DNA of 62,882 nucleotides, counting the filler, from an uncultured Methanosarcinales archaeon (GTDB lineage Archaea > Nanobdellota > Nanobdellia > Woesearchaeales > UBA12501), in assembly GCA_964397315.1 (NCBI GenBank). It is 6 parts of 6 records of this genome, joined end to end, with 100 filler letters (N's around TTAATTAATTAA, not from the genome) between each part and the next. Parts side by side here need not be neighbours in the genome. Positions count along the whole stretch, not along the records: positions 23,905 to 35,202 come from CAYNHV010000035.1; 5 more parts are not named here. One strand, given 5' to 3'. Within the stretch, counting starts at the first letter, position 1. The number at the start of each line of letters is the position of its first letter. The notes under the pieces are model-generated. The model was not told where the DNA came from. It ran no database searches and was given only the letters and a program-made list of their open reading frames with translations. The position numbers were made by a program, and so were the translations under genes. Shown here in pieces: positions 1-62,882 of this stretch.

Positions 1-24
1 TGACCATCTAAAATGCAATTCCGA

Positions 25-57
25 GAATACCCCAACCTTTAGGTTGGGGATAGGATT
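25..57. repeat. Palindrome resembling an IS200/IS605-type end hairpin
   Basis: GAATA-CCCCAACC-TTTA-GGTTGGGG-ATAGGATT; perfect GC-rich stem with TTTA loop. Confidence 0.45.
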
Positions 58-273
58 TGCTTTATAAGATAATGGTCAAATTTTTATTATGTAATGCTCT
101 AAGCAGTGAGGAACTCAAGAAGAGATTAAATTCACGCGCCCATATACCTCAGGCCTATAATCTTCACCCAAGGCATTGACAGCCAGAATGATGCTGTTAG
201 GCATTGGTGGCCTTAGGACTTTGAGCAGGCAGGCACAGAAAGAAATATAATAACCCCTACCATTCCCCCGGCC

Positions 274-762
274 ATGAAGACAAGGAACAGGTATGGATAT
301 CCTGTTGTGATGACAGGCAGGGCGAGGATGACCTATGACGAGTCTCCGGCCCACAAGGGAAAGCTCAGGCACAGCGTGGATTTCATAACACCAAACAACA
401 CTCCTGTCAGGGCTGCTCTTGACGGCGAGGTCTATGCAGTAAAGCAGGACTCTGACGCAGGAGGGGATGCTCCCTCCTATTATTATGAGGGCAATTACAT
501 TGAGATACGGCATGAGAACAACGAATTCTCATCCTATGAGCACCTGAAAAAGGACAGCGCTCTTGTGAAGAAGGGGGAAAAGGTTAAAGCAGGCCAGGTG
601 ATTGGATACACAGGCCCGACAGGGTGGCTCGGAGGACTGGGTCCGCACCTTCATTTTGAGGTCCACTCCTATTACGGGCCTGGAGAGGAGGATTACGAGA
701 CACTGGAGATAGTGTGGAAGGAAGAGCCCTCCAGGACCTGTGAAAAGCACAAAAACCTTTAA
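274..762 (+). CDS. M23 family metallopeptidase, no signal peptide
   Basis: HSVDF (HxxxD: HSVD variant), PVRAALDGEV, GNYIEIRH, YEHL, GQVIGYTG, GPHLHFEV (HxH). Confidence 0.9.
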   Translation: MKTRNRYGYPVVMTGRARMTYDESPAHKGKLRHSVDFITPNNTPVRAALDGEVYAVKQDSDAGGDAPSYYYEGNYIEIRHENNEFSSYEHLKKDSALVKKGEKVKAGQVIGYTGPTGWLGGLGPHLHFEVHSYYGPGEEDYETLEIVWKEEPSRTCEKHKNL

Positions 763-787
763 AAACAGCCCCCTTATTCTCCCGCAT

Positions 788-3700
788 ATGGCAGCAGGGG
801 AAGGAAAGCAAGGCAGAAATCATGCCGGAAAGGACGCCGGAAAAGGCGGGAATAATGAAAAAGCCAGGCCAGGGCCTTACAGGTTCCCTGAGGTAGAGGA
901 TTCTGTGCTTGAGTTCTGGAAGAAAAAAAGCATATACAGGAAAGCCAAAGAAAAGAACAGCGGAAAAAAGACATTCTATTTTCTTGACGGCCCGCCTTAC
1001 ACGTCAGGCAAGGTGCACATAGGCACTGCGTGGAACAAGGTGCTGAAGGACTGCTTTCTAAGGTATAAGAGAATGGCGGGAGTGGATGTGTGGGACAGGG
1101 CAGGCTATGACATGCACGGGCTTCCCACAGAGCACGCCACCGAGAAAAAGTTGGGGATAAAGAACAAGGACCAGATCCATGAGATGGGCATCGGAAAGTT
1201 CATTGAGGAGTGCAGGAATCTCAGCATAGAGAACATGGAGTCAATGAACAAGGACTTTCAGAGGCTGGGGGTGTGGATGGGCTTTGAGAACGCTTACCAG
1301 TCAATAAAGGATGAGTTCATAGAGGGTGAGTGGTGGCTGATAAAAAAAGCTCACGAGAACAACAGGCTCTACCTTGGAAAAAAGACAATGCACTGGTGCG
1401 CCTCATGCGCCACCTCTCTTGCAAAGCACGAGCTTGAGTACAATGAGATCAGGGACACGTCAATATTCTTCAAGCTGAAAGTGACAGGCTCAAGCAATGA
1501 GTACCTTGTTGTCTGGACAACAACACCATGGACTCTCGCTTTCAACCTTGCGGTGATGGCAAACCCAGATCTTGAATATGTGAAGGCAGAGGTTGAGGGT
1601 GACAATGGCAAAGAGACATGGATACTCTCCAAGGCTCTTGCAGGCCCGGTCATACAGGCAGTGGCAAACAGGAAGCTGAAGATAAAAGAGGAGTTCAAAG
1701 GCGCGGAGCTTGAGGGCATAAGGTATGACCATCCATGGGAGGATGACATACCCTCAATGAAGGAGCTCAAGGAAAGCAACGAGAAAGTACATTCTGTTGT
1801 GATGAGCAGGGAGTACGTTGATGTGAGCGCAGGGTCGGGGCTTGTGCACTGCGCTCCCGGCTGCGGGCCGGAGGATTATGAGGTCGGCCACAGAGAGGGC
1901 CTGCCAGCCTACAACACAATTGATGAGCAGGGAAACTTCCCTGAAGAGATGGGAAGGTTCCAGGGCTTCACAGCAAAGAAGGACGACTCAAAGTTCATAG
2001 AGGCTCTTGAGGAGAAAGGAAGCCTGATAGCAAAGACCACTGTTGAGCATGACTACGCCCACTGCTGGAGGTGCCACAAGCCGGTGATATTCAGGACAAC
2101 AAGGCAGTGGTTCTTCAGGATAGAAGACCTTAAGGAAAACATGAAAGAGCTTAACAAGGACATAAGATGGGTTCCTGACTGGGCAGGCTCAAGGCAGTTC
2201 CACGCCTGGCTTGACAACCTGAGGGACAACTCAATAACAAAACAGAGGTTCTGGGGCTGCCCCCTTCCTGTGTGGATATGCGGCAGTGAAGAAGAGGAAG
2301 AAGAGGGCTGCGGAAACTATGTTGTTGTGGGAACAAAGGAGGAGCTGAAGAAGCTCGCGGGAAAGCTGCCCAAGGACCTCCACAAGCCGTGGATTGACGA
2401 GATAACAATAAAATGCGGGAAATGCGGAAAGCAGATGAAGAGAAGCCCTGACATACTTGACGTGTGGGTGGATGCCGGCTGCGCATCATGGATATGCCTT
2501 GATTACCCCCAAAAGACAGAGCTTTTTGACAGGCTTTTCCCTGCTGACTTCATACTTGAGGGCAAGGACCAGATAAGGGGATGGTTCAATCTTCTCTTTG
2601 TGGCATCAATGGTCTCAATGGAGAGGCCCAGCTTCAGGGCTGTTTACATGCACGGCTATGTCAATGACGCCCACGGCAGGAAGATGTCAAAATCCCAGGG
2701 CAATTACATACTGCCCGGGGAAGTAATAGAAAAGTACGGAGCTGACGCTTTCAGGTATTATTCAATAGGGGGCACAAACGCGGGCCTTGACCTGAATTAC
2801 AACTTTGATGATGTCAAGATAAAGCACAAGAACCTGGGGGTCTTGTGGAACCTGCAGAACTTCCTGCTTGACATGAAGCATCAGGGAGTGGAGCTGAAGA
2901 GCAACCCAAAAACATCCACAGAAGAGAGATACATACTCTCAAGGATGAACTCCTCCATAAGGGAGGTCACTTCCATGCTTGAGGGGTTCAGGCTTGATGA
3001 GGTTCCCTGGACTGCGGAGGAGCTTTTTCTTGACCTTAGCAGGACATACATACAGCTGGTGAGGGACAAGGCTGCCCTTGGATCTGACGAGGAGAAGGCT
3101 GCTGTGATGCATGCCATATACAACGTGCTCATGTGTTCACTTAGGATAATGGCTCCCATAGCCCCGTTCATAACAGAAAGGATATACCAGAACCTCAGGC
3201 ACGAGTTCGCGCTTGAGGGGGAGAGCATACACCTGACAGCATGGCCTCAGGCAGATGAGGGGATGATTGACGAGAGGCTTGAAAAGAGCTTTGATGTTAT
3301 GAAGAACACTGTGCAGTCAATACTAAGCGCAAGGGAGAAGATACAAACCGGGGTGAGGTGGCCCCTGAAGAAGGTGTTCATAATAACGCAGAAAGAGGAT
3401 GTTGAAAGGGCTGTAAAAGAGCTTGAGGGAGTAATAAAGAGCCAGGCCAATGTGAAGGAGATAGAGGTCATGAAGGACATGCCCGGCATAAAGAGGACAG
3501 TGAAACCTGACTATGCAAAGCTGGCGCCTGATTTTGGGGAGGACTCAGCGAGGATAATAGCGCAGTTCTCAACAATGTCGCCTGAGACAATATTCAGCAG
3601 CATAAATGAGAAAGGGCACTATGACCTGAAGGCAGGGGATGACATGTTCAGGCTCAAGAGGAATCATCTTATAGTCAACAAGGAGACACCTGAGAACATA

Positions 3701-4030
3701 ACAGAGTCAGAGTTCAGGTACGGCGAGATGTTTGTTGACACAGAAAGGACCAAAGAGCTTGATGCAGAGGGGTATGCAAGAGAGATAACGAGGCATGTCC
3801 AGCAGATGAGAAAACAGGCAGGAATGCAGAAGAATGACAGGATAAGCCTGTGCATAACCTTGGATAAAGAGCTCGCGGACATGCTGGAGAGGTTCAAGGA
3901 GCAGATAAAAGAGAGGGTGGGCGCGGAAGAGCTTGAGATAAGAACAGGAGAGCCTGCAAAAGAATACAGCGCAAAAAAAGAGGCAAATGTAAGGGGCAGG
4001 AACATATTCATGGGCTTTGAGAAGGTTTGA
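788..4030 (+). CDS. ileS: Isoleucine--tRNA ligase (archaeal type)
   Basis: DGPPYTSGKVHIGT (HIGH), WTTTPWT, EGKDQIRGWF, KMSKS; ATG 788 lies about 25 nt after TATA-like TTTAAAA (ORF track starts at 740). Confidence 0.97.
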   Translation: MAAGEGKQGRNHAGKDAGKGGNNEKARPGPYRFPEVEDSVLEFWKKKSIYRKAKEKNSGKKTFYFLDGPPYTSGKVHIGTAWNKVLKDCFLRYKRMAGVDVWDRAGYDMHGLPTEHATEKKLGIKNKDQIHEMGIGKFIEECRNLSIENMESMNKDFQRLGVWMGFENAYQSIKDEFIEGEWWLIKKAHENNRLYLGKKTMHWCASCATSLAKHELEYNEIRDTSIFFKLKVTGSSNEYLVVWTTTPWTLAFNLAVMANPDLEYVKAEVEGDNGKETWILSKALAGPVIQAVANRKLKIKEEFKGAELEGIRYDHPWEDDIPSMKELKESNEKVHSVVMSREYVDVSAGSGLVHCAPGCGPEDYEVGHREGLPAYNTIDEQGNFPEEMGRFQGFTAKKDDSKFIEALEEKGSLIAKTTVEHDYAHCWRCHKPVIFRTTRQWFFRIEDLKENMKELNKDIRWVPDWAGSRQFHAWLDNLRDNSITKQRFWGCPLPVWICGSEEEEEEGCGNYVVVGTKEELKKLAGKLPKDLHKPWIDEITIKCGKCGKQMKRSPDILDVWVDAGCASWICLDYPQKTELFDRLFPADFILEGKDQIRGWFNLLFVASMVSMERPSFRAVYMHGYVNDAHGRKMSKSQGNYILPGEVIEKYGADAFRYYSIGGTNAGLDLNYNFDDVKIKHKNLGVLWNLQNFLLDMKHQGVELKSNPKTSTEERYILSRMNSSIREVTSMLEGFRLDEVPWTAEELFLDLSRTYIQLVRDKAALGSDEEKAAVMHAIYNVLMCSLRIMAPIAPFITERIYQNLRHEFALEGESIHLTAWPQADEGMIDERLEKSFDVMKNTVQSILSAREKIQTGVRWPLKKVFIITQKEDVERAVKELEGVIKSQANVKEIEVMKDMPGIKRTVKPDYAKLAPDFGEDSARIIAQFSTMSPETIFSSINEKGHYDLKAGDDMFRLKRNHLIVNKETPENITESEFRYGEMFVDTERTKELDAEGYAREITRHVQQMRKQAGMQKNDRISLCITLDKELADMLERFKEQIKERVGAEELEIRTGEPAKEYSAKKEANVRGRNIFMGFEKV

Positions 4031-4108
4031 GCTGATAACTGAAAGGCGATGGATATCTAGGAGAAAAAGGATATAAGATTTCGTCCCATATAATGCAAGA
4101 ACTAGTTG

Positions 4109-4690
4109 ATGAAAACCAAAAAAGAGGCAGAGGATGCTGAAGAGACTCCTGAAGGAGATGAAGCTCAGGTGCATGAAGAAGATCAGCCCTCCCTGCTGAA
4201 AAGAACTGCCTTAATAGTGATTGGCGTTATTGTTCTGCTTCTCTTTCTCTCATACTTCTTTCTCGGGCCCCACACTATTGACATCATAGAGAGCCTGATG
4301 GTCAGCTCTGAGATAGATGACTTTACTGTTGAAGGCGAGGGATTCTCTGTTGTGTTTGAGCCTGCAGCTTATGACAAGCTTAGGGATGTTTATTATCAGA
4401 ACAAGGGGAATGAATTCAAGGCATGCCTTTTCGGCTCAGTGAGCAGCGCGCAGGGAGGTGACGTGTACAGAGTGAGTGATGTATTCCTTCCTGAGCAGAG
4501 AGGGACATACGCGCAGGTAAGCTACAGGCTGTGCCCTGCAGAGACAATAGTGAGCCTGCACTCCCAGCCGTACAGGAGGTGCGTGGCCTCAAAGCAGGAC
4601 TTCAGGAGCTTTGAGAGCTTCAGGGAGAAAAGGCCTGATGCTGTGATGATGATAATGTGCGAGGAGGAAAGGTTTTATGTTTATAGGTAA
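4109..4690 (+). CDS. Membrane-anchored MPN/JAB-like domain protein
   Basis: One N-terminal TM helix, then EFKACLFG ... HSQP-x6-SxxD resembling the JAMM motif with His replaced by Gln. Confidence 0.6.
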   Translation: MKTKKEAEDAEETPEGDEAQVHEEDQPSLLKRTALIVIGVIVLLLFLSYFFLGPHTIDIIESLMVSSEIDDFTVEGEGFSVVFEPAAYDKLRDVYYQNKGNEFKACLFGSVSSAQGGDVYRVSDVFLPEQRGTYAQVSYRLCPAETIVSLHSQPYRRCVASKQDFRSFESFREKRPDAVMMIMCEEERFYVYR

Positions 4691-4870
4691 CAAAAATCCG
4701 CAGCTTACGGTTAATAGGCTAAAGGTTTCAAAAAGCTAAGCTTTTTGGAACACCAAAAATTGAAGATTTTTGATTCCCATGGCTTTAAGCAGCCGCTTTT
4801 GACAGGCGGATTTTGGAACTTTTAAAAGCCTTCATCTCCGCACTAAGTGAGGAGCTTCCGACTTATTAAA
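4687..4870. repeat. Dispersed structured repeat family A, copy 1
   Basis: About 180 nt alignable to 17539-17719; multiple hairpins. Confidence 0.9.
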
Positions 4871-5207
4871 AGTAAGCATGCTGATTCCCATCATTATACG
4901 TTTATTATGACCATAAGTCCTGATGCTTCCCGCCCTTATAGGAATTTGTTTATGATTGTTATTCCAGGCAATTCCTTGAGGGATAATAGACCTATGCTTA
5001 TTATTCCTGGTAATTCCCTCCCTTGCAAAGCTGGGTTAATGCTGATAACTCATGGTATGTCCCTCCCTTACTGCAGAGCCATCTCGCAGGTTTTTTCCTT
5101 CCAAAACAGCACAACTCCCAGCTTCTTTAGCCAATAAGCCCACCCAGTAATATGCTCAACTGCTCTTTGGTTGGGTTGGTGCTCTAAGCATGTGTGAGGG
5201 GTGGGAG

Positions 5208-5314
5208 ATTGCAAAACGAAGTTTGGCAATTCTAATACTGCAAAACAAAGTTTTGCAGGCCTGAAAATACTTTGTATTTTCAGTAATCCCAGACGAGCTT
5301 GCGAGTCGGGATTA
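5208..5314. repeat. Tandem array of four short palindromes
   Basis: ATTGCAAAAC/GTTTGGCAAT, CTGCAAAAC/GTTTTGCAG, CTGAAAATAC/GTATTTTCAG, TAATCCC/GGGATTA. Confidence 0.85.
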
Positions 5315-5484
5315 TTTTTAGGGGGACTTATCCATCTGTAAGTGCGACCGGGACGGTGGAGAACTCTGGATTAACCAAAATACGCACACAGGAGATTTAA
5401 TCATAGTGCTTCAACGCTTAAAGGGTATTTTGTGGGATTGAGCGAAGTGAGATCCGCTTACGCTTGAACAGAGTAACGCCGTTC
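5296..5484. repeat. Dispersed structured repeat family B, copy 1
   Basis: About 190 nt alignable to 57100-57289. Confidence 0.9.
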
Positions 5485-5549
5485 TGCTGGCAACATCTGG
5501 AGAATTCCCATTTGTAAAACTAACATTATTCTTGGAACTCACAAACAGG

Positions 5550-7304
5550 CTATCTTATCATGCCCTTTGCCATCTCCCTGGGCTTTTCAAGACCGAGAAG
5601 CCTGAGGGCTGTTGGAGCCACATTACACAGCGCGCCTTTCTTTCTTATGCTGTACTTGTAGTTTGACACAAGGATGAATGGAACAGGGTTTGAGGTGTGG
5701 GTTGTCTCCTCCTTTCCTGTCATCTGCTCGCAGTTACCATGATCGCCTATGATTATCACTGCGCCGTCTGCTGCAAGCACCTGTTTAACAATCTCCCCCA
5801 CGCAGGAGTCAACTGCCTCACATCCCCTGACTGCCGCGTCAAGCACTCCTGTGTGGCCGACCATGTCTCCGTTGGCAAAGTTCAGTATTATCATACTGTT
5901 TTTTTTGGTTTTCACCTGCTTTACTGCCTCATCTCTTATCTCATAAGCGCTCATCTCAGGCTGCAGGTCGTAAGTTGCAACTTTTGGAGAGGGTATTATC
6001 TTCCTGTCCTCCCCCTGGAAGACCTTCTCTCTTGAGCCGTTCATGAAAAAAGTCACGTGCGCGTACTTTTCTGTCTCTGCAATCCTGAACTGCTTAAGGC
6101 GGTCTCTGCTGACAACCTCTCCTATGACGTTCTTTGGCTGCGGCTGTTCATAAGCCACATTAACATTCTTCATTCCCTTCTCATATCTGACCATCTCCAC
6201 AAAGAACACATCCCTCTTCTCCCTCCTGAACTCCATGAAATCATCCCTGACAAAGGCCTCTGAGAGCTGCCTTGCCCTGTCCTCCCTGAAGTTGAAGAAT
6301 ATTATTGAGTCTCTGTTCTCAACACCCTTATATGTCTGGGAGGTGAGGGTGGGCTGGACGAACTCGTCTGTCTCCCCCCTCTTGTATGCCTTGTCAAGCC
6401 CGTCAAGAGGGCCTGTGGAGTATATTCCCCTGCCGAGGGTTATGCAATTGTAGGCCTTCCCTGTCCTGTCCCATCTCTTGTCCCTGTCCATTGCATAGTA
6501 TCTTCCTGATATTGTGGCTATCTCCCCAAGCCCTTTGAGCCTTGTGCTGAGCTGCTTAAGGTATTTTCCAGCTGACCTTTTGGGGGTGTCCCTGCCGTCA
6601 AGGAATGCATGGACATAAACGCGCTTCCTGTGCTTTTTTGCCATCTTAAGCAGTGCGAACAGGTGGTTTATGTGAGAGTGTATGCCCCCGTCTGACACAA
6701 GCCCCATGAGATGCACGTTGTTTCCTTTACTGAAAGCCTCTTTAAGCGCCTTGTTCTTGAAGAAGCTCCTGTTTTTTATGGCCTTGTTTATTATCATGTA
6801 CTCCTGCCCGACAATCCTCCCGGCACCTATGTTCATATGGCCGACTTCAGAGTTGCCCATCTGGCCTTTTGGCAGCCCCACTGCATTGCCTGATGCCTCG
6901 ATCTTTGTTGAGGGATAATTCGCTGCGAGAAAATCCATGTTCGGTGTTGAGGCCTGCCTTACAGCATTTGCCTTCCTTGACTGCCTTATGCCCCAGCCGT
7001 CAAGTATCATTATCATGACGCTCTTTATGCTTTCAGGAGCTTTCCTGTTCCGGGGCTTTCCAAGGGTAGTTTTTTGTTTTTTCCTCCCTCCCCCTGTCTT
7101 AGCTGCCTTCTTTCCTGAAGGTTTTCTTTGGCTGCTTCTTCTGCCTGTTATTTTTCCCTTTCCTGACAGCCTCTTTTTAGAACTCCTATTGCTTGTCTTT
7201 GCCGTGCTCTTCCTTCCTGCCATTTGTGCAGATTTCCCGGCTTTCTTTCTGCCGCCTTTTCCGGCCTTTCTTGAAGATCCCTTTTTTTCCCTCTTTTTTG
7301 CCAT
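5550..7304 (-). CDS. gpmI: 2,3-bisphosphoglycerate-independent phosphoglycerate mutase (bacterial type) with long Lys/Arg-rich N-terminal extension
   Basis: ILDGWG, GQMGNSEVGH, DGGIHSH, FLDGRD, GRYYAMDRD, AETEKYAHVTFF, NGDMVGHTG, DHGN. Confidence 0.96.
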   Translation of the reverse strand: MAKKREKKGSSRKAGKGGRKKAGKSAQMAGRKSTAKTSNRSSKKRLSGKGKITGRRSSQRKPSGKKAAKTGGGRKKQKTTLGKPRNRKAPESIKSVMIMILDGWGIRQSRKANAVRQASTPNMDFLAANYPSTKIEASGNAVGLPKGQMGNSEVGHMNIGAGRIVGQEYMIINKAIKNRSFFKNKALKEAFSKGNNVHLMGLVSDGGIHSHINHLFALLKMAKKHRKRVYVHAFLDGRDTPKRSAGKYLKQLSTRLKGLGEIATISGRYYAMDRDKRWDRTGKAYNCITLGRGIYSTGPLDGLDKAYKRGETDEFVQPTLTSQTYKGVENRDSIIFFNFREDRARQLSEAFVRDDFMEFRREKRDVFFVEMVRYEKGMKNVNVAYEQPQPKNVIGEVVSRDRLKQFRIAETEKYAHVTFFMNGSREKVFQGEDRKIIPSPKVATYDLQPEMSAYEIRDEAVKQVKTKKNSMIILNFANGDMVGHTGVLDAAVRGCEAVDSCVGEIVKQVLAADGAVIIIGDHGNCEQMTGKEETTHTSNPVPFILVSNYKYSIRKKGALCNVAPTALRLLGLEKPREMAKGMIR

Positions 7305-7395
7305 GAAAGAATAAGTTTGTTTTATTGTTTAAATAGTTTTTGATGTCAGGGAGCTCCAGTGTAGGCAGCAGAGGCTGTGCGCTTTATCTTTAGTT

Positions 7396-7962
7396 TCAGA
7401 ATCTTCTAAAGCGAAACAACTCCTCAGCTGGCTTTCTTGTCCTTGGCCTTGACAGCCTGTTCTTAATCTTCTCTGTCAGCTTGTCCCACAGCTTTTCAGG
7501 ATTATCCTCATAACCGAGTGCGAACATAACAATTATCCTATAGTTATCCGGAAAGTCCGCTGCCTTCCTTGCCCTGCCCTCATCATAGCCTGCCATCTGG
7601 TGCATCCTCAGGCCCTGATGTTCCGCCTCTATTGCCATGCTCATAACGCTCATGCCTGAGTCATAAGCATAATAGGGCAGGTTGTTTGTGCTGCAGTCAT
7701 CTTCAGGATCAGATCCCACTACAACCAGATAAGGGGCTTTTTTAGCCCACCCATTGCCCGGGTAGAGCGACTTTTCAACAGCTTTTCTTGTGCTGTCTTT
7801 TTTGTGAACAAAAACAAAATTCCACGGCTGGTTGTTGAAGCAGGAGGGAGCCCATCTTGCTGCTTCAATTATTAAGTCTATCTTACTCTTTTCAATCTCC
7901 CTGCTCTTGAAAACAAGAGGACTCTTCCGCTTTCTTATCTCAGAAAGGATGTTGCCTTTCAT
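7396..7962 (-). CDS. Nitroreductase family protein
   Basis: RKS, AARWAPSCFNNQPW, GLRMHQMAG, ALGY. Confidence 0.92.
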   Translation of the reverse strand: MKGNILSEIRKRKSPLVFKSREIEKSKIDLIIEAARWAPSCFNNQPWNFVFVHKKDSTRKAVEKSLYPGNGWAKKAPYLVVVGSDPEDDCSTNNLPYYAYDSGMSVMSMAIEAEHQGLRMHQMAGYDEGRARKAADFPDNYRIIVMFALGYEDNPEKLWDKLTEKIKNRLSRPRTRKPAEELFRFRRF

Positions 7963-8639
7963 CTCCCCACCCCTGTATAATGCGGGCCCGCATGCATCAT
8001 AGGAGCATCAATGCCTGCCTTCTGGTACGCTTCAGGAGGTATGCCGATGTCCCCCACAAGAAGCTTCCTTATCCTGCTGTCCCCGGTCATTCCTGCCTTG
8101 GGCAGGCCGAGTGTCATTACAACAGCATCCTGGAACGAGGGCTCGTGCCATTCCCCTGTTGATGGCTCAAAGCCTGAGGGGATGTCGCAGCACAGCACAG
8201 GCGCGCGAATGCTTTTGGCCATTCTTATCAGCTCAGCCACTCTTCCCCTTGGAGCCCCTCTTGTATTGTATCCCAGAAGGCAGTCCAACACAACATCAGG
8301 CTTGCCTCCAGGCTTGTTGAGGGAGGGAACTCCAATGGCATCAAGCGTCTTGAGGTGCCCGGCTGCAGTATCTCCCAGCATCCCTCTCTCAGAGCTGAGC
8401 ACCACCTCAACACTTACTCCCGCGTTATGAAGGTATCTTGCAGCCACAAGGCCGTCAGCCCCGTTATTGCCGGGCCCGGCAAGAATAACCGCCCTTTCAG
8501 GCTTGAACTCATTGATTGCAGCGTCAGCAAGGAGCCTTCCCGCGTTCTCCATCATCTGCAGGAGTGATATTCCAAACTCTTCAGGCATGAGCCTGTCAAT
8601 ATCTTTCATCTGCTCAACCGTGGCCTCGGGGATTCTCAT
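7959..8639 (-). CDS. nnrE: NAD(P)H-hydrate epimerase (YjeF N-terminal domain)
   Basis: MMENAG, GPGNNGADG, DCLLG, DIPSG, GDIGIP. Confidence 0.92.
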   Translation of the reverse strand: MRIPEATVEQMKDIDRLMPEEFGISLLQMMENAGRLLADAAINEFKPERAVILAGPGNNGADGLVAARYLHNAGVSVEVVLSSERGMLGDTAAGHLKTLDAIGVPSLNKPGGKPDVVLDCLLGYNTRGAPRGRVAELIRMAKSIRAPVLCCDIPSGFEPSTGEWHEPSFQDAVVMTLGLPKAGMTGDSRIRKLLVGDIGIPPEAYQKAGIDAPMMHAGPHYTGVGR

Positions 8640-8667
8640 TGTATTGCACAAGATCTTAATCTTCTTC

Positions 8668-10452
8668 TTACACCATCTTTCTTATCTCTTTTGCTATTGC
8701 CCTGGAATCAATACCGTGCTTTCTCCTCAGCTCTTCCGGCTTCCCTGACCTTGGTATATCCCTTATGTAGAGGTGGCGTATCCTCTCAACAATGCTTCCC
8801 ACTATTGTTCCGATGCCGCCGTAATAATGGTCTTCAACAACAACCACATTGTTCCCGCACTCTCTCGCGTTCATGAGGAGCTGTGTTGTGTCAGCAGGCT
8901 TTACAGAGTAAAGGTCTATGACTCTTGCGCTTATGCCCTCCTTCTTCAGCTTTTCGTGTGCTTTCAGTGCCTCGTGCACTGTGATTCCTGCAGCTATTAT
9001 AAGGGCCCTGTCCTGTTTGCTCTTTCTCAATACCTTTAGTTTTCCTATCGGAAACTTTTCATTGTTCCTGTATACTACAGGCGTTTTCTCCCTCGTTGTC
9101 CTGAGGTATGATATCCCCTTATGGCCTGCCATCTCCTTCACGCAGTTCTCTGCTGAGACCGCATCGCAGGGGTAGAGTATGACTGAGTCAGGTATTCCCA
9201 TGAGCATGTTAATGTCCTCAAGCCCCATTTGCGAGGGCCCGTCCTCGCCAATGCTCACTCCTGCGTGGCTTCCGACAAGCTTTATGTCCGCCTCAGAGTA
9301 CCTTGCCATTCTTATGAAATCATACGCCCTTGTGAGGAAGGCGCCGAATGTGGCTGCGAAAGGCCTGAACCCGCCTGCTGAAAGCCCCATTGCCATGCCT
9401 GTCATGTTCTGCTCTGCTATGAAAGACTCAAAACTTCTTTCAGGGAATGCCCTGAAGAATGCCTCTGTCCTTGTTGAGTTCCTCACATCCCCGTCCAGCA
9501 CGACAATGTCCCTGTTCTTTGCCCCCAGCCTGACAAGGGCGTTGCCGAAAGCGCTTCTTGTCGCGATCATCTCTCCTTTCCTGTATCTTGTGGGCTGGAA
9601 AGAGCCCTTCCTCCTGGATGGCCTGTTGTACCTTACTGCTGATTTCAGCGTTGTTGAGGGCTCTCCTATCTCGCTTACTGCCTTTTCCATCTCCTCATTG
9701 CTTAGCGGCCTGCCGTGCCAGCCGTTCCTGTCCTCTGCAAAAGGTATTCCCTTTCCCTTTACTGTCCTGGCTATTATGGCGCACGGCTTTCTGCTCCTGC
9801 CTGCTGCTTCCATTGCCTTGAGAATCTCCCTCATGTCATGGCCGTTGATTATCACTGCCTTCCAGCCGAAGGATTCAAGCCTTGACTTGTATTCCTTCAG
9901 GCAGCGGCCCTCCAGGGTCTGCTGTGACTGGCCCAGCCTGTTGGCATCAACAATAGCGCAAAGGCCGCCTGTATTGTAGTATGATGCTATGTTTGCCGCC
10001 TCCCAGACAGAGCCCTCGGCGCATTCGCCGTCTCCGAGAAGAACATAAACATTTCCCTTATCCCCCTTCAGCCTTTTTGCAAGCGCCATGCCCAGGCCTG
10101 CAGAGAGGCCCTGCCCCAGGCTTCCTGTTGCTATCTTCACCATCCTCATCCTTGGTGTCGGGTGGCCCTCAAGAACACTGTCAAGCTTCCTGAGCCTCAT
10201 GAGATCCTTTCCTGGTATGATTCCTGCCTCTGCATACGCTGCCCAGAGTATGGGGGCTGCATGGCCTTTTGAGAGTATGAACTCATCATTCCTTTTCATG
10301 ACTGAGAAGAACAATGCAGACATTATCTCCGCGCATGACATGCATGATGTTGGATGGCCTGATCCAGCTGCTGTGGTCGCTCTTATTGAATGAACCCTCA
10401 GCTTGTCTGCCATCAGCTTCAGGCCCTTTAGATCACCCTTTTTTGAGGCCAT
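8668..10452 (-). CDS. tkt: Transketolase (single chain)
   Basis: GSGHPTSCMS, LSKGHAAP, TGSLGQG, GDGECAEG (TPP motif), IAEQNM, GEDGPSQM. Confidence 0.95.
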   Translation of the reverse strand: MASKKGDLKGLKLMADKLRVHSIRATTAAGSGHPTSCMSCAEIMSALFFSVMKRNDEFILSKGHAAPILWAAYAEAGIIPGKDLMRLRKLDSVLEGHPTPRMRMVKIATGSLGQGLSAGLGMALAKRLKGDKGNVYVLLGDGECAEGSVWEAANIASYYNTGGLCAIVDANRLGQSQQTLEGRCLKEYKSRLESFGWKAVIINGHDMREILKAMEAAGRSRKPCAIIARTVKGKGIPFAEDRNGWHGRPLSNEEMEKAVSEIGEPSTTLKSAVRYNRPSRRKGSFQPTRYRKGEMIATRSAFGNALVRLGAKNRDIVVLDGDVRNSTRTEAFFRAFPERSFESFIAEQNMTGMAMGLSAGGFRPFAATFGAFLTRAYDFIRMARYSEADIKLVGSHAGVSIGEDGPSQMGLEDINMLMGIPDSVILYPCDAVSAENCVKEMAGHKGISYLRTTREKTPVVYRNNEKFPIGKLKVLRKSKQDRALIIAAGITVHEALKAHEKLKKEGISARVIDLYSVKPADTTQLLMNARECGNNVVVVEDHYYGGIGTIVGSIVERIRHLYIRDIPRSGKPEELRRKHGIDSRAIAKEIRKMV

Positions 10453-10537
10453 AACACCGTATCTGGAATATTACTTTATAAAACTTATGGAATAAGGCAG
10501 GGCAATCTTTTTATATCACTCCAGGGAACAAAATATT

Positions 10538-11212
10538 ATGACACTGCATTCAATAAAAGAAAGGATACCTCCTGAATTGTATTCAGTGCTTGACAAGAAC
10601 GGAATATCAGAGCTGAGGCCCGCCCAGAGAAAGGCAATCAAGGCAGGCCTGCTTGAAGGAAAGAACATTCTCGTCTGCACGCCCACAGCTTCGGGCAAGA
10701 CGCTGATTGCAGAGCTTGCTCTTGTGTCATCAATACTCAAGAGAAAGGGAAAGTGCATATACATAGTCCCTCTAAAGTCGCTTGCTTCTGAGAAGTACAA
10801 TGAGTTCATGGAGAAATATGGGAATCTTTTCAGGATAGCAATATCAATAGGGGACATTGACTCATCAGACCCCTTTCTGAGAGATTATGACCTGGTGATA
10901 TCAACTTCTGAGAAAGTGGACTCCCTCATAAGGCACAGGGCTGACTGGCTCAGGGAGGTGGGTGTTGTTGTCATAGACGAGATCCATCTTCTGAATGATC
11001 CCGGCAGGGGACCCACTCTTGAGATACTCATAACACTGCTCAGGCAGATTCTCAGGAATGTCCAGATACTCGGGCTCAGCGCCACAATAGGCAACCCTGG
11101 CGAGCTTGCAGAATGGCTCGGCGCGGGGCTTGTTCAGGACAAGTGGAGGCCTGTTGAGCTCAGAAGGGGAACCTATCTTGACGGCTCTGTTGAGTTCACC
11201 CAGGGAGATTAA
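10538..11212 (+). CDS. Ski2/Hel308-like helicase, N-terminal RecA domain only
   Basis: Q motif LRPAQ, PTASGKT, PLKSLA, DEIH, SAT, WRPV; ends before motifs IV-VI. Confidence 0.88.
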   Translation: MTLHSIKERIPPELYSVLDKNGISELRPAQRKAIKAGLLEGKNILVCTPTASGKTLIAELALVSSILKRKGKCIYIVPLKSLASEKYNEFMEKYGNLFRIAISIGDIDSSDPFLRDYDLVISTSEKVDSLIRHRADWLREVGVVVIDEIHLLNDPGRGPTLEILITLLRQILRNVQILGLSATIGNPGELAEWLGAGLVQDKWRPVELRRGTYLDGSVEFTQGD

Positions 11213-11795
11213 TATTCTTCCTTGCCTTCTCCACATCAAAGGCTTTCTCCTTTGGAAGCTCAAAATCCTTCTTGTCCACATCAGCCTTTATGCAGGTGGC
11301 ATTGGCTGGAGAGATCTTGTCAATCAGCTCCTGCTCTGAGAATACGCCTCTTGTCATCTGCTTTTCAGAGAGCTTCATGTCAGGCAAGTAGTCAAACTTG
11401 AGCCAGGTATTATACATCTTTGAGAACCTGTAGAGAGTGCTGTTTGTTATGAAAGCTGTTGTGTTGCTGTCAGACCAGAGGATGTCCTGCCGTATGATAC
11501 CCTGCCTGAACTTCAGTGACATGGGCCCGTAGGATGTCATTATGGTGCAGACATAGCCGTCCTTGTCCTCCAGCGCAGCGCTCAAAGGAATTGTTTTCTG
11601 CCCCTTCTGGATGCTTTCCCTGACCTGAGTTATGCTCTCTTCAATTGATGTGCCCTTGATTCTTTCGTCAGATGATACATCCTCAACAAGCTTTTTCTCA
11701 GGGCTGAAGGATGCCTTTATGCTGAGAACAGAGAAATACACAACAAGGCCAATAATGAGAACTCCTGCTCCTGCAAGGATATACCTCTTTTTCAT
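11196..11795 (-). CDS. Hypothetical membrane-anchored protein
   Basis: 199-aa ORF with N-terminal hydrophobic helix; TATA-like TTTATAAA about 25 nt upstream. Confidence 0.75.
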   Translation of the reverse strand: MKKRYILAGAGVLIIGLVVYFSVLSIKASFSPEKKLVEDVSSDERIKGTSIEESITQVRESIQKGQKTIPLSAALEDKDGYVCTIMTSYGPMSLKFRQGIIRQDILWSDSNTTAFITNSTLYRFSKMYNTWLKFDYLPDMKLSEKQMTRGVFSEQELIDKISPANATCIKADVDKKDFELPKEKAFDVEKARKNINLPG

Positions 11796-11911
11796 AAGGC
11801 GCTTGTATCCTGAAGAAGTTTATAAAGCTTTTGATGGGGTCAACGCGCCTGAGGAACTTTATTGAAAATGGCGCAAAGCCATTTTCCAGTGGGTTTAAAG
11901 AAAATCCCGAC

Positions 11912-12011
11912 NNNNNNNNNNNNNNNNNNNNNNNNNNNNNNNNNNNNNNNNNNNNTTAATTAATTAANNNNNNNNNNNNNNNNNNNNNNNNNNNNNNNNN
12001 NNNNNNNNNNN
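11912..12011. other. Artificial contig linker
   Basis: N-run / TTAATTAATTAA / N-run. Confidence 0.99.
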
Positions 12012-12146
12012 TGATTTAGAATTAGTTGGTGCTATCTCATTTAGAAAATCCCTTCGGAGATACTGTGTCTACCGAAATATTTATAAAGGAACAAACAAAA
12101 TCACACCCTGTAATTGTTATTCACAACCCCAAAACGAGGTGATCAG

Positions 12147-12746
12147 ATGGCAAGAAAAGCATCATTACAGCTTTCTATTAACGCTATAGTCATAGTTGTT
12201 CTCGCTTTCGTGCTTCTGGGCCTTGGCCTCGGCTTCATAAGAAGCCAGTTCAAGGACATTGGCTCAACAACCCAGCAGGTGCAGGAGCAGGTCAAGCAGC
12301 AGATTCTTGAGGACCTGAGGACAGGGGACAAGAAACTCTCTTTCCCCACACAGAGGGTACAGCTTGAGAAAAACGAAGGAAAGGACCTTGCTATTGGCGT
12401 AAAGAACACGCTTCCGCAGGGAGAGCTCAAGTTCTATATCAATTCTTTTGTGGCTCAGGAAAAAGAAACAGGACTTGAATGCGACCAGGATTACAACATT
12501 GGGGACTCCTATTCAGGAATAGCCACAGACTGCCCTGACGGGGAAATAGAGACTCTTGAGTTCTTTTATGATGAGGGCCCTTACACCTTAAGCGTTGCGA
12601 GCGCTGAGGTCTATCCCATAAGCATAGAAGATGCAAAAGGGGAATCAAGCACCTCCCTTGTGAAAGTGAGAATTTATTCTGTGGATGATAGCGACAATAT
12701 ACAATCAGTCTACGCAGAGAAGAGCTTCTTTGTGCAGGTAACATAA
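12147..12746 (+). CDS. Type IV pilin-like protein (class III signal peptide)
   Basis: MARKA|SLQLSINAIVIVVLAFVLLGLG; SD GAGGTGA upstream of ATG 12147. Confidence 0.75.
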   Translation: MARKASLQLSINAIVIVVLAFVLLGLGLGFIRSQFKDIGSTTQQVQEQVKQQILEDLRTGDKKLSFPTQRVQLEKNEGKDLAIGVKNTLPQGELKFYINSFVAQEKETGLECDQDYNIGDSYSGIATDCPDGEIETLEFFYDEGPYTLSVASAEVYPISIEDAKGESSTSLVKVRIYSVDDSDNIQSVYAEKSFFVQVT

Positions 12747-12755
12747 GGTGATATC

Positions 12756-12989
12756 ATGGCGCGCCAAAAGAAAAAACTCACTGATCAGCAGGAATTTGAG
12801 ATAATGAAGCTTGTGCTGGACAAGTTCCTCTGGCTGGGCTTCATAGTCATGGCTGTGGGAATGTACATGTTCTTCACAAAAGGGTATGAGGAGCTTTCAA
12901 CAAGCATATCACTGCTTGTCGCAGGAGCCATAATACTGCTCATCTTCATGGTCCTTATTGTGAAGGAGTATGAGATAATAAAACAGTAG
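12756..12989 (+). CDS. Small two-TM membrane protein
   Basis: SD AGGTGA; two hydrophobic helices; lies between the two pilin-like genes. Confidence 0.8.
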   Translation: MARQKKKLTDQQEFEIMKLVLDKFLWLGFIVMAVGMYMFFTKGYEELSTSISLLVAGAIILLIFMVLIVKEYEIIKQ

Positions 12990-13033
12990 CATCATGCAAA
13001 CTCTTTTTTTATTCTTGAATCTTACCTTGTAAA

Positions 13034-13597
13034 ATGGAAAGCAAAAAAGGCATCCAGCTGTCTGTGAACTTTATAGTCACCTTCATTCTAGCCATTGTGC
13101 TGTTCGGCATGGGCATCATGTTCGCGAGGATGATAATGGGCGGGGGAACAGAGCTCTCTGAAAAGACGTATGACCAGTTTGACAAGAAGATAGGGGAGCT
13201 GGCCTGCAGCAGGGGGGAGCATGTTTGCATCGCGGGCAACAGCAAGACCATAGAGAGGGAGAGCGTGGACGTGTTTCCTGTCACAATAAAGAACAGCCTT
13301 CCTGACAGGCTGGACTTCCAGATGAAGGTGGAACTCAGCAGGGCTTTCACAAAGGACAACAGTAAGATTGATGAGAGCAAACGAAAGATTGAATGGATGC
13401 CTGAGGAGGATGTTTTTGTGCTTGAGCCCGGAGAGGAGGCAACAAGGCCCATCCTTGTAAAGCCGCTGGGAGGCACGCTTCCCGGAAGGTACTCTTTTGA
13501 TGTTGAGGTCTTCTCAAAAAAGCCTGATGAAGATGAAAATAAATTCCAGCCATACCCTGATAAAGGGGTGAAGAAGTTCTACGTGACTGTTGAGTGA
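13034..13597 (+). CDS. Type IV pilin-like protein (class III signal peptide)
   Basis: MESKKG|IQLSVNFIVTFILAIVLFG; paralogous layout to 12147-12746. Confidence 0.75.
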   Translation: MESKKGIQLSVNFIVTFILAIVLFGMGIMFARMIMGGGTELSEKTYDQFDKKIGELACSRGEHVCIAGNSKTIERESVDVFPVTIKNSLPDRLDFQMKVELSRAFTKDNSKIDESKRKIEWMPEEDVFVLEPGEEATRPILVKPLGGTLPGRYSFDVEVFSKKPDEDENKFQPYPDKGVKKFYVTVE

Positions 13598-13598
13598 G

Positions 13599-13838
13599 TC
13601 ACCTGTTTTCCTTCAGGAACTCCCTTATGAGATCCTCAACCTGGGCTGACATGTTGATGTTGTTCTTTCTGCAGTAGGACCTGAACTTCCCCATAAGGAT
13701 CTCACCTATCGTGAATGTGGCTCTTTCCTTGTAATCTGCCTTTCTCAGCTTTCCTGTCCTGTCCAGCTCCTCAAGAGCCTCAAAGAGGTCCTGGTTCTCA
13801 TTTATTATCTTTCTTGCCTTCTCAGCTATTGATGCCAT
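13599..13838 (-). CDS. Ribbon-helix-helix protein, putative antitoxin
   Basis: C-terminal RATFTI...FRSYC...MSAQVEDLIREFL; overlaps the stop of the upstream Doc gene. Confidence 0.65.
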   Translation of the reverse strand: MASIAEKARKIINENQDLFEALEELDRTGKLRKADYKERATFTIGEILMGKFRSYCRKNNINMSAQVEDLIREFLKENR

Positions 13839-14163
13839 TTTTTATCATCCTCATTATCCTGTTTATGTCCCTGGCATTCTTTTTTGATATGAGGTATGCG
13901 ATGTTCACCAGCTTCTGCCTGTCATACTCAACACCCTTGTCCTCAAAGTAAAGCAGGACTAAAGCAAGAGCTGTTCTTTTATTGCCGTCCCTGAAAGCAT
14001 GGTCCACAAGGAGGCTTCTTACAATATAACTGAGCTCGTAAAGCCAGCTTTTGTTTTGTTTTATTATGCTGAGCGCGAATTCAAGAGAGCTCTCATTCTG
14101 CAGTTCTCCTGTCTCGCCTATGTCAACATTTATGGATATTAAATCCTTCTTATTTAAATTCAT
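13822..14163 (-). CDS. Doc-type Fic family toxin
   Basis: HAFRDGNKRTA matches HxFx(D/N)GNKR. Confidence 0.88.
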   Translation of the reverse strand: MNLNKKDLISINVDIGETGELQNESSLEFALSIIKQNKSWLYELSYIVRSLLVDHAFRDGNKRTALALVLLYFEDKGVEYDRQKLVNIAYLISKKNARDINRIMRMIKNGINS

Positions 14164-14166
14164 ATT

Positions 14167-14200
14167 AGTATGAATAAGTATGAATAAGTTATATATAAAT
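14167..14200 (-). promoter_or_regulatory. TATA box plus tandem direct repeat (putative operator) of the doc-RHH operon
   Basis: AGTATGAATA x2 (14167-14186) between TATA-like TTTATATA and the start codon. Confidence 0.5.
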
Positions 14201-14208
14201 TTTTCGCT

Positions 14209-14955
14209 TCAGAACCCCTTCACTATCTTCCCAAAGCTCTCTGCGTCAAGGCCCGCGCCTCCCACCAGAGCGCCGTTAATGTTCTTCCGGGCCATTAATT
14301 CCATGATATTGTCAGGCTTCACAGAGCCGCCGTATATTATCCTCACAGAATCCGCAGCGCTGCCGAACATGGATGAGAGGGTTTTTCTTATGAGCTCGTG
14401 CATCTCCTCAGCCTGCTCAGGAGAGGCTGTGTGTCCAGAGCCTATGGCCCATATCGGCTCGTAAGCTAGTGTCACATGCCTCATGTCCTCCTTTTTCACA
14501 TCCCTGAGGCCCTCCTCAATCTCCCTCTCTATGAATTCCTTGTGCTCCCCTTTTTCCCTTGTCTCCCTGCTCTCCCCAACGCAGAGTATGGCATTGAGCT
14601 CGTCAGCAACAGACTTTCTTATCTTCTTGTTGATTATGTCATTGCCCTCCTTGAAGTACTTCCTCCTCTCTGAGTGGCCTATTATAACAAACTCACAGCC
14701 CACGTTCTTCAGCATCTCAGGGCTGACCTCTCCTGTGAATGCTCCTTCTTCCTCCCAGAACACGTCCTGCGCTCCGAGCATTATGTTTGTTCCTTTTATC
14801 ACATGATGCACTTCCTCAAGAGCCGTGAATGGAGGGCACACAAGAATATCCCTGTCATTGACACCCTCAACTATTGCCTTCAGCCTCGCTGCTGTGTTCA
14901 CAGACTCCTCAACTGTCTTGTGCAGCTTCCAGTTAGCAGCTATTAATGGTCTCAT
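14209..14955 (-). CDS. tpiA: Triosephosphate isomerase (bacterial type)
   Basis: AANWK, GAFTGE, GHSERR, AYEPIWAIG, YGGSV, LVGGA; ATG overlaps the lgt stop. Confidence 0.97.
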   Translation of the reverse strand: MRPLIAANWKLHKTVEESVNTAARLKAIVEGVNDRDILVCPPFTALEEVHHVIKGTNIMLGAQDVFWEEEGAFTGEVSPEMLKNVGCEFVIIGHSERRKYFKEGNDIINKKIRKSVADELNAILCVGESRETREKGEHKEFIEREIEEGLRDVKKEDMRHVTLAYEPIWAIGSGHTASPEQAEEMHELIRKTLSSMFGSAADSVRIIYGGSVKPDNIMELMARKNINGALVGGAGLDAESFGKIVKGF

Positions 14956-15734
14956 GCTCTCCTCTTTTTGCAGGTGATAAGTGCGGTTATGCAAGACCTG
15001 TATTTTAATGTTATGGCTGCAGAAGCTGCAATAAAGAAAACAATGCTCAGCCACTGGCCCATTGTGAGAGTATAGGAGGGGTCTAAAGTCTGGAACTCCT
15101 TGAAGAACTCAATGAAGAACCTGAGGAAGGAGTAGATAAGCACAAAGCTCCAGAACAAAAGGCCTTCAGGCAGCTTCCTCAGGCTTCTTATGCCAAGCAG
15201 AATCCCGAACACAGCAAGGTTCATCACAGCCTCATAGAGCTGGGCAGGATGCCTCATATTGCTGTCATAATTCTCAAACCTCACAGCCCATGCAGCATCA
15301 GTAACTCTGCCCACGATCTCTCCATTGATGAAATTGCCTATTCTCACGAAAACAGAGCCCAGTGCAATGGGTATTACAGCAAGGTCAGCAATCCTGTAGA
15401 AGCTGATGTTGTGTCTCCTGCAGAATATGAGAGTTGCTATGATACCACCTATGAAAGCTCCGTGGCTGGCAAGGCCGCCCTCCCAGATGAAAAGCATCTT
15501 TAAAGGGCTTGCAAAGTAATAGGCAGGCTCGTAGAAGAGTATCTCGCCCAGCCTTGCGCCTATGATAATGCCCAGGAAGATGTGGATGAAGTAAGAGTCA
15601 ATAGTTGAAGGGGCTATTCCCTCCTTTCCGGCCAGCCTCCTGAGGATCACGTAACCGCAGACAAATGCCAGGGCCATGAGCAGGCCGTACCATCTTATCT
15701 CAAGAGGGCCTATGGTGACTAATGTCGGGTCCAT
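14952..15734 (-). CDS. lgt: Prolipoprotein diacylglyceryl transferase
   Basis: RWYG, GARL, GGLASHG, RIGNFINGE, RHPAQLYE, YSFLRFFIEFF. Confidence 0.94.
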   Translation of the reverse strand: MDPTLVTIGPLEIRWYGLLMALAFVCGYVILRRLAGKEGIAPSTIDSYFIHIFLGIIIGARLGEILFYEPAYYFASPLKMLFIWEGGLASHGAFIGGIIATLIFCRRHNISFYRIADLAVIPIALGSVFVRIGNFINGEIVGRVTDAAWAVRFENYDSNMRHPAQLYEAVMNLAVFGILLGIRSLRKLPEGLLFWSFVLIYSFLRFFIEFFKEFQTLDPSYTLTMGQWLSIVFFIAASAAITLKYRSCITALITCKKRRA

Positions 15735-15874
15735 GCAGAAGAGGAGCTGCCTGCTAATTAAAAAGTTAATGGTTGGGGGCCTGTGGCTTTAGAAGACTGT
15801 GATTTTATTTGCTTTTTCTCAGGTCCTGTAATGCCTTGTTCCGTAGCAGTTCCATGATTGTTGTTAAGGATCTA

Positions 15875-16790
15875 TTATCTGCCTATTTTTTTGATAAGTT
15901 CTTCTATAAACCTGTTTATTCTTTCAACAAACGCATTGAAATCACCGCCTAATGGTTTAAGCAATAACTTTTCTTCCTGTCCGACTATGAATTTAGGGGG
16001 CTCTTTCCGCTTTTCCATAAGATTGCCAAGGTATTTCTCATATTTCAGCATATATCCTGTCTTTTCTATTACCTTTGATCCAAAATCATCTATCCTCAAT
16101 CCATCATGCTTTTCTATCATGTAGATATCAATGAAGTCCCTCAGTTTTGATCCTTGCCTTGTCAGTATCGCCCTTGCCTTTTCTATCAAGATCTCCCTCA
16201 CATCATAAACCCAGACCTCTGCCTTCTCAAACACCCACCCCAATTCAGGAAACAGAAACAAGGCCTCCTTTTTATCAATATCTCCTAAAATACTTGGCAC
16301 GGCTTTTTTCAGCTTATATTCGAATTTCTCGACATAATTTACCTGTATCTTTATGAACTGTTCCTCCCCCATCTCTGCAGAGTCGTACCAGAGCTTGAAA
16401 GTCGTGAACCTGCCTCCGCCCCCGAACTCGATGAAGCGGCTGTCTTTCTTGTCCGCCTTAAATCTAAAGCCTGTTTTATCGGCTATTGATTCCAGCAGGC
16501 TGCCCAGCGTGGAGATTTCGCCAGAGATAATCTTTCTTATGCCCTTCTCAGTCTTATCTGCAAATATCCTCTGATTAATCCATGTAAAATCAAGGTCTTC
16601 AGAGAACCTGTAATAGCCAAGATAGCATTTTATCAGGCACGTCCCCTTTGAAAGCATAGTTCCCTGAAAAATGGGCATTTGAGCTTAATTCTACGAGCAG
16701 CCTGTGCAGGAGGAGGTCTTTCTCTATAAGACTTTTCTGCCTTACCTTTGCCTTTTCAGAGACAAAATTGATTATTTCCCTGCTTATCAT
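15875..16790 (-). pseudogene. AbiEii-family nucleotidyltransferase toxin, frameshifted at about 16643-16646
   Basis: MISRE...IEKD...YAFKG in one frame, then GTCL...RFSEDLDF...EK...RDFID in the next; break lies inside the FKGGT motif. Confidence 0.85.
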
Positions 16791-17416
16791 GCCAACCCCT
16801 TGATTATTTTGATGACTGTTTTTGGATATTTCTTTGAATAATCCATGAGCTTCTTTTTGCTGCAATTCTTGATGTATGGGGATATGTCATCCTTTATCCT
16901 GGCGTCTGAAAGACCATTGTATTTCCCGAAATAAGCCATGTCAAGGACGGTTTTTTCAATGTCTGAATGAGGAAGATCCCCATTTTTTACGCCGAATCCG
17001 AACAGGCCTTTCTTTGCCTTCAGGAACTTTATCTTATGGCCGAATATCTCGAACGGCTTGGGCCGTGATATACTGTCTGAGATGATAAAATCAACTGAGA
17101 AGTATTCATGCGTCAGGTTATTCAGTTTCAGGGCTGTTTCAAGGCCGAAATACCAGTTTTTGACGCCTTTTACGGACAGCGCCTCCCTTATGGCGTCGGC
17201 ATAGCTCATGTCCTCTTTTTTCAGCTTTCTCTCCTCTGTGCTTTTTATGTAAAAGATTCCCCTTAAAACCCTCACTATATATCCATTGGAAAGGAGGTAG
17301 CCTATTGCGGAGTAATAGTTGAGATGCAGGGATCTGCAGTAACCCTTTATTTTATTGCCTACTATGATCTTCCCTTTCTCCATCCCAAGTTTCCTTGCCA
17401 AAAGCTTGTATGACAT
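16787..17416 (-). CDS. AbiEi-like antitoxin / transcriptional regulator
   Basis: RVLRGIFY, YFGLETAL, SDIEKTVLD; ATGA-coupled to the AbiEii gene. Confidence 0.8.
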   Translation of the reverse strand: MSYKLLARKLGMEKGKIIVGNKIKGYCRSLHLNYYSAIGYLLSNGYIVRVLRGIFYIKSTEERKLKKEDMSYADAIREALSVKGVKNWYFGLETALKLNNLTHEYFSVDFIISDSISRPKPFEIFGHKIKFLKAKKGLFGFGVKNGDLPHSDIEKTVLDMAYFGKYNGLSDARIKDDISPYIKNCSKKKLMDYSKKYPKTVIKIIKGLA

Positions 17417-17417
17417 T

Positions 17418-17458
17418 TTAAGTTATAATTGTATATATTTTATATAGTTATAATTTAA
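17418..17458. promoter_or_regulatory. Imperfect inverted repeat, putative AbiEi operator
   Basis: TTAAGTTATAATTGTATA ... TATATAGTTATAATTTAA directly upstream of abiEi. Confidence 0.55.
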
Positions 17459-17538
17459 ACCTTATTTATATATTTTTCGGTTTTATCAGCCTTTTAGGCT
17501 TGTGCCTTAACAGGATATATGAATAGATGGGGCACAAT

Positions 17539-17719
17539 GTAACAAAAATCCACAGCTCACAGTTAATAGGCTAAAGGTTTCAAAAAGCTAAGCTTTTTGG
17601 AATACCAAAAATTGAAAATTTTTGATTCATATGGCTTTACGCTACTCGCTTTTGGCAGGCGGATTTTTGGAGCTTTTAAAAGCATCCTCACTAAAGTGAG
17701 GAGCTTTCGGCTTGTTAAA
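17539..17719. repeat. Dispersed structured repeat family A, copy 2
   Basis: Aligns to 4687-4870. Confidence 0.9.
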
Positions 17720-17860
17720 GAACTTGTCAAAAATATATCTTTCATTTACCTTAATCTTGTCAATCCTGCACTCACTTATTTATAAAGAAGTTGTTAAAAA
17801 TAGAAAGATTTATAAATAAACAAAAGTTACATATATTCATAACTTTGGTTAATCGTTAAA

Positions 17861-18502
17861 ATGGCAGAGATCCCGCTGATACTGAAGCTGAGGAGGCAGT
17901 CGCACAAGGATCTGGCCAGGGCGCAGGATATCATTGTCAGGGAGCTGTACAATGTATTCAACAGGCCGGTCCTGCATGGAGGCATAGCCATATGGCGCTG
18001 TTATGAAGGAAACAGGTTCTCTGAGGACATTGACGCATACATGCCAAAGGATAAGGAAAAGATAAACACCCTGTTTGAAAACCTGGAAAGCAAGGGTTTT
18101 GCCATAAAAAAGAGGAAGACAGGCAGCAGAAGCCTCTACTCAAGGATGGAGCTGAACAGGGCCATTGTCAGGTTTGAAGCGCTGTTCAGGAGGGCAAAAG
18201 GCTCTCTCAGGGAATACAGGACAGCAGACAGCAACATCATCACAGTCTACACTCTCAGCCCTGAAGAGCTGATAAGAGAGAAGGTCAGCGCGTATCTCCA
18301 GCGCTTTAAGGTGAGGGACCTTTATGACATCTTCTTCCTGCTCAGGCATGTGGAGGACAAGAGAGAGGTTTCAGCGGAGATTAAGAAGCTGGCAGAGGGA
18401 TTCAGAAAGCCGGCTGATGAGAAAGACCTCAAAGTGCTTATAATAGAAGGGCTTACTCCAAGCGCAGAGGATATGATGGATTACATAAAGAGGGCTGTCT
18501 AG
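17861..18502 (+). CDS. AbiEii-family nucleotidyltransferase toxin
   Basis: LHGGIAIW, RFSEDID, EK, RDLYD. Confidence 0.85.
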   Translation: MAEIPLILKLRRQSHKDLARAQDIIVRELYNVFNRPVLHGGIAIWRCYEGNRFSEDIDAYMPKDKEKINTLFENLESKGFAIKKRKTGSRSLYSRMELNRAIVRFEALFRRAKGSLREYRTADSNIITVYTLSPEELIREKVSAYLQRFKVRDLYDIFFLLRHVEDKREVSAEIKKLAEGFRKPADEKDLKVLIIEGLTPSAEDMMDYIKRAV

Positions 18503-18503
18503 A

Positions 18504-19091
18504 ATGGGAAAAGAGAAATACCTTAAAAGGATTGAAGCGCTGTTCAGGAAAAGCCCTGTTATGGACAGCTCCTCAATAAAAAGAATCCTCAGCGAAAAGA
18601 GAGACGGAGGACAGTACCACAAGCAGCTGATAAATAACCTTGTCATGAAAGGGAGGATAGAAAGGCTGGCAAAAGGCTGCTACACCATGCATGATGATCC
18701 CTCGCTGGCTGTCTTCTGCTTCAAGCCCGCCTACCGCGGCCTGCAGGACGCTTTAAGCATCCACGGCCTGTGGGAGCAGGAAACAATACCTGTGATAATC
18801 ACAGCAAAAAAAGTCAGGCAGGGGATAAGGAATATCCTCGGCATCAATGTCCTGATCAGGAGGCTTTCCGGAAAATACCTTTTCGGATTTGAATACATAC
18901 AGGAAGGCGGCTTTTACATGCCTGTCTCAGACATAGAAAAAACCTTCATTGACATGGTTTATTTCAGGCAGGTGATGGGCAGAAGCCTGCTGAAGAGTTT
19001 CAGGAAGAGGATAAACAGGAAAAAGCTGGAAGCATACCTCAGGAAATACCCCAAAAAGACAAGAGAAAGAGTCAGGAACAGACTCCAGTAG
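18504..19091 (+). CDS. AbiEi-like antitoxin
   Basis: RLAKGCY, AYRGLQDALSIHGL, SDIEKTFID. Confidence 0.8.
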   Translation: MGKEKYLKRIEALFRKSPVMDSSSIKRILSEKRDGGQYHKQLINNLVMKGRIERLAKGCYTMHDDPSLAVFCFKPAYRGLQDALSIHGLWEQETIPVIITAKKVRQGIRNILGINVLIRRLSGKYLFGFEYIQEGGFYMPVSDIEKTFIDMVYFRQVMGRSLLKSFRKRINRKKLEAYLRKYPKKTRERVRNRLQ

Positions 19092-19216
19092 CGCTAGGAA
19101 GAAAGCCACATATGCCGCAGGCTGGTGCAGTTGGGGTTTGAGTAAAATGGATATTTCAAAAGGGCATGTACAAATAGTACATATCCATTCATTAAGAAAA
19201 GAGTAGGGTGGTTGAT

Positions 19217-19732
19217 ATGAAAAAAGAATTAATCTCAAGGCTTAAAAAATCGTTTGAAGATTATGCAAATGAAGCCGATGGAATTGATTTCTGGTTCGCC
19301 AGAGATTTACAGATTCTTTTAGATTATGGAGAGTGGAGAAACTTCTTAAATGTTATTGAGAAAGCTAAGTTTGCGTGCAAGAAATCAGGGCAAGATATTG
19401 AAGACCATTTTGTTGAGGTTAACAAAAAGGTTAAGATTGGCTCAGAAGCAGAAAGGGAAATAAATGATTTAATGCTTACAAGATACGCCTGCTACCTTAT
19501 TGCCCAGAATGGAGACCCAAGAAAGGATCAGATTGCTTTTGCTCAAAGCTATTCTGCTGTCCAGACAAGAAAGAAGGAGTTAATTGAAGAAAGAAATGCT
19601 CTTATTGAAAGGCTTACTGCAAGACAGAAATGGGTTGCATCTGAAACAGAACTTTCAAAGCTAATCTATAAGAGGGGTGTTGATGAAGAAGGGTTCGCGA
19701 AAATGAAACCGTTACAAATTGTAACGCTATGA
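19217..19732 (+). pseudogene. dinD: DinD-like (Bro-N) protein, C-terminally truncated
   Basis: WFARDL, WRNF, LTRYACYLIAQNGDPRK, AFAQSY; similarity stops at GVDEEGFA. Confidence 0.75.
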
Positions 19733-19762
19733 AAATACTTATAGAAAAATGAGGCTTTTCGA

Positions 19763-20434
19763 ATGAAGATTATCAGAAAATATGAATATAAATTGACTGA
19801 AGAAACTCTTGATAAAGATATTGACAAATTCATCAAAGAAGCCAAGAAAGGAGCTTTTGAATGGGACTATAAGTATGGAATGGAAGGATTGCGTATTATT
19901 AAGCAATATTTTAAGCTTATTCAGGCTGAGTTTGACAAAGGAAATTTCTCTTTGTGCAAAATTTGTTATGAGAAATTATTGCATTTGCTTTTTGAAGAAG
20001 GATATGAAAACAGCTATTTTGGATATGAAGACATTATCGGAAGGAGCAAGCTGGATTTTGAGAAGATTACCAAGCAGTATTTTATTTGTTTGACAAGGTT
20101 ATATAAGGTTGAAGAATTATTTGATGAGTATATTGAATATTTGAAGAAAAAACAGGATTATTACTTTGAATCTGCTGAGAAAACAATAATTGAAGAGTTA
20201 AGCGATAAGGATTTTGCTAAGTTTAAAGAATTGTTATTGACGGAATCCGAAAAGATTGGAAAAGATAACTACGAACTGCATGATGTTCTGACTTTTTTAC
20301 TGGATATAGCGATGAAGAAAGAGAAAGATGAGAAACAGTTTAATGAGTTAGCTGAGAAGTTTGCTCCTGTTTTAGGATATGATAATGTTAAAGAATTTTT
20401 GAAGGATTATGAAGATGATAACCAAGCAATTTAA
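19763..20434 (+). CDS. Hypothetical helical acidic protein (AT-rich)
   Basis: 223-aa ORF, no recognised motif. Confidence 0.75.
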   Translation: MKIIRKYEYKLTEETLDKDIDKFIKEAKKGAFEWDYKYGMEGLRIIKQYFKLIQAEFDKGNFSLCKICYEKLLHLLFEEGYENSYFGYEDIIGRSKLDFEKITKQYFICLTRLYKVEELFDEYIEYLKKKQDYYFESAEKTIIEELSDKDFAKFKELLLTESEKIGKDNYELHDVLTFLLDIAMKKEKDEKQFNELAEKFAPVLGYDNVKEFLKDYEDDNQAI

Positions 20435-20516
20435 GCTAAACATCGAACTCGTGCCCTCAACAATTTGGTATGCTAACATTGTGCGTGCGCCGGCTCCGCC
20501 GCGCACGCACTTATAA
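20415..20516 (+). pseudogene. Possible N-terminal remnant of an HNH endonuclease
   Basis: MITKQFKLNIELVPSTIWYAN, then a GC-rich palindrome (20481-20510) and stop. Confidence 0.4.
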
Positions 20517-20551
20517 TCAAAAATTGTAGAAAAAGCTAACGGAGGAAAGCA

Positions 20552-20594
20552 AGGCAATTCCTCTTTGGGCTAAAAGCCCAAAGTTTCCTTGCCT
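20552..20594. repeat. IS200/IS605-end-like palindrome
   Basis: AGGCAATTCCT-CTTTGGGCT-AAA-AGCCCAAAG-TTTCCTTGCCT. Confidence 0.5.
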
Positions 20595-20601
20595 AAGAAG
20601 A

Positions 20602-21504
20602 ATGAAAACCAATGAGGAAATAATCAAACTATTTGATACTCATTATGAGATGCTGTCTGCAATGGGCGGGAATACAAAGGATTTTACTCCTTTAATTGAC
20701 GCACTGGGGTTTTTACTGAATCAAATGAAGGTTACAAGAAAAGTTTCTTTAGAAGTTAAAAAAGAACTAGGGGGATGTAGTGATGAAGAATTTACTTTGG
20801 AAGCTTCAAAGAGGTTAAAGCCAAGATTAAAAAAATTTGAAAAACAAAGAAAAGAATTTGATGATATGTCATTTAATACGCTGTTATTTAAGCTTCCTGA
20901 CAAAAAGGGAAAAATATTTTTTCAATTGATGAAAAGAATGGAAGAAGCAGGAAAATTGCCAATTACAGATAAGTCAAAAAGAGGAAAAATCGATTCGGTT
21001 ATATCTGATTTGGAGAGCTATATTGAGGAAATCAAAGAAGTAAGCAAGCCATTTATCCCTGCTCCAATAGATAAGAGCCAGACGATTATCTTTAAAGTGA
21101 TGCTTAAGTACCGAAAAGGAACATGGCGCAAGATTGAAATGAAAGCTTCTCAGACCTTAGAAGAGCTGCATGAAGCAATACAAGATGCAATCGGATGGGG
21201 TAATGACCATCTATATTCGTTTTTTATGGATAATAAGTTTAACAGCAGAAAGCCAGATGCTGAATTTACCTGCCCTTATGAGCCGGAAGGAAGAAAAACC
21301 GTTGACATTGCAGTTGGAGCTTTTGCTTTTAAAAAAGGCCAGAAGTTTGCGTATTTGTTTGACTTTGGAGATGACCACCGATTTGAGATAGAAGTTATTG
21401 ATTTTGGAAAAGTCGAGAAAGGAAAAGAATATCCCATTTTGCTTGAATCAAAAGGTAAGTCTCCTGAGCAGTATCCTGATTTTGAGGATGAAATTGATGA
21501 TTGA
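20602..21504 (+). CDS. Plasmid pRiA4b ORF-3-like domain protein
   Basis: C-terminal WRKIEM...TLEELHEAIQ...W..DHLYSF...YLFDFGDDHRFEIEV. Confidence 0.85.
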   Translation: MKTNEEIIKLFDTHYEMLSAMGGNTKDFTPLIDALGFLLNQMKVTRKVSLEVKKELGGCSDEEFTLEASKRLKPRLKKFEKQRKEFDDMSFNTLLFKLPDKKGKIFFQLMKRMEEAGKLPITDKSKRGKIDSVISDLESYIEEIKEVSKPFIPAPIDKSQTIIFKVMLKYRKGTWRKIEMKASQTLEELHEAIQDAIGWGNDHLYSFFMDNKFNSRKPDAEFTCPYEPEGRKTVDIAVGAFAFKKGQKFAYLFDFGDDHRFEIEVIDFGKVEKGKEYPILLESKGKSPEQYPDFEDEIDD

Positions 21505-21835
21505 TACAAGATTAATCGATACTCTGACAGAAATGGCAAAGAAAGAGAAGAAGATTAAGGAGTTTAAGAAACGTCTGAGAGTGAAAGGAAAGATTGTCAA
21601 GAAAGGAGAGACAAAGAAAGGCAATATTGCAATAACTGTCAGGGATAAAGAAGACGATTTTAAATTTACTGTGTTAAAATCACATAAGGAAAGCTTTGCT
21701 CTTGCTAAAAAATTGGAAGTTGGCAGGAGTGTTTCAGTTGTTGGAATACCTAAATTCAGGATGATAATCTGCACAAAGCTAAGAGTTTTGGATGAAGGGA
21801 TTGATGAAAGCAGGCAGAGGAAGCTGGTGGAATGA
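21497..21835 (+). CDS. Small basic OB-fold-like protein
   Basis: RVKGKIVKK...LEVGRSVSVVG pattern; start overlaps the upstream stop. Confidence 0.6.
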   Translation: MIDTRLIDTLTEMAKKEKKIKEFKKRLRVKGKIVKKGETKKGNIAITVRDKEDDFKFTVLKSHKESFALAKKLEVGRSVSVVGIPKFRMIICTKLRVLDEGIDESRQRKLVE

Positions 21836-22091
21836 GTTTCGGCCTTCCTGCTCCTGTGCTGGATTAATAGAAAGATTCTTAAGATACATATTCTAGCTAA
21901 CCTTTGTATGAACAAACTACAGCAAGTCCTGGAAGAGATGAAGAAAGAAGAAGAGAAAAAACGCAAAAAGAAGAAAGGCTTTGAAAAGAGGAAAGAAAAG
22001 CCCTTGCAGTATTATTCTGGGTGGAGTCCTAAATAAAAAGTCATCATCGGAATATTAAGAAATGATTTCATCAAAGTGGGCAAAGATAGGT

Positions 22092-22313
22092 TTACTTTTC
22101 TCTTACTTGCACAATCTCATAAACCTTCCTCACAACCCCTGTACTGTCCTCAGAGACACAATTCCCTGATGTATCTCACTCATTATAAACCCTGACATCA
22201 TCATCTGTTATCACTATTTTCTTTTTGTAATTTCCGGCTTCAACATCAATTGTCACCTTGTTCGTGTGCGCTTTAATGCTGAGCTTTTTGTTGTTCAGAA
22301 TAAGTTCTTTCAT
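22092..22313 (-). pseudogene. Small ORF with in-frame TGA
   Basis: ATGA-coupled to the upstream gene; 74 codons with TGA at 22176-22178. Confidence 0.4.
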
Positions 22314-22987
22314 TTGCCTGCCTCTCTCCCTTTCCTCCCCTTCACAACCTCCTCCACCCTCTTCTCTCCGATCTTCCTTATCTCCTTCAGGACTTCATCA
22401 GGCACTTCTGCCTTCAGGTCTTCTTTCAGCTCAAGGAGGAAGTCGTAGAGGTAAACAGGGAATATGTCCTCTCCGATCTCTGTCTGGTGGATGCTCTCGT
22501 TGATTATTGTCTTCCAGTTTATCTCGTGCTTCTCCATTATGTCCATCACATCCTTCCTGTCCCCGGCCCTTTCTGTTACGCACTTCAATAATATGATGTC
22601 CTCAGGCGAGAGCGTCTTGACTATAAAATTGCCGTGCTCATAGACAGCATCAGCCCTCTCAACCATTGTTTTTGAGAGCCTGAAGTAGATGATCTTCCTG
22701 CAGAAGAGGTCAATCCTGTCATCCTCCCTCTGCATCAGTATTGGCAGATCCTTCCTGTTCCTGTACAGTATTCTGCTGTCCCTCTCCCTGAAGCCAAGCT
22801 CATAAAGCGCCTTGATTACCGCATCCCTGTCCTCTTCCTTTGAGAACACGATGTCAATGTCTTTTGTTGCCTCTTTTGTGCCGTGGTAGAGCATTGCGCT
22901 GCCGCCTATGAGTATTGCCTCTGTTTTCTTCCTGAGCTTTCCGCCTATCAGGTCAAACAATCCTTCCTGCTCTTTCAGTGATGTCAT
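22310..22987 (-). CDS. Nucleotidyltransferase (DUF6036/AbiEii-like)
   Basis: IGGSAM, TKDIDI, LSPEDIILLK, RAGDRKD. Confidence 0.82.
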   Translation of the reverse strand: MTSLKEQEGLFDLIGGKLRKKTEAILIGGSAMLYHGTKEATKDIDIVFSKEEDRDAVIKALYELGFRERDSRILYRNRKDLPILMQREDDRIDLFCRKIIYFRLSKTMVERADAVYEHGNFIVKTLSPEDIILLKCVTERAGDRKDVMDIMEKHEINWKTIINESIHQTEIGEDIFPVYLYDFLLELKEDLKAEVPDEVLKEIRKIGEKRVEEVVKGRKGREAGK

Positions 22988-23616
22988 TCTTTATACCTGT
23001 GCAGGTCCGCCTTGTTCAGCGGAACATAGACTTTCCATTCCTTTTGTATATCAATAAAATCATCTGATTTCATGTTCCTGACCATGAACCTTCCTTCCCC
23101 GCCCTTTTTCAGCCTTTTCCTTATTCTCTCATCCATTCTTCTTGTTTTAACAGCTGTCCTTGCTGTGTCGTAAAGCGCCCCCACTTTCCTCCTCACATTA
23201 TATTTCTTTGCATAATGATAAAGCAATGGCCAGTCCTTCACATGGTTGAACAGGTCCAGAGAGGCCATTATTGTCCTGATGCTTCCTGACGCTGCTGCCC
23301 TTGCTATGGCCTCCTCCACGGACATATCCCTGCCTGATATCCTGTGCTTGTACGGCGCAGCTAATTTTATCCTGGAGTACTTGTTTATTGTATCATACAA
23401 TCCCCTGCCTCCCACCTTAACCTGCGGGACAGTGTATATCCTGTATAATCTCGGCTTTTTCCCCCCTCCTGATGTCTTTACAAGGCCTTTTTTCCTCAGC
23501 TCATGGACTGTTTTTATTGCTGTGGACCTGCTTACGCCCATCTTTTTCATTATAGTATTGACTGTATGCATGCCCCGCAGCTTCTTCGCGATCTCTAGAG
23601 CTTTGGATTCCTTCAT
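22984..23616 (-). CDS. wHTH-containing AbiEi-like partner
   Basis: N-terminal HTH (MGVSRSTAIKTVHELRKKGLV); ATGA-coupled to the nucleotidyltransferase. Confidence 0.7.
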   Translation of the reverse strand: MKESKALEIAKKLRGMHTVNTIMKKMGVSRSTAIKTVHELRKKGLVKTSGGGKKPRLYRIYTVPQVKVGGRGLYDTINKYSRIKLAAPYKHRISGRDMSVEEAIARAAASGSIRTIMASLDLFNHVKDWPLLYHYAKKYNVRRKVGALYDTARTAVKTRRMDERIRKRLKKGGEGRFMVRNMKSDDFIDIQKEWKVYVPLNKADLHRYKE

Positions 23617-23764
23617 ATGAGTAATCCATACGAACTATTATTTAAATTTTACTGAAATGACCTAAGGAGTTATATCTAAATCTTGTCTTTTCTGTTTCTC
23701 AGAAGCCATTTATAAATGCTTTATAATCCCGACAGCACAACCTCGCAGGTGTTCAAGTTGATAT

Positions 23765-23803
23765 TTAGTTCACACTCTTAATAATATATGCTTTTTCCTT
23801 CTT
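23765..23803. repeat. Contig-terminal repeat, probable end of a multicopy element
   Basis: 37/39 identical to 35164-35202. Confidence 0.8.
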
Positions 23804-23804
23804 T

Positions 23805-23904
23805 NNNNNNNNNNNNNNNNNNNNNNNNNNNNNNNNNNNNNNNNNNNNTTAATTAATTAANNNNNNNNNNNNNNNNNNNNNNNNNNNNNNNNNNNNNNNN
23901 NNNN
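23805..23904. other. Artificial contig linker
   Basis: N-run / TTAATTAATTAA / N-run. Confidence 0.99.
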
Positions 23905-24000
23905 TTCTAAGCAGAATACTGGTTTATATATAAATATTAGGAATTTCGCACCAACCTCGCTGCCACCAAAAAATATTTAAAGCGTGTGAGGAGCTTTATA

Positions 24001-24274
24001 GCCGGACAGGCTAGCCGGGAGGTCAGCCCTCTCCTGCACAGCAAACGGGCTTTACGGCTGGGTGATGTCCTGGAAGAGGTGTAGGCTATGCGATCAGGTC
24101 CTGGTTTGGCCGATGATATTCTGTCCTGCAGGATCGGTGCCTTTGGGAACCGTGTCAGGCCCTGGCGGGTGCAGCACTAACCATTGGCGTTGATGCTTGC
24201 AGGGTAGCGGAATTGAGAAAAAGCCGGGGTCGCCTTTTTGCATGGCCTGCATCCACTCCGGGATGCCTGTCCGC
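24001..24274 (+). ncRNA. ffs: Archaeal SRP (7S) RNA, divergent
   Basis: Terminal helix CGGACAGGC/GCCTGTCCG; helix-8-like GTGTCAGG-CCC-TGGC-GGG-TGCAGCAC (24152-24177); TTTAAA about 25 nt upstream; TTTT downstream. Confidence 0.8.
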
Positions 24275-24347
24275 TTTTGATTCTTGTAGCAGCACAATAC
24301 AATCCACCATAACATTTAAATAATATATGTCCATCACCTCATCAATC

Positions 24348-24434
24348 ATGAAACCCAAAACCATTTCAGGAAGATTGAGCATTGTACAGCTGGTTTTGGT
24401 GGTCCTGGTTCTGGTACTTGTTCTGGTGCAGTAA
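24348..24434 (+). CDS. Putative leader peptide / micro-protein MKPKTISGRLSIVQLVLVVLVLVLVLVQ
   Basis: ATG at leaderless distance from TTTAAATA (24315-24322); Val/Leu run; stop codon in a hairpin loop. Confidence 0.55.
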   Translation: MKPKTISGRLSIVQLVLVVLVLVLVLVQ

Positions 24435-24524
24435 AGCGCCAGGGCGTTGTTATTCTCCACAAACATTCTGAGCGAATATCAGCGTCCTTGACACAGGTCC
24501 GGAATCATGAAGTGAGGTGTTAGC

Positions 24525-24974
24525 ATGAAAGAGAAAGGAGAGAGCAGCAAACTAAGCCTGGAAGAGAGGACAGAGCTCATAAAACAGCAGATATTCCCTT
24601 TTAACAGCTCGCTTTACACTCCGGTTGGGGTGGAACAGCATAATATGCGAAGCGAGAGAGACCCCACTCATGCTCTCTACATACAGGGGTGCGGGAGAGA
24701 CGGAGTTGCAGATGGAAACAGGCAGGAAGTCTCCATCTTCCTGCCCCAGTATGACATAAGCATTGAGGGAGGTGTCCTGTATTTTCTCAATAAGACTGAC
24801 CATTCAACATCCTACCATCATACCATGGATGGCATGAGGGTTTCGGGAAGCAACGGCTTCTTTTATGCAGAAGAGCTGAAGATATGCCTCATAGCTTATG
24901 CAATGCATCTTGACAATGAGAACTGCGGGGAAAACCATGACATCGGAAAATATGTTAGAGAATCCCTCAAGTAA
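24525..24974 (+). CDS. Orphan hypothetical protein
   Basis: 149 aa; SD GAGGTG. Confidence 0.75.
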   Translation: MKEKGESSKLSLEERTELIKQQIFPFNSSLYTPVGVEQHNMRSERDPTHALYIQGCGRDGVADGNRQEVSIFLPQYDISIEGGVLYFLNKTDHSTSYHHTMDGMRVSGSNGFFYAEELKICLIAYAMHLDNENCGENHDIGKYVRESLK

Positions 24975-25021
24975 GGGAGCTCAGAGAATAAAACATTTTA
25001 CGCTTTTTCTAGCACTGCTTC

Positions 25022-25053
25022 TGCGGTGAGCTGGCAGAGTGGCCAGCACCGCA
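25022..25053 (+). terminator. GC-rich intergenic hairpin
   Basis: TGCGGTG-a-GCTGGC ... GCCAGC-ACCGCA, with a T-run shortly downstream. Confidence 0.4.
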
Positions 25054-25120
25054 TCAACATCTAAACTTTTTTGCAATTTGTTTTATGAATTTAAGATTAA
25101 AACCATAATGGAGGGATACT

Positions 25121-25450
25121 ATGAGCCAATATGAAGCTGAACAAGGAGGGGAACAGGACAAAGGCAGGAAATTCGCCTACCACTGCTTGAACTGCGGGAA
25201 AGGAATAGATGAGGGGGCTGAGGTTTTTTACTCCCCTCAAAAGCCGGTGATAAATTACAATGGGGGGGCGTATGCTGTGTTTGATTCAGCTGGCTGCGTG
25301 GGTGAATTCACCATGGAGAAAGGTTTCAGGAGCTCTCTCAGCGGCCTTGAAAAGGGAACAACAGAGGATTTTGAGGCTGCTGTCAGGAAGGAGAAGGCCA
25401 ATGCAGGGAATGACATAGCCCTCTGCGTGCAGCCAGCGCTGAATGAATAA
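25121..25450 (+). CDS. Small hypothetical protein with CxxC (TRASH/YHS-like)
   Basis: CLNCGK ... FDSAGC; SD GGAGG. Confidence 0.7.
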   Translation: MSQYEAEQGGEQDKGRKFAYHCLNCGKGIDEGAEVFYSPQKPVINYNGGAYAVFDSAGCVGEFTMEKGFRSSLSGLEKGTTEDFEAAVRKEKANAGNDIALCVQPALNE

Positions 25451-25520
25451 AGACTGAGCGAACAGACACACCCCTCATATCCAAACATTTATATAACTCC
25501 TGCGCATAACAGGCGCAAGA

Positions 25521-25589
25521 ATGGCATCAGGCAAGATTAGCAGGGCATCAGTTCTTTCTATTATTCTGATTGCTATTATTATTCTTTAA
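25521..25589 (+). CDS. Putative leader peptide / micro-protein MASGKISRASVLSIILIAIIIL
   Basis: ATG at leaderless distance from TTTATATA (25488-25495); Ile run (all ATT); hairpin right after the stop. Confidence 0.55.
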   Translation: MASGKISRASVLSIILIAIIIL

Positions 25590-25647
25590 GCCCCTCATCA
25601 TTCTTGAGAGGGCCGCGCATTGTTAAAAAACATGAGGCCAGGCTAAA

Positions 25648-26037
25648 ATGGCAAAAACATCATACATGGCGTTCAGGAAGCAGCAAGGGCTTGAGAAACA
25701 CGCGGAACAGGTTCGCAATTACACTCCAGAATCCGGCTTTTACCAGGTTGGCTTCAACATGGCAATGCATGACCTGATTGAAAGGACATATTTAATATCC
25801 ACGCAGACAGGCGACTACTCCCCTGTTCTTCTGCTTGAGATGTGGGCTGAAAGACCCTATAATGCTTCTCTGGATGGAAAGCTGGACTCGGCAAAGCAGC
25901 AGCTGCTTGAGAAGGGAGAGGGGGGTGTGAGAGATATACTCATGATGTATTTGGGATGTGTGAGAAACCCCCTTGTTCCTGAAAGGTCTCACAGGATGTT
26001 TTACAAGCAGATCAGAAAAGAGCTCAGCGGAGAATAG
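25648..26037 (+). CDS. Orphan hypothetical protein
   Basis: 129 aa; GAGG upstream. Confidence 0.7.
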   Translation: MAKTSYMAFRKQQGLEKHAEQVRNYTPESGFYQVGFNMAMHDLIERTYLISTQTGDYSPVLLLEMWAERPYNASLDGKLDSAKQQLLEKGEGGVRDILMMYLGCVRNPLVPERSHRMFYKQIRKELSGE

Positions 26038-26049
26038 GATAAGGCAGGT

Positions 26050-28725
26050 TCACTCAACAACTATGGCTGGCTTTCCGGGCAGGGCCTGCTTTGCCTTTGC
26101 CTCGCTGCTGTTGTCAGCCCTCTCTGTCTCAACAGCAGCGTTGAACTGTTCTTTGATACCCTCCTTTAAGTCCTGAAGGGCTTTGAGCTCCTCATCTTGG
26201 GAGAGGAGCGTCTTTGGGAGCTTTGACTTGTCAGCCACGAGCCTGGGAACGAGCTTTGATACCTCCTTGCCGTGCTGCTTGAGTTCTGTAAGCATCACGG
26301 CTTTCATTATCTCGCCAGTGTCATGCGTCTTCTCAAGCTCCTGCTTGACCATTCTCACAAGCTCGTACTTCCACTCTGCTGCCACTAGGAGCTTTATCTT
26401 CCTGGGCTTTTCTATTCCCGCCAGCTCCAGGACCTCGTGGATATCTGATATTGTGCCGCGCACCATCTCCTCTGCCTGCTCCGCTTTCTCGTCTATCATG
26501 TTCTCGTCATAGGAGGACCAGGCCTCCAGTGATATGAAATTCTTGCCTCCCAAGGCCGCCCACATCTCTTCCGCAGCATGGGGCGCAAAGGGGGATACAA
26601 GCAGCGCTGTTGTTTTTACCGCATCATCATAAACCCTCTTGTTTATCTCCCCCTCCCTGTACTTGTAGATTGAGTTCACGAACTCCATTATCCTGCCTAT
26701 GGCCAGGCTGAACTCAAAATTTTCAATGTGCTCTGTCACAACCTTGACTGTCTTGTGCTGTTTTGCTGTTATGTTCCTGTCCCTGTTGCTGAGCTCCGCG
26801 TCTTTTCCGGCGACATCATCCTCAACAAGCTTGAGTATCCTGTTAAGGAACTTGTAGGATCCCCTTACCCCCTCATCGCTCCACTCCAGCTCTTTCTCAG
26901 GCAGGGCAGCGAAGAGAATGAAGAGCCTGGCAGTGTCAGGCCCGTATCTGGATATTATGTCTCCGGGATCCACCACATTGCCGTAGCTTTTTGACATCTT
27001 CCTGCCGTCTTTTACCACCATTCCCTGGCAGAGAAGGGCTGAGAAGGGCTCGCTTATGCTGGTGAGACCGATGTCCCTCATTGCCTTTGTCCAGAATCTC
27101 GCGTATAAGAGGTGGAGAATGGCGTGCTCTATCCCTCCGATGTACTGGTCTACAGGCATCCAGTAATCCGCTGCCTTTCCAAATGGTTTTTTGTTATTCT
27201 TGGGGTCGCAGTACCTAAAGAAATACCATGAGGAGTCCACGAAGGTGTCCATAGTGTCTGTCTCTCTTCTTGCGCTTCCCCCGCACTTGGGGCATCTTGT
27301 GTCTGTGAACTCGCTGCTTGTCTCAAGGGGATTCCCTTCTCCGCTGAATCTCACACTGTCAGGCAGCTCCACAGGAAGATCCTTCTCAGGAACAGGCACT
27401 GCGCCGCATTTTGCGCAATATATTATGGGGATTGGGGTTCCCCAGTACCTCTGCCTTGATATGAGCCAGTCCCTGAGCTTGTACTGGACAGTCCTCTTTC
27501 CAATCCCCTTGTCCCCCATGTGTTTTGATATCTCCTCAATCGCGTCCCTGTTGTTAAGGCCATTGAACTTCCCTGAGTTGATCATTGTGCCGTCCTCAAC
27601 ATAGGCCCTGGACATCTTCTCCGGCTTTAGCTCATAAGAGGGGGGGCTTATCACTGCCTTTATGGGTATGCCAAACTTTCTTGCGAATTCAAAGTCCCTC
27701 TGGTCATGGGCGGGAACAGCCATTATCATTCCTGTGCCGTACTCCATGAGGACAAAGTTGGCTATGTAAATAGGAATTTTCTCCTCTGTCAGGGGGTTTA
27801 TTGCATGCCTGCCTATGAACATGCCCTCCTTTTCCTTGTCCTCTGCGGTCCTCTCAAACCTCTCCTGTATGACCACCCTGTTCACGAACTTCTTCACTTT
27901 TTCCTCGTAATCTGTGCCCTTGACAAGCTCCATTATCTTTGGGTGCTCGGGAGCAAACACCATGAATGTAACACCATAAAGAGTGTCAGGCCTTGTGGTA
28001 AAGACCGGAAGCTCCTCTCCTGTCTCAAGCCTGAAGTTCACAAGAGTTCCCTCGCTCTTTCCTATCCAGTTTCTCTGCATTGTCTTGACCCTTTCAGGCC
28101 ACTTGTCCATGCTGTCAAGCTCGCTGAGCAGCTCTTCTGCGTAATCTGTTATCTTCAGGAACCACTGCTCAAGATCCTTTATCTCAACAGCAGAACCGCA
28201 CCTCCAGCACTTGCCCTGCTCAACCTGCTCGTTGGCCAGCACTGTCCTGCACTTAGGGCACCAGTTTATTGGCGCCTTTTTTCTGTAAGCAAGGCCATTC
28301 TCAAGGAATTTTATGAACATCCACTGGTTCCACTTGTAGTATGCAGGCAGGCAGGTGGCTATCTCCCTGCTCCAGTCATAGCTAAGGCCGAGCTGTTTTT
28401 GCTGTTCTCTCATGTTTCCTATAGAAGCTAAAGTCCATTCACTCGGCCTTACACCATTTTTTATTGCTGCATTTTCTGCAGGCAGGCCAAGAGCATCGTA
28501 ACCCATTGGATACAGGACATTGAATCCGCGCATTCTCTTGTATCTTGCGAGGGCATCTCCAATAGCATAGTTCCTGACATGGCCCATGTGCAGTCCAGAA
28601 CCGCTGGGGTAGGGAAACATTTCGATGATCATGTACTTAGTCTTCTTAGAGTCCTCTCTGGTTTCAAATACTTTCTCCTTTTTCCATCTATTCTGCCATT
28701 TTTTAGCTATTTTATTTAAATCCAT
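26050..28725 (-). CDS. leuS: Leucine--tRNA ligase (bacterial-type core, archaeal-type C-terminus)
   Basis: [53 protein letters not shown]; ends [11 protein letters not shown]. Confidence 0.97.
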
Positions 28726-28748
28726 ACCTCATTGGAGAAGCGGTTAAT

Positions 28749-29951
28749 TTATATGTTTTGTGGTGTTTTTATTGAATATCTTGCAGGTATACGCCCCCTG
28801 TGGATCCCATAAGAATAATCTTTAGAGCGCATTATGACTCCTTTTTTCTGGTAAAACTTTAGCCATTTTATTGCTGTACCTGTTTCTTTATATCTCCTAT
28901 CTTCCTTTAGTTCTGTACTGGTCACATAACCTCTTTTCTTGCAGATTCTGATGATCGCTTCTTTAATTCTTAATGGCTCTTTGTACCTTACAAATCCTTT
29001 TGTCATATTTGTAAGTAATTCTTCCTTTCTTTTTATTGGGATAAAAATTATCCTTCTCAATCTAATCAGATTTCTCCTCTCTGTTATATTAATCCTTATT
29101 CTAATCTTCTTTTTTCCTTTCTTTGTCTTATACCTCTCAGTATTATACATATTATGTCTTATCCCTATCTTTGTTAGCATCTGCCTCTCCGCCTCACTTA
29201 TTATATAAGAATCTAGTGACTCTGAAAAAGACCTTTTCCAGTTGATTTCTCTTCGGTATAACTTTTTATGGTATTTCACATGGCCTTCATCAGCTATGGT
29301 CTGTTCTATCCAGCCGCAGATGAGGTTCTTGTCTTTCAGGATGAATTCCGGCACCGGAGGATTATTCTCTGATTTCACTCCTTTAAACTTGGTTATTAAC
29401 ATCAGAGCATCTCTCATTACAGAAGGAAAAGCAAGATACCTGTCGTTTTCCCTTATCCACTCTTTGATTGTGTTTTTATCTCCGCCAAATACAGACAAGG
29501 CATCTTTTTTTACGGAGTCCCTTAATTCCTGGCTGCTGTTTGAGTAATACGTCCCGTCGCTGATCCATCCCTCGTTGCATATTGCCGCAAGGAATCTTGC
29601 GCCTTTCCTGGAATTGAAGTTAAAAGGCAGTTTGGGATTGATTATGCCTTTGCTGTTAAAATGTCCAATCCACATTATGTTTCTTTGCGCTCCTTCCAGA
29701 TCAAGTTCTGAATTCTGGTTTACAATCCCGCATATCCTGAGCAGGAAATCAATCCTTATCTTTGGATTGTCCTTGTTTATGTAGTTTGACATCGTTATCC
29801 TGCATATTTTAGTTATCTTATTGGCATTATACTTTGTTTTTACATTATCCATGAACTCTTTCAATAGCATATATCTGAAACGAGGTCTTAAAACTACGTG
29901 AAGATTCTCCGGCAAATTCCAGAAATTCAGGATTCCTTCTGAGCTTCCCAT
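28749..29951 (-). CDS. Free-standing LAGLIDADG/DOD endonuclease-like protein with flanking HTH-like regions
   Basis: Two degenerate motifs FLAAICNEG and WIEQTIADEG about 100 aa apart; very basic; AT-richer than neighbours. Confidence 0.65.
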   Translation of the reverse strand: MGSSEGILNFWNLPENLHVVLRPRFRYMLLKEFMDNVKTKYNANKITKICRITMSNYINKDNPKIRIDFLLRICGIVNQNSELDLEGAQRNIMWIGHFNSKGIINPKLPFNFNSRKGARFLAAICNEGWISDGTYYSNSSQELRDSVKKDALSVFGGDKNTIKEWIRENDRYLAFPSVMRDALMLITKFKGVKSENNPPVPEFILKDKNLICGWIEQTIADEGHVKYHKKLYRREINWKRSFSESLDSYIISEAERQMLTKIGIRHNMYNTERYKTKKGKKKIRIRINITERRNLIRLRRIIFIPIKRKEELLTNMTKGFVRYKEPLRIKEAIIRICKKRGYVTSTELKEDRRYKETGTAIKWLKFYQKKGVIMRSKDYSYGIHRGRIPARYSIKTPQNI

Positions 29952-30026
29952 CTATTATTGTCAGAAATCTGTTACTTAAATACATTGCGCGCAGAAATGT
30001 CCTGTGGGCAGTGGAGTTTTTATATG

Positions 30027-30186
30027 TCAGAAATATACCACTGGTTTATTTAACCAGTGGACAAAGTCCACAAAGGCATATCCGCAGAGGGTATATTTCT
30101 GAGCATGCTCAAAAACCACAGGTCAATAAAGAATGAGAATGAAGCTTTCGCTTCATGCCACCGGTCTCTGACCGGTGGTTTTTGAC
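30027..30186. repeat. Nested palindromes with REP-like CCAC(C/T)GGT-loop-ACC(G/A)GTGG units
   Basis: Hairpins at 30038-30060 and 30158-30178; longer IRs 30027-30039/30090-30102 and 30109-30125/30169-30185. Confidence 0.75.
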
Positions 30187-30324
30187 ATGGCGAATCCCTC
30201 TGATTATATAATGAAAGAATGCGCAATAACGTACTTCGTGTCTTTGTTGGGCGAGTATGCTTTCTTTGAGTCAAAGTTTAAATGGGGGGTGGAGCCGGAA
30301 TAAACCCAATAATATGGACAAAAA

Positions 30325-30522
30325 CTACTTTTTCTCCCTGACAATCCTGAACTTGCTCTTCTTTGAGCCTGAATTCTTCATGTTTACTATCTTGTAATCC
30401 TTCAGCCCTTTCTCCTCAGCCCATTTCCTTGCAGCTTCCTCTGTTTTGAAGGTCTTGGGCCTCCTTTTCCTGTTCCTTCCCCTGTGGAGGAGAACGGGCT
30501 TGTTGTCTCTTCTGTAGCTCAT
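30325..30522 (-). CDS. Small basic hypothetical protein at the end of the r-protein operon
   Basis: 65 aa, K/R-rich, RPKTFKTEEAARKWAE; 10 nt after the rpoN stop. Confidence 0.75.
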   Translation of the reverse strand: MSYRRDNKPVLLHRGRNRKRRPKTFKTEEAARKWAEEKGLKDYKIVNMKNSGSKKSKFRIVREKK

Positions 30523-30532
30523 TGCTCGTGCC

Positions 30533-30730
30533 TCAGAACTTTTTGAATTTAGCTGCGGTGTCAATAAGGTCCACGTGGCCGAGGAAAAGCGCCCTGCAGC
30601 AGTACCTCTCCAGGCCGAGGCTGTCCATCAGCTTTTTCTTGTCCTCTCCCTTGCCTGATTTTTCCTTGAACTCTTCCCAGAGATGCGCGACAGGCTTTCC
30701 GCAGCTCGGGCATCTTATTGGTATTATCAT
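30533..30730 (-). CDS. rpoN: DNA-directed RNA polymerase subunit N (Rpo10)
   Basis: MIIPIRCPSCGK ... RYCCR. Confidence 0.97.
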   Translation of the reverse strand: MIIPIRCPSCGKPVAHLWEEFKEKSGKGEDKKKLMDSLGLERYCCRALFLGHVDLIDTAAKFKKF

Positions 30731-30742
30731 TTTGTCAGCACC

Positions 30743-31168
30743 TCACCTGTATGACTTCTGCCTCTTTGCTCTGGCTCTTGATATGTTGGGCTTGCGCGGT
30801 TCCCTGAACCTTACGTCAGCCACCAGGAGCCTCCTGTCATATTCTGCGAAATCGTCCTTGAGCTTTGACTTTCCCGCCCACTCAATGAGCGCTCTTCCTA
30901 TTGCGAGCCTTGCTGCTTCTGCTCCTGACATCACTCCCCCGCCTCTTACATTGACGTTTATGTCAATGCTTCCTGATATATCCTCTGCGAGCAGGAGCGG
31001 CTCTTTTATCTTCATCCTGCAGAGCTTGGGCTCCAGCACCTCAAGCGAAACATTGTTTATCTTGATGTTGCCCTTTCCTTCCTTTATGGTGGCCCTGGCA
31101 ACAGCTTTCTTCCTTCTTCCTGAGGTGTGCATTACCTTCTTTCCTTTCTTTTCTTTTTTTGCGCTCAT
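30743..31168 (-). CDS. rps9: 30S ribosomal protein S9 (uS9)
   Basis: GRRKKAVARA, GGGVMS, YDRRLLVAD, QKSYR. Confidence 0.97.
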   Translation of the reverse strand: MSAKKEKKGKKVMHTSGRRKKAVARATIKEGKGNIKINNVSLEVLEPKLCRMKIKEPLLLAEDISGSIDINVNVRGGGVMSGAEAARLAIGRALIEWAGKSKLKDDFAEYDRRLLVADVRFREPRKPNISRARAKRQKSYR

Positions 31169-31581
31169 ATTTTAGCACCTAAAAACTTTGATATGTCCTT
31201 GAGGTAAGTGTATTTCAGGGAGGGTGTTTTTGATATGTCCGCTCCTTTCACCTTCTCAAGCTTCTTGTCCTTGAGGTTATCCGGAACGCCGATGTAGCAC
31301 ATTACCCTTTTAAAGGCTTTTCTTCCCCTGTCCTTGTCATAGGGAAGCATGCCCCTCACTGTCCTTCTTACGATCCTGTCAGGCAGCTTGGGGTAGTAGG
31401 GGCCCTTGAGGGGAACTCCTCTTTCTCTTCTCTGTTTGAACTTTGAAAGGATCTGCTCTTTGTTTCCTGTCATGACAGCGTTTTCGCAGTTGACTATATC
31501 AATCTTCTCTCCATTAAGAGCTTTTTTTGCGGCGTAAGCAGCCATCCTCCCTATTATTGCGTCGGTAGCGTCTATTATCAT
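31165..31581 (-). CDS. rpl13: 50S ribosomal protein L13 (uL13)
   Basis: IIDA...GRMA, VNCENAVMTG, RTVRGMLP. Confidence 0.97.
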   Translation of the reverse strand: MIIDATDAIIGRMAAYAAKKALNGEKIDIVNCENAVMTGNKEQILSKFKQRRERGVPLKGPYYPKLPDRIVRRTVRGMLPYDKDRGRKAFKRVMCYIGVPDNLKDKKLEKVKGADISKTPSLKYTYLKDISKFLGAKI

Positions 31582-31583
31582 TT

Positions 31584-31949
31584 TTATCCCATTATCCTTA
31601 TGTTTTGCGCTTTTGGGTTTTTCTGGACCAGGTCTGTTATGCTCATGCATGTCCCGTTTGCTTTTGTTATCTTTCTTACAGCACCATCGGAAAACTCAAA
31701 AGCAGCCACATTAACCTTGTGGTTTATCTCTCCTGTTCCTAGCACCTTGCCGGGAACTATGATAATCTCATTATCTTTGGTGTGCTTGTTTATCCTGTAA
31801 ACATTGATTATTCTTCTCTTTCTAGCGGGTTTTTCAAGGTCAAGGGCAACTCTCCTCCAGAGGCTGACGTTCTGCTCGCTGCCCTGTTTCTTGAGGAGCT
31901 GTATTAGCCCCCTCATCTGCACGTTTGAAGGCCCTGTTCTCTTTGCCAT
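31584..31949 (-). CDS. rpl18e: 50S ribosomal protein L18e (eL18)
   Basis: LWRRVA, IVPGKVLGTG, VAAFEFS. Confidence 0.96.
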   Translation of the reverse strand: MAKRTGPSNVQMRGLIQLLKKQGSEQNVSLWRRVALDLEKPARKRRIINVYRINKHTKDNEIIIVPGKVLGTGEINHKVNVAAFEFSDGAVRKITKANGTCMSITDLVQKNPKAQNIRIMG

Positions 31950-32086
31950 TTTACTGTTTTTTGTGTGGGTTTGCAATAAAGGGGACTCCTGTTGCGAAGC
32001 AACCAGGAGTCGCCTGTGGTTTTCCGTGAAAATGCCAGGCATTTTCAGGGCACTGGAAATCTCTGATTTCCATTGTATTAAAAAAC

Positions 32087-32151
32087 TGCGGGAGACGGGT
32101 TTTTAACCCAACGCAACGGCTCGCTCCGTTGACACGCGAGCTAAGCGGGAT
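32087..32151 (-). pseudogene. Degenerate partial duplicate of the tRNA-Leu 3' end and upstream flank
   Basis: 22/23 match to 32236-32258, plus similarity to 32396-32433. Confidence 0.7.
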
Positions 32152-32235
32152 ATCCTCGCTTTGCTCGGAATCCCGCCACCTTTGATTTACTCCTTTGTTC
32201 TTAACCCTCTTTTTCTTATACTCATTTAATCTTGA

Positions 32236-32394
32236 TGCGGGAGACGGGTTTTGAACCCGCGCAGGCACTAAGCCACACGGCGTTTAAAGCTCGGGCGCTT
32301 GGCCCTGGAAGCCTTGCGGTTCCGCTGCCTCAACCGTGTCCGTCTGGCCTGGAAAGGGCGGGCCGTTTCCATTTGACCACTCCGGCACTCCCGC
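32236..32394 (-). tRNA. tRNA-Leu(GAG) with two introns (21/22: 32344-32372; 37/38: 32282-32327)
   Basis: Acceptor GCGGGAG/CTCCCGC-A, anticodon stem CACGG/CCGTG, long variable arm, TTCAAAA T-loop; BHB motifs at both introns; CCA not encoded. Confidence 0.92.
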
Positions 32395-32437
32395 AAACGG
32401 TTACGCTCGGTTGACGCGCAATGCTAAGCGGGACACA

Positions 32438-32503
32438 CTGAAAATTGCATGCAATTTTCAGGCCTGCAAATGCTCTGCATTTGCAGTAAAAACTTCGTTT
32501 TTA
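32438..32503. repeat. Tandem array of three short palindromes
   Basis: CTGAAAATTGC/GCAATTTTCAG, CTGCAAATGC/GCATTTGCAG, TAAAAAC/GTTTTTA. Confidence 0.85.
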
Positions 32504-32550
32504 GTCCCACGACCGCAGCGCGTGAGTATAATCTAAACTTAATCGGCTGG

Positions 32551-33348
32551 TCACTTTTTTATGGCGTCTGCGAAATCGTCAAGCTTTGAATCCAGTATCT
32601 TTGCTGCTTCTGTAATCATCTGCTTTGCGCTCAGCTGTCCGAACGGCTCAACATAAAAAATTATGTTTGACTCATCCTCATTGAGGTTTATTGTCCCGTT
32701 CTCAACTTCCGCGCATGCGCCGCAGAGGTGGCAGTTGAAGAGGTTGTTCTGCTTTACAGACAGCTTGCCGTTCTTTACCTCATAAACATCCACCGGGCAG
32801 GATCTGGCCACTGCATCAGCATCTTTTGGATTCTTTTTTATGTCTATCACCGGCATGTACCTGTAATACGCCAGTCCCGGGCTGAACTTGATGTGGTCTT
32901 TCCCTCTTCCGAGGACTGCGGTTGCCTCAAACTCCATGCCTTGCCCCTTAAGCAGTTTTGCTATCGGCATGTCAGGATAGACAGGCACCACCTTGGGGTC
33001 TTTTGACTTTATCTCAGAGGCCTTGACTGTCTGGTCGCTTCTTGCAGTAACCTTGAGAGTCATCTTGAGGCTGCACTTGGCGCATCCTGCGCCCTCGCAC
33101 TTGCATTCTTCAATAAGGTCATATGTCTTGAGGTCTGTTTTCAGCGGGATTAACCCTAGTCTGTGGGCCACTATCTCGTCATAGAGCACTGAATTATTCC
33201 TCCTGAACTCCACATCCTCAATAGCCATTGTGGGAACTTCGCTGACAATGGCCCTTCTGAGGGAGTTCGCAAACGCTGCTGTGGTGTCTTTTATCAGGAA
33301 TGATACATTTCCTGTCTTCTTGTCCTTATTCAAGAGTTTTATGTCCAT
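32551..33348 (-). CDS. rpoD: DNA-directed RNA polymerase subunit D (Rpo3) with ferredoxin-like insert
   Basis: ANSLRR, VPTMAIEDV, AHRLGLIP, CPVDVY...CHLCGAC. Confidence 0.97.
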   Translation of the reverse strand: MDIKLLNKDKKTGNVSFLIKDTTAAFANSLRRAIVSEVPTMAIEDVEFRRNNSVLYDEIVAHRLGLIPLKTDLKTYDLIEECKCEGAGCAKCSLKMTLKVTARSDQTVKASEIKSKDPKVVPVYPDMPIAKLLKGQGMEFEATAVLGRGKDHIKFSPGLAYYRYMPVIDIKKNPKDADAVARSCPVDVYEVKNGKLSVKQNNLFNCHLCGACAEVENGTINLNEDESNIIFYVEPFGQLSAKQMITEAAKILDSKLDDFADAIKK

Positions 33349-33368
33349 TTTAACACCTGCTGTCCTGT

Positions 33369-33776
33369 TCAGACCCTTCTGCCTTTCCTTCCCCCTCTCT
33401 TCCTGCATGAGTCATGGGGCACTGGAGTCGCGTCCTGTATTATCCCCACCTTTATGCCTGTTCTTGAGAGGGCTCTTACAGCAGCCTGAGCTCCTGGGCC
33501 TGGGTTCATTGGGCCGTTGTGCCCTCCCGGAGCCTTTATCCTCACGTGAAGACCCCTGACACCTTTTTCAAGCGCTGTTTCTGCTGCTTTTTTTGCCGCG
33601 AGCATGGCCGTTGTGGGGGATGACTCAAGCCTGTGGGATTTTGTGACCATTCCCCCTGAGCATTTTGCAATGCTTTCCCTTCCGCTGACATCTGTAATAT
33701 GGATGATGGTGTTGTTATATGATGCATAGATATGGGCAACCCCCCACCTTATTGGCTTTCCGTCTCTAGAGCTCAT
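33369..33776 (-). CDS. rps11: 30S ribosomal protein S11 (uS11)
   Basis: [34 protein letters not shown]. Confidence 0.97.
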
Positions 33777-34510
33777 TTTTTATCTTCCCCTGCGCCGGTG
33801 TCTTGATTTTCTTTTTTCTCCTCCCCTGCTTCAGTCCCCTTGTTTTTCTTTTCTTTGCTCTCTTCTGGTTTGCTTTCCGGCTTTTCGCCGCCTTTTTCCT
33901 TGCCCTTTTTTTTGCCTTCCCCCTTGTCCTTCGCCTTTTTCCTGCCTTTCTTTTTGTCTTCCTTCTTTTCTGCCTCACTGCCCTCTTTCTGCTCCTGAGC
34001 AGAGGATATCTCAGGATGCTCTGGGTCATTAAGGCCCGACTTGGGTGAGAATGCAAGTGATGCTTCCTCTTCTGCTGAAAGCATGTAAGAGGGAGATGTT
34101 ATCTTCTTCCCATTTACTGTCACGTGGCCGTGGGTTATGAACTGTCTTGCCTGCTTCACTGACCTTGCCATTCCCTTCTTGTAAACCTGAGTCTGAAGCC
34201 TTCTTTCAAGCACGTCCCTCAGACCAAGGTCAAGCACTGGATCAAGTGATGAATTCCCGCTTAAAAGGCCTGTCCTGTTGAGCTTCTCTAATATCTGCGA
34301 CCTTTCCTTCTCAGCCTGCGCTGTTTTGAGCGCGATGAGCTTCTTGGCCTGGTCCTTGAATTTCTTCAGGAGGGATCTTGTCTTGTGGAATTCCCTGCTG
34401 TTTCTTGTCCCATATTCTCTTGAAAGGGTTTTCTCCTCGTCAATCCTCTCCTTATTCCAGGGGTGGACTGGAGTTTCATACTTCTTTCTTGTTTTTCTTG
34501 GGTCTCCCAT
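33773..34510 (-). CDS. rps4: 30S ribosomal protein S4 (uS4) with long K/E-rich tail
   Basis: MGDP...[19 protein letters not shown]. Confidence 0.97.
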
Positions 34511-34511
34511 T

Positions 34512-34988
34512 TTATTTCTTTGCCTGCTGGGGGGTTGCTTTTCGCTTTACGCCCGTGACCTTGCCCTTGTTTTTTCTGAAGTTGGACTTTGTCTTCTGGC
34601 CTCTGACCCTGAGCCCCTCTCCATGCCTGACTCCCCTGTAAGCCTTTATGACTCTGAGCCTTTTTATGTCTGTTCCCCTGTAATAATCAATATCTCCTGC
34701 CACAAGATGGCTGTCTTTTCCTGTCTCATAATCCTTTCTCCTGTTCAGCATCCACACAGGGATGTTATGATTCTGGGGATTCCTTATGACATCATCCAGC
34801 TTGCCTGCCTCTTCATCGCTCAGGTATCCTGTCTTTTTGTTCTTGTCAATTCCTGTTGTGTTGCATACAGCATTGGCGAGCATGAAGTTCACTCCTTTTA
34901 TCTTCCTGAGAGCGCTTAGAATAGGCTTGCTGCCTTCAAGATCCGTGTTCGCAATCCTTAATATGTGCCTGAAATCCGCATCTGCCAT
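34512..34988 (-). CDS. rps13: 30S ribosomal protein S13 (uS13)
   Basis: RIANTDL, WMLNRRKD, YRGVRH..GLRVRGQKT. Confidence 0.97.
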   Translation of the reverse strand: MADADFRHILRIANTDLEGSKPILSALRKIKGVNFMLANAVCNTTGIDKNKKTGYLSDEEAGKLDDVIRNPQNHNIPVWMLNRRKDYETGKDSHLVAGDIDYYRGTDIKRLRVIKAYRGVRHGEGLRVRGQKTKSNFRKNKGKVTGVKRKATPQQAKK

Positions 34989-35163
34989 CCTGAATCACAT
35001 TTAATATTGCATTGCCGAGGCCGCAGTATGTTCCGAGAACTCATTTTTAAGCCCTGTAAGCGCTCGAAACACCGTGAACTCGGGCTTTAAGCTGTTTATT
35101 TTGGGATAAGGGGGGTGGTTTATAAAGCTTTTGTATGCAGCACTGCCCTGTTTAAGTACATAA

Positions 35164-35202
35164 TTAGTTCACACTCTTAATAATACATTCTTTTTCCTTC
35201 TT
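35164..35202. repeat. Contig-terminal repeat, second copy
   Basis: 37/39 identical to 23765-23803. Confidence 0.8.
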
Positions 35203-35302
35203 NNNNNNNNNNNNNNNNNNNNNNNNNNNNNNNNNNNNNNNNNNNNTTAATTAATTAANNNNNNNNNNNNNNNNNNNNNNNNNNNNNNNNNNNNNNNNNN
35301 NN
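35203..35302. other. Artificial contig linker
   Basis: N-run / TTAATTAATTAA / N-run. Confidence 0.99.
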
Positions 35303-35478
35303 ACAAGCTCCTCTTCAACCATACTCAGATTTAAATTTGGACAGTATTTATATCTTATCTATTAATGGTTGGGTAATGTTTTTCCTGAGTGAGAGTTTGT
35401 TTTTTATTTGTTTTATGCATATTTATATAGTAATTATACCTATATATACCTTAATGTGGGTACAAAGGTGAAAAATAA

Positions 35479-35634
35479 ATGAAATTACAATATCATAACA
35501 ACAGGTGGAATATAACTGTTCCTTCAAGTGCAGTAAAAGTCAAAGGCTGGAAAAAGGGTCAAGAGTTTGACTTTAGATTTAATGAGAGGGGCAATTTGGA
35601 GTTATATGAGATTGATAAAGTCAAGAATGATTAG
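35479..35634 (+). CDS. AbrB/MazE/SpoVT-like DNA-binding protein (51 aa, not in the ORF track)
   Basis: MKLQYHNNRWNITVPSSAVKVKGWKKGQEFDFRFNERGNLEL; SD AGGTGA. Confidence 0.75.
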   Translation: MKLQYHNNRWNITVPSSAVKVKGWKKGQEFDFRFNERGNLELYEIDKVKND

Positions 35635-36739
35635 TGTTTGAATTATTTGTTTGGTTACAAGTCTCTTTTGGCGGGGATGGACATCCATAGTACTCTATTG
35701 CGTCATAAAGTTCCTTGTATATTCGATACTTCAAAATATCATTCTCGGCTTTCTCAAATTTATTTTTTAGAATCAAAAGCCCGTTTAAGTTGTTTTTGAT
35801 TCTTTTTATTCTTTCTTTTTCTTTATCCAGGAGCGTACCGTAACATTTCTCTTCAACAATTGGCTGATAGTATTTTTTATTTACCTTTTCAAAAAATGGT
35901 TCAACTTGAAAATATATACGGTTCAGAAAAGAAGTGTTGTAATCATATTCTATTTTGGCAGATTTCCGAATGTAACAATAAGCCAATAAACTTACTCTTA
36001 GCCAGCCTACTAATTGGAAATTTACTTGCTTTTCAATCTCGAACAAGTTTTTATTGATTTTACCTGGGGAGGGGCCGTTAATTGTTACTCCTTCTAACCA
36101 CTCATTCCCAAATGGGTACGCTTCATAATCCTCAATATTCTCTGCAGTTACTTCTGGTAAATCGATATTTAACAATTTTTCGTAAAAGTGTTTTCTAGTC
36201 GTTGGATAAAATAAATCCTTAACTCCTCTTGGAACTTCCTGAAATGCATAATATCCTACAAAAACCAAGTTCTTAAAACAGTTACAGATGTAGTCAAATG
36301 TATTGAATCTACCTGTTCCCAAGATTCCATTAAATATGGCTCCCCTTGATTTTTTATGCCCGAGGAACTCATCCGAAAAAAAACTCAGAAGGAGTAAAGG
36401 GTATTCCTTTAATATATATACAACAAATTTTTCACATTCTATGGAGTAGTTAAGGGTATTGCAAATCTCTTTTGCAAGCAATTCATAATTGATTGTGTTT
36501 TTAATATTCTTATCAAGTAGTCCTTTTTCCTTCAATCTACTAACCGCATTGGACATCTCGCCTACAGAAGAAAATAAACCAGAGAACCAACCCTCTTTAT
36601 ATAGGGAATATGCAGTATTATTTGGCTTTAGAATGTAAGATAAATATAGTTTTGCCAGCTTGGATTCTGTTTTTCCAGTCCAAAGAAGTTTCAAGGCAGG
36701 ATTTTCTGGTTTTAATTGTATAGCATTTTTTCTTTTCAT
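35621..36739 (-). CDS. Hypothetical protein, possible N-terminal wHTH
   Basis: 372 aa; AYSLYK...SNAVSRLKEKGLL; divergent from the small-ORF operon. Confidence 0.7.
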   Translation of the reverse strand: MKRKNAIQLKPENPALKLLWTGKTESKLAKLYLSYILKPNNTAYSLYKEGWFSGLFSSVGEMSNAVSRLKEKGLLDKNIKNTINYELLAKEICNTLNYSIECEKFVVYILKEYPLLLLSFFSDEFLGHKKSRGAIFNGILGTGRFNTFDYICNCFKNLVFVGYYAFQEVPRGVKDLFYPTTRKHFYEKLLNIDLPEVTAENIEDYEAYPFGNEWLEGVTINGPSPGKINKNLFEIEKQVNFQLVGWLRVSLLAYCYIRKSAKIEYDYNTSFLNRIYFQVEPFFEKVNKKYYQPIVEEKCYGTLLDKEKERIKRIKNNLNGLLILKNKFEKAENDILKYRIYKELYDAIEYYGCPSPPKETCNQTNNSNTNHS

Positions 36740-36798
36740 TACGTAATATAAGGATAAATGCTATATAAATCCTTCTACTAACTTAAAAACTATTCAAA

Positions 36799-36939
36799 AT
36801 GGCTAAAATTGTTAAATGCGCTGTTTGCGGTAAGAAGCACAAAATAATACATCAGGAAGCAACGTCTTTTCGGTGTTGCTCCTTGGAACAATCAATATCT
36901 GAGAATCTAATCGCAAAAGGCGTATCGAGGAATAAATGA
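36799..36939 (+). CDS. Small Zn-finger-like protein (46 aa)
   Basis: CAVC ... CC; ATGA-coupled to the next ORF. Confidence 0.6.
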   Translation: MAKIVKCAVCGKKHKIIHQEATSFRCCSLEQSISENLIAKGVSRNK

Positions 36940-37049
36940 AAAGACAAAAAAACCCAGCAGTTCCAGAGTGGAGCGCCTGGCTTAATCAACTTAAGAAAGA
37001 AGCTCTCGAGGAGTTAAAGAAAGAGCAGGAGGGGCGAGAAAAAAAATGA
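36936..37049 (+). CDS. Small hypothetical protein (37 aa)
   Basis: ATGA overlaps at both ends. Confidence 0.55.
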   Translation: MKRQKNPAVPEWSAWLNQLKKEALEELKKEQEGREKK

Positions 37050-37339
37050 GTGCAGGAGCAAAGGCCCCCGCGACTGCAGAGAGAGCTATGTCCCTGTCTC
37101 TTAATATAAATGCATCAGTGCTATCTTATAATTTGCATGAAATTATTCTCTCTGAACTAGTTTCAGAGTTTCCTGAAAAAACAAGGGGCGGACAGGTAAT
37201 AGATATCGTTGACATCTACACCCTGATTGGCCGTAGGCATGCCCTTTCAAAGCAGGATATTCGGGCCGTGCTTTCTGATTTATCTAATTTTTCTTCTAAA
37301 ATAATACATACTCCACGAGGGTTGACAATTAAGATATGA
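37046..37339 (+). CDS. Small hypothetical protein, possible wHTH
   Basis: 97 aa; ATGA overlaps at both ends. Confidence 0.65.
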   Translation: MSAGAKAPATAERAMSLSLNINASVLSYNLHEIILSELVSEFPEKTRGGQVIDIVDIYTLIGRRHALSKQDIRAVLSDLSNFSSKIIHTPRGLTIKI

Positions 37340-37545
37340 GCCGAAAAGAACTTTCTGAATATCAAATAGCAAAGCGCTGGATGGAGCGCAGACAAGAGCG
37401 AAATAGTTGTAAGGTTGAAATTACAAGTTGCTCTAATTGCGGTGCTAGATACTATTCTGTGCTTTCCGATTGCCCCTCTTGCACCAATGCTAAAATAAGG
37501 TTCGAATGCAGAGAAAAAGTAGAAGAAATAGGGGGCATCAAATGA
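37336..37545 (+). CDS. Small Zn-ribbon protein
   Basis: CSNC ... CPSC. Confidence 0.7.
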   Translation: MSRKELSEYQIAKRWMERRQERNSCKVEITSCSNCGARYYSVLSDCPSCTNAKIRFECREKVEEIGGIK

Positions 37546-39374
37546 GGGATAAGCGAAAATTTGGTGAGGGATGGGTTATATTGGAGATTAATGAAAAAGC
37601 TCCCGCCTTATTTAAAATTGTTTTCAGCAACGGAAGAGGCGACAGAAAGGAATTCGTCTGCAAAGAAATTGACGAAGAAGGAAGACAGGAAATTGTTGAC
37701 TATGTTATAGGAAAAGACTTTTTTGAAACAGAAAAACAAGCGAAGAAGCACACAGAAAAGATTTTAGAAGGTTTTGAAGATATAGTAAATTCTCTTATAT
37801 CTCAAAGAAACAAAGAACAAGAGAAACAGAAGAAACAAGAGAAACAACATATAAAAATCAATATACATGGCGGGGTTTATGGCAATTTAGTAGTTGAGCC
37901 GATTGGAAATAACAAGTATTTGATAAATAACAAGGGAAACAAGGAAATACAAGAAGTCCGAACACAACCAACGGAAAACGGAAGCATACTCGGTTATTAC
38001 TTGGAAATTGATGAGGAGAAATATTACTTCACAGATAAACCGTTATCAACAACTCTTTTTGAAACGCCGTCTATGGAAATTGTTGAAAAATATGTTAATG
38101 GAGAATATAAGGTTAAAAAAGAAGAAGAGATATCAGAGAGTGTTTTAACATACTTGAAATTACTTTATGATTTGGAAAAGGAGCAGTATTACCATATAAC
38201 ATTAATAGGCATATTACAGAGTTGGTTGCTCCCTATTCTCCGAACTGTGTTTTATCTCGGGTTCAGAGCAAAAAAAGGTTCAGGAAAGACCGTATTTTTA
38301 GAAGGCCTTTCAATTCTTTCAAGGCACGGCTTTTTAGTTGGAGACATCTCCCAGGCAGGCATAGCGAGAGCAACTGATAAACAGCAGTTAAGTTTATTTT
38401 ACGATGAGGTTGATATCAGGAAAGGACGGGATAATGAGGTCTACAAAGTTCTCAGACAGGGGTATAGGCGGGACAATCCTATTGTGCGATTGAGGGACAG
38501 AACATATGAACCAGAAAAATTTGACGCTTTCGGATTTAAAGCATTTACTTGGCATTCGGACACAGAAGCGGCCCTGCTTTCTCGGACAATCCCTATATCG
38601 ATGAGAGCAACAAAAGACAAGGCACTTCCTATTCTAAACATGCACAAGAAGGAATTAGGGCGGCGTATTTTTGAAGACTTATTTTTCTGGTATATGGATA
38701 ATATAGCAAAACTTGTTGCCTCAGTTTCTCCTGTTTCGTTTCTTTCCCGTATTTCAGAAGGTAAGGGCAAGGACATAAAACAACTTAGAAATGAGCTATT
38801 TGAAGAGATAACAGCCGATTTTAATAAAAATGAGATTGAATTACTTTCAAAATATTTCGGAAGAAATACCGAGTTGCTGTTTATCTCGTTAATGGTTTGC
38901 AAGCATTTTAACTTAGATTTAACTGAAATACTTGAAAAGACCTTTAATGAGAAAGCAGAGGAAGAAGAAGGATATTCAGAGGATTATTATATATCCCTGC
39001 TAAGTGGTCTTTTGGAAGATATTTTTGAGGAATATAAAGAAACAACTTCATTCTGGTTGCAAAAGGGAGAACATATTGGTTGTTTTTATTTCAGATATCA
39101 ATCCGTTTATGAGAAATATAGGGAAAAGTTGAAGAGTAAAGACATAAGGCCCGTTTCCCCTAAAACATTTAAGAGTTTCTTGCGGGAATTTGGCTTTGCT
39201 GAGAATATTAACATAAAGAAAGAGCGTTTTAAGACAGGAAATAGTTCTAAAACTCTAAAAGCGTTAATTTTTGACACTCAAATAATGAACGAACTTAATT
39301 TAGAAAAACCAGAGAACGCTCCAACAATTAAAAAATTAGACGGAGTCCCCCAGGCGGAGGTCAATGATGCCTAA
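37542..39374 (+). CDS. P-loop ATPase, probable replication helicase of the element
   Basis: Walker A AKKGSGKT, Walker B LFYDE, LLSR (Arg-finger-like), C-terminal wHTH-like region. Confidence 0.75.
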   Translation: MRDKRKFGEGWVILEINEKAPALFKIVFSNGRGDRKEFVCKEIDEEGRQEIVDYVIGKDFFETEKQAKKHTEKILEGFEDIVNSLISQRNKEQEKQKKQEKQHIKINIHGGVYGNLVVEPIGNNKYLINNKGNKEIQEVRTQPTENGSILGYYLEIDEEKYYFTDKPLSTTLFETPSMEIVEKYVNGEYKVKKEEEISESVLTYLKLLYDLEKEQYYHITLIGILQSWLLPILRTVFYLGFRAKKGSGKTVFLEGLSILSRHGFLVGDISQAGIARATDKQQLSLFYDEVDIRKGRDNEVYKVLRQGYRRDNPIVRLRDRTYEPEKFDAFGFKAFTWHSDTEAALLSRTIPISMRATKDKALPILNMHKKELGRRIFEDLFFWYMDNIAKLVASVSPVSFLSRISEGKGKDIKQLRNELFEEITADFNKNEIELLSKYFGRNTELLFISLMVCKHFNLDLTEILEKTFNEKAEEEEGYSEDYYISLLSGLLEDIFEEYKETTSFWLQKGEHIGCFYFRYQSVYEKYREKLKSKDIRPVSPKTFKSFLREFGFAENINIKKERFKTGNSSKTLKALIFDTQIMNELNLEKPENAPTIKKLDGVPQAEVNDA

Positions 39375-39666
39375 ACAAGAAACCTGCAAAGCAAAAGACG
39401 AAATTTCAAAGGTATCTGAAGAGCTTACTGAACAAGGCGTCAAAAAGGTACGAATGTGGCTCATTAAGGAGCTCATGAGGACCATGGACTACGCCTCGAA
39501 CAAAGTCCATAACTACTGCAGGCCCAAAAGTGACAAGATAAAGTGGGCCCGATTGCAGGGATATACTGCTCAAACACTTGCATCCATACTGAAAGATGCA
39601 GAGATTGAAGAAATAAAACAAAAATTGGAGGTACTTGAAAATGCAATCAATAAAGAAAAAAATTGA
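39364..39666 (+). CDS. Small coiled-coil protein
   Basis: EIEEIKQKLEVLE; overlaps neighbours. Confidence 0.7.
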   Translation: MMPKQETCKAKDEISKVSEELTEQGVKKVRMWLIKELMRTMDYASNKVHNYCRPKSDKIKWARLQGYTAQTLASILKDAEIEEIKQKLEVLENAINKEKN

Positions 39667-40090
39667 AAATATAGAGGACAACTTGTCCAAAGAGGAATTC
39701 TTTGATCTTTGGATAGAAACCTGCAAAGCAGTGGCTAGAAAGGAGCTGCCCGAGCAGAGCATATATGGCCTGGCAAAGAAAATGCCAGTGGAACACCACT
39801 ATTATTTCCTAAGAATGCTTTTGGATAGGTTTGCAGAGAACGTAAGATTACTCTTGCTTGCATATTACGAAGAAAAGAAGGCAGGAAGGTCCTATTTGTA
39901 TCAGTATATGAAGTTGGCATCACTATCCAACTTGCTCTCTGAAAAAGATAAAATAGAGGCATTAAAATTGTGCGATATCTGCAGGGAAAAAACCAAAAAG
40001 GGTTTTGGAATTGATTTGCAAGAAGGTTATGTATCTGACGAGAAATATATTGAAGAGTTTGAAGAGAGGTTGGGGATTAGAAAACAGTAA
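39641..40090 (+). CDS. Hypothetical protein
   Basis: About 149 aa; overlaps the upstream ORF. Confidence 0.7.
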   Translation: MQSIKKKIENIEDNLSKEEFFDLWIETCKAVARKELPEQSIYGLAKKMPVEHHYYFLRMLLDRFAENVRLLLLAYYEEKKAGRSYLYQYMKLASLSNLLSEKDKIEALKLCDICREKTKKGFGIDLQEGYVSDEKYIEEFEERLGIRKQ

Positions 40091-40119
40091 CTGTAATTGA
40101 TTTTTTTGAATTCATTTAA

Positions 40120-41124
40120 TCAAAAGAATTTATCATCAATGCCTTTAACAATATCTCCAGCCAGTGATGACCATCTATCATATTCTCCATCGGCCACAGA
40201 TACTATAAAGAGAATATTTCTGTTTATACAATAAAATTTAGTTATGTCATAAAAGCCTGCAGAGGACTTAACTCCAAAACATTCGGAATCAGTTCTAATT
40301 GTTTTTTCTGTATATCCTCCTTTTTCAACAATCAAGGTAACGGTTGCATCGTAAGCTTTTTTAGCATCATCTTTGGTAGAATATTCGATGGAGATTACTT
40401 TTAATTCAACAAACGAAAGATCAACTACCCTGGTAAAACTCCGTTTATAAGCTTTAACATATCCTGAGGATTTATAAATCTCACCAACATCTTCATTTGG
40501 AATCTCAACAGAATCTTTTCTAACAAATTCAGTTGGTACACTATCTGCAATATCCAGGATATCTCCTGCATTAAGCAATATTTCGCATTCTCTTTCTTCT
40601 GTCTTTTGAGCTGGTTCTGCGCATTCATTCAAATCTGAACAAGAGCGGGTTTGAATACCAGGAATTTCACACTCGCTCCATTCACCGCAGTCCCAGTTGG
40701 TTTTGCATGCCTCACAATTCTGGGTTTCAGTTTTTTGAATATTAGTTGGATTACATTGGTTAAGATCGAGGCAAGTTCTCGTTTGCTCTCCTTCAATATT
40801 ACAAGTTGACCATTCACTGCAATTCCAATTGGGTGTGCAAGGATTCTTAGTTTCAAATTCAGAAGTGCTGAAACCGTATATGAATAACGCTGGTATGAGA
40901 ATTATTCCAATAAACATAAGAATCTTCTTAGATACATGTATATCCAATTTTTTTAAGAAATTACGAATATTTGGAATTAATAACAAGGAGACTGCAATCA
41001 TTAGAACCCCTATTTTAAGGTTGCCTAACATCAGAACTACACCAAAAAAAGATCCTAGTATTCCACCCGCCCAACTCAAAATTAGGTCAACTGTTATTTT
41101 CTTTTTTGATTTTTTCTTAGCCAT
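40120..41124 (-). CDS. Membrane protein with two TSP1-like Cys/Trp repeats
   Basis: 3 TM, then CTPNWNCSEWSTC...QTRTC and CKTNWDCGEWSEC...QTRSC. Confidence 0.8.
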   Translation of the reverse strand: MAKKKSKKKITVDLILSWAGGILGSFFGVVLMLGNLKIGVLMIAVSLLLIPNIRNFLKKLDIHVSKKILMFIGIILIPALFIYGFSTSEFETKNPCTPNWNCSEWSTCNIEGEQTRTCLDLNQCNPTNIQKTETQNCEACKTNWDCGEWSECEIPGIQTRSCSDLNECAEPAQKTEERECEILLNAGDILDIADSVPTEFVRKDSVEIPNEDVGEIYKSSGYVKAYKRSFTRVVDLSFVELKVISIEYSTKDDAKKAYDATVTLIVEKGGYTEKTIRTDSECFGVKSSAGFYDITKFYCINRNILFIVSVADGEYDRWSSLAGDIVKGIDDKFF

Positions 41125-41172
41125 TATCTGGATTACTCTAATGAACTCTTTGTATATAGTCGAATATTATTG

Positions 41173-41502
41173 CTAAGCTTTCCTAACAATTGCAAGTATC
41201 CCACCAATTACCAGAAGCGGTGCTGCAATTATGTAAGCAAGCGAAACTGCTACGAGGCCAACTATTCCTGCTCCGATCATCAACCCACCAGAAACTTTGG
41301 TGTGCGAGTTAACAATCGCAGCCCCAACAATTCCTACTATAGATGCAATTATTGCAAGAAATCCAAGGCCAACAATCATTCCTGCGTCTGCAGCTCCAAA
41401 AGCTCCAGCAAGTCCTCCAGCAAATATAGCAAAGACGCCTCCGATTAAACCAAAGATTCCTCCAATTATTCCAAGCACCATTTCTACTGTTCTTTTAGCC
41501 AT
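41173..41502 (-). CDS. DUF4064-like Gly/Ala-rich membrane protein
   Basis: KRTVEMVLGIIGGIFGLIGG; about four TM; SD GGAGGTGA. Confidence 0.75.
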   Translation of the reverse strand: MAKRTVEMVLGIIGGIFGLIGGVFAIFAGGLAGAFGAADAGMIVGLGFLAIIASIVGIVGAAIVNSHTKVSGGLMIGAGIVGLVAVSLAYIIAAPLLVIGGILAIVRKA

Positions 41503-41513
41503 TTTCACCTCCC

Positions 41514-42092
41514 TTACAAACCGTTTAGATAGACAGAGTCGTCTAAAGCTACAAATGACTTGCCGTCAGGCGTAGTCAAATTTACTTTAACACAACCTGT
41601 TTTAAATTCGTCACTTGTAACCTGATAGGTTTTGTACTCAGCTCTAATAGTTGCTCCCCACATGTCATAGTTCTCTGTGGTTAGTGGCACAGTCATAGTT
41701 TCTATCAAATACTCGTCTTCCATTACACAAGAAGTATCCATACAGGATCCGTACAGATATTCTGTGCACTTTGGCTGCCATATTTTAACTACAACCGTTC
41801 CAGGAGTTTCTACTAACTTGCCATTTCTGTCTTCAGGATTGAGGGTAAATTCCAGGCCATCTACTTCTGCATCTGCATCCCAATTTTCAGCAGTTATGAA
41901 AACATCTCCAATTGTTTGAACTTTTGGCAATGTCTCTTCTGGTTCTGATGCAACATCTTCCGTTTCGGTTGCTCCAGAATTGCTGTTTTGTTCGGGTTCA
42001 TTTGTATATGCAGTTTCGCTAGTACATCCTGCTATAGCTATAACTCCTACAAGAACAAGTGCTAAGGTGATTTTTGTATAGTTTTTATTCAT
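41514..42092 (-). CDS. Putative lipoprotein
   Basis: Signal peptide ending IAGC, acidic linker. Confidence 0.75.
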   Translation of the reverse strand: MNKNYTKITLALVLVGVIAIAGCTSETAYTNEPEQNSNSGATETEDVASEPEETLPKVQTIGDVFITAENWDADAEVDGLEFTLNPEDRNGKLVETPGTVVVKIWQPKCTEYLYGSCMDTSCVMEDEYLIETMTVPLTTENYDMWGATIRAEYKTYQVTSDEFKTGCVKVNLTTPDGKSFVALDDSVYLNGL

Positions 42093-42159
42093 TTTTCTAG
42101 GATTACATAGTCAATTCATTTTAAATAGGTTTTTATAGAAAGATAACCAAAAAGAATTA

Positions 42160-42612
42160 ATGGAGTTAGTACCAGTAATATTTATTGGAGTCGGAATATT
42201 ATTTTCTATAGCAATTACATTATTTATAATCAAAAAGAGAGAGCCTGCAATATGGAATGCACTTACAAAAAATATTAGAGAGGAGTTATTGGGCTATAAG
42301 GAGTTTTTTAAATCAAAACCCAAAAAGCAGGAAGCACTATCTAAACAAAAACCAGTTGAAGTAGCTGTTAAATACTGTCCAGCATGTGGAGTTGAAGCAC
42401 AATCAGGAGATTCCTATTGTAGTAATTGTAGTGCAAAACTTAGGAAAGTTCCAGCATTAACACAAAAACAGAGAAATGAACAGGCCCTAGGTAGAATAGT
42501 GTTGGTGATAATCTGTATAATCATTATGTATTTTGCTCTAAGGTATGCATACAATACTTTACTGTCTTTACCAGATTTAGAATTTGTTATAAGCTCCAAA
42601 CCTATACCTTAA
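42160..42612 (+). CDS. Zinc-ribbon membrane protein
   Basis: TM - YCPACG...YCSNCS - TM. Confidence 0.78.
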   Translation: MELVPVIFIGVGILFSIAITLFIIKKREPAIWNALTKNIREELLGYKEFFKSKPKKQEALSKQKPVEVAVKYCPACGVEAQSGDSYCSNCSAKLRKVPALTQKQRNEQALGRIVLVIICIIIMYFALRYAYNTLLSLPDLEFVISSKPIP

Positions 42613-42709
42613 TTTCTAATTGAGAAAAATCTTGATATTTTCTTGCTATTTTAAAGAGTTTTCTAATGTTGCAATAGTTTTAAGTAATTCAATTACAAAT
42701 AGGACTAAA

Positions 42710-43267
42710 ATGAATAAGTCAAATCAGTTTATTTTAGTGTTTATATTATTAGGTTTGTTTGCAAGTAGTGGTTGTTTGAGTAACACTGGAACTACTTCAG
42801 TAAGTGATGTTGTTTTAAATCCTGAGAAGTACGAAGGTGAAAATATAACTTTGAAAGGACATCCTTATAGTTACTATCCTAAATTTGGGCTAAGTTTTGA
42901 TAAGAATCTAAAATATGTTCTTAAGGCCGAAGATGAAGAAGGAAAACCACATCGCATCTATTTAGATTATGAGCGTTTTTATTGTGATAAATGTGAAATG
43001 ACTGGAGTTATTAAAAGTGTTACAAGATGCTTCTGTAGTTGTATATATAATAGTACTTGTATTTCCACTGGTTCAAAGGCCATGACAATGGGCCCGTATC
43101 CTGTGCATCATATGGAACAAGAAGTATGCATGAAGATGAATGAAGTTACTATTAAAGAAATAGCAGGGTGTGATCAATACAAGACTCAAAAAACATGTAC
43201 TTGCGCAGAAAATTCTATAACTACTGACTATTATTTTGATGTTGAAAAAGTTGTAAAGATTGAATAG
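42710..43267 (+). CDS. Putative Cys-rich lipoprotein (OB-fold-like)
   Basis: SSGC lipobox; VSDVVLNPEKYEGENITLKG. Confidence 0.7.
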   Translation: MNKSNQFILVFILLGLFASSGCLSNTGTTSVSDVVLNPEKYEGENITLKGHPYSYYPKFGLSFDKNLKYVLKAEDEEGKPHRIYLDYERFYCDKCEMTGVIKSVTRCFCSCIYNSTCISTGSKAMTMGPYPVHHMEQEVCMKMNEVTIKEIAGCDQYKTQKTCTCAENSITTDYYFDVEKVVKIE

Positions 43268-43316
43268 AAATTGAAAAGAATAAATATAAACGTTCTGAAA
43301 TTAATAAGGGGAAAAT

Positions 43317-44261
43317 ATGCATCAAAATATAAAAGGCGATCTTAACAAAATAGCAAAGACTATCTCTAGCTTATTTTTGATATGTACATTTCTGTTTATC
43401 CTGTTTAGTTTTCTTGGGGGGTATACTTTATCTCCTGCAGGAGAGTACAGAGAATTGGCTACTGAACGCACTAAAAACTCTTTTTTTGAATATGATATTA
43501 TTTTAATAAATTCTGGATTTTTTTCAATTAAAAACTTCAACTTGTATTTAGATTCTTCTTCATGTGGTTGCGCATTTTATGATCCAGAATTAGTTGTCCA
43601 AGAACTAGTTAAAGGTAATTGCAGTTTGACGTCACACGCATTTGGAAATAGAATTAACGTGTATTGTGAAGAAGTATATAAGTTAGGCGAAATAGGCTTA
43701 AAAATGAAAGGGTCCCGAATAGGATCTGAAAATTGTAGCGTTCCAATTAAATATACCTTTGACCCTTACGTGATACCTTTTCCGCTTACTAAAACGGCTA
43801 ATGTAAAATTCATAAAAGCATCCTCTATTTGTGGGGATGGTATTTGTGATGTAAGAGAGTTACAACCTGAGCGTTGTCATATCGATTGCGGTTGTACGGA
43901 AAGTGAAGTTTTTTTTAATAATAGTTGCTGGGGAGAAACCGTAAATATAACACTGTTTAAGCCAATAAATGAAACTTTTTATGAAGGAGAATATGCAAAT
44001 ATTAGCATTAGCGTAATAAATACGAAAGATACTCCCTTTTCTTTTGTTGTAAATTGGTACGGTCCTGATGGGAATCTAAGGGGCAACTGGGTTAATAAAT
44101 CTGACAGATACGTTGGTATAAATTCTTGGAATGCTTGGCATCCAGTTTCTGAAAGTGGTATATGGACTGTAGAAATTATTTTAGATTATGATAATAAAAC
44201 AATAAAAAAAACTATTTCAGTTAAAGTTGCACAGGAGGGTGTAACAAATGTTTGGTTATAA
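43317..44261 (+). CDS. Membrane-anchored surface protein with Cys-rich CGDGIC motif and Ig-like C-terminus
   Basis: N-terminal TM; CGDGICD...CHIDC; WYGPDG...SGIWTVEI. Confidence 0.75.
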   Translation: MHQNIKGDLNKIAKTISSLFLICTFLFILFSFLGGYTLSPAGEYRELATERTKNSFFEYDIILINSGFFSIKNFNLYLDSSSCGCAFYDPELVVQELVKGNCSLTSHAFGNRINVYCEEVYKLGEIGLKMKGSRIGSENCSVPIKYTFDPYVIPFPLTKTANVKFIKASSICGDGICDVRELQPERCHIDCGCTESEVFFNNSCWGETVNITLFKPINETFYEGEYANISISVINTKDTPFSFVVNWYGPDGNLRGNWVNKSDRYVGINSWNAWHPVSESGIWTVEIILDYDNKTIKKTISVKVAQEGVTNVWL

Positions 44262-44354
44262 TATATGGGCCGTTTTATAAATGATATATTATCGGCAGTT
44301 TGGAGGAATAGTTTTATATTTCTTTTATAAATCCTTTAAATTAAATCTCGAAAG

Positions 44355-44564
44355 ATGGAAGAAATAATTGAAATAATCACAGAATATGGTGCAGCGACGT
44401 TTATTGCTTATATTGGGAATAAGATAATTGGAGCAATCGCAGCAGAAACAGTTTGTCCTGAACAGGTTCTTTTATGCTTCAGTACAACTCACCCAATCAT
44501 GGCAGCAATTACCTATGGAACACTTATCTGGGCAGGCTTCCAGGCTTTAAAGGGTGCTGTATGA
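44355..44564 (+). CDS. Small membrane protein
   Basis: 69 aa, two hydrophobic segments; TATA-like TTTATAAA about 25 nt upstream. Confidence 0.6.
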   Translation: MEEIIEIITEYGAATFIAYIGNKIIGAIAAETVCPEQVLLCFSTTHPIMAAITYGTLIWAGFQALKGAV

Positions 44565-44733
44565 GGTCAAAACAATAAATAACTGCTATAATATCGAATT
44601 ATATACTCTAAAAACCATCTCCAGAAGCTGAAAAAGTTTGAATTGCTGAAAGGGCATTCTGGTTACTGGGCTTTTGTTGGTGCAATTACTGGAGTTTAGA
44701 CAGGTATTCAAATAGTGATGGGGGATTAAATCG

Positions 44734-45999
44734 CTATTTAGAGAGTAGATCAGGATTCTCCTTTAGCACTTCTTTCATAACTTCTTTAAACATCTCTCTT
44801 CCGTTTTCCATATTTTCAATTTTATCCTTAATCTTGTTCATCAATTCATTATCTTGTTCTCTTTCCTGATGAATTGCATATGCTTTTTCGCTGTCAAGAG
44901 CTGAATAACACCTTATACAAACGCCTGCACCTACGGGATTTTTTGCTCCACAGCGAGGACAGGTTGCTGGCTCAAGCTTGCTTTTCTCTTTAACTTTCTC
45001 GCCGTTATCGGTCTCTATGCCATTTGCACTTAGTACTGCTCTTTTCAACTGCTCTGGCTTGACATCGTTGTAAATCTTTAACATTTTTGAGTCATTTTCC
45101 CAGCCGTACTTTGCTTTAAGCATTTGGTCGGACATGGAACTATTCTCAATATCTTTTCTTACAGCAGTCCTTCTGAATGTATGAAAACCACCTTTTTTCT
45201 CAATTCCTGCCCTTTCGAACGCCCTCCCAACAGCATTCCTTAGTGTACTGTAGCTAAGATGTTTTATTGCATCTCTCTTAACATTGCAGAAAAGTGGAGC
45301 TTCTGGGTCTTTGGGCTTTGGATGCGACTCTTCAAGGTACCTGATCATGTCTGGAAGCGACTTAACCAAATATACGTTTCTGTGTCCTGTTTTTGTATCC
45401 GCTGGAACATTTACTTCTGCATACTGTTGATCTATTTTAACATGTTTTAACTTTAAAATTTGAAGTTCTGATATTCTTAACCCGCTCTCTGCAAGCATTA
45501 TTATCAGCAGCCTATCTCTGTAGTTTCTTGCTCCTTCCATCGCCTTTAGTATTTCTTCTTCAGTATAGTCAGGCCTTTCAACATCAGTCTCCATTCTAAG
45601 GTTTTCTTTTGTAAACACCCCTCCTTTTACACAGTCAGGATGTCCTTCTTCTATATCATATAGCCATCGATAGAACTTCCTGAAAGTATGCAGAGTGACA
45701 ACCTTAGTATTGTGTTTGAAGTTCTTACTGTTGATATAGTCGACAAAGTCCTCTTTTGTTGCTTCCTTGAATGGTTTTTCTAAGAAGACAGCAAGGTCTT
45801 CCAGTCTTCTTAAGGTCGCTCCTCTTGTCCCCCATTTCAGTCCTTCTGCTCTGGCTAAGTTATCATATTTTTTAAGTTGGTTTAGTTGCACTTCTGATAG
45901 CTTATCTTTTTTATTATTCAGGATGCTCTTCGCTGTTTGATACAAGTGTTTTTCAAACACTCGAGGTTCTTGGTCTTCTGTTTTCAATTTTTGACTCAT
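44734..45999 (-). CDS. Tyrosine recombinase/integrase with C-terminal Zn ribbon
   Basis: SGLRISEL (R), KTG (K), HTFRR (HxxR), YGW, IY (Y); CPRC...CIRC. Confidence 0.93.
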   Translation of the reverse strand: MSQKLKTEDQEPRVFEKHLYQTAKSILNNKKDKLSEVQLNQLKKYDNLARAEGLKWGTRGATLRRLEDLAVFLEKPFKEATKEDFVDYINSKNFKHNTKVVTLHTFRKFYRWLYDIEEGHPDCVKGGVFTKENLRMETDVERPDYTEEEILKAMEGARNYRDRLLIIMLAESGLRISELQILKLKHVKIDQQYAEVNVPADTKTGHRNVYLVKSLPDMIRYLEESHPKPKDPEAPLFCNVKRDAIKHLSYSTLRNAVGRAFERAGIEKKGGFHTFRRTAVRKDIENSSMSDQMLKAKYGWENDSKMLKIYNDVKPEQLKRAVLSANGIETDNGEKVKEKSKLEPATCPRCGAKNPVGAGVCIRCYSALDSEKAYAIHQEREQDNELMNKIKDKIENMENGREMFKEVMKEVLKENPDLLSK

Positions 46000-46124
46000 A
46001 TTTATCACCTTTTTATTCAAACCCTCGCTTTTTATACATGCATTAAAACCTTACCCAATCACCTCAAGTTTTATATCTTACTTACTCTTACTTTTTACAT
46101 ATGAAACATAATCTCAGAAAAGAA

Positions 46125-46224
46125 NNNNNNNNNNNNNNNNNNNNNNNNNNNNNNNNNNNNNNNNNNNNTTAATTAATTAANNNNNNNNNNNNNNNNNNNN
46201 NNNNNNNNNNNNNNNNNNNNNNNN
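46125..46224. other. Artificial contig linker
   Basis: N-run / TTAATTAATTAA / N-run. Confidence 0.99.
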
Positions 46225-46301
46225 CTAAGAAAATATGGAATATTTTCTGTTGTTGCAGTTTTCGGCTTTGTGGAAATAAAAATATCAAAACATTCCTCCT
46301 C

Positions 46302-47207
46302 TCATGCTTTCTTCTTTATTCTCACGCTCTGCTCTATGATGTGCTTGTAGTCATATTCTACGGAAATGTCAAGCTGTTTTGTGTACATGGTGTCTTCTTC
46401 CATAGGCTCTTTCAGCTTGCACCTTATGGTGCCCCTTCCGTCAACAAGCCTTCCTTGGTTTTCCTCCCCTCCCATCTTGCACTCCCATGCCTGCGGATCT
46501 GAAGTGTCATCCAGGGAGAAGAGTATCTTTCCGTATCTTGTGTCAAAGTCCTCTCCGGGGGTCGTGACCTGGCCCCCCCCTACATTCTCAACCTCAAATT
46601 CAACTGCGATGATGTTTGCTCCTGCCCTTGTCTCTTTCACATTTTTGACCTGTATGGGGGCGCCTGATGAGAAAGCCTCTTTCTTCCCCTCCAGCTTGCA
46701 TACGGTTTCGTCTTCAGGCTCTGTGTTGAAGCAGACCCTGGGCACGGCCACGTGAGTAGCATAAGGATACCTGTAAGATGCGAAGAATGTGGCATCATAG
46801 TAGGATCCTTTCAGGTCAACGCTGTACTCCGCATCCCCGAAATCGACTGTCTCCTCCCCTCCATGAGGGTTGAACTCTGAGATTGCCTCCAGCTCCTCCT
46901 CGTTGGTAGCCTCAAAAACTATGCCTGTGTAATCATTAGGAGAGATGCCCTTTAGGGTTATAATGACCTCTCCGGCCCCCACCTTTTCCTCTCCTTTATT
47001 CTTCAATGTGATCTCCACGGGAAATTTCTCGTTCTCGTAAATAGATGCTATGCCATCCTCTTTAACGCCGAAAGGCTCAAAGCCGGCAACAATTCCCTGA
47101 GAGCCCCCCTCATAAGGTGACTCAGTTGGCTGCTGCTTTTGCTCTTGTTCACAGCCCACCATCAGCATCATCACGGTTATGATCAATATTGCAAGTGCTT
47201 TTCTCAT
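46302..47207 (-). CDS. Putative lipoprotein, paralog 4 of the Cys-rich surface family
   Basis: MVGC lipobox; LKNKG, YPYAT, SSGAPIQV, NVGGG, YDY. Confidence 0.8.
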   Translation of the reverse strand: MRKALAILIITVMMLMVGCEQEQKQQPTESPYEGGSQGIVAGFEPFGVKEDGIASIYENEKFPVEITLKNKGEEKVGAGEVIITLKGISPNDYTGIVFEATNEEELEAISEFNPHGGEETVDFGDAEYSVDLKGSYYDATFFASYRYPYATHVAVPRVCFNTEPEDETVCKLEGKKEAFSSGAPIQVKNVKETRAGANIIAVEFEVENVGGGQVTTPGEDFDTRYGKILFSLDDTSDPQAWECKMGGEENQGRLVDGRGTIRCKLKEPMEEDTMYTKQLDISVEYDYKHIIEQSVRIKKKA

Positions 47208-47221
47208 TTTGATACCTCCAT

Positions 47222-48154
47222 TTAATCTGTTCCAGGAATCCTGTATATGTCTGTCCTGCCCTGTATTGATGTCCTGTAGCCGTAGAACAGCTCTATGTTA
47301 AGGACTGTAAGGTATGCCTCATCTCCGAGGTCTCCTTCATAAGAGCATACTGCTATGCCCTTTCCATTGACAAGGCGCACTGTCTCGGGCTCGCACCTGA
47401 GGTTTTTGTTGCTGAACTTTGCCCTTACCTTCACCTTGTCTATATCATCTCTCTTAAGGCGCTTGTGGCATTCTGAGATAGGAGCATTGTCGCTTATTAC
47501 TGTTCCTCCTCCAACATTTGAGATGTGGGTCCTGAACTGAACCCTGTTCTTTGATGTTGTCTCCTCAACATGAGTCACTGCCACAGGAGCTCCCTGTGTT
47601 CCAAAACTCACATCATGCACAGTGCACACTTTTTCCTGTGGGGCGATGCTGAAAGGGTCTGGATCAATGCATACCTCCTTGAACGCCTCTGTCTTGTACT
47701 CATAGCATGCTGTGACCAGGAATTTTGGAGAGTATACATCAACATGAGTGGGCATGCTCACTGCAGGGTCATTGAACTCAAATGTTTTTGACAGCTCTCC
47801 AAGAGGGTTGAACTCGCTCTTGCCTTTTGCATTCAGGTCAAGCATGTATTCCCTGGTGAAGGTTATATAGCTCTTGTCATAACCGCTTATGTAGAGGTGG
47901 CCGTTGGTTATGTCATAAGCCCCCTTGTTTGAGTATTCCACTACAATGCTCAGGGGGTCTCCCTTGTAGACAGACTCAGGAGGAGAGCCTGGCAGAAATC
48001 TTAATGTCAGCCCCTGGCTTCCTGTGTGATACTCTCTCTGCTGGATTTCCCCCTCCCTTGGGTTCCCCCTTGAGCCAGGAGAGCATGAGGATAGGGCGAA
48101 AAGAATGAGTATTAGGAATGAGAATATTATATGCTCTTTTTTGACCAGCCTCAT
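47222..48154 (-). CDS. Putative lipoprotein, paralog 3
   Basis: LSSC lipobox; NKGAYDI, ACYEYKT, VCIDPD, QGAPVAV, NVGGG, YGY. Confidence 0.8.
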   Translation of the reverse strand: MRLVKKEHIIFSFLILILFALSSCSPGSRGNPREGEIQQREYHTGSQGLTLRFLPGSPPESVYKGDPLSIVVEYSNKGAYDITNGHLYISGYDKSYITFTREYMLDLNAKGKSEFNPLGELSKTFEFNDPAVSMPTHVDVYSPKFLVTACYEYKTEAFKEVCIDPDPFSIAPQEKVCTVHDVSFGTQGAPVAVTHVEETTSKNRVQFRTHISNVGGGTVISDNAPISECHKRLKRDDIDKVKVRAKFSNKNLRCEPETVRLVNGKGIAVCSYEGDLGDEAYLTVLNIELFYGYRTSIQGRTDIYRIPGTD

Positions 48155-48213
48155 TTTGTTACTTCCTAATATTGAATTCTATATAAATTTTTTCGTTTTT
48201 GCCTGCTCAGAGC

Positions 48214-49233
48214 TTATTCAGCCATTATATTCCTTATTATGATGTCTTTTGATATTGTTTCTGTGTAGCCGTAGGAGAGGCTTATGAACAGGGGCGTGGT
48301 GTAGGTTGTGGTTTCAGAATCGCTTATCTTCCCTGGCTCAAGGGTGCATCTCGTCTTTCCCTCACCCGCCCTGAGTTTTATTCTTTCAGGATAACATTTT
48401 ATCTCGCCGTCTGTCTTCTTAAAGGTGGAGAACCTGACTTCCTCAACATCAACAACATTAAGGTCCTCATAGCTTACAGGCCCAGCGGAGCACATCTCAC
48501 GCACAAGTTCCTTGTCAAAAACCCTTCCTTTTCCTGCATTCCTGACGTGTATCAGGAATTGGGGCCTTACTGAGCCTTCTGAAAGCTGTATGTTTTCCTC
48601 AACCTTGAACACCTCCACTGGAGCTCCCTGCCCTCCTGAGGATGATATGTCGCTCACTGTGCAGGTCTTTTCAGATGGCCTTGTGTTGTAGACATCAGTA
48701 TCCACACATACCTCTTCTGAGAATTCGGTTCTGTACTCGTAGCATGCTGTGGCAGAGATGGTTGACCTGTGCTGGCTGCTTTGGGGCTCCAGGGGCAGGG
48801 CTTCCATGCTGGCGATAACTATATTTTCCTCTCCGTACGGGCTTGTCTGCGACCTGCCGTTGAGGGAGAATATTGCTTTTTCACCAGCAGCCCCCACCTG
48901 GGTGGTGTCAGAGTCCAGCCCTCTAATGCGAAGATAATCCCTCTCAAGGCCGAAAACAAGGTATCCTGATATGATGTCATACGCTCCCTTGTTTTGAAGC
49001 TGAATCCCTGCCTTGAAGGGGGTTGTGCTTCCCTGCTCAGGAGCGTAAATCTCTGATTGGGGCGCCCCCGCCATAAAACTCATGGAAAGCCCCTGCGTTC
49101 CCCTGAACTCAGAAATCCCTCTGCTGTCCCCGCTTCCAGAAGAGATGAGCGAGCACCCTGAAAGAAGCATAATAATTATTAACACAGCTATTAATGAATA
49201 TGCGCGCCAGGGAGCATCCTGCTTTTTTTTCAT
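48214..49233 (-). CDS. Putative lipoprotein, paralog 2
   Basis: LSGC lipobox; NKGAYDI, ACYEYRT, VCVDTD, QGAPVEV, NAGKG, YGY. Confidence 0.8.
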   Translation of the reverse strand: MKKKQDAPWRAYSLIAVLIIIMLLSGCSLISSGSGDSRGISEFRGTQGLSMSFMAGAPQSEIYAPEQGSTTPFKAGIQLQNKGAYDIISGYLVFGLERDYLRIRGLDSDTTQVGAAGEKAIFSLNGRSQTSPYGEENIVIASMEALPLEPQSSQHRSTISATACYEYRTEFSEEVCVDTDVYNTRPSEKTCTVSDISSSGGQGAPVEVFKVEENIQLSEGSVRPQFLIHVRNAGKGRVFDKELVREMCSAGPVSYEDLNVVDVEEVRFSTFKKTDGEIKCYPERIKLRAGEGKTRCTLEPGKISDSETTTYTTPLFISLSYGYTETISKDIIIRNIMAE

Positions 49234-51332
49234 TGTTCATCCTCCTCGTCAAGGGTTGACTCTTTTATTGTTAGGGGGGTTTCCTTTTTTAGCTCGTAAA
49301 CATAGTCTGCAGACGCCTTGAAGTAGTGCGTTGTCAGGGGGGACGAGCCTAAAGCTGCGTTTGCATTGTCAACCTTTATCTTGCAGTTGAAAGAGTGGAA
49401 TGTCTTTATCTCATCCAACCCCTCCCTTCCTTTCTTGCCTTCTGAGCTCCGCGCCTGCAGGCGGTAGATGGTGTCATATTTTCCATCCTCGCACTCCTGG
49501 CCGCTGCAGGACTCAGGCTTTATGTTGTGGTCGCAGAAGGATATTGACATTGATGGAGGTACTTTGATTATGAGGTCGTTTATCTCATTTATGCTTCCCT
49601 CCCACCTGTTCCTGAGGGTTATTCCCAGGCGGAGCTCGTTCTTCTCTGACGGATCCAGGTTCAGGCCGGTTAATGCCTGGGTTATCTCCATGTTCACCTG
49701 CACAGGCCCGTTTGTTGAGACTGACAGAGGGCTCTTGTCCGTGATTCCATAGGTTATGAGGGGGTCCTTATTCTCTCTTCTCGCTGCTCTCAGCCTGCCC
49801 TGCTCCATGAAATAGGATTTCAGGTAAGAATGGGTGTCAAAGTTGAATGTTGAGAGGAAATACGCGCTCCACTGGCCGTCCTCAAGCTCGCTAGGAGAGA
49901 ATTCACAGCTCACGTCCTTCTCCTCCATGACTGTGACTGTCATCTCAAACTCATCATTCGGGCCTGTAGGATCAGCATCCCCTTTTACCTTTTTTTCCTC
50001 CTCTGCAAGCTGGTGGGCGTAACAGGAGGTGGATATGTGTATCTCTTCATCAGGGTTCAGGGTTCTTGCTTTTATGGTGCCCCAGACAACCACAGACTCG
50101 TCCTCGTAGAACTCTGTGTTGGCTGCTTTGACATCCTCAAGATACACCCCTATGGGCTTGTCCTGGTTTTCATCAACCATTCCTGTGTAATAGTCTCCTG
50201 TAGCGTGCTGTATGCTTGTCTGTATGCCTCCTGTAATAAGCTTAGGTATTGAGGCTATGCCTCCCCAGATTGTCAGGAGGTTGTTTTTTATTGTGCTGAA
50301 CATATATCTTATGGCATTTAATATTTCAAAATCAGACCTCCCCAGATTAAGATCAGTGGCAAGAGCAGAGTATATTGTGGGAAGGGCCAGCACAATCCAG
50401 AGACCCACAAATATTATTCTCACCCACTTGAAGAAGGTGGTCTGGGGTGATATTCCGAAAGCGACAACAACCGGCCAGACTGGAATGCACATCAGCACAA
50501 TGATTGTTGTGAGCTTCATCTCATTGGACACAGGTATCTCAATCAGGAGGCTGACAACTAGCGGCAGGAAAAACGCAAGCGCAGAAACTGCCAGGGGCTT
50601 CTCAAGGGACTTAAGGCCCGCACCTGCACCCCCATAAAGAGCAAACCATGCATAGAGCATCAGGAAAACATAAAGACCGAACCTCAAACCAGTTATTCCC
50701 CTGTTGCCCTGGCCGAAATTATGGAAGATGTCAACTATATGCACGGCAAGGGCCACCAGAAAGAACCAGAACGCGCTTTCTGTAACCTTTACAGGCGCTG
50801 CTGCCAGAGCAGACATTCCTGAAGCAGCTCTCCTTGCTGCGCCCCCCACATTAACATCCCTGTTCATTGCTCTGCCTGCTGCAGCTCCTGCTTTTTTGGC
50901 TCCCCTGCCCGCCTTTTTTGACCATGTATCAGAATTCTTTTTTTCCTGCTCCTCCATATCTTTCAGGTGTTTTCTTTTCTCAAACTCGCGCTTGGCCTCT
51001 TCCCCTGCAGTCATTCTTCTCTCCTGTTCAGCATTTCTCTCTTCTCCCTGGGCATCTTCCATGCTCTCCCTTTCCTCTTTTATGTTCTTCTCCTCCTCTG
51101 CCATGCTTTTTTTAAGCTCCCCTGCCCTTTTCCAAAAGCCGGGGTCTCCTGCGGCTGCTTCTGGCGCTGCTGTTGCCTCTCCCACAACTTCAGCTGTTTC
51201 AAAAGGGTGTCTTGCAGCAGTTTTTTTTGCTGCTTCTGCTTTGTCTTTCAGGCCTTCCTCCTCAAATCTCTTGTCCGCCCTTTCTTTGATCCTCCCCAGA
51301 CCCCCATCACTATTCCCCTGTTTGCCTGCCAT
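49230..51332 (-). CDS. Multi-pass membrane protein: charged N-terminal region, about five TM, C-terminal domain related to the lipoproteins
   Basis: FNFDT, STNGPVQV, NRWEG, FNC, YVY in the same order as the lipoprotein motifs. Confidence 0.78.
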   Translation of the reverse strand: MAGKQGNSDGGLGRIKERADKRFEEEGLKDKAEAAKKTAARHPFETAEVVGEATAAPEAAAGDPGFWKRAGELKKSMAEEEKNIKEERESMEDAQGEERNAEQERRMTAGEEAKREFEKRKHLKDMEEQEKKNSDTWSKKAGRGAKKAGAAAGRAMNRDVNVGGAARRAASGMSALAAAPVKVTESAFWFFLVALAVHIVDIFHNFGQGNRGITGLRFGLYVFLMLYAWFALYGGAGAGLKSLEKPLAVSALAFFLPLVVSLLIEIPVSNEMKLTTIIVLMCIPVWPVVVAFGISPQTTFFKWVRIIFVGLWIVLALPTIYSALATDLNLGRSDFEILNAIRYMFSTIKNNLLTIWGGIASIPKLITGGIQTSIQHATGDYYTGMVDENQDKPIGVYLEDVKAANTEFYEDESVVVWGTIKARTLNPDEEIHISTSCYAHQLAEEEKKVKGDADPTGPNDEFEMTVTVMEEKDVSCEFSPSELEDGQWSAYFLSTFNFDTHSYLKSYFMEQGRLRAARRENKDPLITYGITDKSPLSVSTNGPVQVNMEITQALTGLNLDPSEKNELRLGITLRNRWEGSINEINDLIIKVPPSMSISFCDHNIKPESCSGQECEDGKYDTIYRLQARSSEGKKGREGLDEIKTFHSFNCKIKVDNANAALGSSPLTTHYFKASADYVYELKKETPLTIKESTLDEEDEQ

Positions 51333-51357
51333 GATTCCCTCTTCCAAAAGAACTAAC

Positions 51358-52539
51358 CTACTGCTCTTCCAGCACTACCTTAAGCTCTACAACATCAAGG
51401 GTTGTCTTGGGCCGTATCTCAACAACATTGTTCCCTTCCCTCATGTAGGAGTCTATGTTCAGGGAGTACCCTGATTCCTGCGTGTTGAGGCCTGCCTTGT
51501 GGGTGTTCACTATGATCTCTGCCTTCTTGTCCTCTATATCATCAGGGAACATAAGGTAAAGCACTGCGTCCAGCTTGTTTTCAAGCACATCCTCGTGTAT
51601 GCTTTCGTTCATCTCAAAGTAATAGGTTGGGTAGGTCAGTTCCTTCAGCTCTGACTTCACAATAAGGTTGTCTATAAGGTATTTTCCTCTTGAAGTCTTG
51701 AATATGAGGGTGTTCTCGTCGCTAAGCAGGTAGTGGGGGGATATCTCAAGAGACCTTAGCACCCCACAGTCAGGCACAGAAGAGAATATCTCGTTGTTGT
51801 TCAGGTATATCTGAAGAGGCCCAACCCCGCCAACATCACAGTCAGGGAAGAACTTGAGGAAAACCCTGTCAAGATTGTTCTTCTCTGTGTTTGACACCTG
51901 AAACGCCACTTTTGATTCCTGGCTGCTCTTGTCAGTAACAGAGCCTGTTATCTTTATGTTTTCAAGGGTGTACTCGTTAGTTCTCCAGAATTTCCAGCCA
52001 ACTCCTGAGACCATTACCTCAATGAAGTTCTCATCCTCCAAATGCCGCTTAGGGAGGGGTATTGGCTCAATATTGGATGTTTTTATTTCGCTGGAGTATA
52101 GCTCCCTGCCGTTAAGCTTGAGCGTAAGCTTTCCTGAAGCCTCTTTTACATTAAAGACAAGGTTAACATTGTCTGTGTTCTCAAGGTTCTCTATGGGAAA
52201 GCTTATGTTGTAAAAGCTCTTGTCAAACCATGCGTTCTTTACATAAACAGAGTGTCTTGACTCAAAAACCACATCCTTTGTTGTGGTGTAAAGGTTCACT
52301 GACGGCAGTGTATGCTCTATTTCCTTCTGGGAGAGGTAATCAAGCCTGCCTGGACTTTCCTTAAGGATTGTGGCGTTTCCGCTTACCGCGCTGCTCTCTC
52401 CGTCCTCTGTGGCATTGCCCTCAAGAAGCGCCTCTCTTTCAGCAGGCGGAAGAAAAAGGATGTACATGACTATAAGGGCGGCGATTATAGCGACAAGTAT
52501 GGCTGCTCCTGCACCGCTGGCTTGTCCTCTTTTAGGCAT
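51358..52539 (-). CDS. Large pilin-like protein (class III signal peptide-like)
   Basis: MPKRG|QASGAGAAILVAIIAALIVMYILFLPP, then repeated beta-rich domains. Confidence 0.72.
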   Translation of the reverse strand: MPKRGQASGAGAAILVAIIAALIVMYILFLPPAEREALLEGNATEDGESSAVSGNATILKESPGRLDYLSQKEIEHTLPSVNLYTTTKDVVFESRHSVYVKNAWFDKSFYNISFPIENLENTDNVNLVFNVKEASGKLTLKLNGRELYSSEIKTSNIEPIPLPKRHLEDENFIEVMVSGVGWKFWRTNEYTLENIKITGSVTDKSSQESKVAFQVSNTEKNNLDRVFLKFFPDCDVGGVGPLQIYLNNNEIFSSVPDCGVLRSLEISPHYLLSDENTLIFKTSRGKYLIDNLIVKSELKELTYPTYYFEMNESIHEDVLENKLDAVLYLMFPDDIEDKKAEIIVNTHKAGLNTQESGYSLNIDSYMREGNNVVEIRPKTTLDVVELKVVLEEQ

Positions 52540-52611
52540 CCTTGACCCCTGTTCCTTTTTAATAGTCAAAACAAATAGCTTTATATATAAAAGTTTTTCT
52601 ATTTTAAGCAT

Positions 52612-53667
52612 ATGAAGCTTGTGTATTCTGATTTAAAGCAGGGCAGAGTCAAGGCGGGAATTGACAGCATTGATGACCTCTGGTATCTCAGCACCATAAT
52701 AGAAGCAGGGGATGTTGTTGAGGGAAAGACTGTCAGGAAGATGAAATTTGGAGGGGAGGAAAAGCAGAAGGCAGAGAGAAAAAAGGTGTTTCTTAAGATC
52801 AGGGTTGAGAAGGTGGAGTTTGAGGCAGAACAGAGATCTCTCAGGGTGCTGGGAACTATAGAGGAAGGGCCTGATGATGTGCCTCTTGGCAGCCATCACA
52901 GCTTTGACCTCAGGCCAGGGGATTCAATCACCATAACAAAGGAGAAGTGGCTCGGCTTTCAGAAGAAACGCCTGGAGGAAGCGGCAAACGATGTTCATTC
53001 AAATATCCTTGTGGTTGTCATGGACAGGGAAGAGGCATACCTCGCCCTGCTGAAAAAATCAGGCTATGATGTTCTTGCTGTTCTGAAGGGGGATGTTGCA
53101 AAGAAATCAATTGAGCAGGAGAAAAACAGGAACTTTTACGAGGAGATAATCAAGGCTGTGCAGGAGTATGACAGAAAATATGATTTTGAAAGCATAATAA
53201 TCGCATCCCCCGCTTTCTGGAAGGAAGAGCTGATGAAGAACATTAAGGATGAGGGATTAAGGAAGAGGATTGTTCAGGCAACCTGCTCAAGCTGTGATGA
53301 GAGGGCCATAAGCGAGGTGATGAAGCGGCCGGAAGTTAACACTGTCCTAGAGAAGGACAGGGCCACCCGCGAGATACGGCTTGTTGAAGAGCTTCTTAAA
53401 GAGGTCTCAAGAGGGGGCTTGTGCGCTTACGGGATTGATGAGGTCAGGGCTGCGGCAGAGGCTGGAGCAGCAGAGACCCTCCTGCTCACAGACAGGTTCA
53501 TACACCAGGCAAGAGAGAAAGGGGAGCATGATAAAACAGAAGCGGTTATGGCGGCTGTTGAGAAGAACAAGGGAGAAATGCACATAATCTCCTCAGACCA
53601 TGATGGAGGGAAGCGGCTTGACGGCCTCGGAGGAATCGGCGCTGTCCTCAGGTACAGGGTAAAGTAG
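52612..53667 (+). CDS. pelA: mRNA surveillance protein pelota
   Basis: DDLWYL..II..GD, LRVLG.I, LGSHH, YG..EV, LGGIGAVLRY. Confidence 0.96.
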   Translation: MKLVYSDLKQGRVKAGIDSIDDLWYLSTIIEAGDVVEGKTVRKMKFGGEEKQKAERKKVFLKIRVEKVEFEAEQRSLRVLGTIEEGPDDVPLGSHHSFDLRPGDSITITKEKWLGFQKKRLEEAANDVHSNILVVVMDREEAYLALLKKSGYDVLAVLKGDVAKKSIEQEKNRNFYEEIIKAVQEYDRKYDFESIIIASPAFWKEELMKNIKDEGLRKRIVQATCSSCDERAISEVMKRPEVNTVLEKDRATREIRLVEELLKEVSRGGLCAYGIDEVRAAAEAGAAETLLLTDRFIHQAREKGEHDKTEAVMAAVEKNKGEMHIISSDHDGGKRLDGLGGIGAVLRYRVK

Positions 53668-53853
53668 CTTAAAACAGAAATGACAGAAAGGGTGTGTTCC
53701 CTGTTGCTGATTCATTCCCTGACAGGATATCCTTGACAGGGTAATCAAGATTAATGAAATAAGGGTCTCGCCCCTTTTAGAAAACAGCAGATTAAGCTGA
53801 ATTAAAAGATGGTTTTAAAAAAATTTATATAGAAAGAGAGGAAAGAGCGTGAT

Positions 53854-55845
53854 ATGGCAGACCAGGAAGAAAAACCTTCCGGAGACGCAGAAGCTCCCTC
53901 CGGCAATGAGCGCTTTGCTCCTTCTGAGGATTTCAGGAAGAACGCCCTCATAAAGAGCATTGAGGAATATGAAAAAGAGCATTCACGCTCCCTGGAGGAT
54001 CCTGACTCCTATTGGAGGGAAAAAGCAGAACAGCTGCACTGGTTCAGCAGGAATGAGGAAAGCAAGAACAAGGGCATATTCTCATGGGACAGGAAGGAGC
54101 ACACCTGCAAGTGGTTTGAAGGCTGGAAGCTCAATGTCTGCTATAACTGCCTTGACAGGCACCTTGAAAGCAGGGGTGACAAGACCGCTCTCACATGGCA
54201 GGGAGAGCCTGAGGGAGACGTGAGAAAATTCACCTACCGGGAGCTCCACAAGGAAGTGTGCAAGTTTGCCAATTCCCTGAAATCCCTCGGAGTCAGCAAG
54301 GGAGATAGGGTATCAATATACCTTCCGATGATACCCGAGCTTGCGATATCCATGCTTGCGTGCGCTAGAATAGGCGCTGTGCATTCTGTTGTTTTCGCTG
54401 CCTTCAGCCCTTCCGCGCTCAGGAACAGGATTGAGGACTGCGGGGCAAAAGTTCTGGTAACATCTGACGGAAGCCTGAGGAAAGGAAAAACCCATCCGCT
54501 AAAGGATGATGCAGACGAGGCTCTAAGCAGCGGATGCAAGACAATAGAGAAGGTTGTTGTGGTGAAAAGAGCAGGAAACATGACAGAGATGGATGATGAG
54601 AGGGACGTTTGGTGGCATGCCCTGGTTGAAAACTCTCCAGAAGAGTGCGAGCCAGAGATAATGGACGCAGAGGATCCCTTATTCATATTATACACAAGCG
54701 GAACAACAGGAAAGCCAAAGGGAGTGATACACGCGTCAGGAGGCTACCTCTTATATGTATACCAGACATTCAGGTGGATTTTTGACATACGGGAGGAAGA
54801 TGTTTACTGGTGCACTGCAGACATAGGATGGATAACCGGACACAGCTACATCCTTTACGGTCCAATGGCAAACAGCGCAACCACACTCATGTTTGAGGGG
54901 GTTCCAACATACCCCGAGCCTGACAGGTTCTGGAAGATTGTTGAGGACTTCAAGGTCAGCATATTCTACACAGCTCCGACAGCAGTGAGGTCTCTTGCAG
55001 CACTCGGAAGGGAATGGCCTGAGAAGCACGACCTCAGCAGCCTGCGCCTTTTGGGAAGCGTGGGCGAGCCCATAAACCCAGAGGCATGGAAATGGTATTA
55101 TGAGGTTATAGGAAAGAAAAAATGCCCTATTGTTGACACATGGTGGCAGACAGAAACCGGGGGCATACTGATATCCCCCCTGCCCGGTGCCATGCGCCTC
55201 AAGCCAGGATGCGCAATGAAGCCTTTTCCGGGAGTGGAGCCAGCAGTCCTGAGAGAGGACGGCGCAGAAGCGGAAGCTGGGGAGAGCGGCTTTCTTGTCA
55301 TAAGAAGGCCATGGCCAAGCATGCTCAGGGACATATACAAGGATCATGAGCGGTTCAAGGAAACATACTTCAGCAAGTTCAGGGATGTTTATTTCACAGG
55401 AGACGGAGCTAAAAAGGACAAGGATGGCGATATATGGATAATGGGGAGAATAGATGATGTCATCAATGTCTCGGGCCACAGGATAGGGACTGCAGAAATT
55501 GAAAGCGCGCTTGTATCGCATAAAGATGTTGCTGAAGCAGCAGTTGTGCCAAGACCCCACGACATAAAGGGCAGCGTAATCTATGCTTTTGTTACGCTTA
55601 ACAAGGGAGCTGAGAAAAGCGGGGAGCTCAAGAAAGAGCTGATCAAGACTGTTGAGAGGGAGATCAGCAAGATAGCAAGACCTGAACACATCCAGTTTGC
55701 AGATGCCCTCCCAAAAACAAGGTCAGGCAAGATAATGAGGAGGATCCTGAGAAAAATAGCAGAAGGCTCCAGTGATGTGGGGGACACATCAACTCTTGCT
55801 GATGAGGGTGTTGTGAAGGATCTTCTGGAAGGAAGAGTTGACTAA
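53854..55845 (+). CDS. acsA: Acetate--CoA ligase (AMP-forming)
   Basis: [57 protein letters not shown]. Confidence 0.97.
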
Positions 55846-55976
55846 AAATCTCAAACACGGCTTTCTCGGGGTCTCTGAAGCACAAGAGCATTTTAAGCTA
55901 GATGTCTCTTATTACTTTACAGTAGACAAGCACTTCCCAGGGTTTTTATGTCTCAACAAGGGTGAAAAACCGTAAC

Positions 55977-55996
55977 ATATTAATAGTAGTACTACT
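55977..55996 (+). promoter_or_regulatory. TATA box followed by perfect palindrome (putative operator) upstream of trmB
   Basis: ATATTAAT then AGTAGTACTACT (55985-55996). Confidence 0.5.
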
Positions 55997-56051
55997 TTTT
56001 GGGTTACTGAACAGGTAAGAAAAACCTGTAAAAAAAGAGGGGGTAGTTAAA

Positions 56052-56867
56052 ATGATAGTAAAGGACGAATTTTTAAACAACTTAAGAAGGTATTTCTCTC
56101 TTAACCTGTACGAGGTTAAGATATGGGCTGCTCTTTTGAGCAGGGGTGTTTCTACTGCTGGTGAGCTTTCTGATATTGCTAATGTTCCGAGGTCAAGGTC
56201 TTATGATGTTCTGGAAAGCCTGGAAAAGAAAGGCTTTGCAGTAACCAAACTCGGCAAGCCGATTAAGTATATTGCTGTGCCTCCTGAGGAGGTTGTTGAA
56301 AGAGTTAAAAAGAACATGAAAACAGAGGCAGACGAGAAGGTCAAGCGGCTTGAAGATCTGAAGGGCACAGCGGTTATAAACGAGCTGAACACCCTTCACT
56401 CTCAGGGTGTTGACCTTGTGGAGCCCTCAGACCTGTCAGGCTCTCTGAGGGGAAGGCACAACCTCTACAACCACCTTGAGCTTACCATAAGGAATGCAGA
56501 GCAGGCAGTGACAATGATGACGACAAGCCAGGGCCTGCTCAGGAAAGCAGAGGGTTTCAAGCCAACCTTTGAAAAGCTTAAGAAAAAGGGAGTTAAGATA
56601 AGAATAGCCGCGCCCCTGACTAAAGAGGCTGCTCCTGCGGTAAAAGAGTTGTCAGGAGTCGCGGAAGTGCGGCACACTAATTCAAAAGGAAGGTTTGCTA
56701 TTGTTGACGGGAAAGAGGTTGTCTTTATGGTCTTAAACGACCAGGAGGTGCATCCCACCTATGATGTGGGCATATGGGTGACAACCCCCTTCTTTGCTTC
56801 AGCAATGGAAAGCCTCTATGATCATGCCTGGAAAAGCATGAGCCCAGCAAAAAGCGCTCTTAAATGA
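56052..56867 (+). CDS. TrmB family regulator (TrmBL2-like)
   Basis: LNLYEVKIWAALL...TAGELSDIANVPRSRSYDVLESLEKKG; C-terminal RFAIVDGKEV. Confidence 0.92.
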   Translation: MIVKDEFLNNLRRYFSLNLYEVKIWAALLSRGVSTAGELSDIANVPRSRSYDVLESLEKKGFAVTKLGKPIKYIAVPPEEVVERVKKNMKTEADEKVKRLEDLKGTAVINELNTLHSQGVDLVEPSDLSGSLRGRHNLYNHLELTIRNAEQAVTMMTTSQGLLRKAEGFKPTFEKLKKKGVKIRIAAPLTKEAAPAVKELSGVAEVRHTNSKGRFAIVDGKEVVFMVLNDQEVHPTYDVGIWVTTPFFASAMESLYDHAWKSMSPAKSALK

Positions 56868-56978
56868 GTGCTCTTTGCCGTTTATTTTTTCTGTTTTATT
56901 CTTTATATTCCTGTTTAAGCAACTGAATAAGTCCGAAATTAGTTCTCACTTCTGCAGGATATAGGTCATTTTTAAACT

Positions 56979-57078
56979 NNNNNNNNNNNNNNNNNNNNNN
57001 NNNNNNNNNNNNNNNNNNNNNNTTAATTAATTAANNNNNNNNNNNNNNNNNNNNNNNNNNNNNNNNNNNNNNNNNNNN
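56979..57078. other. Artificial contig linker
   Basis: N-run / TTAATTAATTAA / N-run. Confidence 0.99.
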
Positions 57079-57099
57079 CTTCAGTCGGAATTATATTTA

Positions 57100-57289
57100 A
57101 GCTTGCGAGTCGGGATTATTTTTAGGGGGATTTGTCCATATGTAAGTGCGACTGGGGCGGTGGAGAACTCTGGATTAATCAAAATATGCATAAGAAATTC
57201 TTAATCATAGTGCTTCAACACTTAAAGGGCATTTTGTAGAATTTCGCTGCGCTTAATCCCGCTTACACTTGAACAGAACAATGCCGTTC
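57100..57289. repeat. Dispersed structured repeat family B, copy 2
   Basis: Aligns to 5296-5484. Confidence 0.9.
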
Positions 57290-57433
57290 AGGAGAGAGTT
57301 TCACCAGCCTCACCTACCAAAAGCTTTATAAATGAGCTGCAGGCTTCTTCACATACCGATAGATAGGCCGGTCCGAGAGGGCTTGCTTATGCTGGAGATT
57401 AGCAGAAAGCTTATTCTCCCGGAGGAAGCGAAG

Positions 57434-57889
57434 ATGGCAAGAATGCACTCAGGAAGAAAGGGAGTGTCAGGCTCAAAGAAGCCTGCTGAGAAGGCAAGAA
57501 CCTGGATAAGGTACAAGCCAAAGGAGGTTGAGCTCCTCATAGTCAAGCTCGCAAAAGAGGGCAAGAGCTCGTCAGAGATAGGCTCAATCCTGAGGGACTC
57601 GTACGGCATACCTGACACAAAGTTCATAACCAGCAAGAAGATAACAAGAATAATGAAGGAGAAGAGTGTGGCCAAGGAGCTGCCCGAGGATCTTCTCAAC
57701 CTCATAAAGAGATCAGTGCAGCTGAGAAAGCACCTTGAGGAAAACAAGAAGGACAAGACAGCCTTCAGGGGGCTGCAGCTGACAGAGTCAAAGCTGAAAA
57801 GGCTTATAGGATATTACAAGTCAAACAATGTTCTTCCAAAAGACTGGAAGTATGACCCAAAGAGCATACGAATGTATGCTGAAGAGTAG
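57434..57889 (+). CDS. rps15: 30S ribosomal protein S15 (uS15)
   Basis: MARMHS.RKG.SGS, IG.ILRDSYGIP, PEDL, LQLTESK; true start 57434. Confidence 0.97.
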   Translation: MARMHSGRKGVSGSKKPAEKARTWIRYKPKEVELLIVKLAKEGKSSSEIGSILRDSYGIPDTKFITSKKITRIMKEKSVAKELPEDLLNLIKRSVQLRKHLEENKKDKTAFRGLQLTESKLKRLIGYYKSNNVLPKDWKYDPKSIRMYAEE

Positions 57890-57909
57890 AACGCGCAGGT
57901 CAAATAATA

Positions 57910-59325
57910 ATGGACAAGCATGACCTCTTTAAGGACAGCTTAAAGAAGGCTGCAGCTGAGTTCAGGGAGCTGGCCAGGGGCAGCTTTGTAAGGATAGTGA
58001 GCCACCTGGACGCTGACGGGATAAGCGCTGTTTCTGTGATGATAAGGGCTCTTGACAGGCTTAACATGAGGTATTCAGTGTCAATAGTTCAGCAGCTAAA
58101 CCCGGATTTCCTGGCAGAGCTCGCTGAGGAGAAGCATGATGTTTACGTTTTCACAGACCTTGGAAGCGGGTACCTCGCAGAGATAATGAAGTTTCTCAGG
58201 GGCAGGAAGGTGTTCGTTCTTGACCACCACGACATTGACCCGTCATTTGACACTGAAAAGGATGAAGAGGGGCTTGTGTTTGCCAACCCCCACCTGTTCG
58301 GGATTGACGGCGGTATTGAGATAAGCGGCTCAGGGGTGGTGTACCTTTTCGCAAGAGAGCTTGACGAGGCAAACAGGGACATGGCAGGCATTGCTGTTGT
58401 CGGAGCAGTAGGCGATGTTCAGGAGAACAGGGGTTTCATGAAGCTCAACAGGATGATACTGGATGACGCTGTTGAGCAGGGAATAATAGAGGTAAGGGAG
58501 GGCCTGAGGGGCTATGGCTTCCAGACCAGGCCCGTGCACAAGGTGCTTGAGTACAGCTCAGACCCGCACATACCAGGAGTTACAGGAAGCGAGAGCAAGG
58601 CAATAGAGTTCCTCCACCAGCTCGGCATCAGCCCAAAGAAAGGCAATGAGTGGAAGAAGATGAGCGACCTCACTCCTGAGGAGATGAAAAGGCTCATAGC
58701 AGGGGTCATAGTCAAGAGAGTGGAGGAGGGCAACCCTGATGACGTGATAGGATACAATTACATACTCGCTAATGAGAAGAAGGGGTGCCCGCTCAGGGAT
58801 GCGAAGGAGTTCGCCACCCTGCTGAATGCCTGCGGAAGGCTGGACAACGCATCGTTGGGAATAGGCGCGTGCCTCGGTGATGAGGAGCTGAAGAGAAAGG
58901 CCCTGCAAAGCCAGCAGGAGTACAGGAAGGAGATAGTCAAGGGCATGAACTGGTTCAGGGACAACAATAAGAACGGCCTGTTCACAAAAGGCAGCGGCTA
59001 CGTGATAATAAACGCAAAGGACGAGGTCATGCCTTCCATCATAGGCACCATGGCCTCAATGCTCACTAAATCAAGGGAGTTTGATGACGGCACTCTCGTG
59101 ATGGGGCTTGCAAGAGACACTGAAAGGAACACCACAAAGGTTTCGCTCAGGATAGCGGGAAGGGAAAATGGTGTTGACCTGACTGATGTCATGAGGAGGG
59201 TTGTGGACACTGCAGGAGGAGAGGCAGGCGGCCACATGAATGCAGCGGGAGCTGTCATAAGCACTGACAAGGAGAAGGAATTCATTGAGGCTGCAAAGTC
59301 AGTGTTTGAGAAAAGGGATTTCTGA
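57910..59325 (+). CDS. DHH family phosphoesterase (RecJ-like)
   Basis: HLDADG, DLG, DHH, GDVQ, LNACGR, GGHMNAAG; conserved position after rps15. Confidence 0.93.
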   Translation: MDKHDLFKDSLKKAAAEFRELARGSFVRIVSHLDADGISAVSVMIRALDRLNMRYSVSIVQQLNPDFLAELAEEKHDVYVFTDLGSGYLAEIMKFLRGRKVFVLDHHDIDPSFDTEKDEEGLVFANPHLFGIDGGIEISGSGVVYLFARELDEANRDMAGIAVVGAVGDVQENRGFMKLNRMILDDAVEQGIIEVREGLRGYGFQTRPVHKVLEYSSDPHIPGVTGSESKAIEFLHQLGISPKKGNEWKKMSDLTPEEMKRLIAGVIVKRVEEGNPDDVIGYNYILANEKKGCPLRDAKEFATLLNACGRLDNASLGIGACLGDEELKRKALQSQQEYRKEIVKGMNWFRDNNKNGLFTKGSGYVIINAKDEVMPSIIGTMASMLTKSREFDDGTLVMGLARDTERNTTKVSLRIAGRENGVDLTDVMRRVVDTAGGEAGGHMNAAGAVISTDKEKEFIEAAKSVFEKRDF

Positions 59326-59475
59326 ATGCAGGGCATCTTTGAGGGAATCAGCCTTTTATCTCCTCATCAGCCTTCTTCTGCGCTTCTTCTATCTCCCTGT
59401 CCAGCTGCTCCTCGCTGTTCCTTGTGCAGAGGGAGAAGAATTGAGCGTAAACTACCTTTGATATTATCAAGATAG

Positions 59476-59679
59476 TCTTGTGGATACTCAGAAGACAGTT
59501 CTCCTTCTCCAGGCAATCTGCCGTCAGGAGCAACGCTTGACCCTAACACAGGGCACTTCACTCGGAATCCAACATGCAGCCAGGATGGGATTCATGGGAT
59601 TTTCTTCTATACAGAAGATTCCAATGGTATGAGGTCCGGAGATTATACAGTGACAGTTAATGTTACTGATGATTTTTGA
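59476..59679 (+). pseudogene. Fragment of a putative Ig (He_PIG-like) domain
   Basis: NLPSGATLDPNTGHFTRNPT...GDYTVTVNVTDDF*, with no start codon and an upstream in-frame stop. Confidence 0.55.
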
Positions 59680-59707
59680 AGAATAGATTATTGCTTTGTC
59701 AATAAAT

Positions 59708-60442
59708 TTATTTACTCTCTAATTTTCTTCCTATTATAACCATTCGGTTTGTGTATTTATTAAATTCTCCAGATGTATTGTAGGGTCTTATATCTATTTC
59801 TAGCTTTGCTTCTTTAAACATATCTTCCCATAATTCTTTTGAGTGAAAATAAAATATTGGATTTGATCCGTCATCTCTGTTCCAAATCAGAAGACAATCA
59901 CCATCTTTAGTCTTCAATAACCTTTCTGTTTCATCATCTAAACGCTCTTCATATTCCGGAGTATTATCCCAATCTGTTACATCAATATACAGAACTTGGT
60001 TTGGATTCAATAATGCACCAAATCTATTCAGCAATCTTTGCTGTTCATGATTCTCAATCTGACAAAAAGAGGACCATATAGAAAAGACCAGATCATACTC
60101 TCCTTTATTAAAATCATACTTTTTCATGTTCCCTTGTATATATTCTAGTCTATCTTCAAGCCCATCTTTCTTTGCTTGCATTACTGCATAATAGATATAT
60201 TTTTGTAGATATTCTAAACCAGTAATTTTTAGTGGTCTGTCATAAAATTGTTCAGCTAATCTTTTTGAAACATATCCTGTTCCTGATCCCAATTCTAGTG
60301 CCTTTCTAATAAAAGGATGCTTTTTTATGAATTCATAAAACAATACCATATCCTCTCTATTTGGAAACTCTTTTCTGCGTCTATCCTCTAACCATTCTGG
60401 GTTCTGGTATAAACCATCTATATCTCTCTGTTGGTTCTCCAT
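59708..60442 (-). CDS. Class I SAM-dependent methyltransferase
   Basis: LELGSGTG, ITGLE, IQGNM, YDLVFS, LLNPNQVLYID. Confidence 0.9.
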   Translation of the reverse strand: MENQQRDIDGLYQNPEWLEDRRRKEFPNREDMVLFYEFIKKHPFIRKALELGSGTGYVSKRLAEQFYDRPLKITGLEYLQKYIYYAVMQAKKDGLEDRLEYIQGNMKKYDFNKGEYDLVFSIWSSFCQIENHEQQRLLNRFGALLNPNQVLYIDVTDWDNTPEYEERLDDETERLLKTKDGDCLLIWNRDDGSNPIFYFHSKELWEDMFKEAKLEIDIRPYNTSGEFNKYTNRMVIIGRKLESK

Positions 60443-60468
60443 ATACTTATCCTCTATCCCCCCCTATT

Positions 60469-61638
60469 CTAATCTAAAATTGCTTTTGTATAGCAGAGAT
60501 TACTAAATCTTTCTCTATTGTTTTTATTTAATGAGCTAAGATAATTATGTGCGAAACATCCTCCTCCACAGTATTCTACTGCATCACATTCCTTGCATGA
60601 TCCATCTATATACTCGTGTATTCTCTCAAAGAATTCTTTCTTCTTTTTATCAAAAGTTATCTTTCTTTTGTTTATATCAATCTGTCCCAACTTCATATCT
60701 TCTAATATAAGAAGATGGCATGGGTATATATCAAACATATTCTTCCCTGACTTTGCTGCAACAAAGAATTTATTTCCTGCCTGGCAATATCTTGGACCCC
60801 CTCTCCCAGGGTAGTTATTATATCTTCCTTGTTCTTGACATAACTGAAGGTTATAAATAGAATTGGAAAAGAAGTTTGGTCCCATGCTAGCACGAGTCTT
60901 TATTCTGAGATCATCCAATGGAATACTCTTTTTTGAGTCCTCAATTAAAGATATAGCTCTTTTGTAATCTTCTGGACTTAAAGTATGGCTTTTTAAGTCT
61001 TCTTCTAAATGCATAGCTGGCATTAACTGAATGAATGTTACAGAGGGTATCCCTCTTGAGGCCAATATACTGCAAAATTCAGGTATATCATCTAAAGACC
61101 TATCTGTTAATACAGAGAATACACCTGCTTTATATCCTAGTTTATTAATTCTTGTCAGAATATCAAGATTGCTTTGAAAGCTATCAGAATCTGTTAACCA
61201 ATTGTGGTTATTTTCAAGGAGATGCAAACTTATTTCGATCTCTGAAACATTAAATTTTTCCAATATATTCTTAATACTCATATCATCTTTATTTCTAAAG
61301 AATAGACCGTTAGTGATAATATAAGTCTCATTAAGTCTTCTGAATAAGTCTAATTTTTCTTCTATATCACCAACAAATATTTCAGTATATTGGGGTCTTG
61401 TCATACATCCTTCTTTCTCAACAATCTCAATTAACCTTTTAATTTCTTCCTTATCAAACTCTTCGTTTTTTATATCTGGCGGCAGATAACAGTGTTTGCA
61501 TCTAATATTACATGGAGAAGGGATTATTATGTCTATTACAGGTGTTATATCTTTCTGAATCTTTCTAGTCTTATGGATATATTCCTCTTTAGTTAATCCT
61601 GTTCTTTTTTTAAGTTCTTTCTCAAGTCTGCTTTCCAT
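60469..61638 (-). CDS. Radical SAM protein with SPASM domain
   Basis: CNIRCKHC; TNG; CQAG...YPC...CKECDAVEYCGGGC...C. Confidence 0.92.
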   Translation of the reverse strand: MESRLEKELKKRTGLTKEEYIHKTRKIQKDITPVIDIIIPSPCNIRCKHCYLPPDIKNEEFDKEEIKRLIEIVEKEGCMTRPQYTEIFVGDIEEKLDLFRRLNETYIITNGLFFRNKDDMSIKNILEKFNVSEIEISLHLLENNHNWLTDSDSFQSNLDILTRINKLGYKAGVFSVLTDRSLDDIPEFCSILASRGIPSVTFIQLMPAMHLEEDLKSHTLSPEDYKRAISLIEDSKKSIPLDDLRIKTRASMGPNFFSNSIYNLQLCQEQGRYNNYPGRGGPRYCQAGNKFFVAAKSGKNMFDIYPCHLLILEDMKLGQIDINKRKITFDKKKKEFFERIHEYIDGSCKECDAVEYCGGGCFAHNYLSSLNKNNRERFSNLCYTKAILD

Positions 61639-61642
61639 CTTA

Positions 61643-62140
61643 TTATCTTAACTCCTTTTCAAATAGAAAGTAAGTCTCATCTTCAAAAACTAGCTTGCTC
61701 ATCTTCTTTAGCCCTCTCTTTAGATAAAATTTTTCAAGCTCTGAGGGAGCATTAAGCCTCAAAGTATTATATCCTCTATTTAAAACCATTTTCTCTATCA
61801 GATTAAATAATTGTTTTCCTATGCCTTTCCCCTGTTTCTCTGGAACAACAGCAAAAGCACTTAAGTATAGCGCTTTCTTTGGCTTAATTCTCTTCCAATA
61901 TTTATTGCTTCCAAAAAGTGGTTTTTTACTCAAAGTAAATGTGGCAATGGAATACTCATCCTCATAAACTATGTTCACATCATGATCTCTTATAAGATTT
62001 GAGATAACATTATCTGTATAAATTCCATTCCAATAATGCTGCCCTATTGAATTAAGCATTTTAGCACAATCATTTATTATAGTATGTACTATTCCAAAAT
62101 CTTTTTCTTTCGCTTTAATCACTCTTATATTATATGCCAT
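61643..62140 (-). CDS. GNAT N-acetyltransferase
   Basis: LYLSAFAVVPEKQGKGIG, FYLKRG. Confidence 0.9.
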   Translation of the reverse strand: MAYNIRVIKAKEKDFGIVHTIINDCAKMLNSIGQHYWNGIYTDNVISNLIRDHDVNIVYEDEYSIATFTLSKKPLFGSNKYWKRIKPKKALYLSAFAVVPEKQGKGIGKQLFNLIEKMVLNRGYNTLRLNAPSELEKFYLKRGLKKMSKLVFEDETYFLFEKELR

Positions 62141-62162
62141 ATATCCCTTATACTAATATAAC

Positions 62163-62657
62163 TTAATATATTTTACTTTCTTTAAGATCATATAATACCG
62201 CGACATTTTCATTCCCATTTGAATCAAAAAAACTATCTATGACTTTAAATCCCATTTTCTCATTAAATCTCAATGAGGGTGTATTTTCTACATTGATTTC
62301 TCCCACCATCATTGGATATTTTCCTTTACCATACTTAAATAAGTTTTGATATAATCTTTCTGCTACTCCCCGCCGTTGGTTTTCGGCCCTTGTCACAAGT
62401 CTATCAATATACAAGAATCTTTTGAATCTCTTTTTAAACCAGTCAAAATGTTCATTTGAATAATTAGCATGAGAACCAAATACCATTAAAAAACCTAAAA
62501 GAATCTCACTATCTAAACATACATCAAACAAGTCAATTTGCATATAATTCTCAAAAAACTCTTTATCTACCTCTTTTCCTCCTAAAAAGTTACAAAATCT
62601 ATTATTAATCTCAACTATATCATCTAGATCAGCCTTTATAACTTTTCTTACTTCCAT
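62163..62657 (-). CDS. GNAT N-acetyltransferase
   Basis: YIDRLV...QRRGVA, NTPSLRFNEKMGF. Confidence 0.9.
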   Translation of the reverse strand: MEVRKVIKADLDDIVEINNRFCNFLGGKEVDKEFFENYMQIDLFDVCLDSEILLGFLMVFGSHANYSNEHFDWFKKRFKRFLYIDRLVTRAENQRRGVAERLYQNLFKYGKGKYPMMVGEINVENTPSLRFNEKMGFKVIDSFFDSNGNENVAVLYDLKESKIY

Positions 62658-62658
62658 T

Positions 62659-62850
62659 TTACTTTTCCTCATCCAATATTTTTAAATATTCTTCTGTTGA
62701 TTCTTTTAAAGCGTTTAACCATTGATTGTATATATCTTTTTCTGATAAATATTTGGTTTTAAAAACAGGCAATCCTGAACTTACATCATCACAATTCATC
62801 CAGTAATCTTCAAGTTTCTTGTTTGTTATGTCAAACAAAAATATAGTTGA
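62659..62850 (-). CDS. 3' end of a truncated gene (possibly a B12-binding radical SAM C-terminus)
   Basis: ...LFDITNKKLEDYWMNCDDVSSGLPVFKTKYLSEKDIYNQWLNALKE...EEK*; stop abuts the GNAT start. Confidence 0.5.
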   Translation of the reverse strand, partial: STIFLFDITNKKLEDYWMNCDDVSSGLPVFKTKYLSEKDIYNQWLNALKESTEEYLKILDEEK

Positions 62851-62882
62851 GCGGCTACCACCGGTGGAACACCGGATGGCAT
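62851..62882. repeat. REP-like palindrome at the window end
   Basis: CCACCGGTG-GAA-CACCGGATGGCAT, same family as 30155-30178. Confidence 0.65.

What the first reader, a model, noticed from the sequence alone, without database searches (positions are those of the whole stretch)
24300..26037. Leader-peptide-like micro-ORFs with Val/Leu or Ile runs upstream of orphan genes: candidate amino-acid-sensing attenuation system
Seen: the same layout occurs twice within 1.3 kb. A TATA box (24315-24322; 25488-25495) is followed 25 nt later by an ATG at the leaderless-start position. The ORFs are MKPKTISGRLSIVQLVLVVLVLVLVLVQ (24348-24434) and MASGKISRASVLSIILIAIIIL (25521-25589). Both carry SG(R/K)(L/I)S and end in a branched-chain run, and an SD-led orphan gene follows (24525; 25648). 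Leader 1 has CCAAAACCA/TGGTTTTGG (24355-63/24391-99) and a 10-bp stem GTTCTGGTGC/GCGCCAGGGC with the stop codon in its loop. In leader 2 a hairpin starts right after the stop, and its 5' arm CCTCAT (25593-98) can instead pair with ATGAGG (25632-37), the downstream SD region. Known: bacterial ilv/leu attenuator peptides have such runs, and archaeal transcription and translation are coupled. Inference: a likely auxotrophic symbiont may sense Leu/Val/Ile supply by ribosome stalling to switch orphan genes. Alternative: single-TM micro-proteins or type I toxins. Both ORFs are below the ORF-track cutoff.
Basis: partly seen in the sequence, partly recalled or inferred. Interest (0 to 1): 0.8.

Follow-up and report, generated by a model that had tools for sequence, protein, structure and literature searches.

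The report
Archaeal branched-chain amino-acid leader micro-ORFs
The two tiny genes are real members of a widespread set of archaeal "leader peptides" whose Ile, Leu or Leu/Val codon runs match the isoleucine or leucine/valine biosynthesis genes they normally precede, which would be the first such ribosome-based amino-acid sensors seen in Archaea; in this genome they sit in front of orphan genes instead.

Summary
Both micro-ORFs exist as described: L1 at 24348-24434 with a Val/Leu run, and L2 at 25521-25589 with an Ile run. Each has a TATA box at leaderless distance. Within this genome alone they are not statistically remarkable.

The comparative evidence is strong. Both are conserved in related Woesearchaeota genomes. 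Upstream regions of 129 LeuA/CimA-family genes from the same order gave this picture:
- Ile-run micro-ORFs precede 31 of 39 citramalate-synthase-type genes, and none of these has a Leu run.
- Leu(/Val)-run micro-ORFs precede 30 of 37 leuA-type genes, and none of these has an Ile run. All six examined head BCAA operons, five of them with ilvB directly after leuA.
- Lysine-pathway paralogues preceded by lysW have no such leader (0 of 8).

The run ends 0-1 codon before the stop in 91 of 97 leaders. A hairpin starts at the stop, the 5' end pairs with the run, and all synonymous codons are used.

Best reading: these are ribosome-read amino-acid-sensing leaders. This genome has lost all detectable BCAA biosynthesis genes but kept both leaders, now in front of orphan genes.

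The output step (translation or transcription) is unresolved. No classical terminator/antiterminator was found. No archaeal precedent turned up in six literature searches.

The parts
24003..24273 (+). Archaeal SRP RNA. This is context: it is the conserved left anchor of the locus, and LeuRS on the minus strand at 26050-28725 is the right anchor.
   Evidence: Rfam RF01857, 114.1 bits against a gathering score of 96.5. The SRP...LeuRS synteny holds in relatives.
24315..24322 (+). TATA box of leader L1 (TTTAAATA). Its first base lies 33 nt before the ATG.
   Evidence: Sequence. Across 97 leaders of the order, the first base of a TATA-like motif peaks 29-33 nt before the leader ATG (72 of 98 motif hits). 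An SD-like 4-mer precedes only 10 of 97 leader ATGs.
24348..24434 (+). Leader ORF L1, MKPKTISGRLSIVQLVLVVLVLVLVLVQ, with a Val/Leu run. This is the type that precedes leuA-type genes heading BCAA operons elsewhere in the order.
   Evidence: Orthologues occur in G007, G001, G003, G004 and G013, with whole-codon length changes, synonymous codon changes and different stop codons. Leu/Val-run leaders precede 30 of 37 leuA-type genes. All six examined head BCAA operons: in five a TPP enzyme (ilvB-like) follows leuA directly, with ilvN and/or leuCD detected downstream in most, and one is leuA-ilvE-leuCDB.
24348..24406 (+). L1 helix P1. The 5' end including the AUG (24348-24361) pairs with the first half of the run (24393-24406).
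   Evidence: RNAalifold on 5 genomes. 12 pairs, 93% of cells paired. Order-wide, 5'-end:run duplexes are stronger than shuffles (mean z -1.28, 66 of 80 below 0).
24407..24506 (+). L1 helix P2. The second half of the run (24407-24419) pairs with a conserved spacer block (24495-24506). P2 encloses the stop codon and P3.
   Evidence: 12 pairs, 4 of them with changes on both sides, 90% of cells paired.
24441..24488 (+). L1 helix P3. A hairpin after the stop: 24441-24455 pairs with 24474-24488.
Evidence: 15 pairs, 3 of them compensatory.
24525..24974 (+). ORF1, 149 aa, SD-led, downstream of L1. It is an orphan, and a short form of a 286-aa protein found in G001 and G003.
   Evidence: No Pfam or NCBIfam family. 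Only itself among 5.8 billion proteins. 25-29% identity to the L1-downstream genes of G001 and G003.
25022..25053 (+). Conserved strong hairpin followed by T6. It probably marks the end of the L1-ORF1 unit.
   Evidence: MFE -23.2 kcal/mol, z -2.62. 76-88% identical in 4 relatives at the same relative place.
25121..25450 (+). ORF2, 109 aa, a CxxC-containing orphan between the two leader units.
   Evidence: Cys-rich proteins of 183-200 aa occupy the same slot in G007, G001 and G004, and a leuA-like gene does so in G003. Homology was judged by eye only.
25488..25495 (+). TATA box of leader L2 (TTTATATA), 33 nt before the ATG.
25521..25589 (+). Leader ORF L2, MASGKISRASVLSIILIAIIIL, with an Ile run. 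This is the cimA-type leader.
   Evidence: Covariance model R1 finds it in 6 of 17 family genomes and in G028 of another family. In G001, G003, G004 and G028 it directly precedes LeuA/CimA-family genes; for the first three the best NCBIfam hit is citramalate synthase.
25521..25576 (+). L2 5' stem. AUGGCAUCAGG (25521-25531) pairs with the run region (25565-25576).
   Evidence: 9 pairs, 3 of them compensatory (G001 has ACUAGAC/GUCUGGU).
25590..25613 (+). L2 hairpin, starting on the first base after the stop codon.
   Evidence: It is conserved as a GCCC...GGGC stem in 7 genomes. Order-wide, 75 of 97 leaders (77%) have a hairpin of -8 kcal/mol or better at the stop, against 21% of 480 control positions, and the core starts at -1 to +3 in 55 of 97.
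25648..26037 (+). ORF3, 129 aa, downstream of L2. It is an orphan all-helical protein.
   Evidence: No family. Relatives are only G007 (56%) and one 141-aa protein in 1.84 billion representatives. AlphaFold best model pLDDT 87.8 (the other four 55-68), with no PDB fold match at E <= 0.001.

Best explanation
**What L1 and L2 are**

They are cis-regulatory leader ORFs on leaderless transcripts. Each is read by a ribosome whose speed through the C-terminal codon run reports the supply of charged tRNA: tRNA-Val/Leu for L1 and tRNA-Ile for L2. They belong to an order-wide Woesearchaeota system in which such leaders precede cognate genes:
- cimA, for isoleucine
- leuA-headed BCAA operons (leuA-ilvB with ilvN and/or leuCD downstream), for Leu and Val
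- leuA paralogues, stand-alone where examined, for Leu

**What is shown by sequence and comparison**
- The ORFs are conserved, with codon-level variation.
- The run amino acid matches the downstream enzyme.
- The run abuts the stop codon.
- A stable hairpin begins at the stop.
- The 5' end, including the AUG, pairs with the run.
- The downstream gene is SD-led and usually has no promoter of its own.

**What is inferred**
- A ribosome pausing on hungry codons in the last few positions covers and unwinds the 5' arm of the stop-adjacent hairpin. In L1 it also opens helices P1 and P2. This raises expression of the downstream gene.
- A ribosome that runs through and leaves lets the closed structure form.
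- The 5' stem limits loading to one co-transcriptional ribosome.
- I put the output at the level of translation or mRNA accessibility (about 45%) rather than oligo-U termination (about 30%). The remainder goes to other routes such as RNA stability.

**This lineage**

All detectable BCAA biosynthesis genes are gone. The two sensors were kept and now control orphan genes ORF1 and ORF3.
For: **Conservation in relatives**
- Both leaders lie between SRP RNA and LeuRS in 5 relatives spanning 3 genera.
- They show whole-codon indels, synonymous changes (ATT/ATC/ATA; CTG/CTA/CTT/CTC/TTG; GTA/GTC/GTT/GTG) and varying stop codons.

**Cognate genes next to orthologous leaders**
- L2 orthologues precede genes whose best NCBIfam hit is citramalate synthase in G001, G003 and G004.
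- A Leu-run ORF precedes a 2-isopropylmalate synthase gene in G013 (530.9 bits against a cut-off of 532).
- An Ile-run ORF precedes a LeuA/CimA-family gene in G028, from another family.

**Unbiased survey of 129 usable upstream regions out of 133 LeuA/CimA-family genes**
- Class A (TIGR00977 at least 400 bits): 31 of 39 have an Ile run and 0 a Leu run, in 17 GTDB families.
- Class B (205-250 bits): 30 of 37 have a Leu run and 0 an Ile run, in 17 families.
- Fisher p = 4e-18, though kin are not independent.
- 40 of 46 families have a leader, and 30 genomes carry both kinds.
- Controls at the stricter threshold of 5 in 10: far-upstream windows gave 9 Leu and 0 Ile of 129, and shuffles about 5 of 129.

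**Operon content**
- Leu/Val leaders: a TPP enzyme (ilvB-like) follows leuA directly in 5 of 6, with ilvN and/or leuCD detected downstream in most. One of 6 is leuA-ilvE-leuCDB.
- Ile leaders: cimA-type gene alone in 5 of 5.
- Negative control: 0 of 8 lysW-preceded paralogues have a leader.

**Architecture**
- TATA-like motif 29-33 nt before the leader ATG.
- Last run codon 0-1 codon from the stop in 91 of 97.
- Hairpin at the stop in 77%, against 21% of controls.
- 5'-end:run pairing has mean z -1.28, Wilcoxon p = 2e-10.
- SD-like motif before 64 of 97 genes, against 10 of 97 leader ATGs. Only 10 of 97 spacers hold a TATA-like motif at promoter distance.
- L1 helices P1-P3: 92% of cells paired and 7 compensatory pairs, against 35-54% and 0-2 when partners are slid.

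**Against a membrane-peptide role**
- The longest hydrophobic stretch has a median of 8 aa and a maximum of 14 aa.

**Precedent**
- Mycobacterial poly-Cys leaderless sORFs work this way (10.1101/834739, abstract and passages).
Against: - There is no expression, TSS or ribosome-occupancy data, because no RNA run holds the locus.
- In this window the downstream genes are orphans with no known link to BCAA.
- Single-sequence fold energies equal shuffles, and the layout is not enriched in this genome.
- Modelled ribosome positions change RBS accessibility only slightly (class A 0.45 to 0.52).
- No consistent alternative pairing was found. B:C gave mean z -0.4 and p = 0.017 uncorrected among 8 tests; the rest were null.
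- T-runs of at least 4 follow the hairpin in 0 of 12 class A, 10 of 21 class B and 2 of 16 class C leaders. The sign and level of regulation are therefore inferred.
- Ile, Leu and Val are all hydrophobic, and no leader for a polar amino acid was demonstrated.
  - His pattern: 0 of 191, but the search was insensitive.
  - Lys: 0 of 8.
  - The Trp-codon element is ambiguous.
- 8 of 39 class A and 7 of 37 class B genes show no leader.
- Enzyme classes were set by HMM bit score, leader ORFs were called from the first ATG, and genomes of one order are not independent.
Confidence: 0.8

Rival explanations
1. Relic leaders. L1 and L2 were amino-acid sensors of leuA and cimA operons, but in this genome, which lost those genes, they are decaying remnants that regulate nothing.
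For: - G000 has no LeuA/CimA-family, IlvB, IlvN, LeuB/C/D, IlvE or IlvD homologue.
- ORF1 is a truncated form of a 286-aa protein.
- The genes downstream of L1 differ between relatives.
Against: - Both ORFs, their TATA boxes and their helices are intact in G000.
- The same holds in G007, which also lacks LeuA/CimA-family genes.
- In all six family genomes L1 precedes a gene that is not a LeuA/CimA-family member, yet it keeps its ORF and three helices with compensatory changes.
- G013 keeps L1 beside a separate Leu leader for its leuA.
- Leader DNA identity to relatives is 57-79%, similar to the LeuRS gene at 67-75%.
Confidence: 0.1
2. Small hydrophobic membrane peptides or type I toxins. The micro-ORFs would encode functional single-pass peptides, and the Ile/Leu/Val richness would simply reflect a membrane helix.
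For: Basic N-terminus followed by a hydrophobic tail. In L1 the uninterrupted hydrophobic stretch is 13 aa.
Against: - The run amino acid tracks the downstream enzyme with no exception in 61 class A/B cases.
- Hydrophobic stretches have a median of 8 aa and a maximum of 14 aa, and some leaders are only 15 aa long.
- The run always abuts the stop codon and a hairpin.
- A typical small TM protein in this genome looks different: it has a central hydrophobic core with charged ends (C14:24137-24262).
- No antisense or antitoxin feature was seen.
Confidence: 0.04
3. Untranslated structured RNA or DNA element. The apparent ORF would be a by-product of sequence constraints from RNA helices or protein-binding sites.
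For: The run region is base-paired in conserved helices. Several synonymous sites are invariant in close relatives.
Against: - The frame is kept, with an ATG at leaderless distance from the TATA box.
- The stop is kept right after the run, indels are in whole codons, and all three Ile codons and all six Leu codons are used order-wide.
- Unrelated nucleotide sequences across 40 families encode the same kind of run.
- No Rfam family matches.
Confidence: 0.04

Closest known systems
Ribosome-mediated transcription attenuators of enterobacterial ilvBN, ilvGMEDA and leu operons (leader peptides IvbL, IlvL, LeuL).
   Same: A short leader ORF with a run of the regulatory amino acid's codons, upstream of the cognate biosynthetic operon. 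Mixed Val+Leu runs occur before an operon that contains acetolactate synthase, and pure Leu runs before leuA. RNA helices overlap the run.
   Different: - The organisms are archaea, and the transcripts are leaderless with a TATA promoter.
- The run sits at the very end of the ORF, with a hairpin starting at the stop.
- No terminator/antiterminator pair was detected, and there is no consistent U-tract.
- Ile control acts on cimA (the pyruvate route), not on ilvA/ilvG.
- No Rfam leader family matches.
Polycysteine leaderless short ORFs of mycobacteria, the 'Cys ribulon' (Canestrari et al., 10.1101/834739; abstract and passages read)
   Same: A leaderless sORF as the first cistron, a run of one amino acid's codons, and downstream genes of that amino acid's metabolism. 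Stalled ribosomes are proposed to block an RNA structure. Several loci are coordinated through one amino acid.
   Different: - That system is bacterial and uses Cys rather than Ile/Leu/Val.
- There the structure demonstrably sequesters the downstream RBS. Here modelled RBS accessibility changes little on average.
- Here there is an additional 5'-end:run stem.
Leaderless ilvBNC attenuator of Corynebacterium glutamicum (PMC11857589, abstract seen in listings; Morbach et al. 2000, seen only as a reference title)
   Same: A BCAA-run leader peptide translated without a ribosome-binding site, upstream of BCAA biosynthesis genes.
   Different: That system is bacterial, with a proposed three-hairpin terminator-type attenuator. 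No equivalent set of alternative hairpins was found here.
cat/erm-type translational attenuation (recalled; PMC5499644 seen as a listing only)
   Same: A ribosome paused in a short leader next to a hairpin opens that hairpin. The geometry here fits a direct steric effect, since the run ends 0-1 codon from the stop and the hairpin starts at -1 to +3.
   Different: The pause there is drug- and nascent-peptide-dependent, not caused by amino-acid starvation, and the hairpin clearly contains the SD. Here the SD lies in the hairpin only in some short-spacer cases.

Membership tests
Bacterial-type ribosome-mediated transcription attenuator (trp/his/leu/ilv class) | Short leader ORF with a run of codons for the regulating amino acid | tested here: met
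   L1 has a Val/Leu run and L2 an Ile run. 97 leaders order-wide have at least 4 of 10 Ile or Leu.
Bacterial-type ribosome-mediated transcription attenuator (trp/his/leu/ilv class) | Located upstream of the cognate biosynthetic gene or operon | tested here: inconclusive
   Met in relatives and across the order. Not met in this window, where orphan genes follow and no BCAA gene exists in the genome.
Bacterial-type ribosome-mediated transcription attenuator (trp/his/leu/ilv class) | Mutually exclusive terminator and antiterminator helices | tested here: not met
   Duplex tests A:C, A:D, B:D, D:tail and C:tail were null. B:C was weak (mean z -0.4, p = 0.017 uncorrected). The extended 3'-arm against downstream test was null (mean z 0.09). 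Only family-specific helices P1-P3 were found for L1.
Bacterial-type ribosome-mediated transcription attenuator (trp/his/leu/ilv class) | Hairpin followed by a U-tract (intrinsic terminator) | tested here: not met
   T-run of at least 4 within 40 nt after the hairpin in 0 of 12 class A, 10 of 21 class B and 2 of 16 class C leaders.
Leaderless sORF translational attenuator (mycobacterial Cys type) | sORF begins at the 5' end of the transcript | tested here: inconclusive
   TATA-like motif 29-33 nt before the ATG, and no SD before the leader ATG in 87 of 97. There is no TSS data.
Leaderless sORF translational attenuator (mycobacterial Cys type) | RNA structure that sequesters the downstream RBS and is blocked by the stalled ribosome | tested here: inconclusive
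   Mean unpaired probability of the RBS rises only from 0.45 to 0.52 in class A. A subset rises by 0.25 or more. The hairpin ends 22 nt or less from the gene ATG in about half of class A.
Rfam leader and other RNA families | Match to a curated covariance model | tested here: not met
   Only SRP RNA passes in the window. In 24280-26050 the best E-value is 0.53, far below gathering scores.
Single-pass membrane micro-protein / type I toxin | Hydrophobic segment long enough to span a membrane (about 18-20 aa; the threshold is recalled) | tested here: not met
   The longest uninterrupted hydrophobic stretch has a median of 8 aa and a maximum of 14 aa in 97 leaders. It is 13 aa in L1 and 9 aa in L2.
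Citramalate synthase (TIGR00977), as the gene class behind Ile leaders | Score above the curated equivalog cut-off of 450 bits | tested here: met
   Matches over the cut-off occur in 39 of 401 genomes. The genes after L2 orthologues in G001 and G003 score 366 and 340 bits, below the cut-off although it is their best hit. The 187-aa fragment tested from G004 scores 152 bits.

The most novel reading that the evidence does not exclude
Ribosome-read leader peptides that sense single amino acids exist in Archaea. They are widespread in Woesearchaeota, in at least 40 GTDB families of one order, and have their own architecture: a leaderless ORF, a codon run abutting the stop, a hairpin at the stop, and the 5' AUG paired to the run. 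In lineages that became BCAA auxotrophs the sensors were kept and rewired to orphan genes. A host-dependent archaeon would then read its supply of Ile and Leu/Val through ribosome pausing and switch lineage-specific genes accordingly.
Probability: 0.55. Interest if true: 0.9.

Novelty: new variant of a known kind. Interest (0 to 1): 0.85.

Why it matters
**Why the kind of mechanism matters**
- As far as I recall, leader-peptide attenuation is a textbook bacterial mechanism with no described archaeal counterpart.
- Six full-text searches found no archaeal case. Subscription-only papers are not covered by that library.
- A conserved, amino-acid-specific leader system in archaea shows that coupled transcription-translation is used for metabolite sensing in a second domain of life, with a different RNA layout.

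**What it makes testable**
- It supplies about a hundred natural variants for working out how a paused archaeal ribosome changes downstream expression.
- It gives a ready-made predictor for annotating cimA against leuA paralogues.

**This genome**
- For DPANN biology, sensors kept after the loss of the pathway point to orphan genes (ORF1 and ORF3) whose expression is probably tied to amino-acid supply from a host or community. That makes them candidates for host-interaction or scavenging functions.

Tried and rejected

**Expression data**
- No RNA holder is listed for the locus. Three DNA runs of one microbial-mat study hold it. No reads were laid.

**Reach of the L2 sequence model**
- R1 found 6 of 17 family genomes but only 2 of 151 in the order sample. 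Sequence-level models do not travel, so I switched to a gene-anchored survey.

**Breadth beyond the order**
- In a phylum sample, all 16 of 401 genomes with a TIGR00977 match at E <= 1e-60 (LeuA/CimA family) belong to the same order. Breadth beyond the order could not be tested.

**Leaders for other amino acids**
- His-run pattern: 0 of 191 genomes.
  - The same pattern written for Ile hit 17 of 191 genomes.
  - None of those hits is a leader from my LeuA/CimA-family survey, and the reversed control gave 9 matches.
  - The His null is therefore uninformative.
- Lys-run micro-ORF before lysW: 0 of 8.
- The Trp-codon micro-ORF or motif before trpE-like genes is left open.

**Mechanism tests that gave nothing decisive**
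- RBS accessibility against modelled ribosome position.
- Eight alternative-pairing tests and the extended 3'-arm test.
- Oligo-T after the hairpin.
- Single-sequence fold z-scores.

**Function of the orphans**
- No Pfam or NCBIfam hit.
- No homologues beyond synteny partners.
- The ORF3 model has no PDB fold match at E <= 0.001.

**Readings rejected**
- TTAAAAAA in the L2 spacer as a promoter. Placed where the leaders' TATA boxes sit (33 nt before the ATG), it would start transcription about 8 nt past the ORF3 ATG, and it does not fit the TATA pattern used.


Full report
**1. What is in the window**

The window is a chain of contigs joined by N/TTAATTAATTAA linkers. The finding lies on contig C35 of a 1.47-Mb, 61-contig genome that is 93% complete.

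The organism is an archaeon:
- An archaeal SRP RNA sits at 24003-24273.
- A family-level relative, G007, is deposited as Candidatus Woesearchaeota archaeon.

The gene order between the SRP RNA and a convergent LeuRS gene (26050-28725, minus strand) is as follows:
- TATA, then L1 (24348-24434), then ORF1 (24525-24974).
- A strong hairpin with T6 (25022-25053).
- ORF2 (25121-25450).
- TATA, then L2 (25521-25589), then ORF3 (25648-26037).

**2. Chance, within this genome**

Taken alone, the two elements are not remarkable.
- Fold energies equal dinucleotide shuffles (z -0.32 and -0.39).
- The genome holds 113 'TATA + ATG at 29-33 nt + ORF of 10-45 aa' layouts, against 94-125 in ten shuffles.
- 16 of the 113 have a run of at least 5 in 10, against 1-7 in shuffles.
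- Only L1 and L2 combine a C-terminal Ile/Leu/Val run with the other features.

It was not the informative test.

**3. Relatives**

The SRP...LeuRS interval is syntenic in the genus and family.

L1 orthologues (Val/Leu run):
- They follow the SRP RNA in G007, G001, G003, G004 and G013.

L2 orthologues (Ile run):
- They occur in the same five genomes.
- One more occurs in G028, which belongs to another family.

Evidence that selection acts on the reading frame and on codon meaning:
- Lengths differ by whole codons.
- Stop codons differ (TAA, TGA, TAG).
- Runs vary synonymously.

What follows each leader:
- In G001, G003 and G004 the gene after L2 has citramalate synthase (TIGR00977) as its best NCBIfam hit. 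The full-length genes of G001 and G003 score 366 and 340 bits, below the cut-off of 450; only a 187-aa fragment of the G004 gene was tested.
- In G028 the gene after L2 is a LeuA/CimA-family member by its N-terminus and TIGR00977 match.
- In G013 a third micro-ORF ending in LLISLLSPLLLLL precedes a 2-isopropylmalate synthase gene (530.9 bits against 532).
- In G000 and G007 the gene after L2 is the orphan ORF3 instead.
- The genes after L1 vary between genomes, and none is a LeuA/CimA-family member.

**4. Order-wide, gene-anchored survey**

How the survey was built:
- 107 of 401 sampled genomes of the order carry LeuA/CimA-family (HMGL-like) genes.
- I took every listed TIGR00977 match that started at the N-terminus, left out four unpublished genomes, and fetched 600 nt upstream of 133 genes.
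- 129 of these had at least 250 nt of upstream sequence.
- In each, I took the ATG-started ORF of 8-70 aa ending within 250 nt of the gene that had the highest single-amino-acid count in any 10-residue window.

Result at a threshold of 4 in 10:

| Gene class (TIGR00977 bits) | Genes | Ile leader | Leu leader | None |
|---|---|---|---|---|
| A, at least 400 | 39 | 31 (17 GTDB families) | 0 | 8 |
| B, 205-250 | 37 | 0 | 30 (17 families) | 7 |
| C, below 205 | 52 | 15 | 20 (often pure poly-Leu) | 17 |

- The remaining gene, G001's at 369 bits, has an Ile leader.
- 40 of 46 families with usable genes have a leader.
- 30 genomes carry both an Ile and a Leu leader.
- Fisher's exact test for class A against class B gives p = 4e-18. 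Related genomes are not independent, so the counts by family are the safer figures.

Controls at the stricter threshold of 5 in 10:
- Windows 300-600 nt upstream: 9 Leu and 0 Ile of 129.
- Mononucleotide shuffles: about 5 of 129.
- Reverse complements: 12 Ile and 8 Leu. This is not an independent control, because the reverse complement of ATT repeats contains ATA.

Natural negative control:
- The eight paralogues preceded by lysW (lysine pathway) have no leader before either the gene or lysW.

**5. What the leaders control**

I examined 20 loci of 6 kb with Pfam.

- Leu/Val leaders (class B, 6 of 6) head BCAA operons.
  - In five, a TPP enzyme (AHAS large subunit, ilvB-like) follows leuA directly.
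  - Two of those five were recovered complete as leuA-ilvB-ilvN-leuC-leuD.
  - The other three were recovered as leuA-ilvB-ilvN, leuA-ilvB, and leuA-ilvB-leuC-leuD.
  - The sixth is leuA-ilvE-leuC-leuD-leuB.
- Ile leaders (class A, 5 of 5) precede a single cimA-type gene with HMGL, HCS_D2 and LeuA_dimer domains. Housekeeping genes follow (TBP in 5 of 5, MCM in 3).
- Poly-Leu leaders: 3 of 5 loci show a stand-alone leuA-like gene with the LeuA_dimer domain, one shows an HMGL-only gene, and in one the gene was not recovered by my ORF filter.
- Class C Ile leaders (4 of 4) precede HMGL + LeuA_dimer genes, one of them in the cimA-TBP-MCM synteny.

By recall, this mirrors bacterial logic: Leu alone for leuA, Val+Leu where acetolactate synthase is co-transcribed, and Ile for the committed step to isoleucine.

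L1 of the window is therefore the leuA/ilvB-operon type, and L2 is the cimA type.

**6. Common architecture (97 leaders with at least 4 in 10)**

- Promoter: the first base of a TATA-like 7-mer peaks 29-33 nt before the leader ATG (72 of 98 motif hits). 74 of 97 leaders have such a motif within 50 nt.
- Start signals: an SD-like 4-mer precedes 10 of 97 leader ATGs but 64 of 97 enzyme-gene ATGs. Only 10 of 97 spacers hold a TATA-like motif 27-35 nt before the gene ATG. This fits a leaderless leader with an SD-led second cistron on one transcript.
- Size: the median leader is 22 aa and the shortest is 15 aa, among the 80 leaders of 30 aa or less.
- Run position: the last run codon is 0 or 1 codon from the stop in 91 of 97.
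- Codon use: Ile as ATT 179, ATA 107 and ATC 79, and all six Leu codons are used.
- Stop-adjacent hairpin: a hairpin of -8 kcal/mol or better lies at the stop in 75 of 97, against 21% of 480 control positions. Its core starts at -1 to +3 from the first base after the stop in 55 of 97.
- 5' stem: the first 20 nt, including the AUG, pair with the run region more strongly than shuffled 5' segments do. Mean z is -1.28, 66 of 80 are below 0, 32 of 80 are below -1.64, and Wilcoxon p = 2e-10.
  - In class A the pairing is typically GAUUCC/GGAAUC.
  - In L2 it is AUCAGGC/GCCUGAU, and in L1 CCAAAACC/GGUUUUGG.
  - These are different sequences forming the same design.
- Hydrophobic length: uninterrupted hydrophobic stretches have a median of 8 aa and a maximum of 14 aa.

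**7. Structure of the window's own leaders**

L1, from five genomes, forms three helices:
- P1: the AUG and 5' end pair with the first half of the run.
- P2: the second half of the run pairs with a conserved spacer block at 24495-24506.
- P3: 24441-24455 pairs with 24474-24488.

Support for the L1 model:
- 39 pairs, 92.3% of cells paired, and 7 pairs changed on both sides.
- With partners slid by 1-3 columns: 35-54% paired and 0-2 such pairs.
- 0-3 of 500 shuffles reach the observed measures.
- Caveats: there are only five related sequences, and the structure was derived from the same alignment.

Other points:
- L2 has the 5' stem (9 pairs, 3 compensatory) and the GCCC...GGGC hairpin at the stop.
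- A translating ribosome must open every one of these helices.

**8. Mechanism: shown and inferred**

Shown: conservation, specificity and geometry.

Inferred: ribosome pausing on hungry run codons remodels the RNA.

The strict abutment of run, stop and hairpin suggests a direct steric effect. By recall, a ribosome with one of the last run codons in its A site covers roughly 12-15 nt downstream. That span is the 5' arm of the hairpin. This gives the biologically sensible sign, with the gene switched on in starvation.

Tests of specific outputs were not decisive:
- Modelled RBS accessibility rises only from 0.45 to 0.52 in class A, though it rises by 0.25 or more in a subset.
- No general alternative pairing was found.
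- Oligo-T follows the hairpin in about half of class B only.
- In about half of class A the hairpin ends 22 nt or less from the gene ATG, that is, inside the initiation footprint.

I therefore favour control of translation or accessibility, as in the mycobacterial poly-Cys leaderless sORFs (10.1101/834739). I keep transcription termination as a close second.

The 5' stem plausibly restricts loading to one co-transcriptional ribosome.

**9. This lineage**

- G000 has no LeuA/CimA-family gene and no IlvD.
- tblastn with LeuA, CimA, IlvB, IlvN, LeuB, LeuC, LeuD and IlvE from the order finds nothing at E <= 1e-3.
- G007 also lacks LeuA/CimA-family genes, at 87% completeness.
- Yet both leaders are intact and conserved there.

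The leaders therefore outlived the pathway. The likeliest reading is that they now tie ORF1 and ORF3 to Val/Leu and Ile supply. A relic status remains possible (about 0.1).

ORF1 and ORF3 are true orphans. ORF3 is predicted to be all-helical, with no fold match.

**10. Novelty**

- No Rfam family matches.
- Six full-text searches found bacterial systems only.
- The library lacks most subscription journals, and bioRxiv supplements are closed, so an earlier description cannot be excluded.

Against every known system this is the same kind of device, a leader-peptide sensor, in a new domain and with a distinct layout. I therefore rate it a new variant of a known kind.

**11. Verdict**

- Observation: confirmed.
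- Interpretation: right in its core idea, wrong in the proposed details of the switch.
- Confidence that L1 and L2 are amino-acid-sensing leader ORFs: 0.8.
- Interest: 0.85.

Noticed in passing
Loci L200, L204-L207, L209, L211, L217, L221, L225 (trpE-like genes of the order): 10 of 27 loci examined carry AGTG[AG]TT[GA]TC..TGG, 143-215 nt before the Chorismate_bind gene start (74 nt in one). There are 0 matches in 276 kb of other loci. It reads as a micro-ORF M-x-S-D-C-x-W-x-stop with one Trp codon. However, AGT GAT TGT is invariant at synonymous sites, a second GTGATT-like copy follows in some loci, and in several a canonical promoter lies between the motif and the gene. It could be a Trp leader ORF, an operator or an RNA motif.
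   Followed up: partly
L221:2950-3025 (G188): A tRNA-Trp(cca) gene lies between that motif and the trpE-like gene, on the gene's strand (ARAGORN). This was seen in 1 of 10 loci scanned.
   Followed up: partly
window 25022-25053: A very stable hairpin (z -2.6) followed by CTTTTTTG, 76-88% identical in four relatives. It always lies between the L1 unit and the next gene, which is ORF2-like or, in G003, leuA-like. It is likely a terminator or processing site.
   Followed up: partly
window 25121-25450 and L011, L012, L014: ORF2 (CxxC, 109 aa) appears to be a short form of Cys-rich proteins of 183-200 aa that occupy the same slot in relatives. No family is known, and homology was judged by eye.
   Followed up: no
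window 24525-24974: ORF1 aligns only to the N-terminal half of the 286-aa proteins of G001 and G003 (shared LNKxDHxTSYH block). It may be a truncated gene.
   Followed up: partly
window 22310-23616 (minus strand): Overlapping gene pair: a DUF6036/DUF2204 nucleotidyltransferase (22310-22987) and a winged-helix HTH protein (22984-23616). The layout resembles a toxin-antitoxin or regulator pair.
   Followed up: no
window 11912-12011, 23805-23904, 35203-35302, 46125-46224, 56979-57078: N runs flank TTAATTAATTAA. The window is a concatenation of contigs, so neighbours across these joints are not physically linked.
   Followed up: yes
L178-L182, L194: The cimA-type gene is followed by TBP in 6 of 6 loci and by MCM in 4, spanning several GTDB families. 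In G025 the MCM carries an intein with a LAGLIDADG domain (L179, 1134 aa).
   Followed up: no
G000:C14:24137-24262 (outside the window): A 41-aa leaderless ORF, MPGTLKKEGGVEARIVLIIIAIILVMSFLIYTVLKVRDMLG. It looks like a genuine small membrane protein, with a central hydrophobic core and charged ends, and is a useful contrast to L1 and L2.
   Followed up: no
G000:C3:98548-99312: This BCAA-auxotrophic genome still has a Chorismate_bind (trpE/pabB-like) gene with a 554-aa open frame, without the upstream Trp-codon motif.
   Followed up: no
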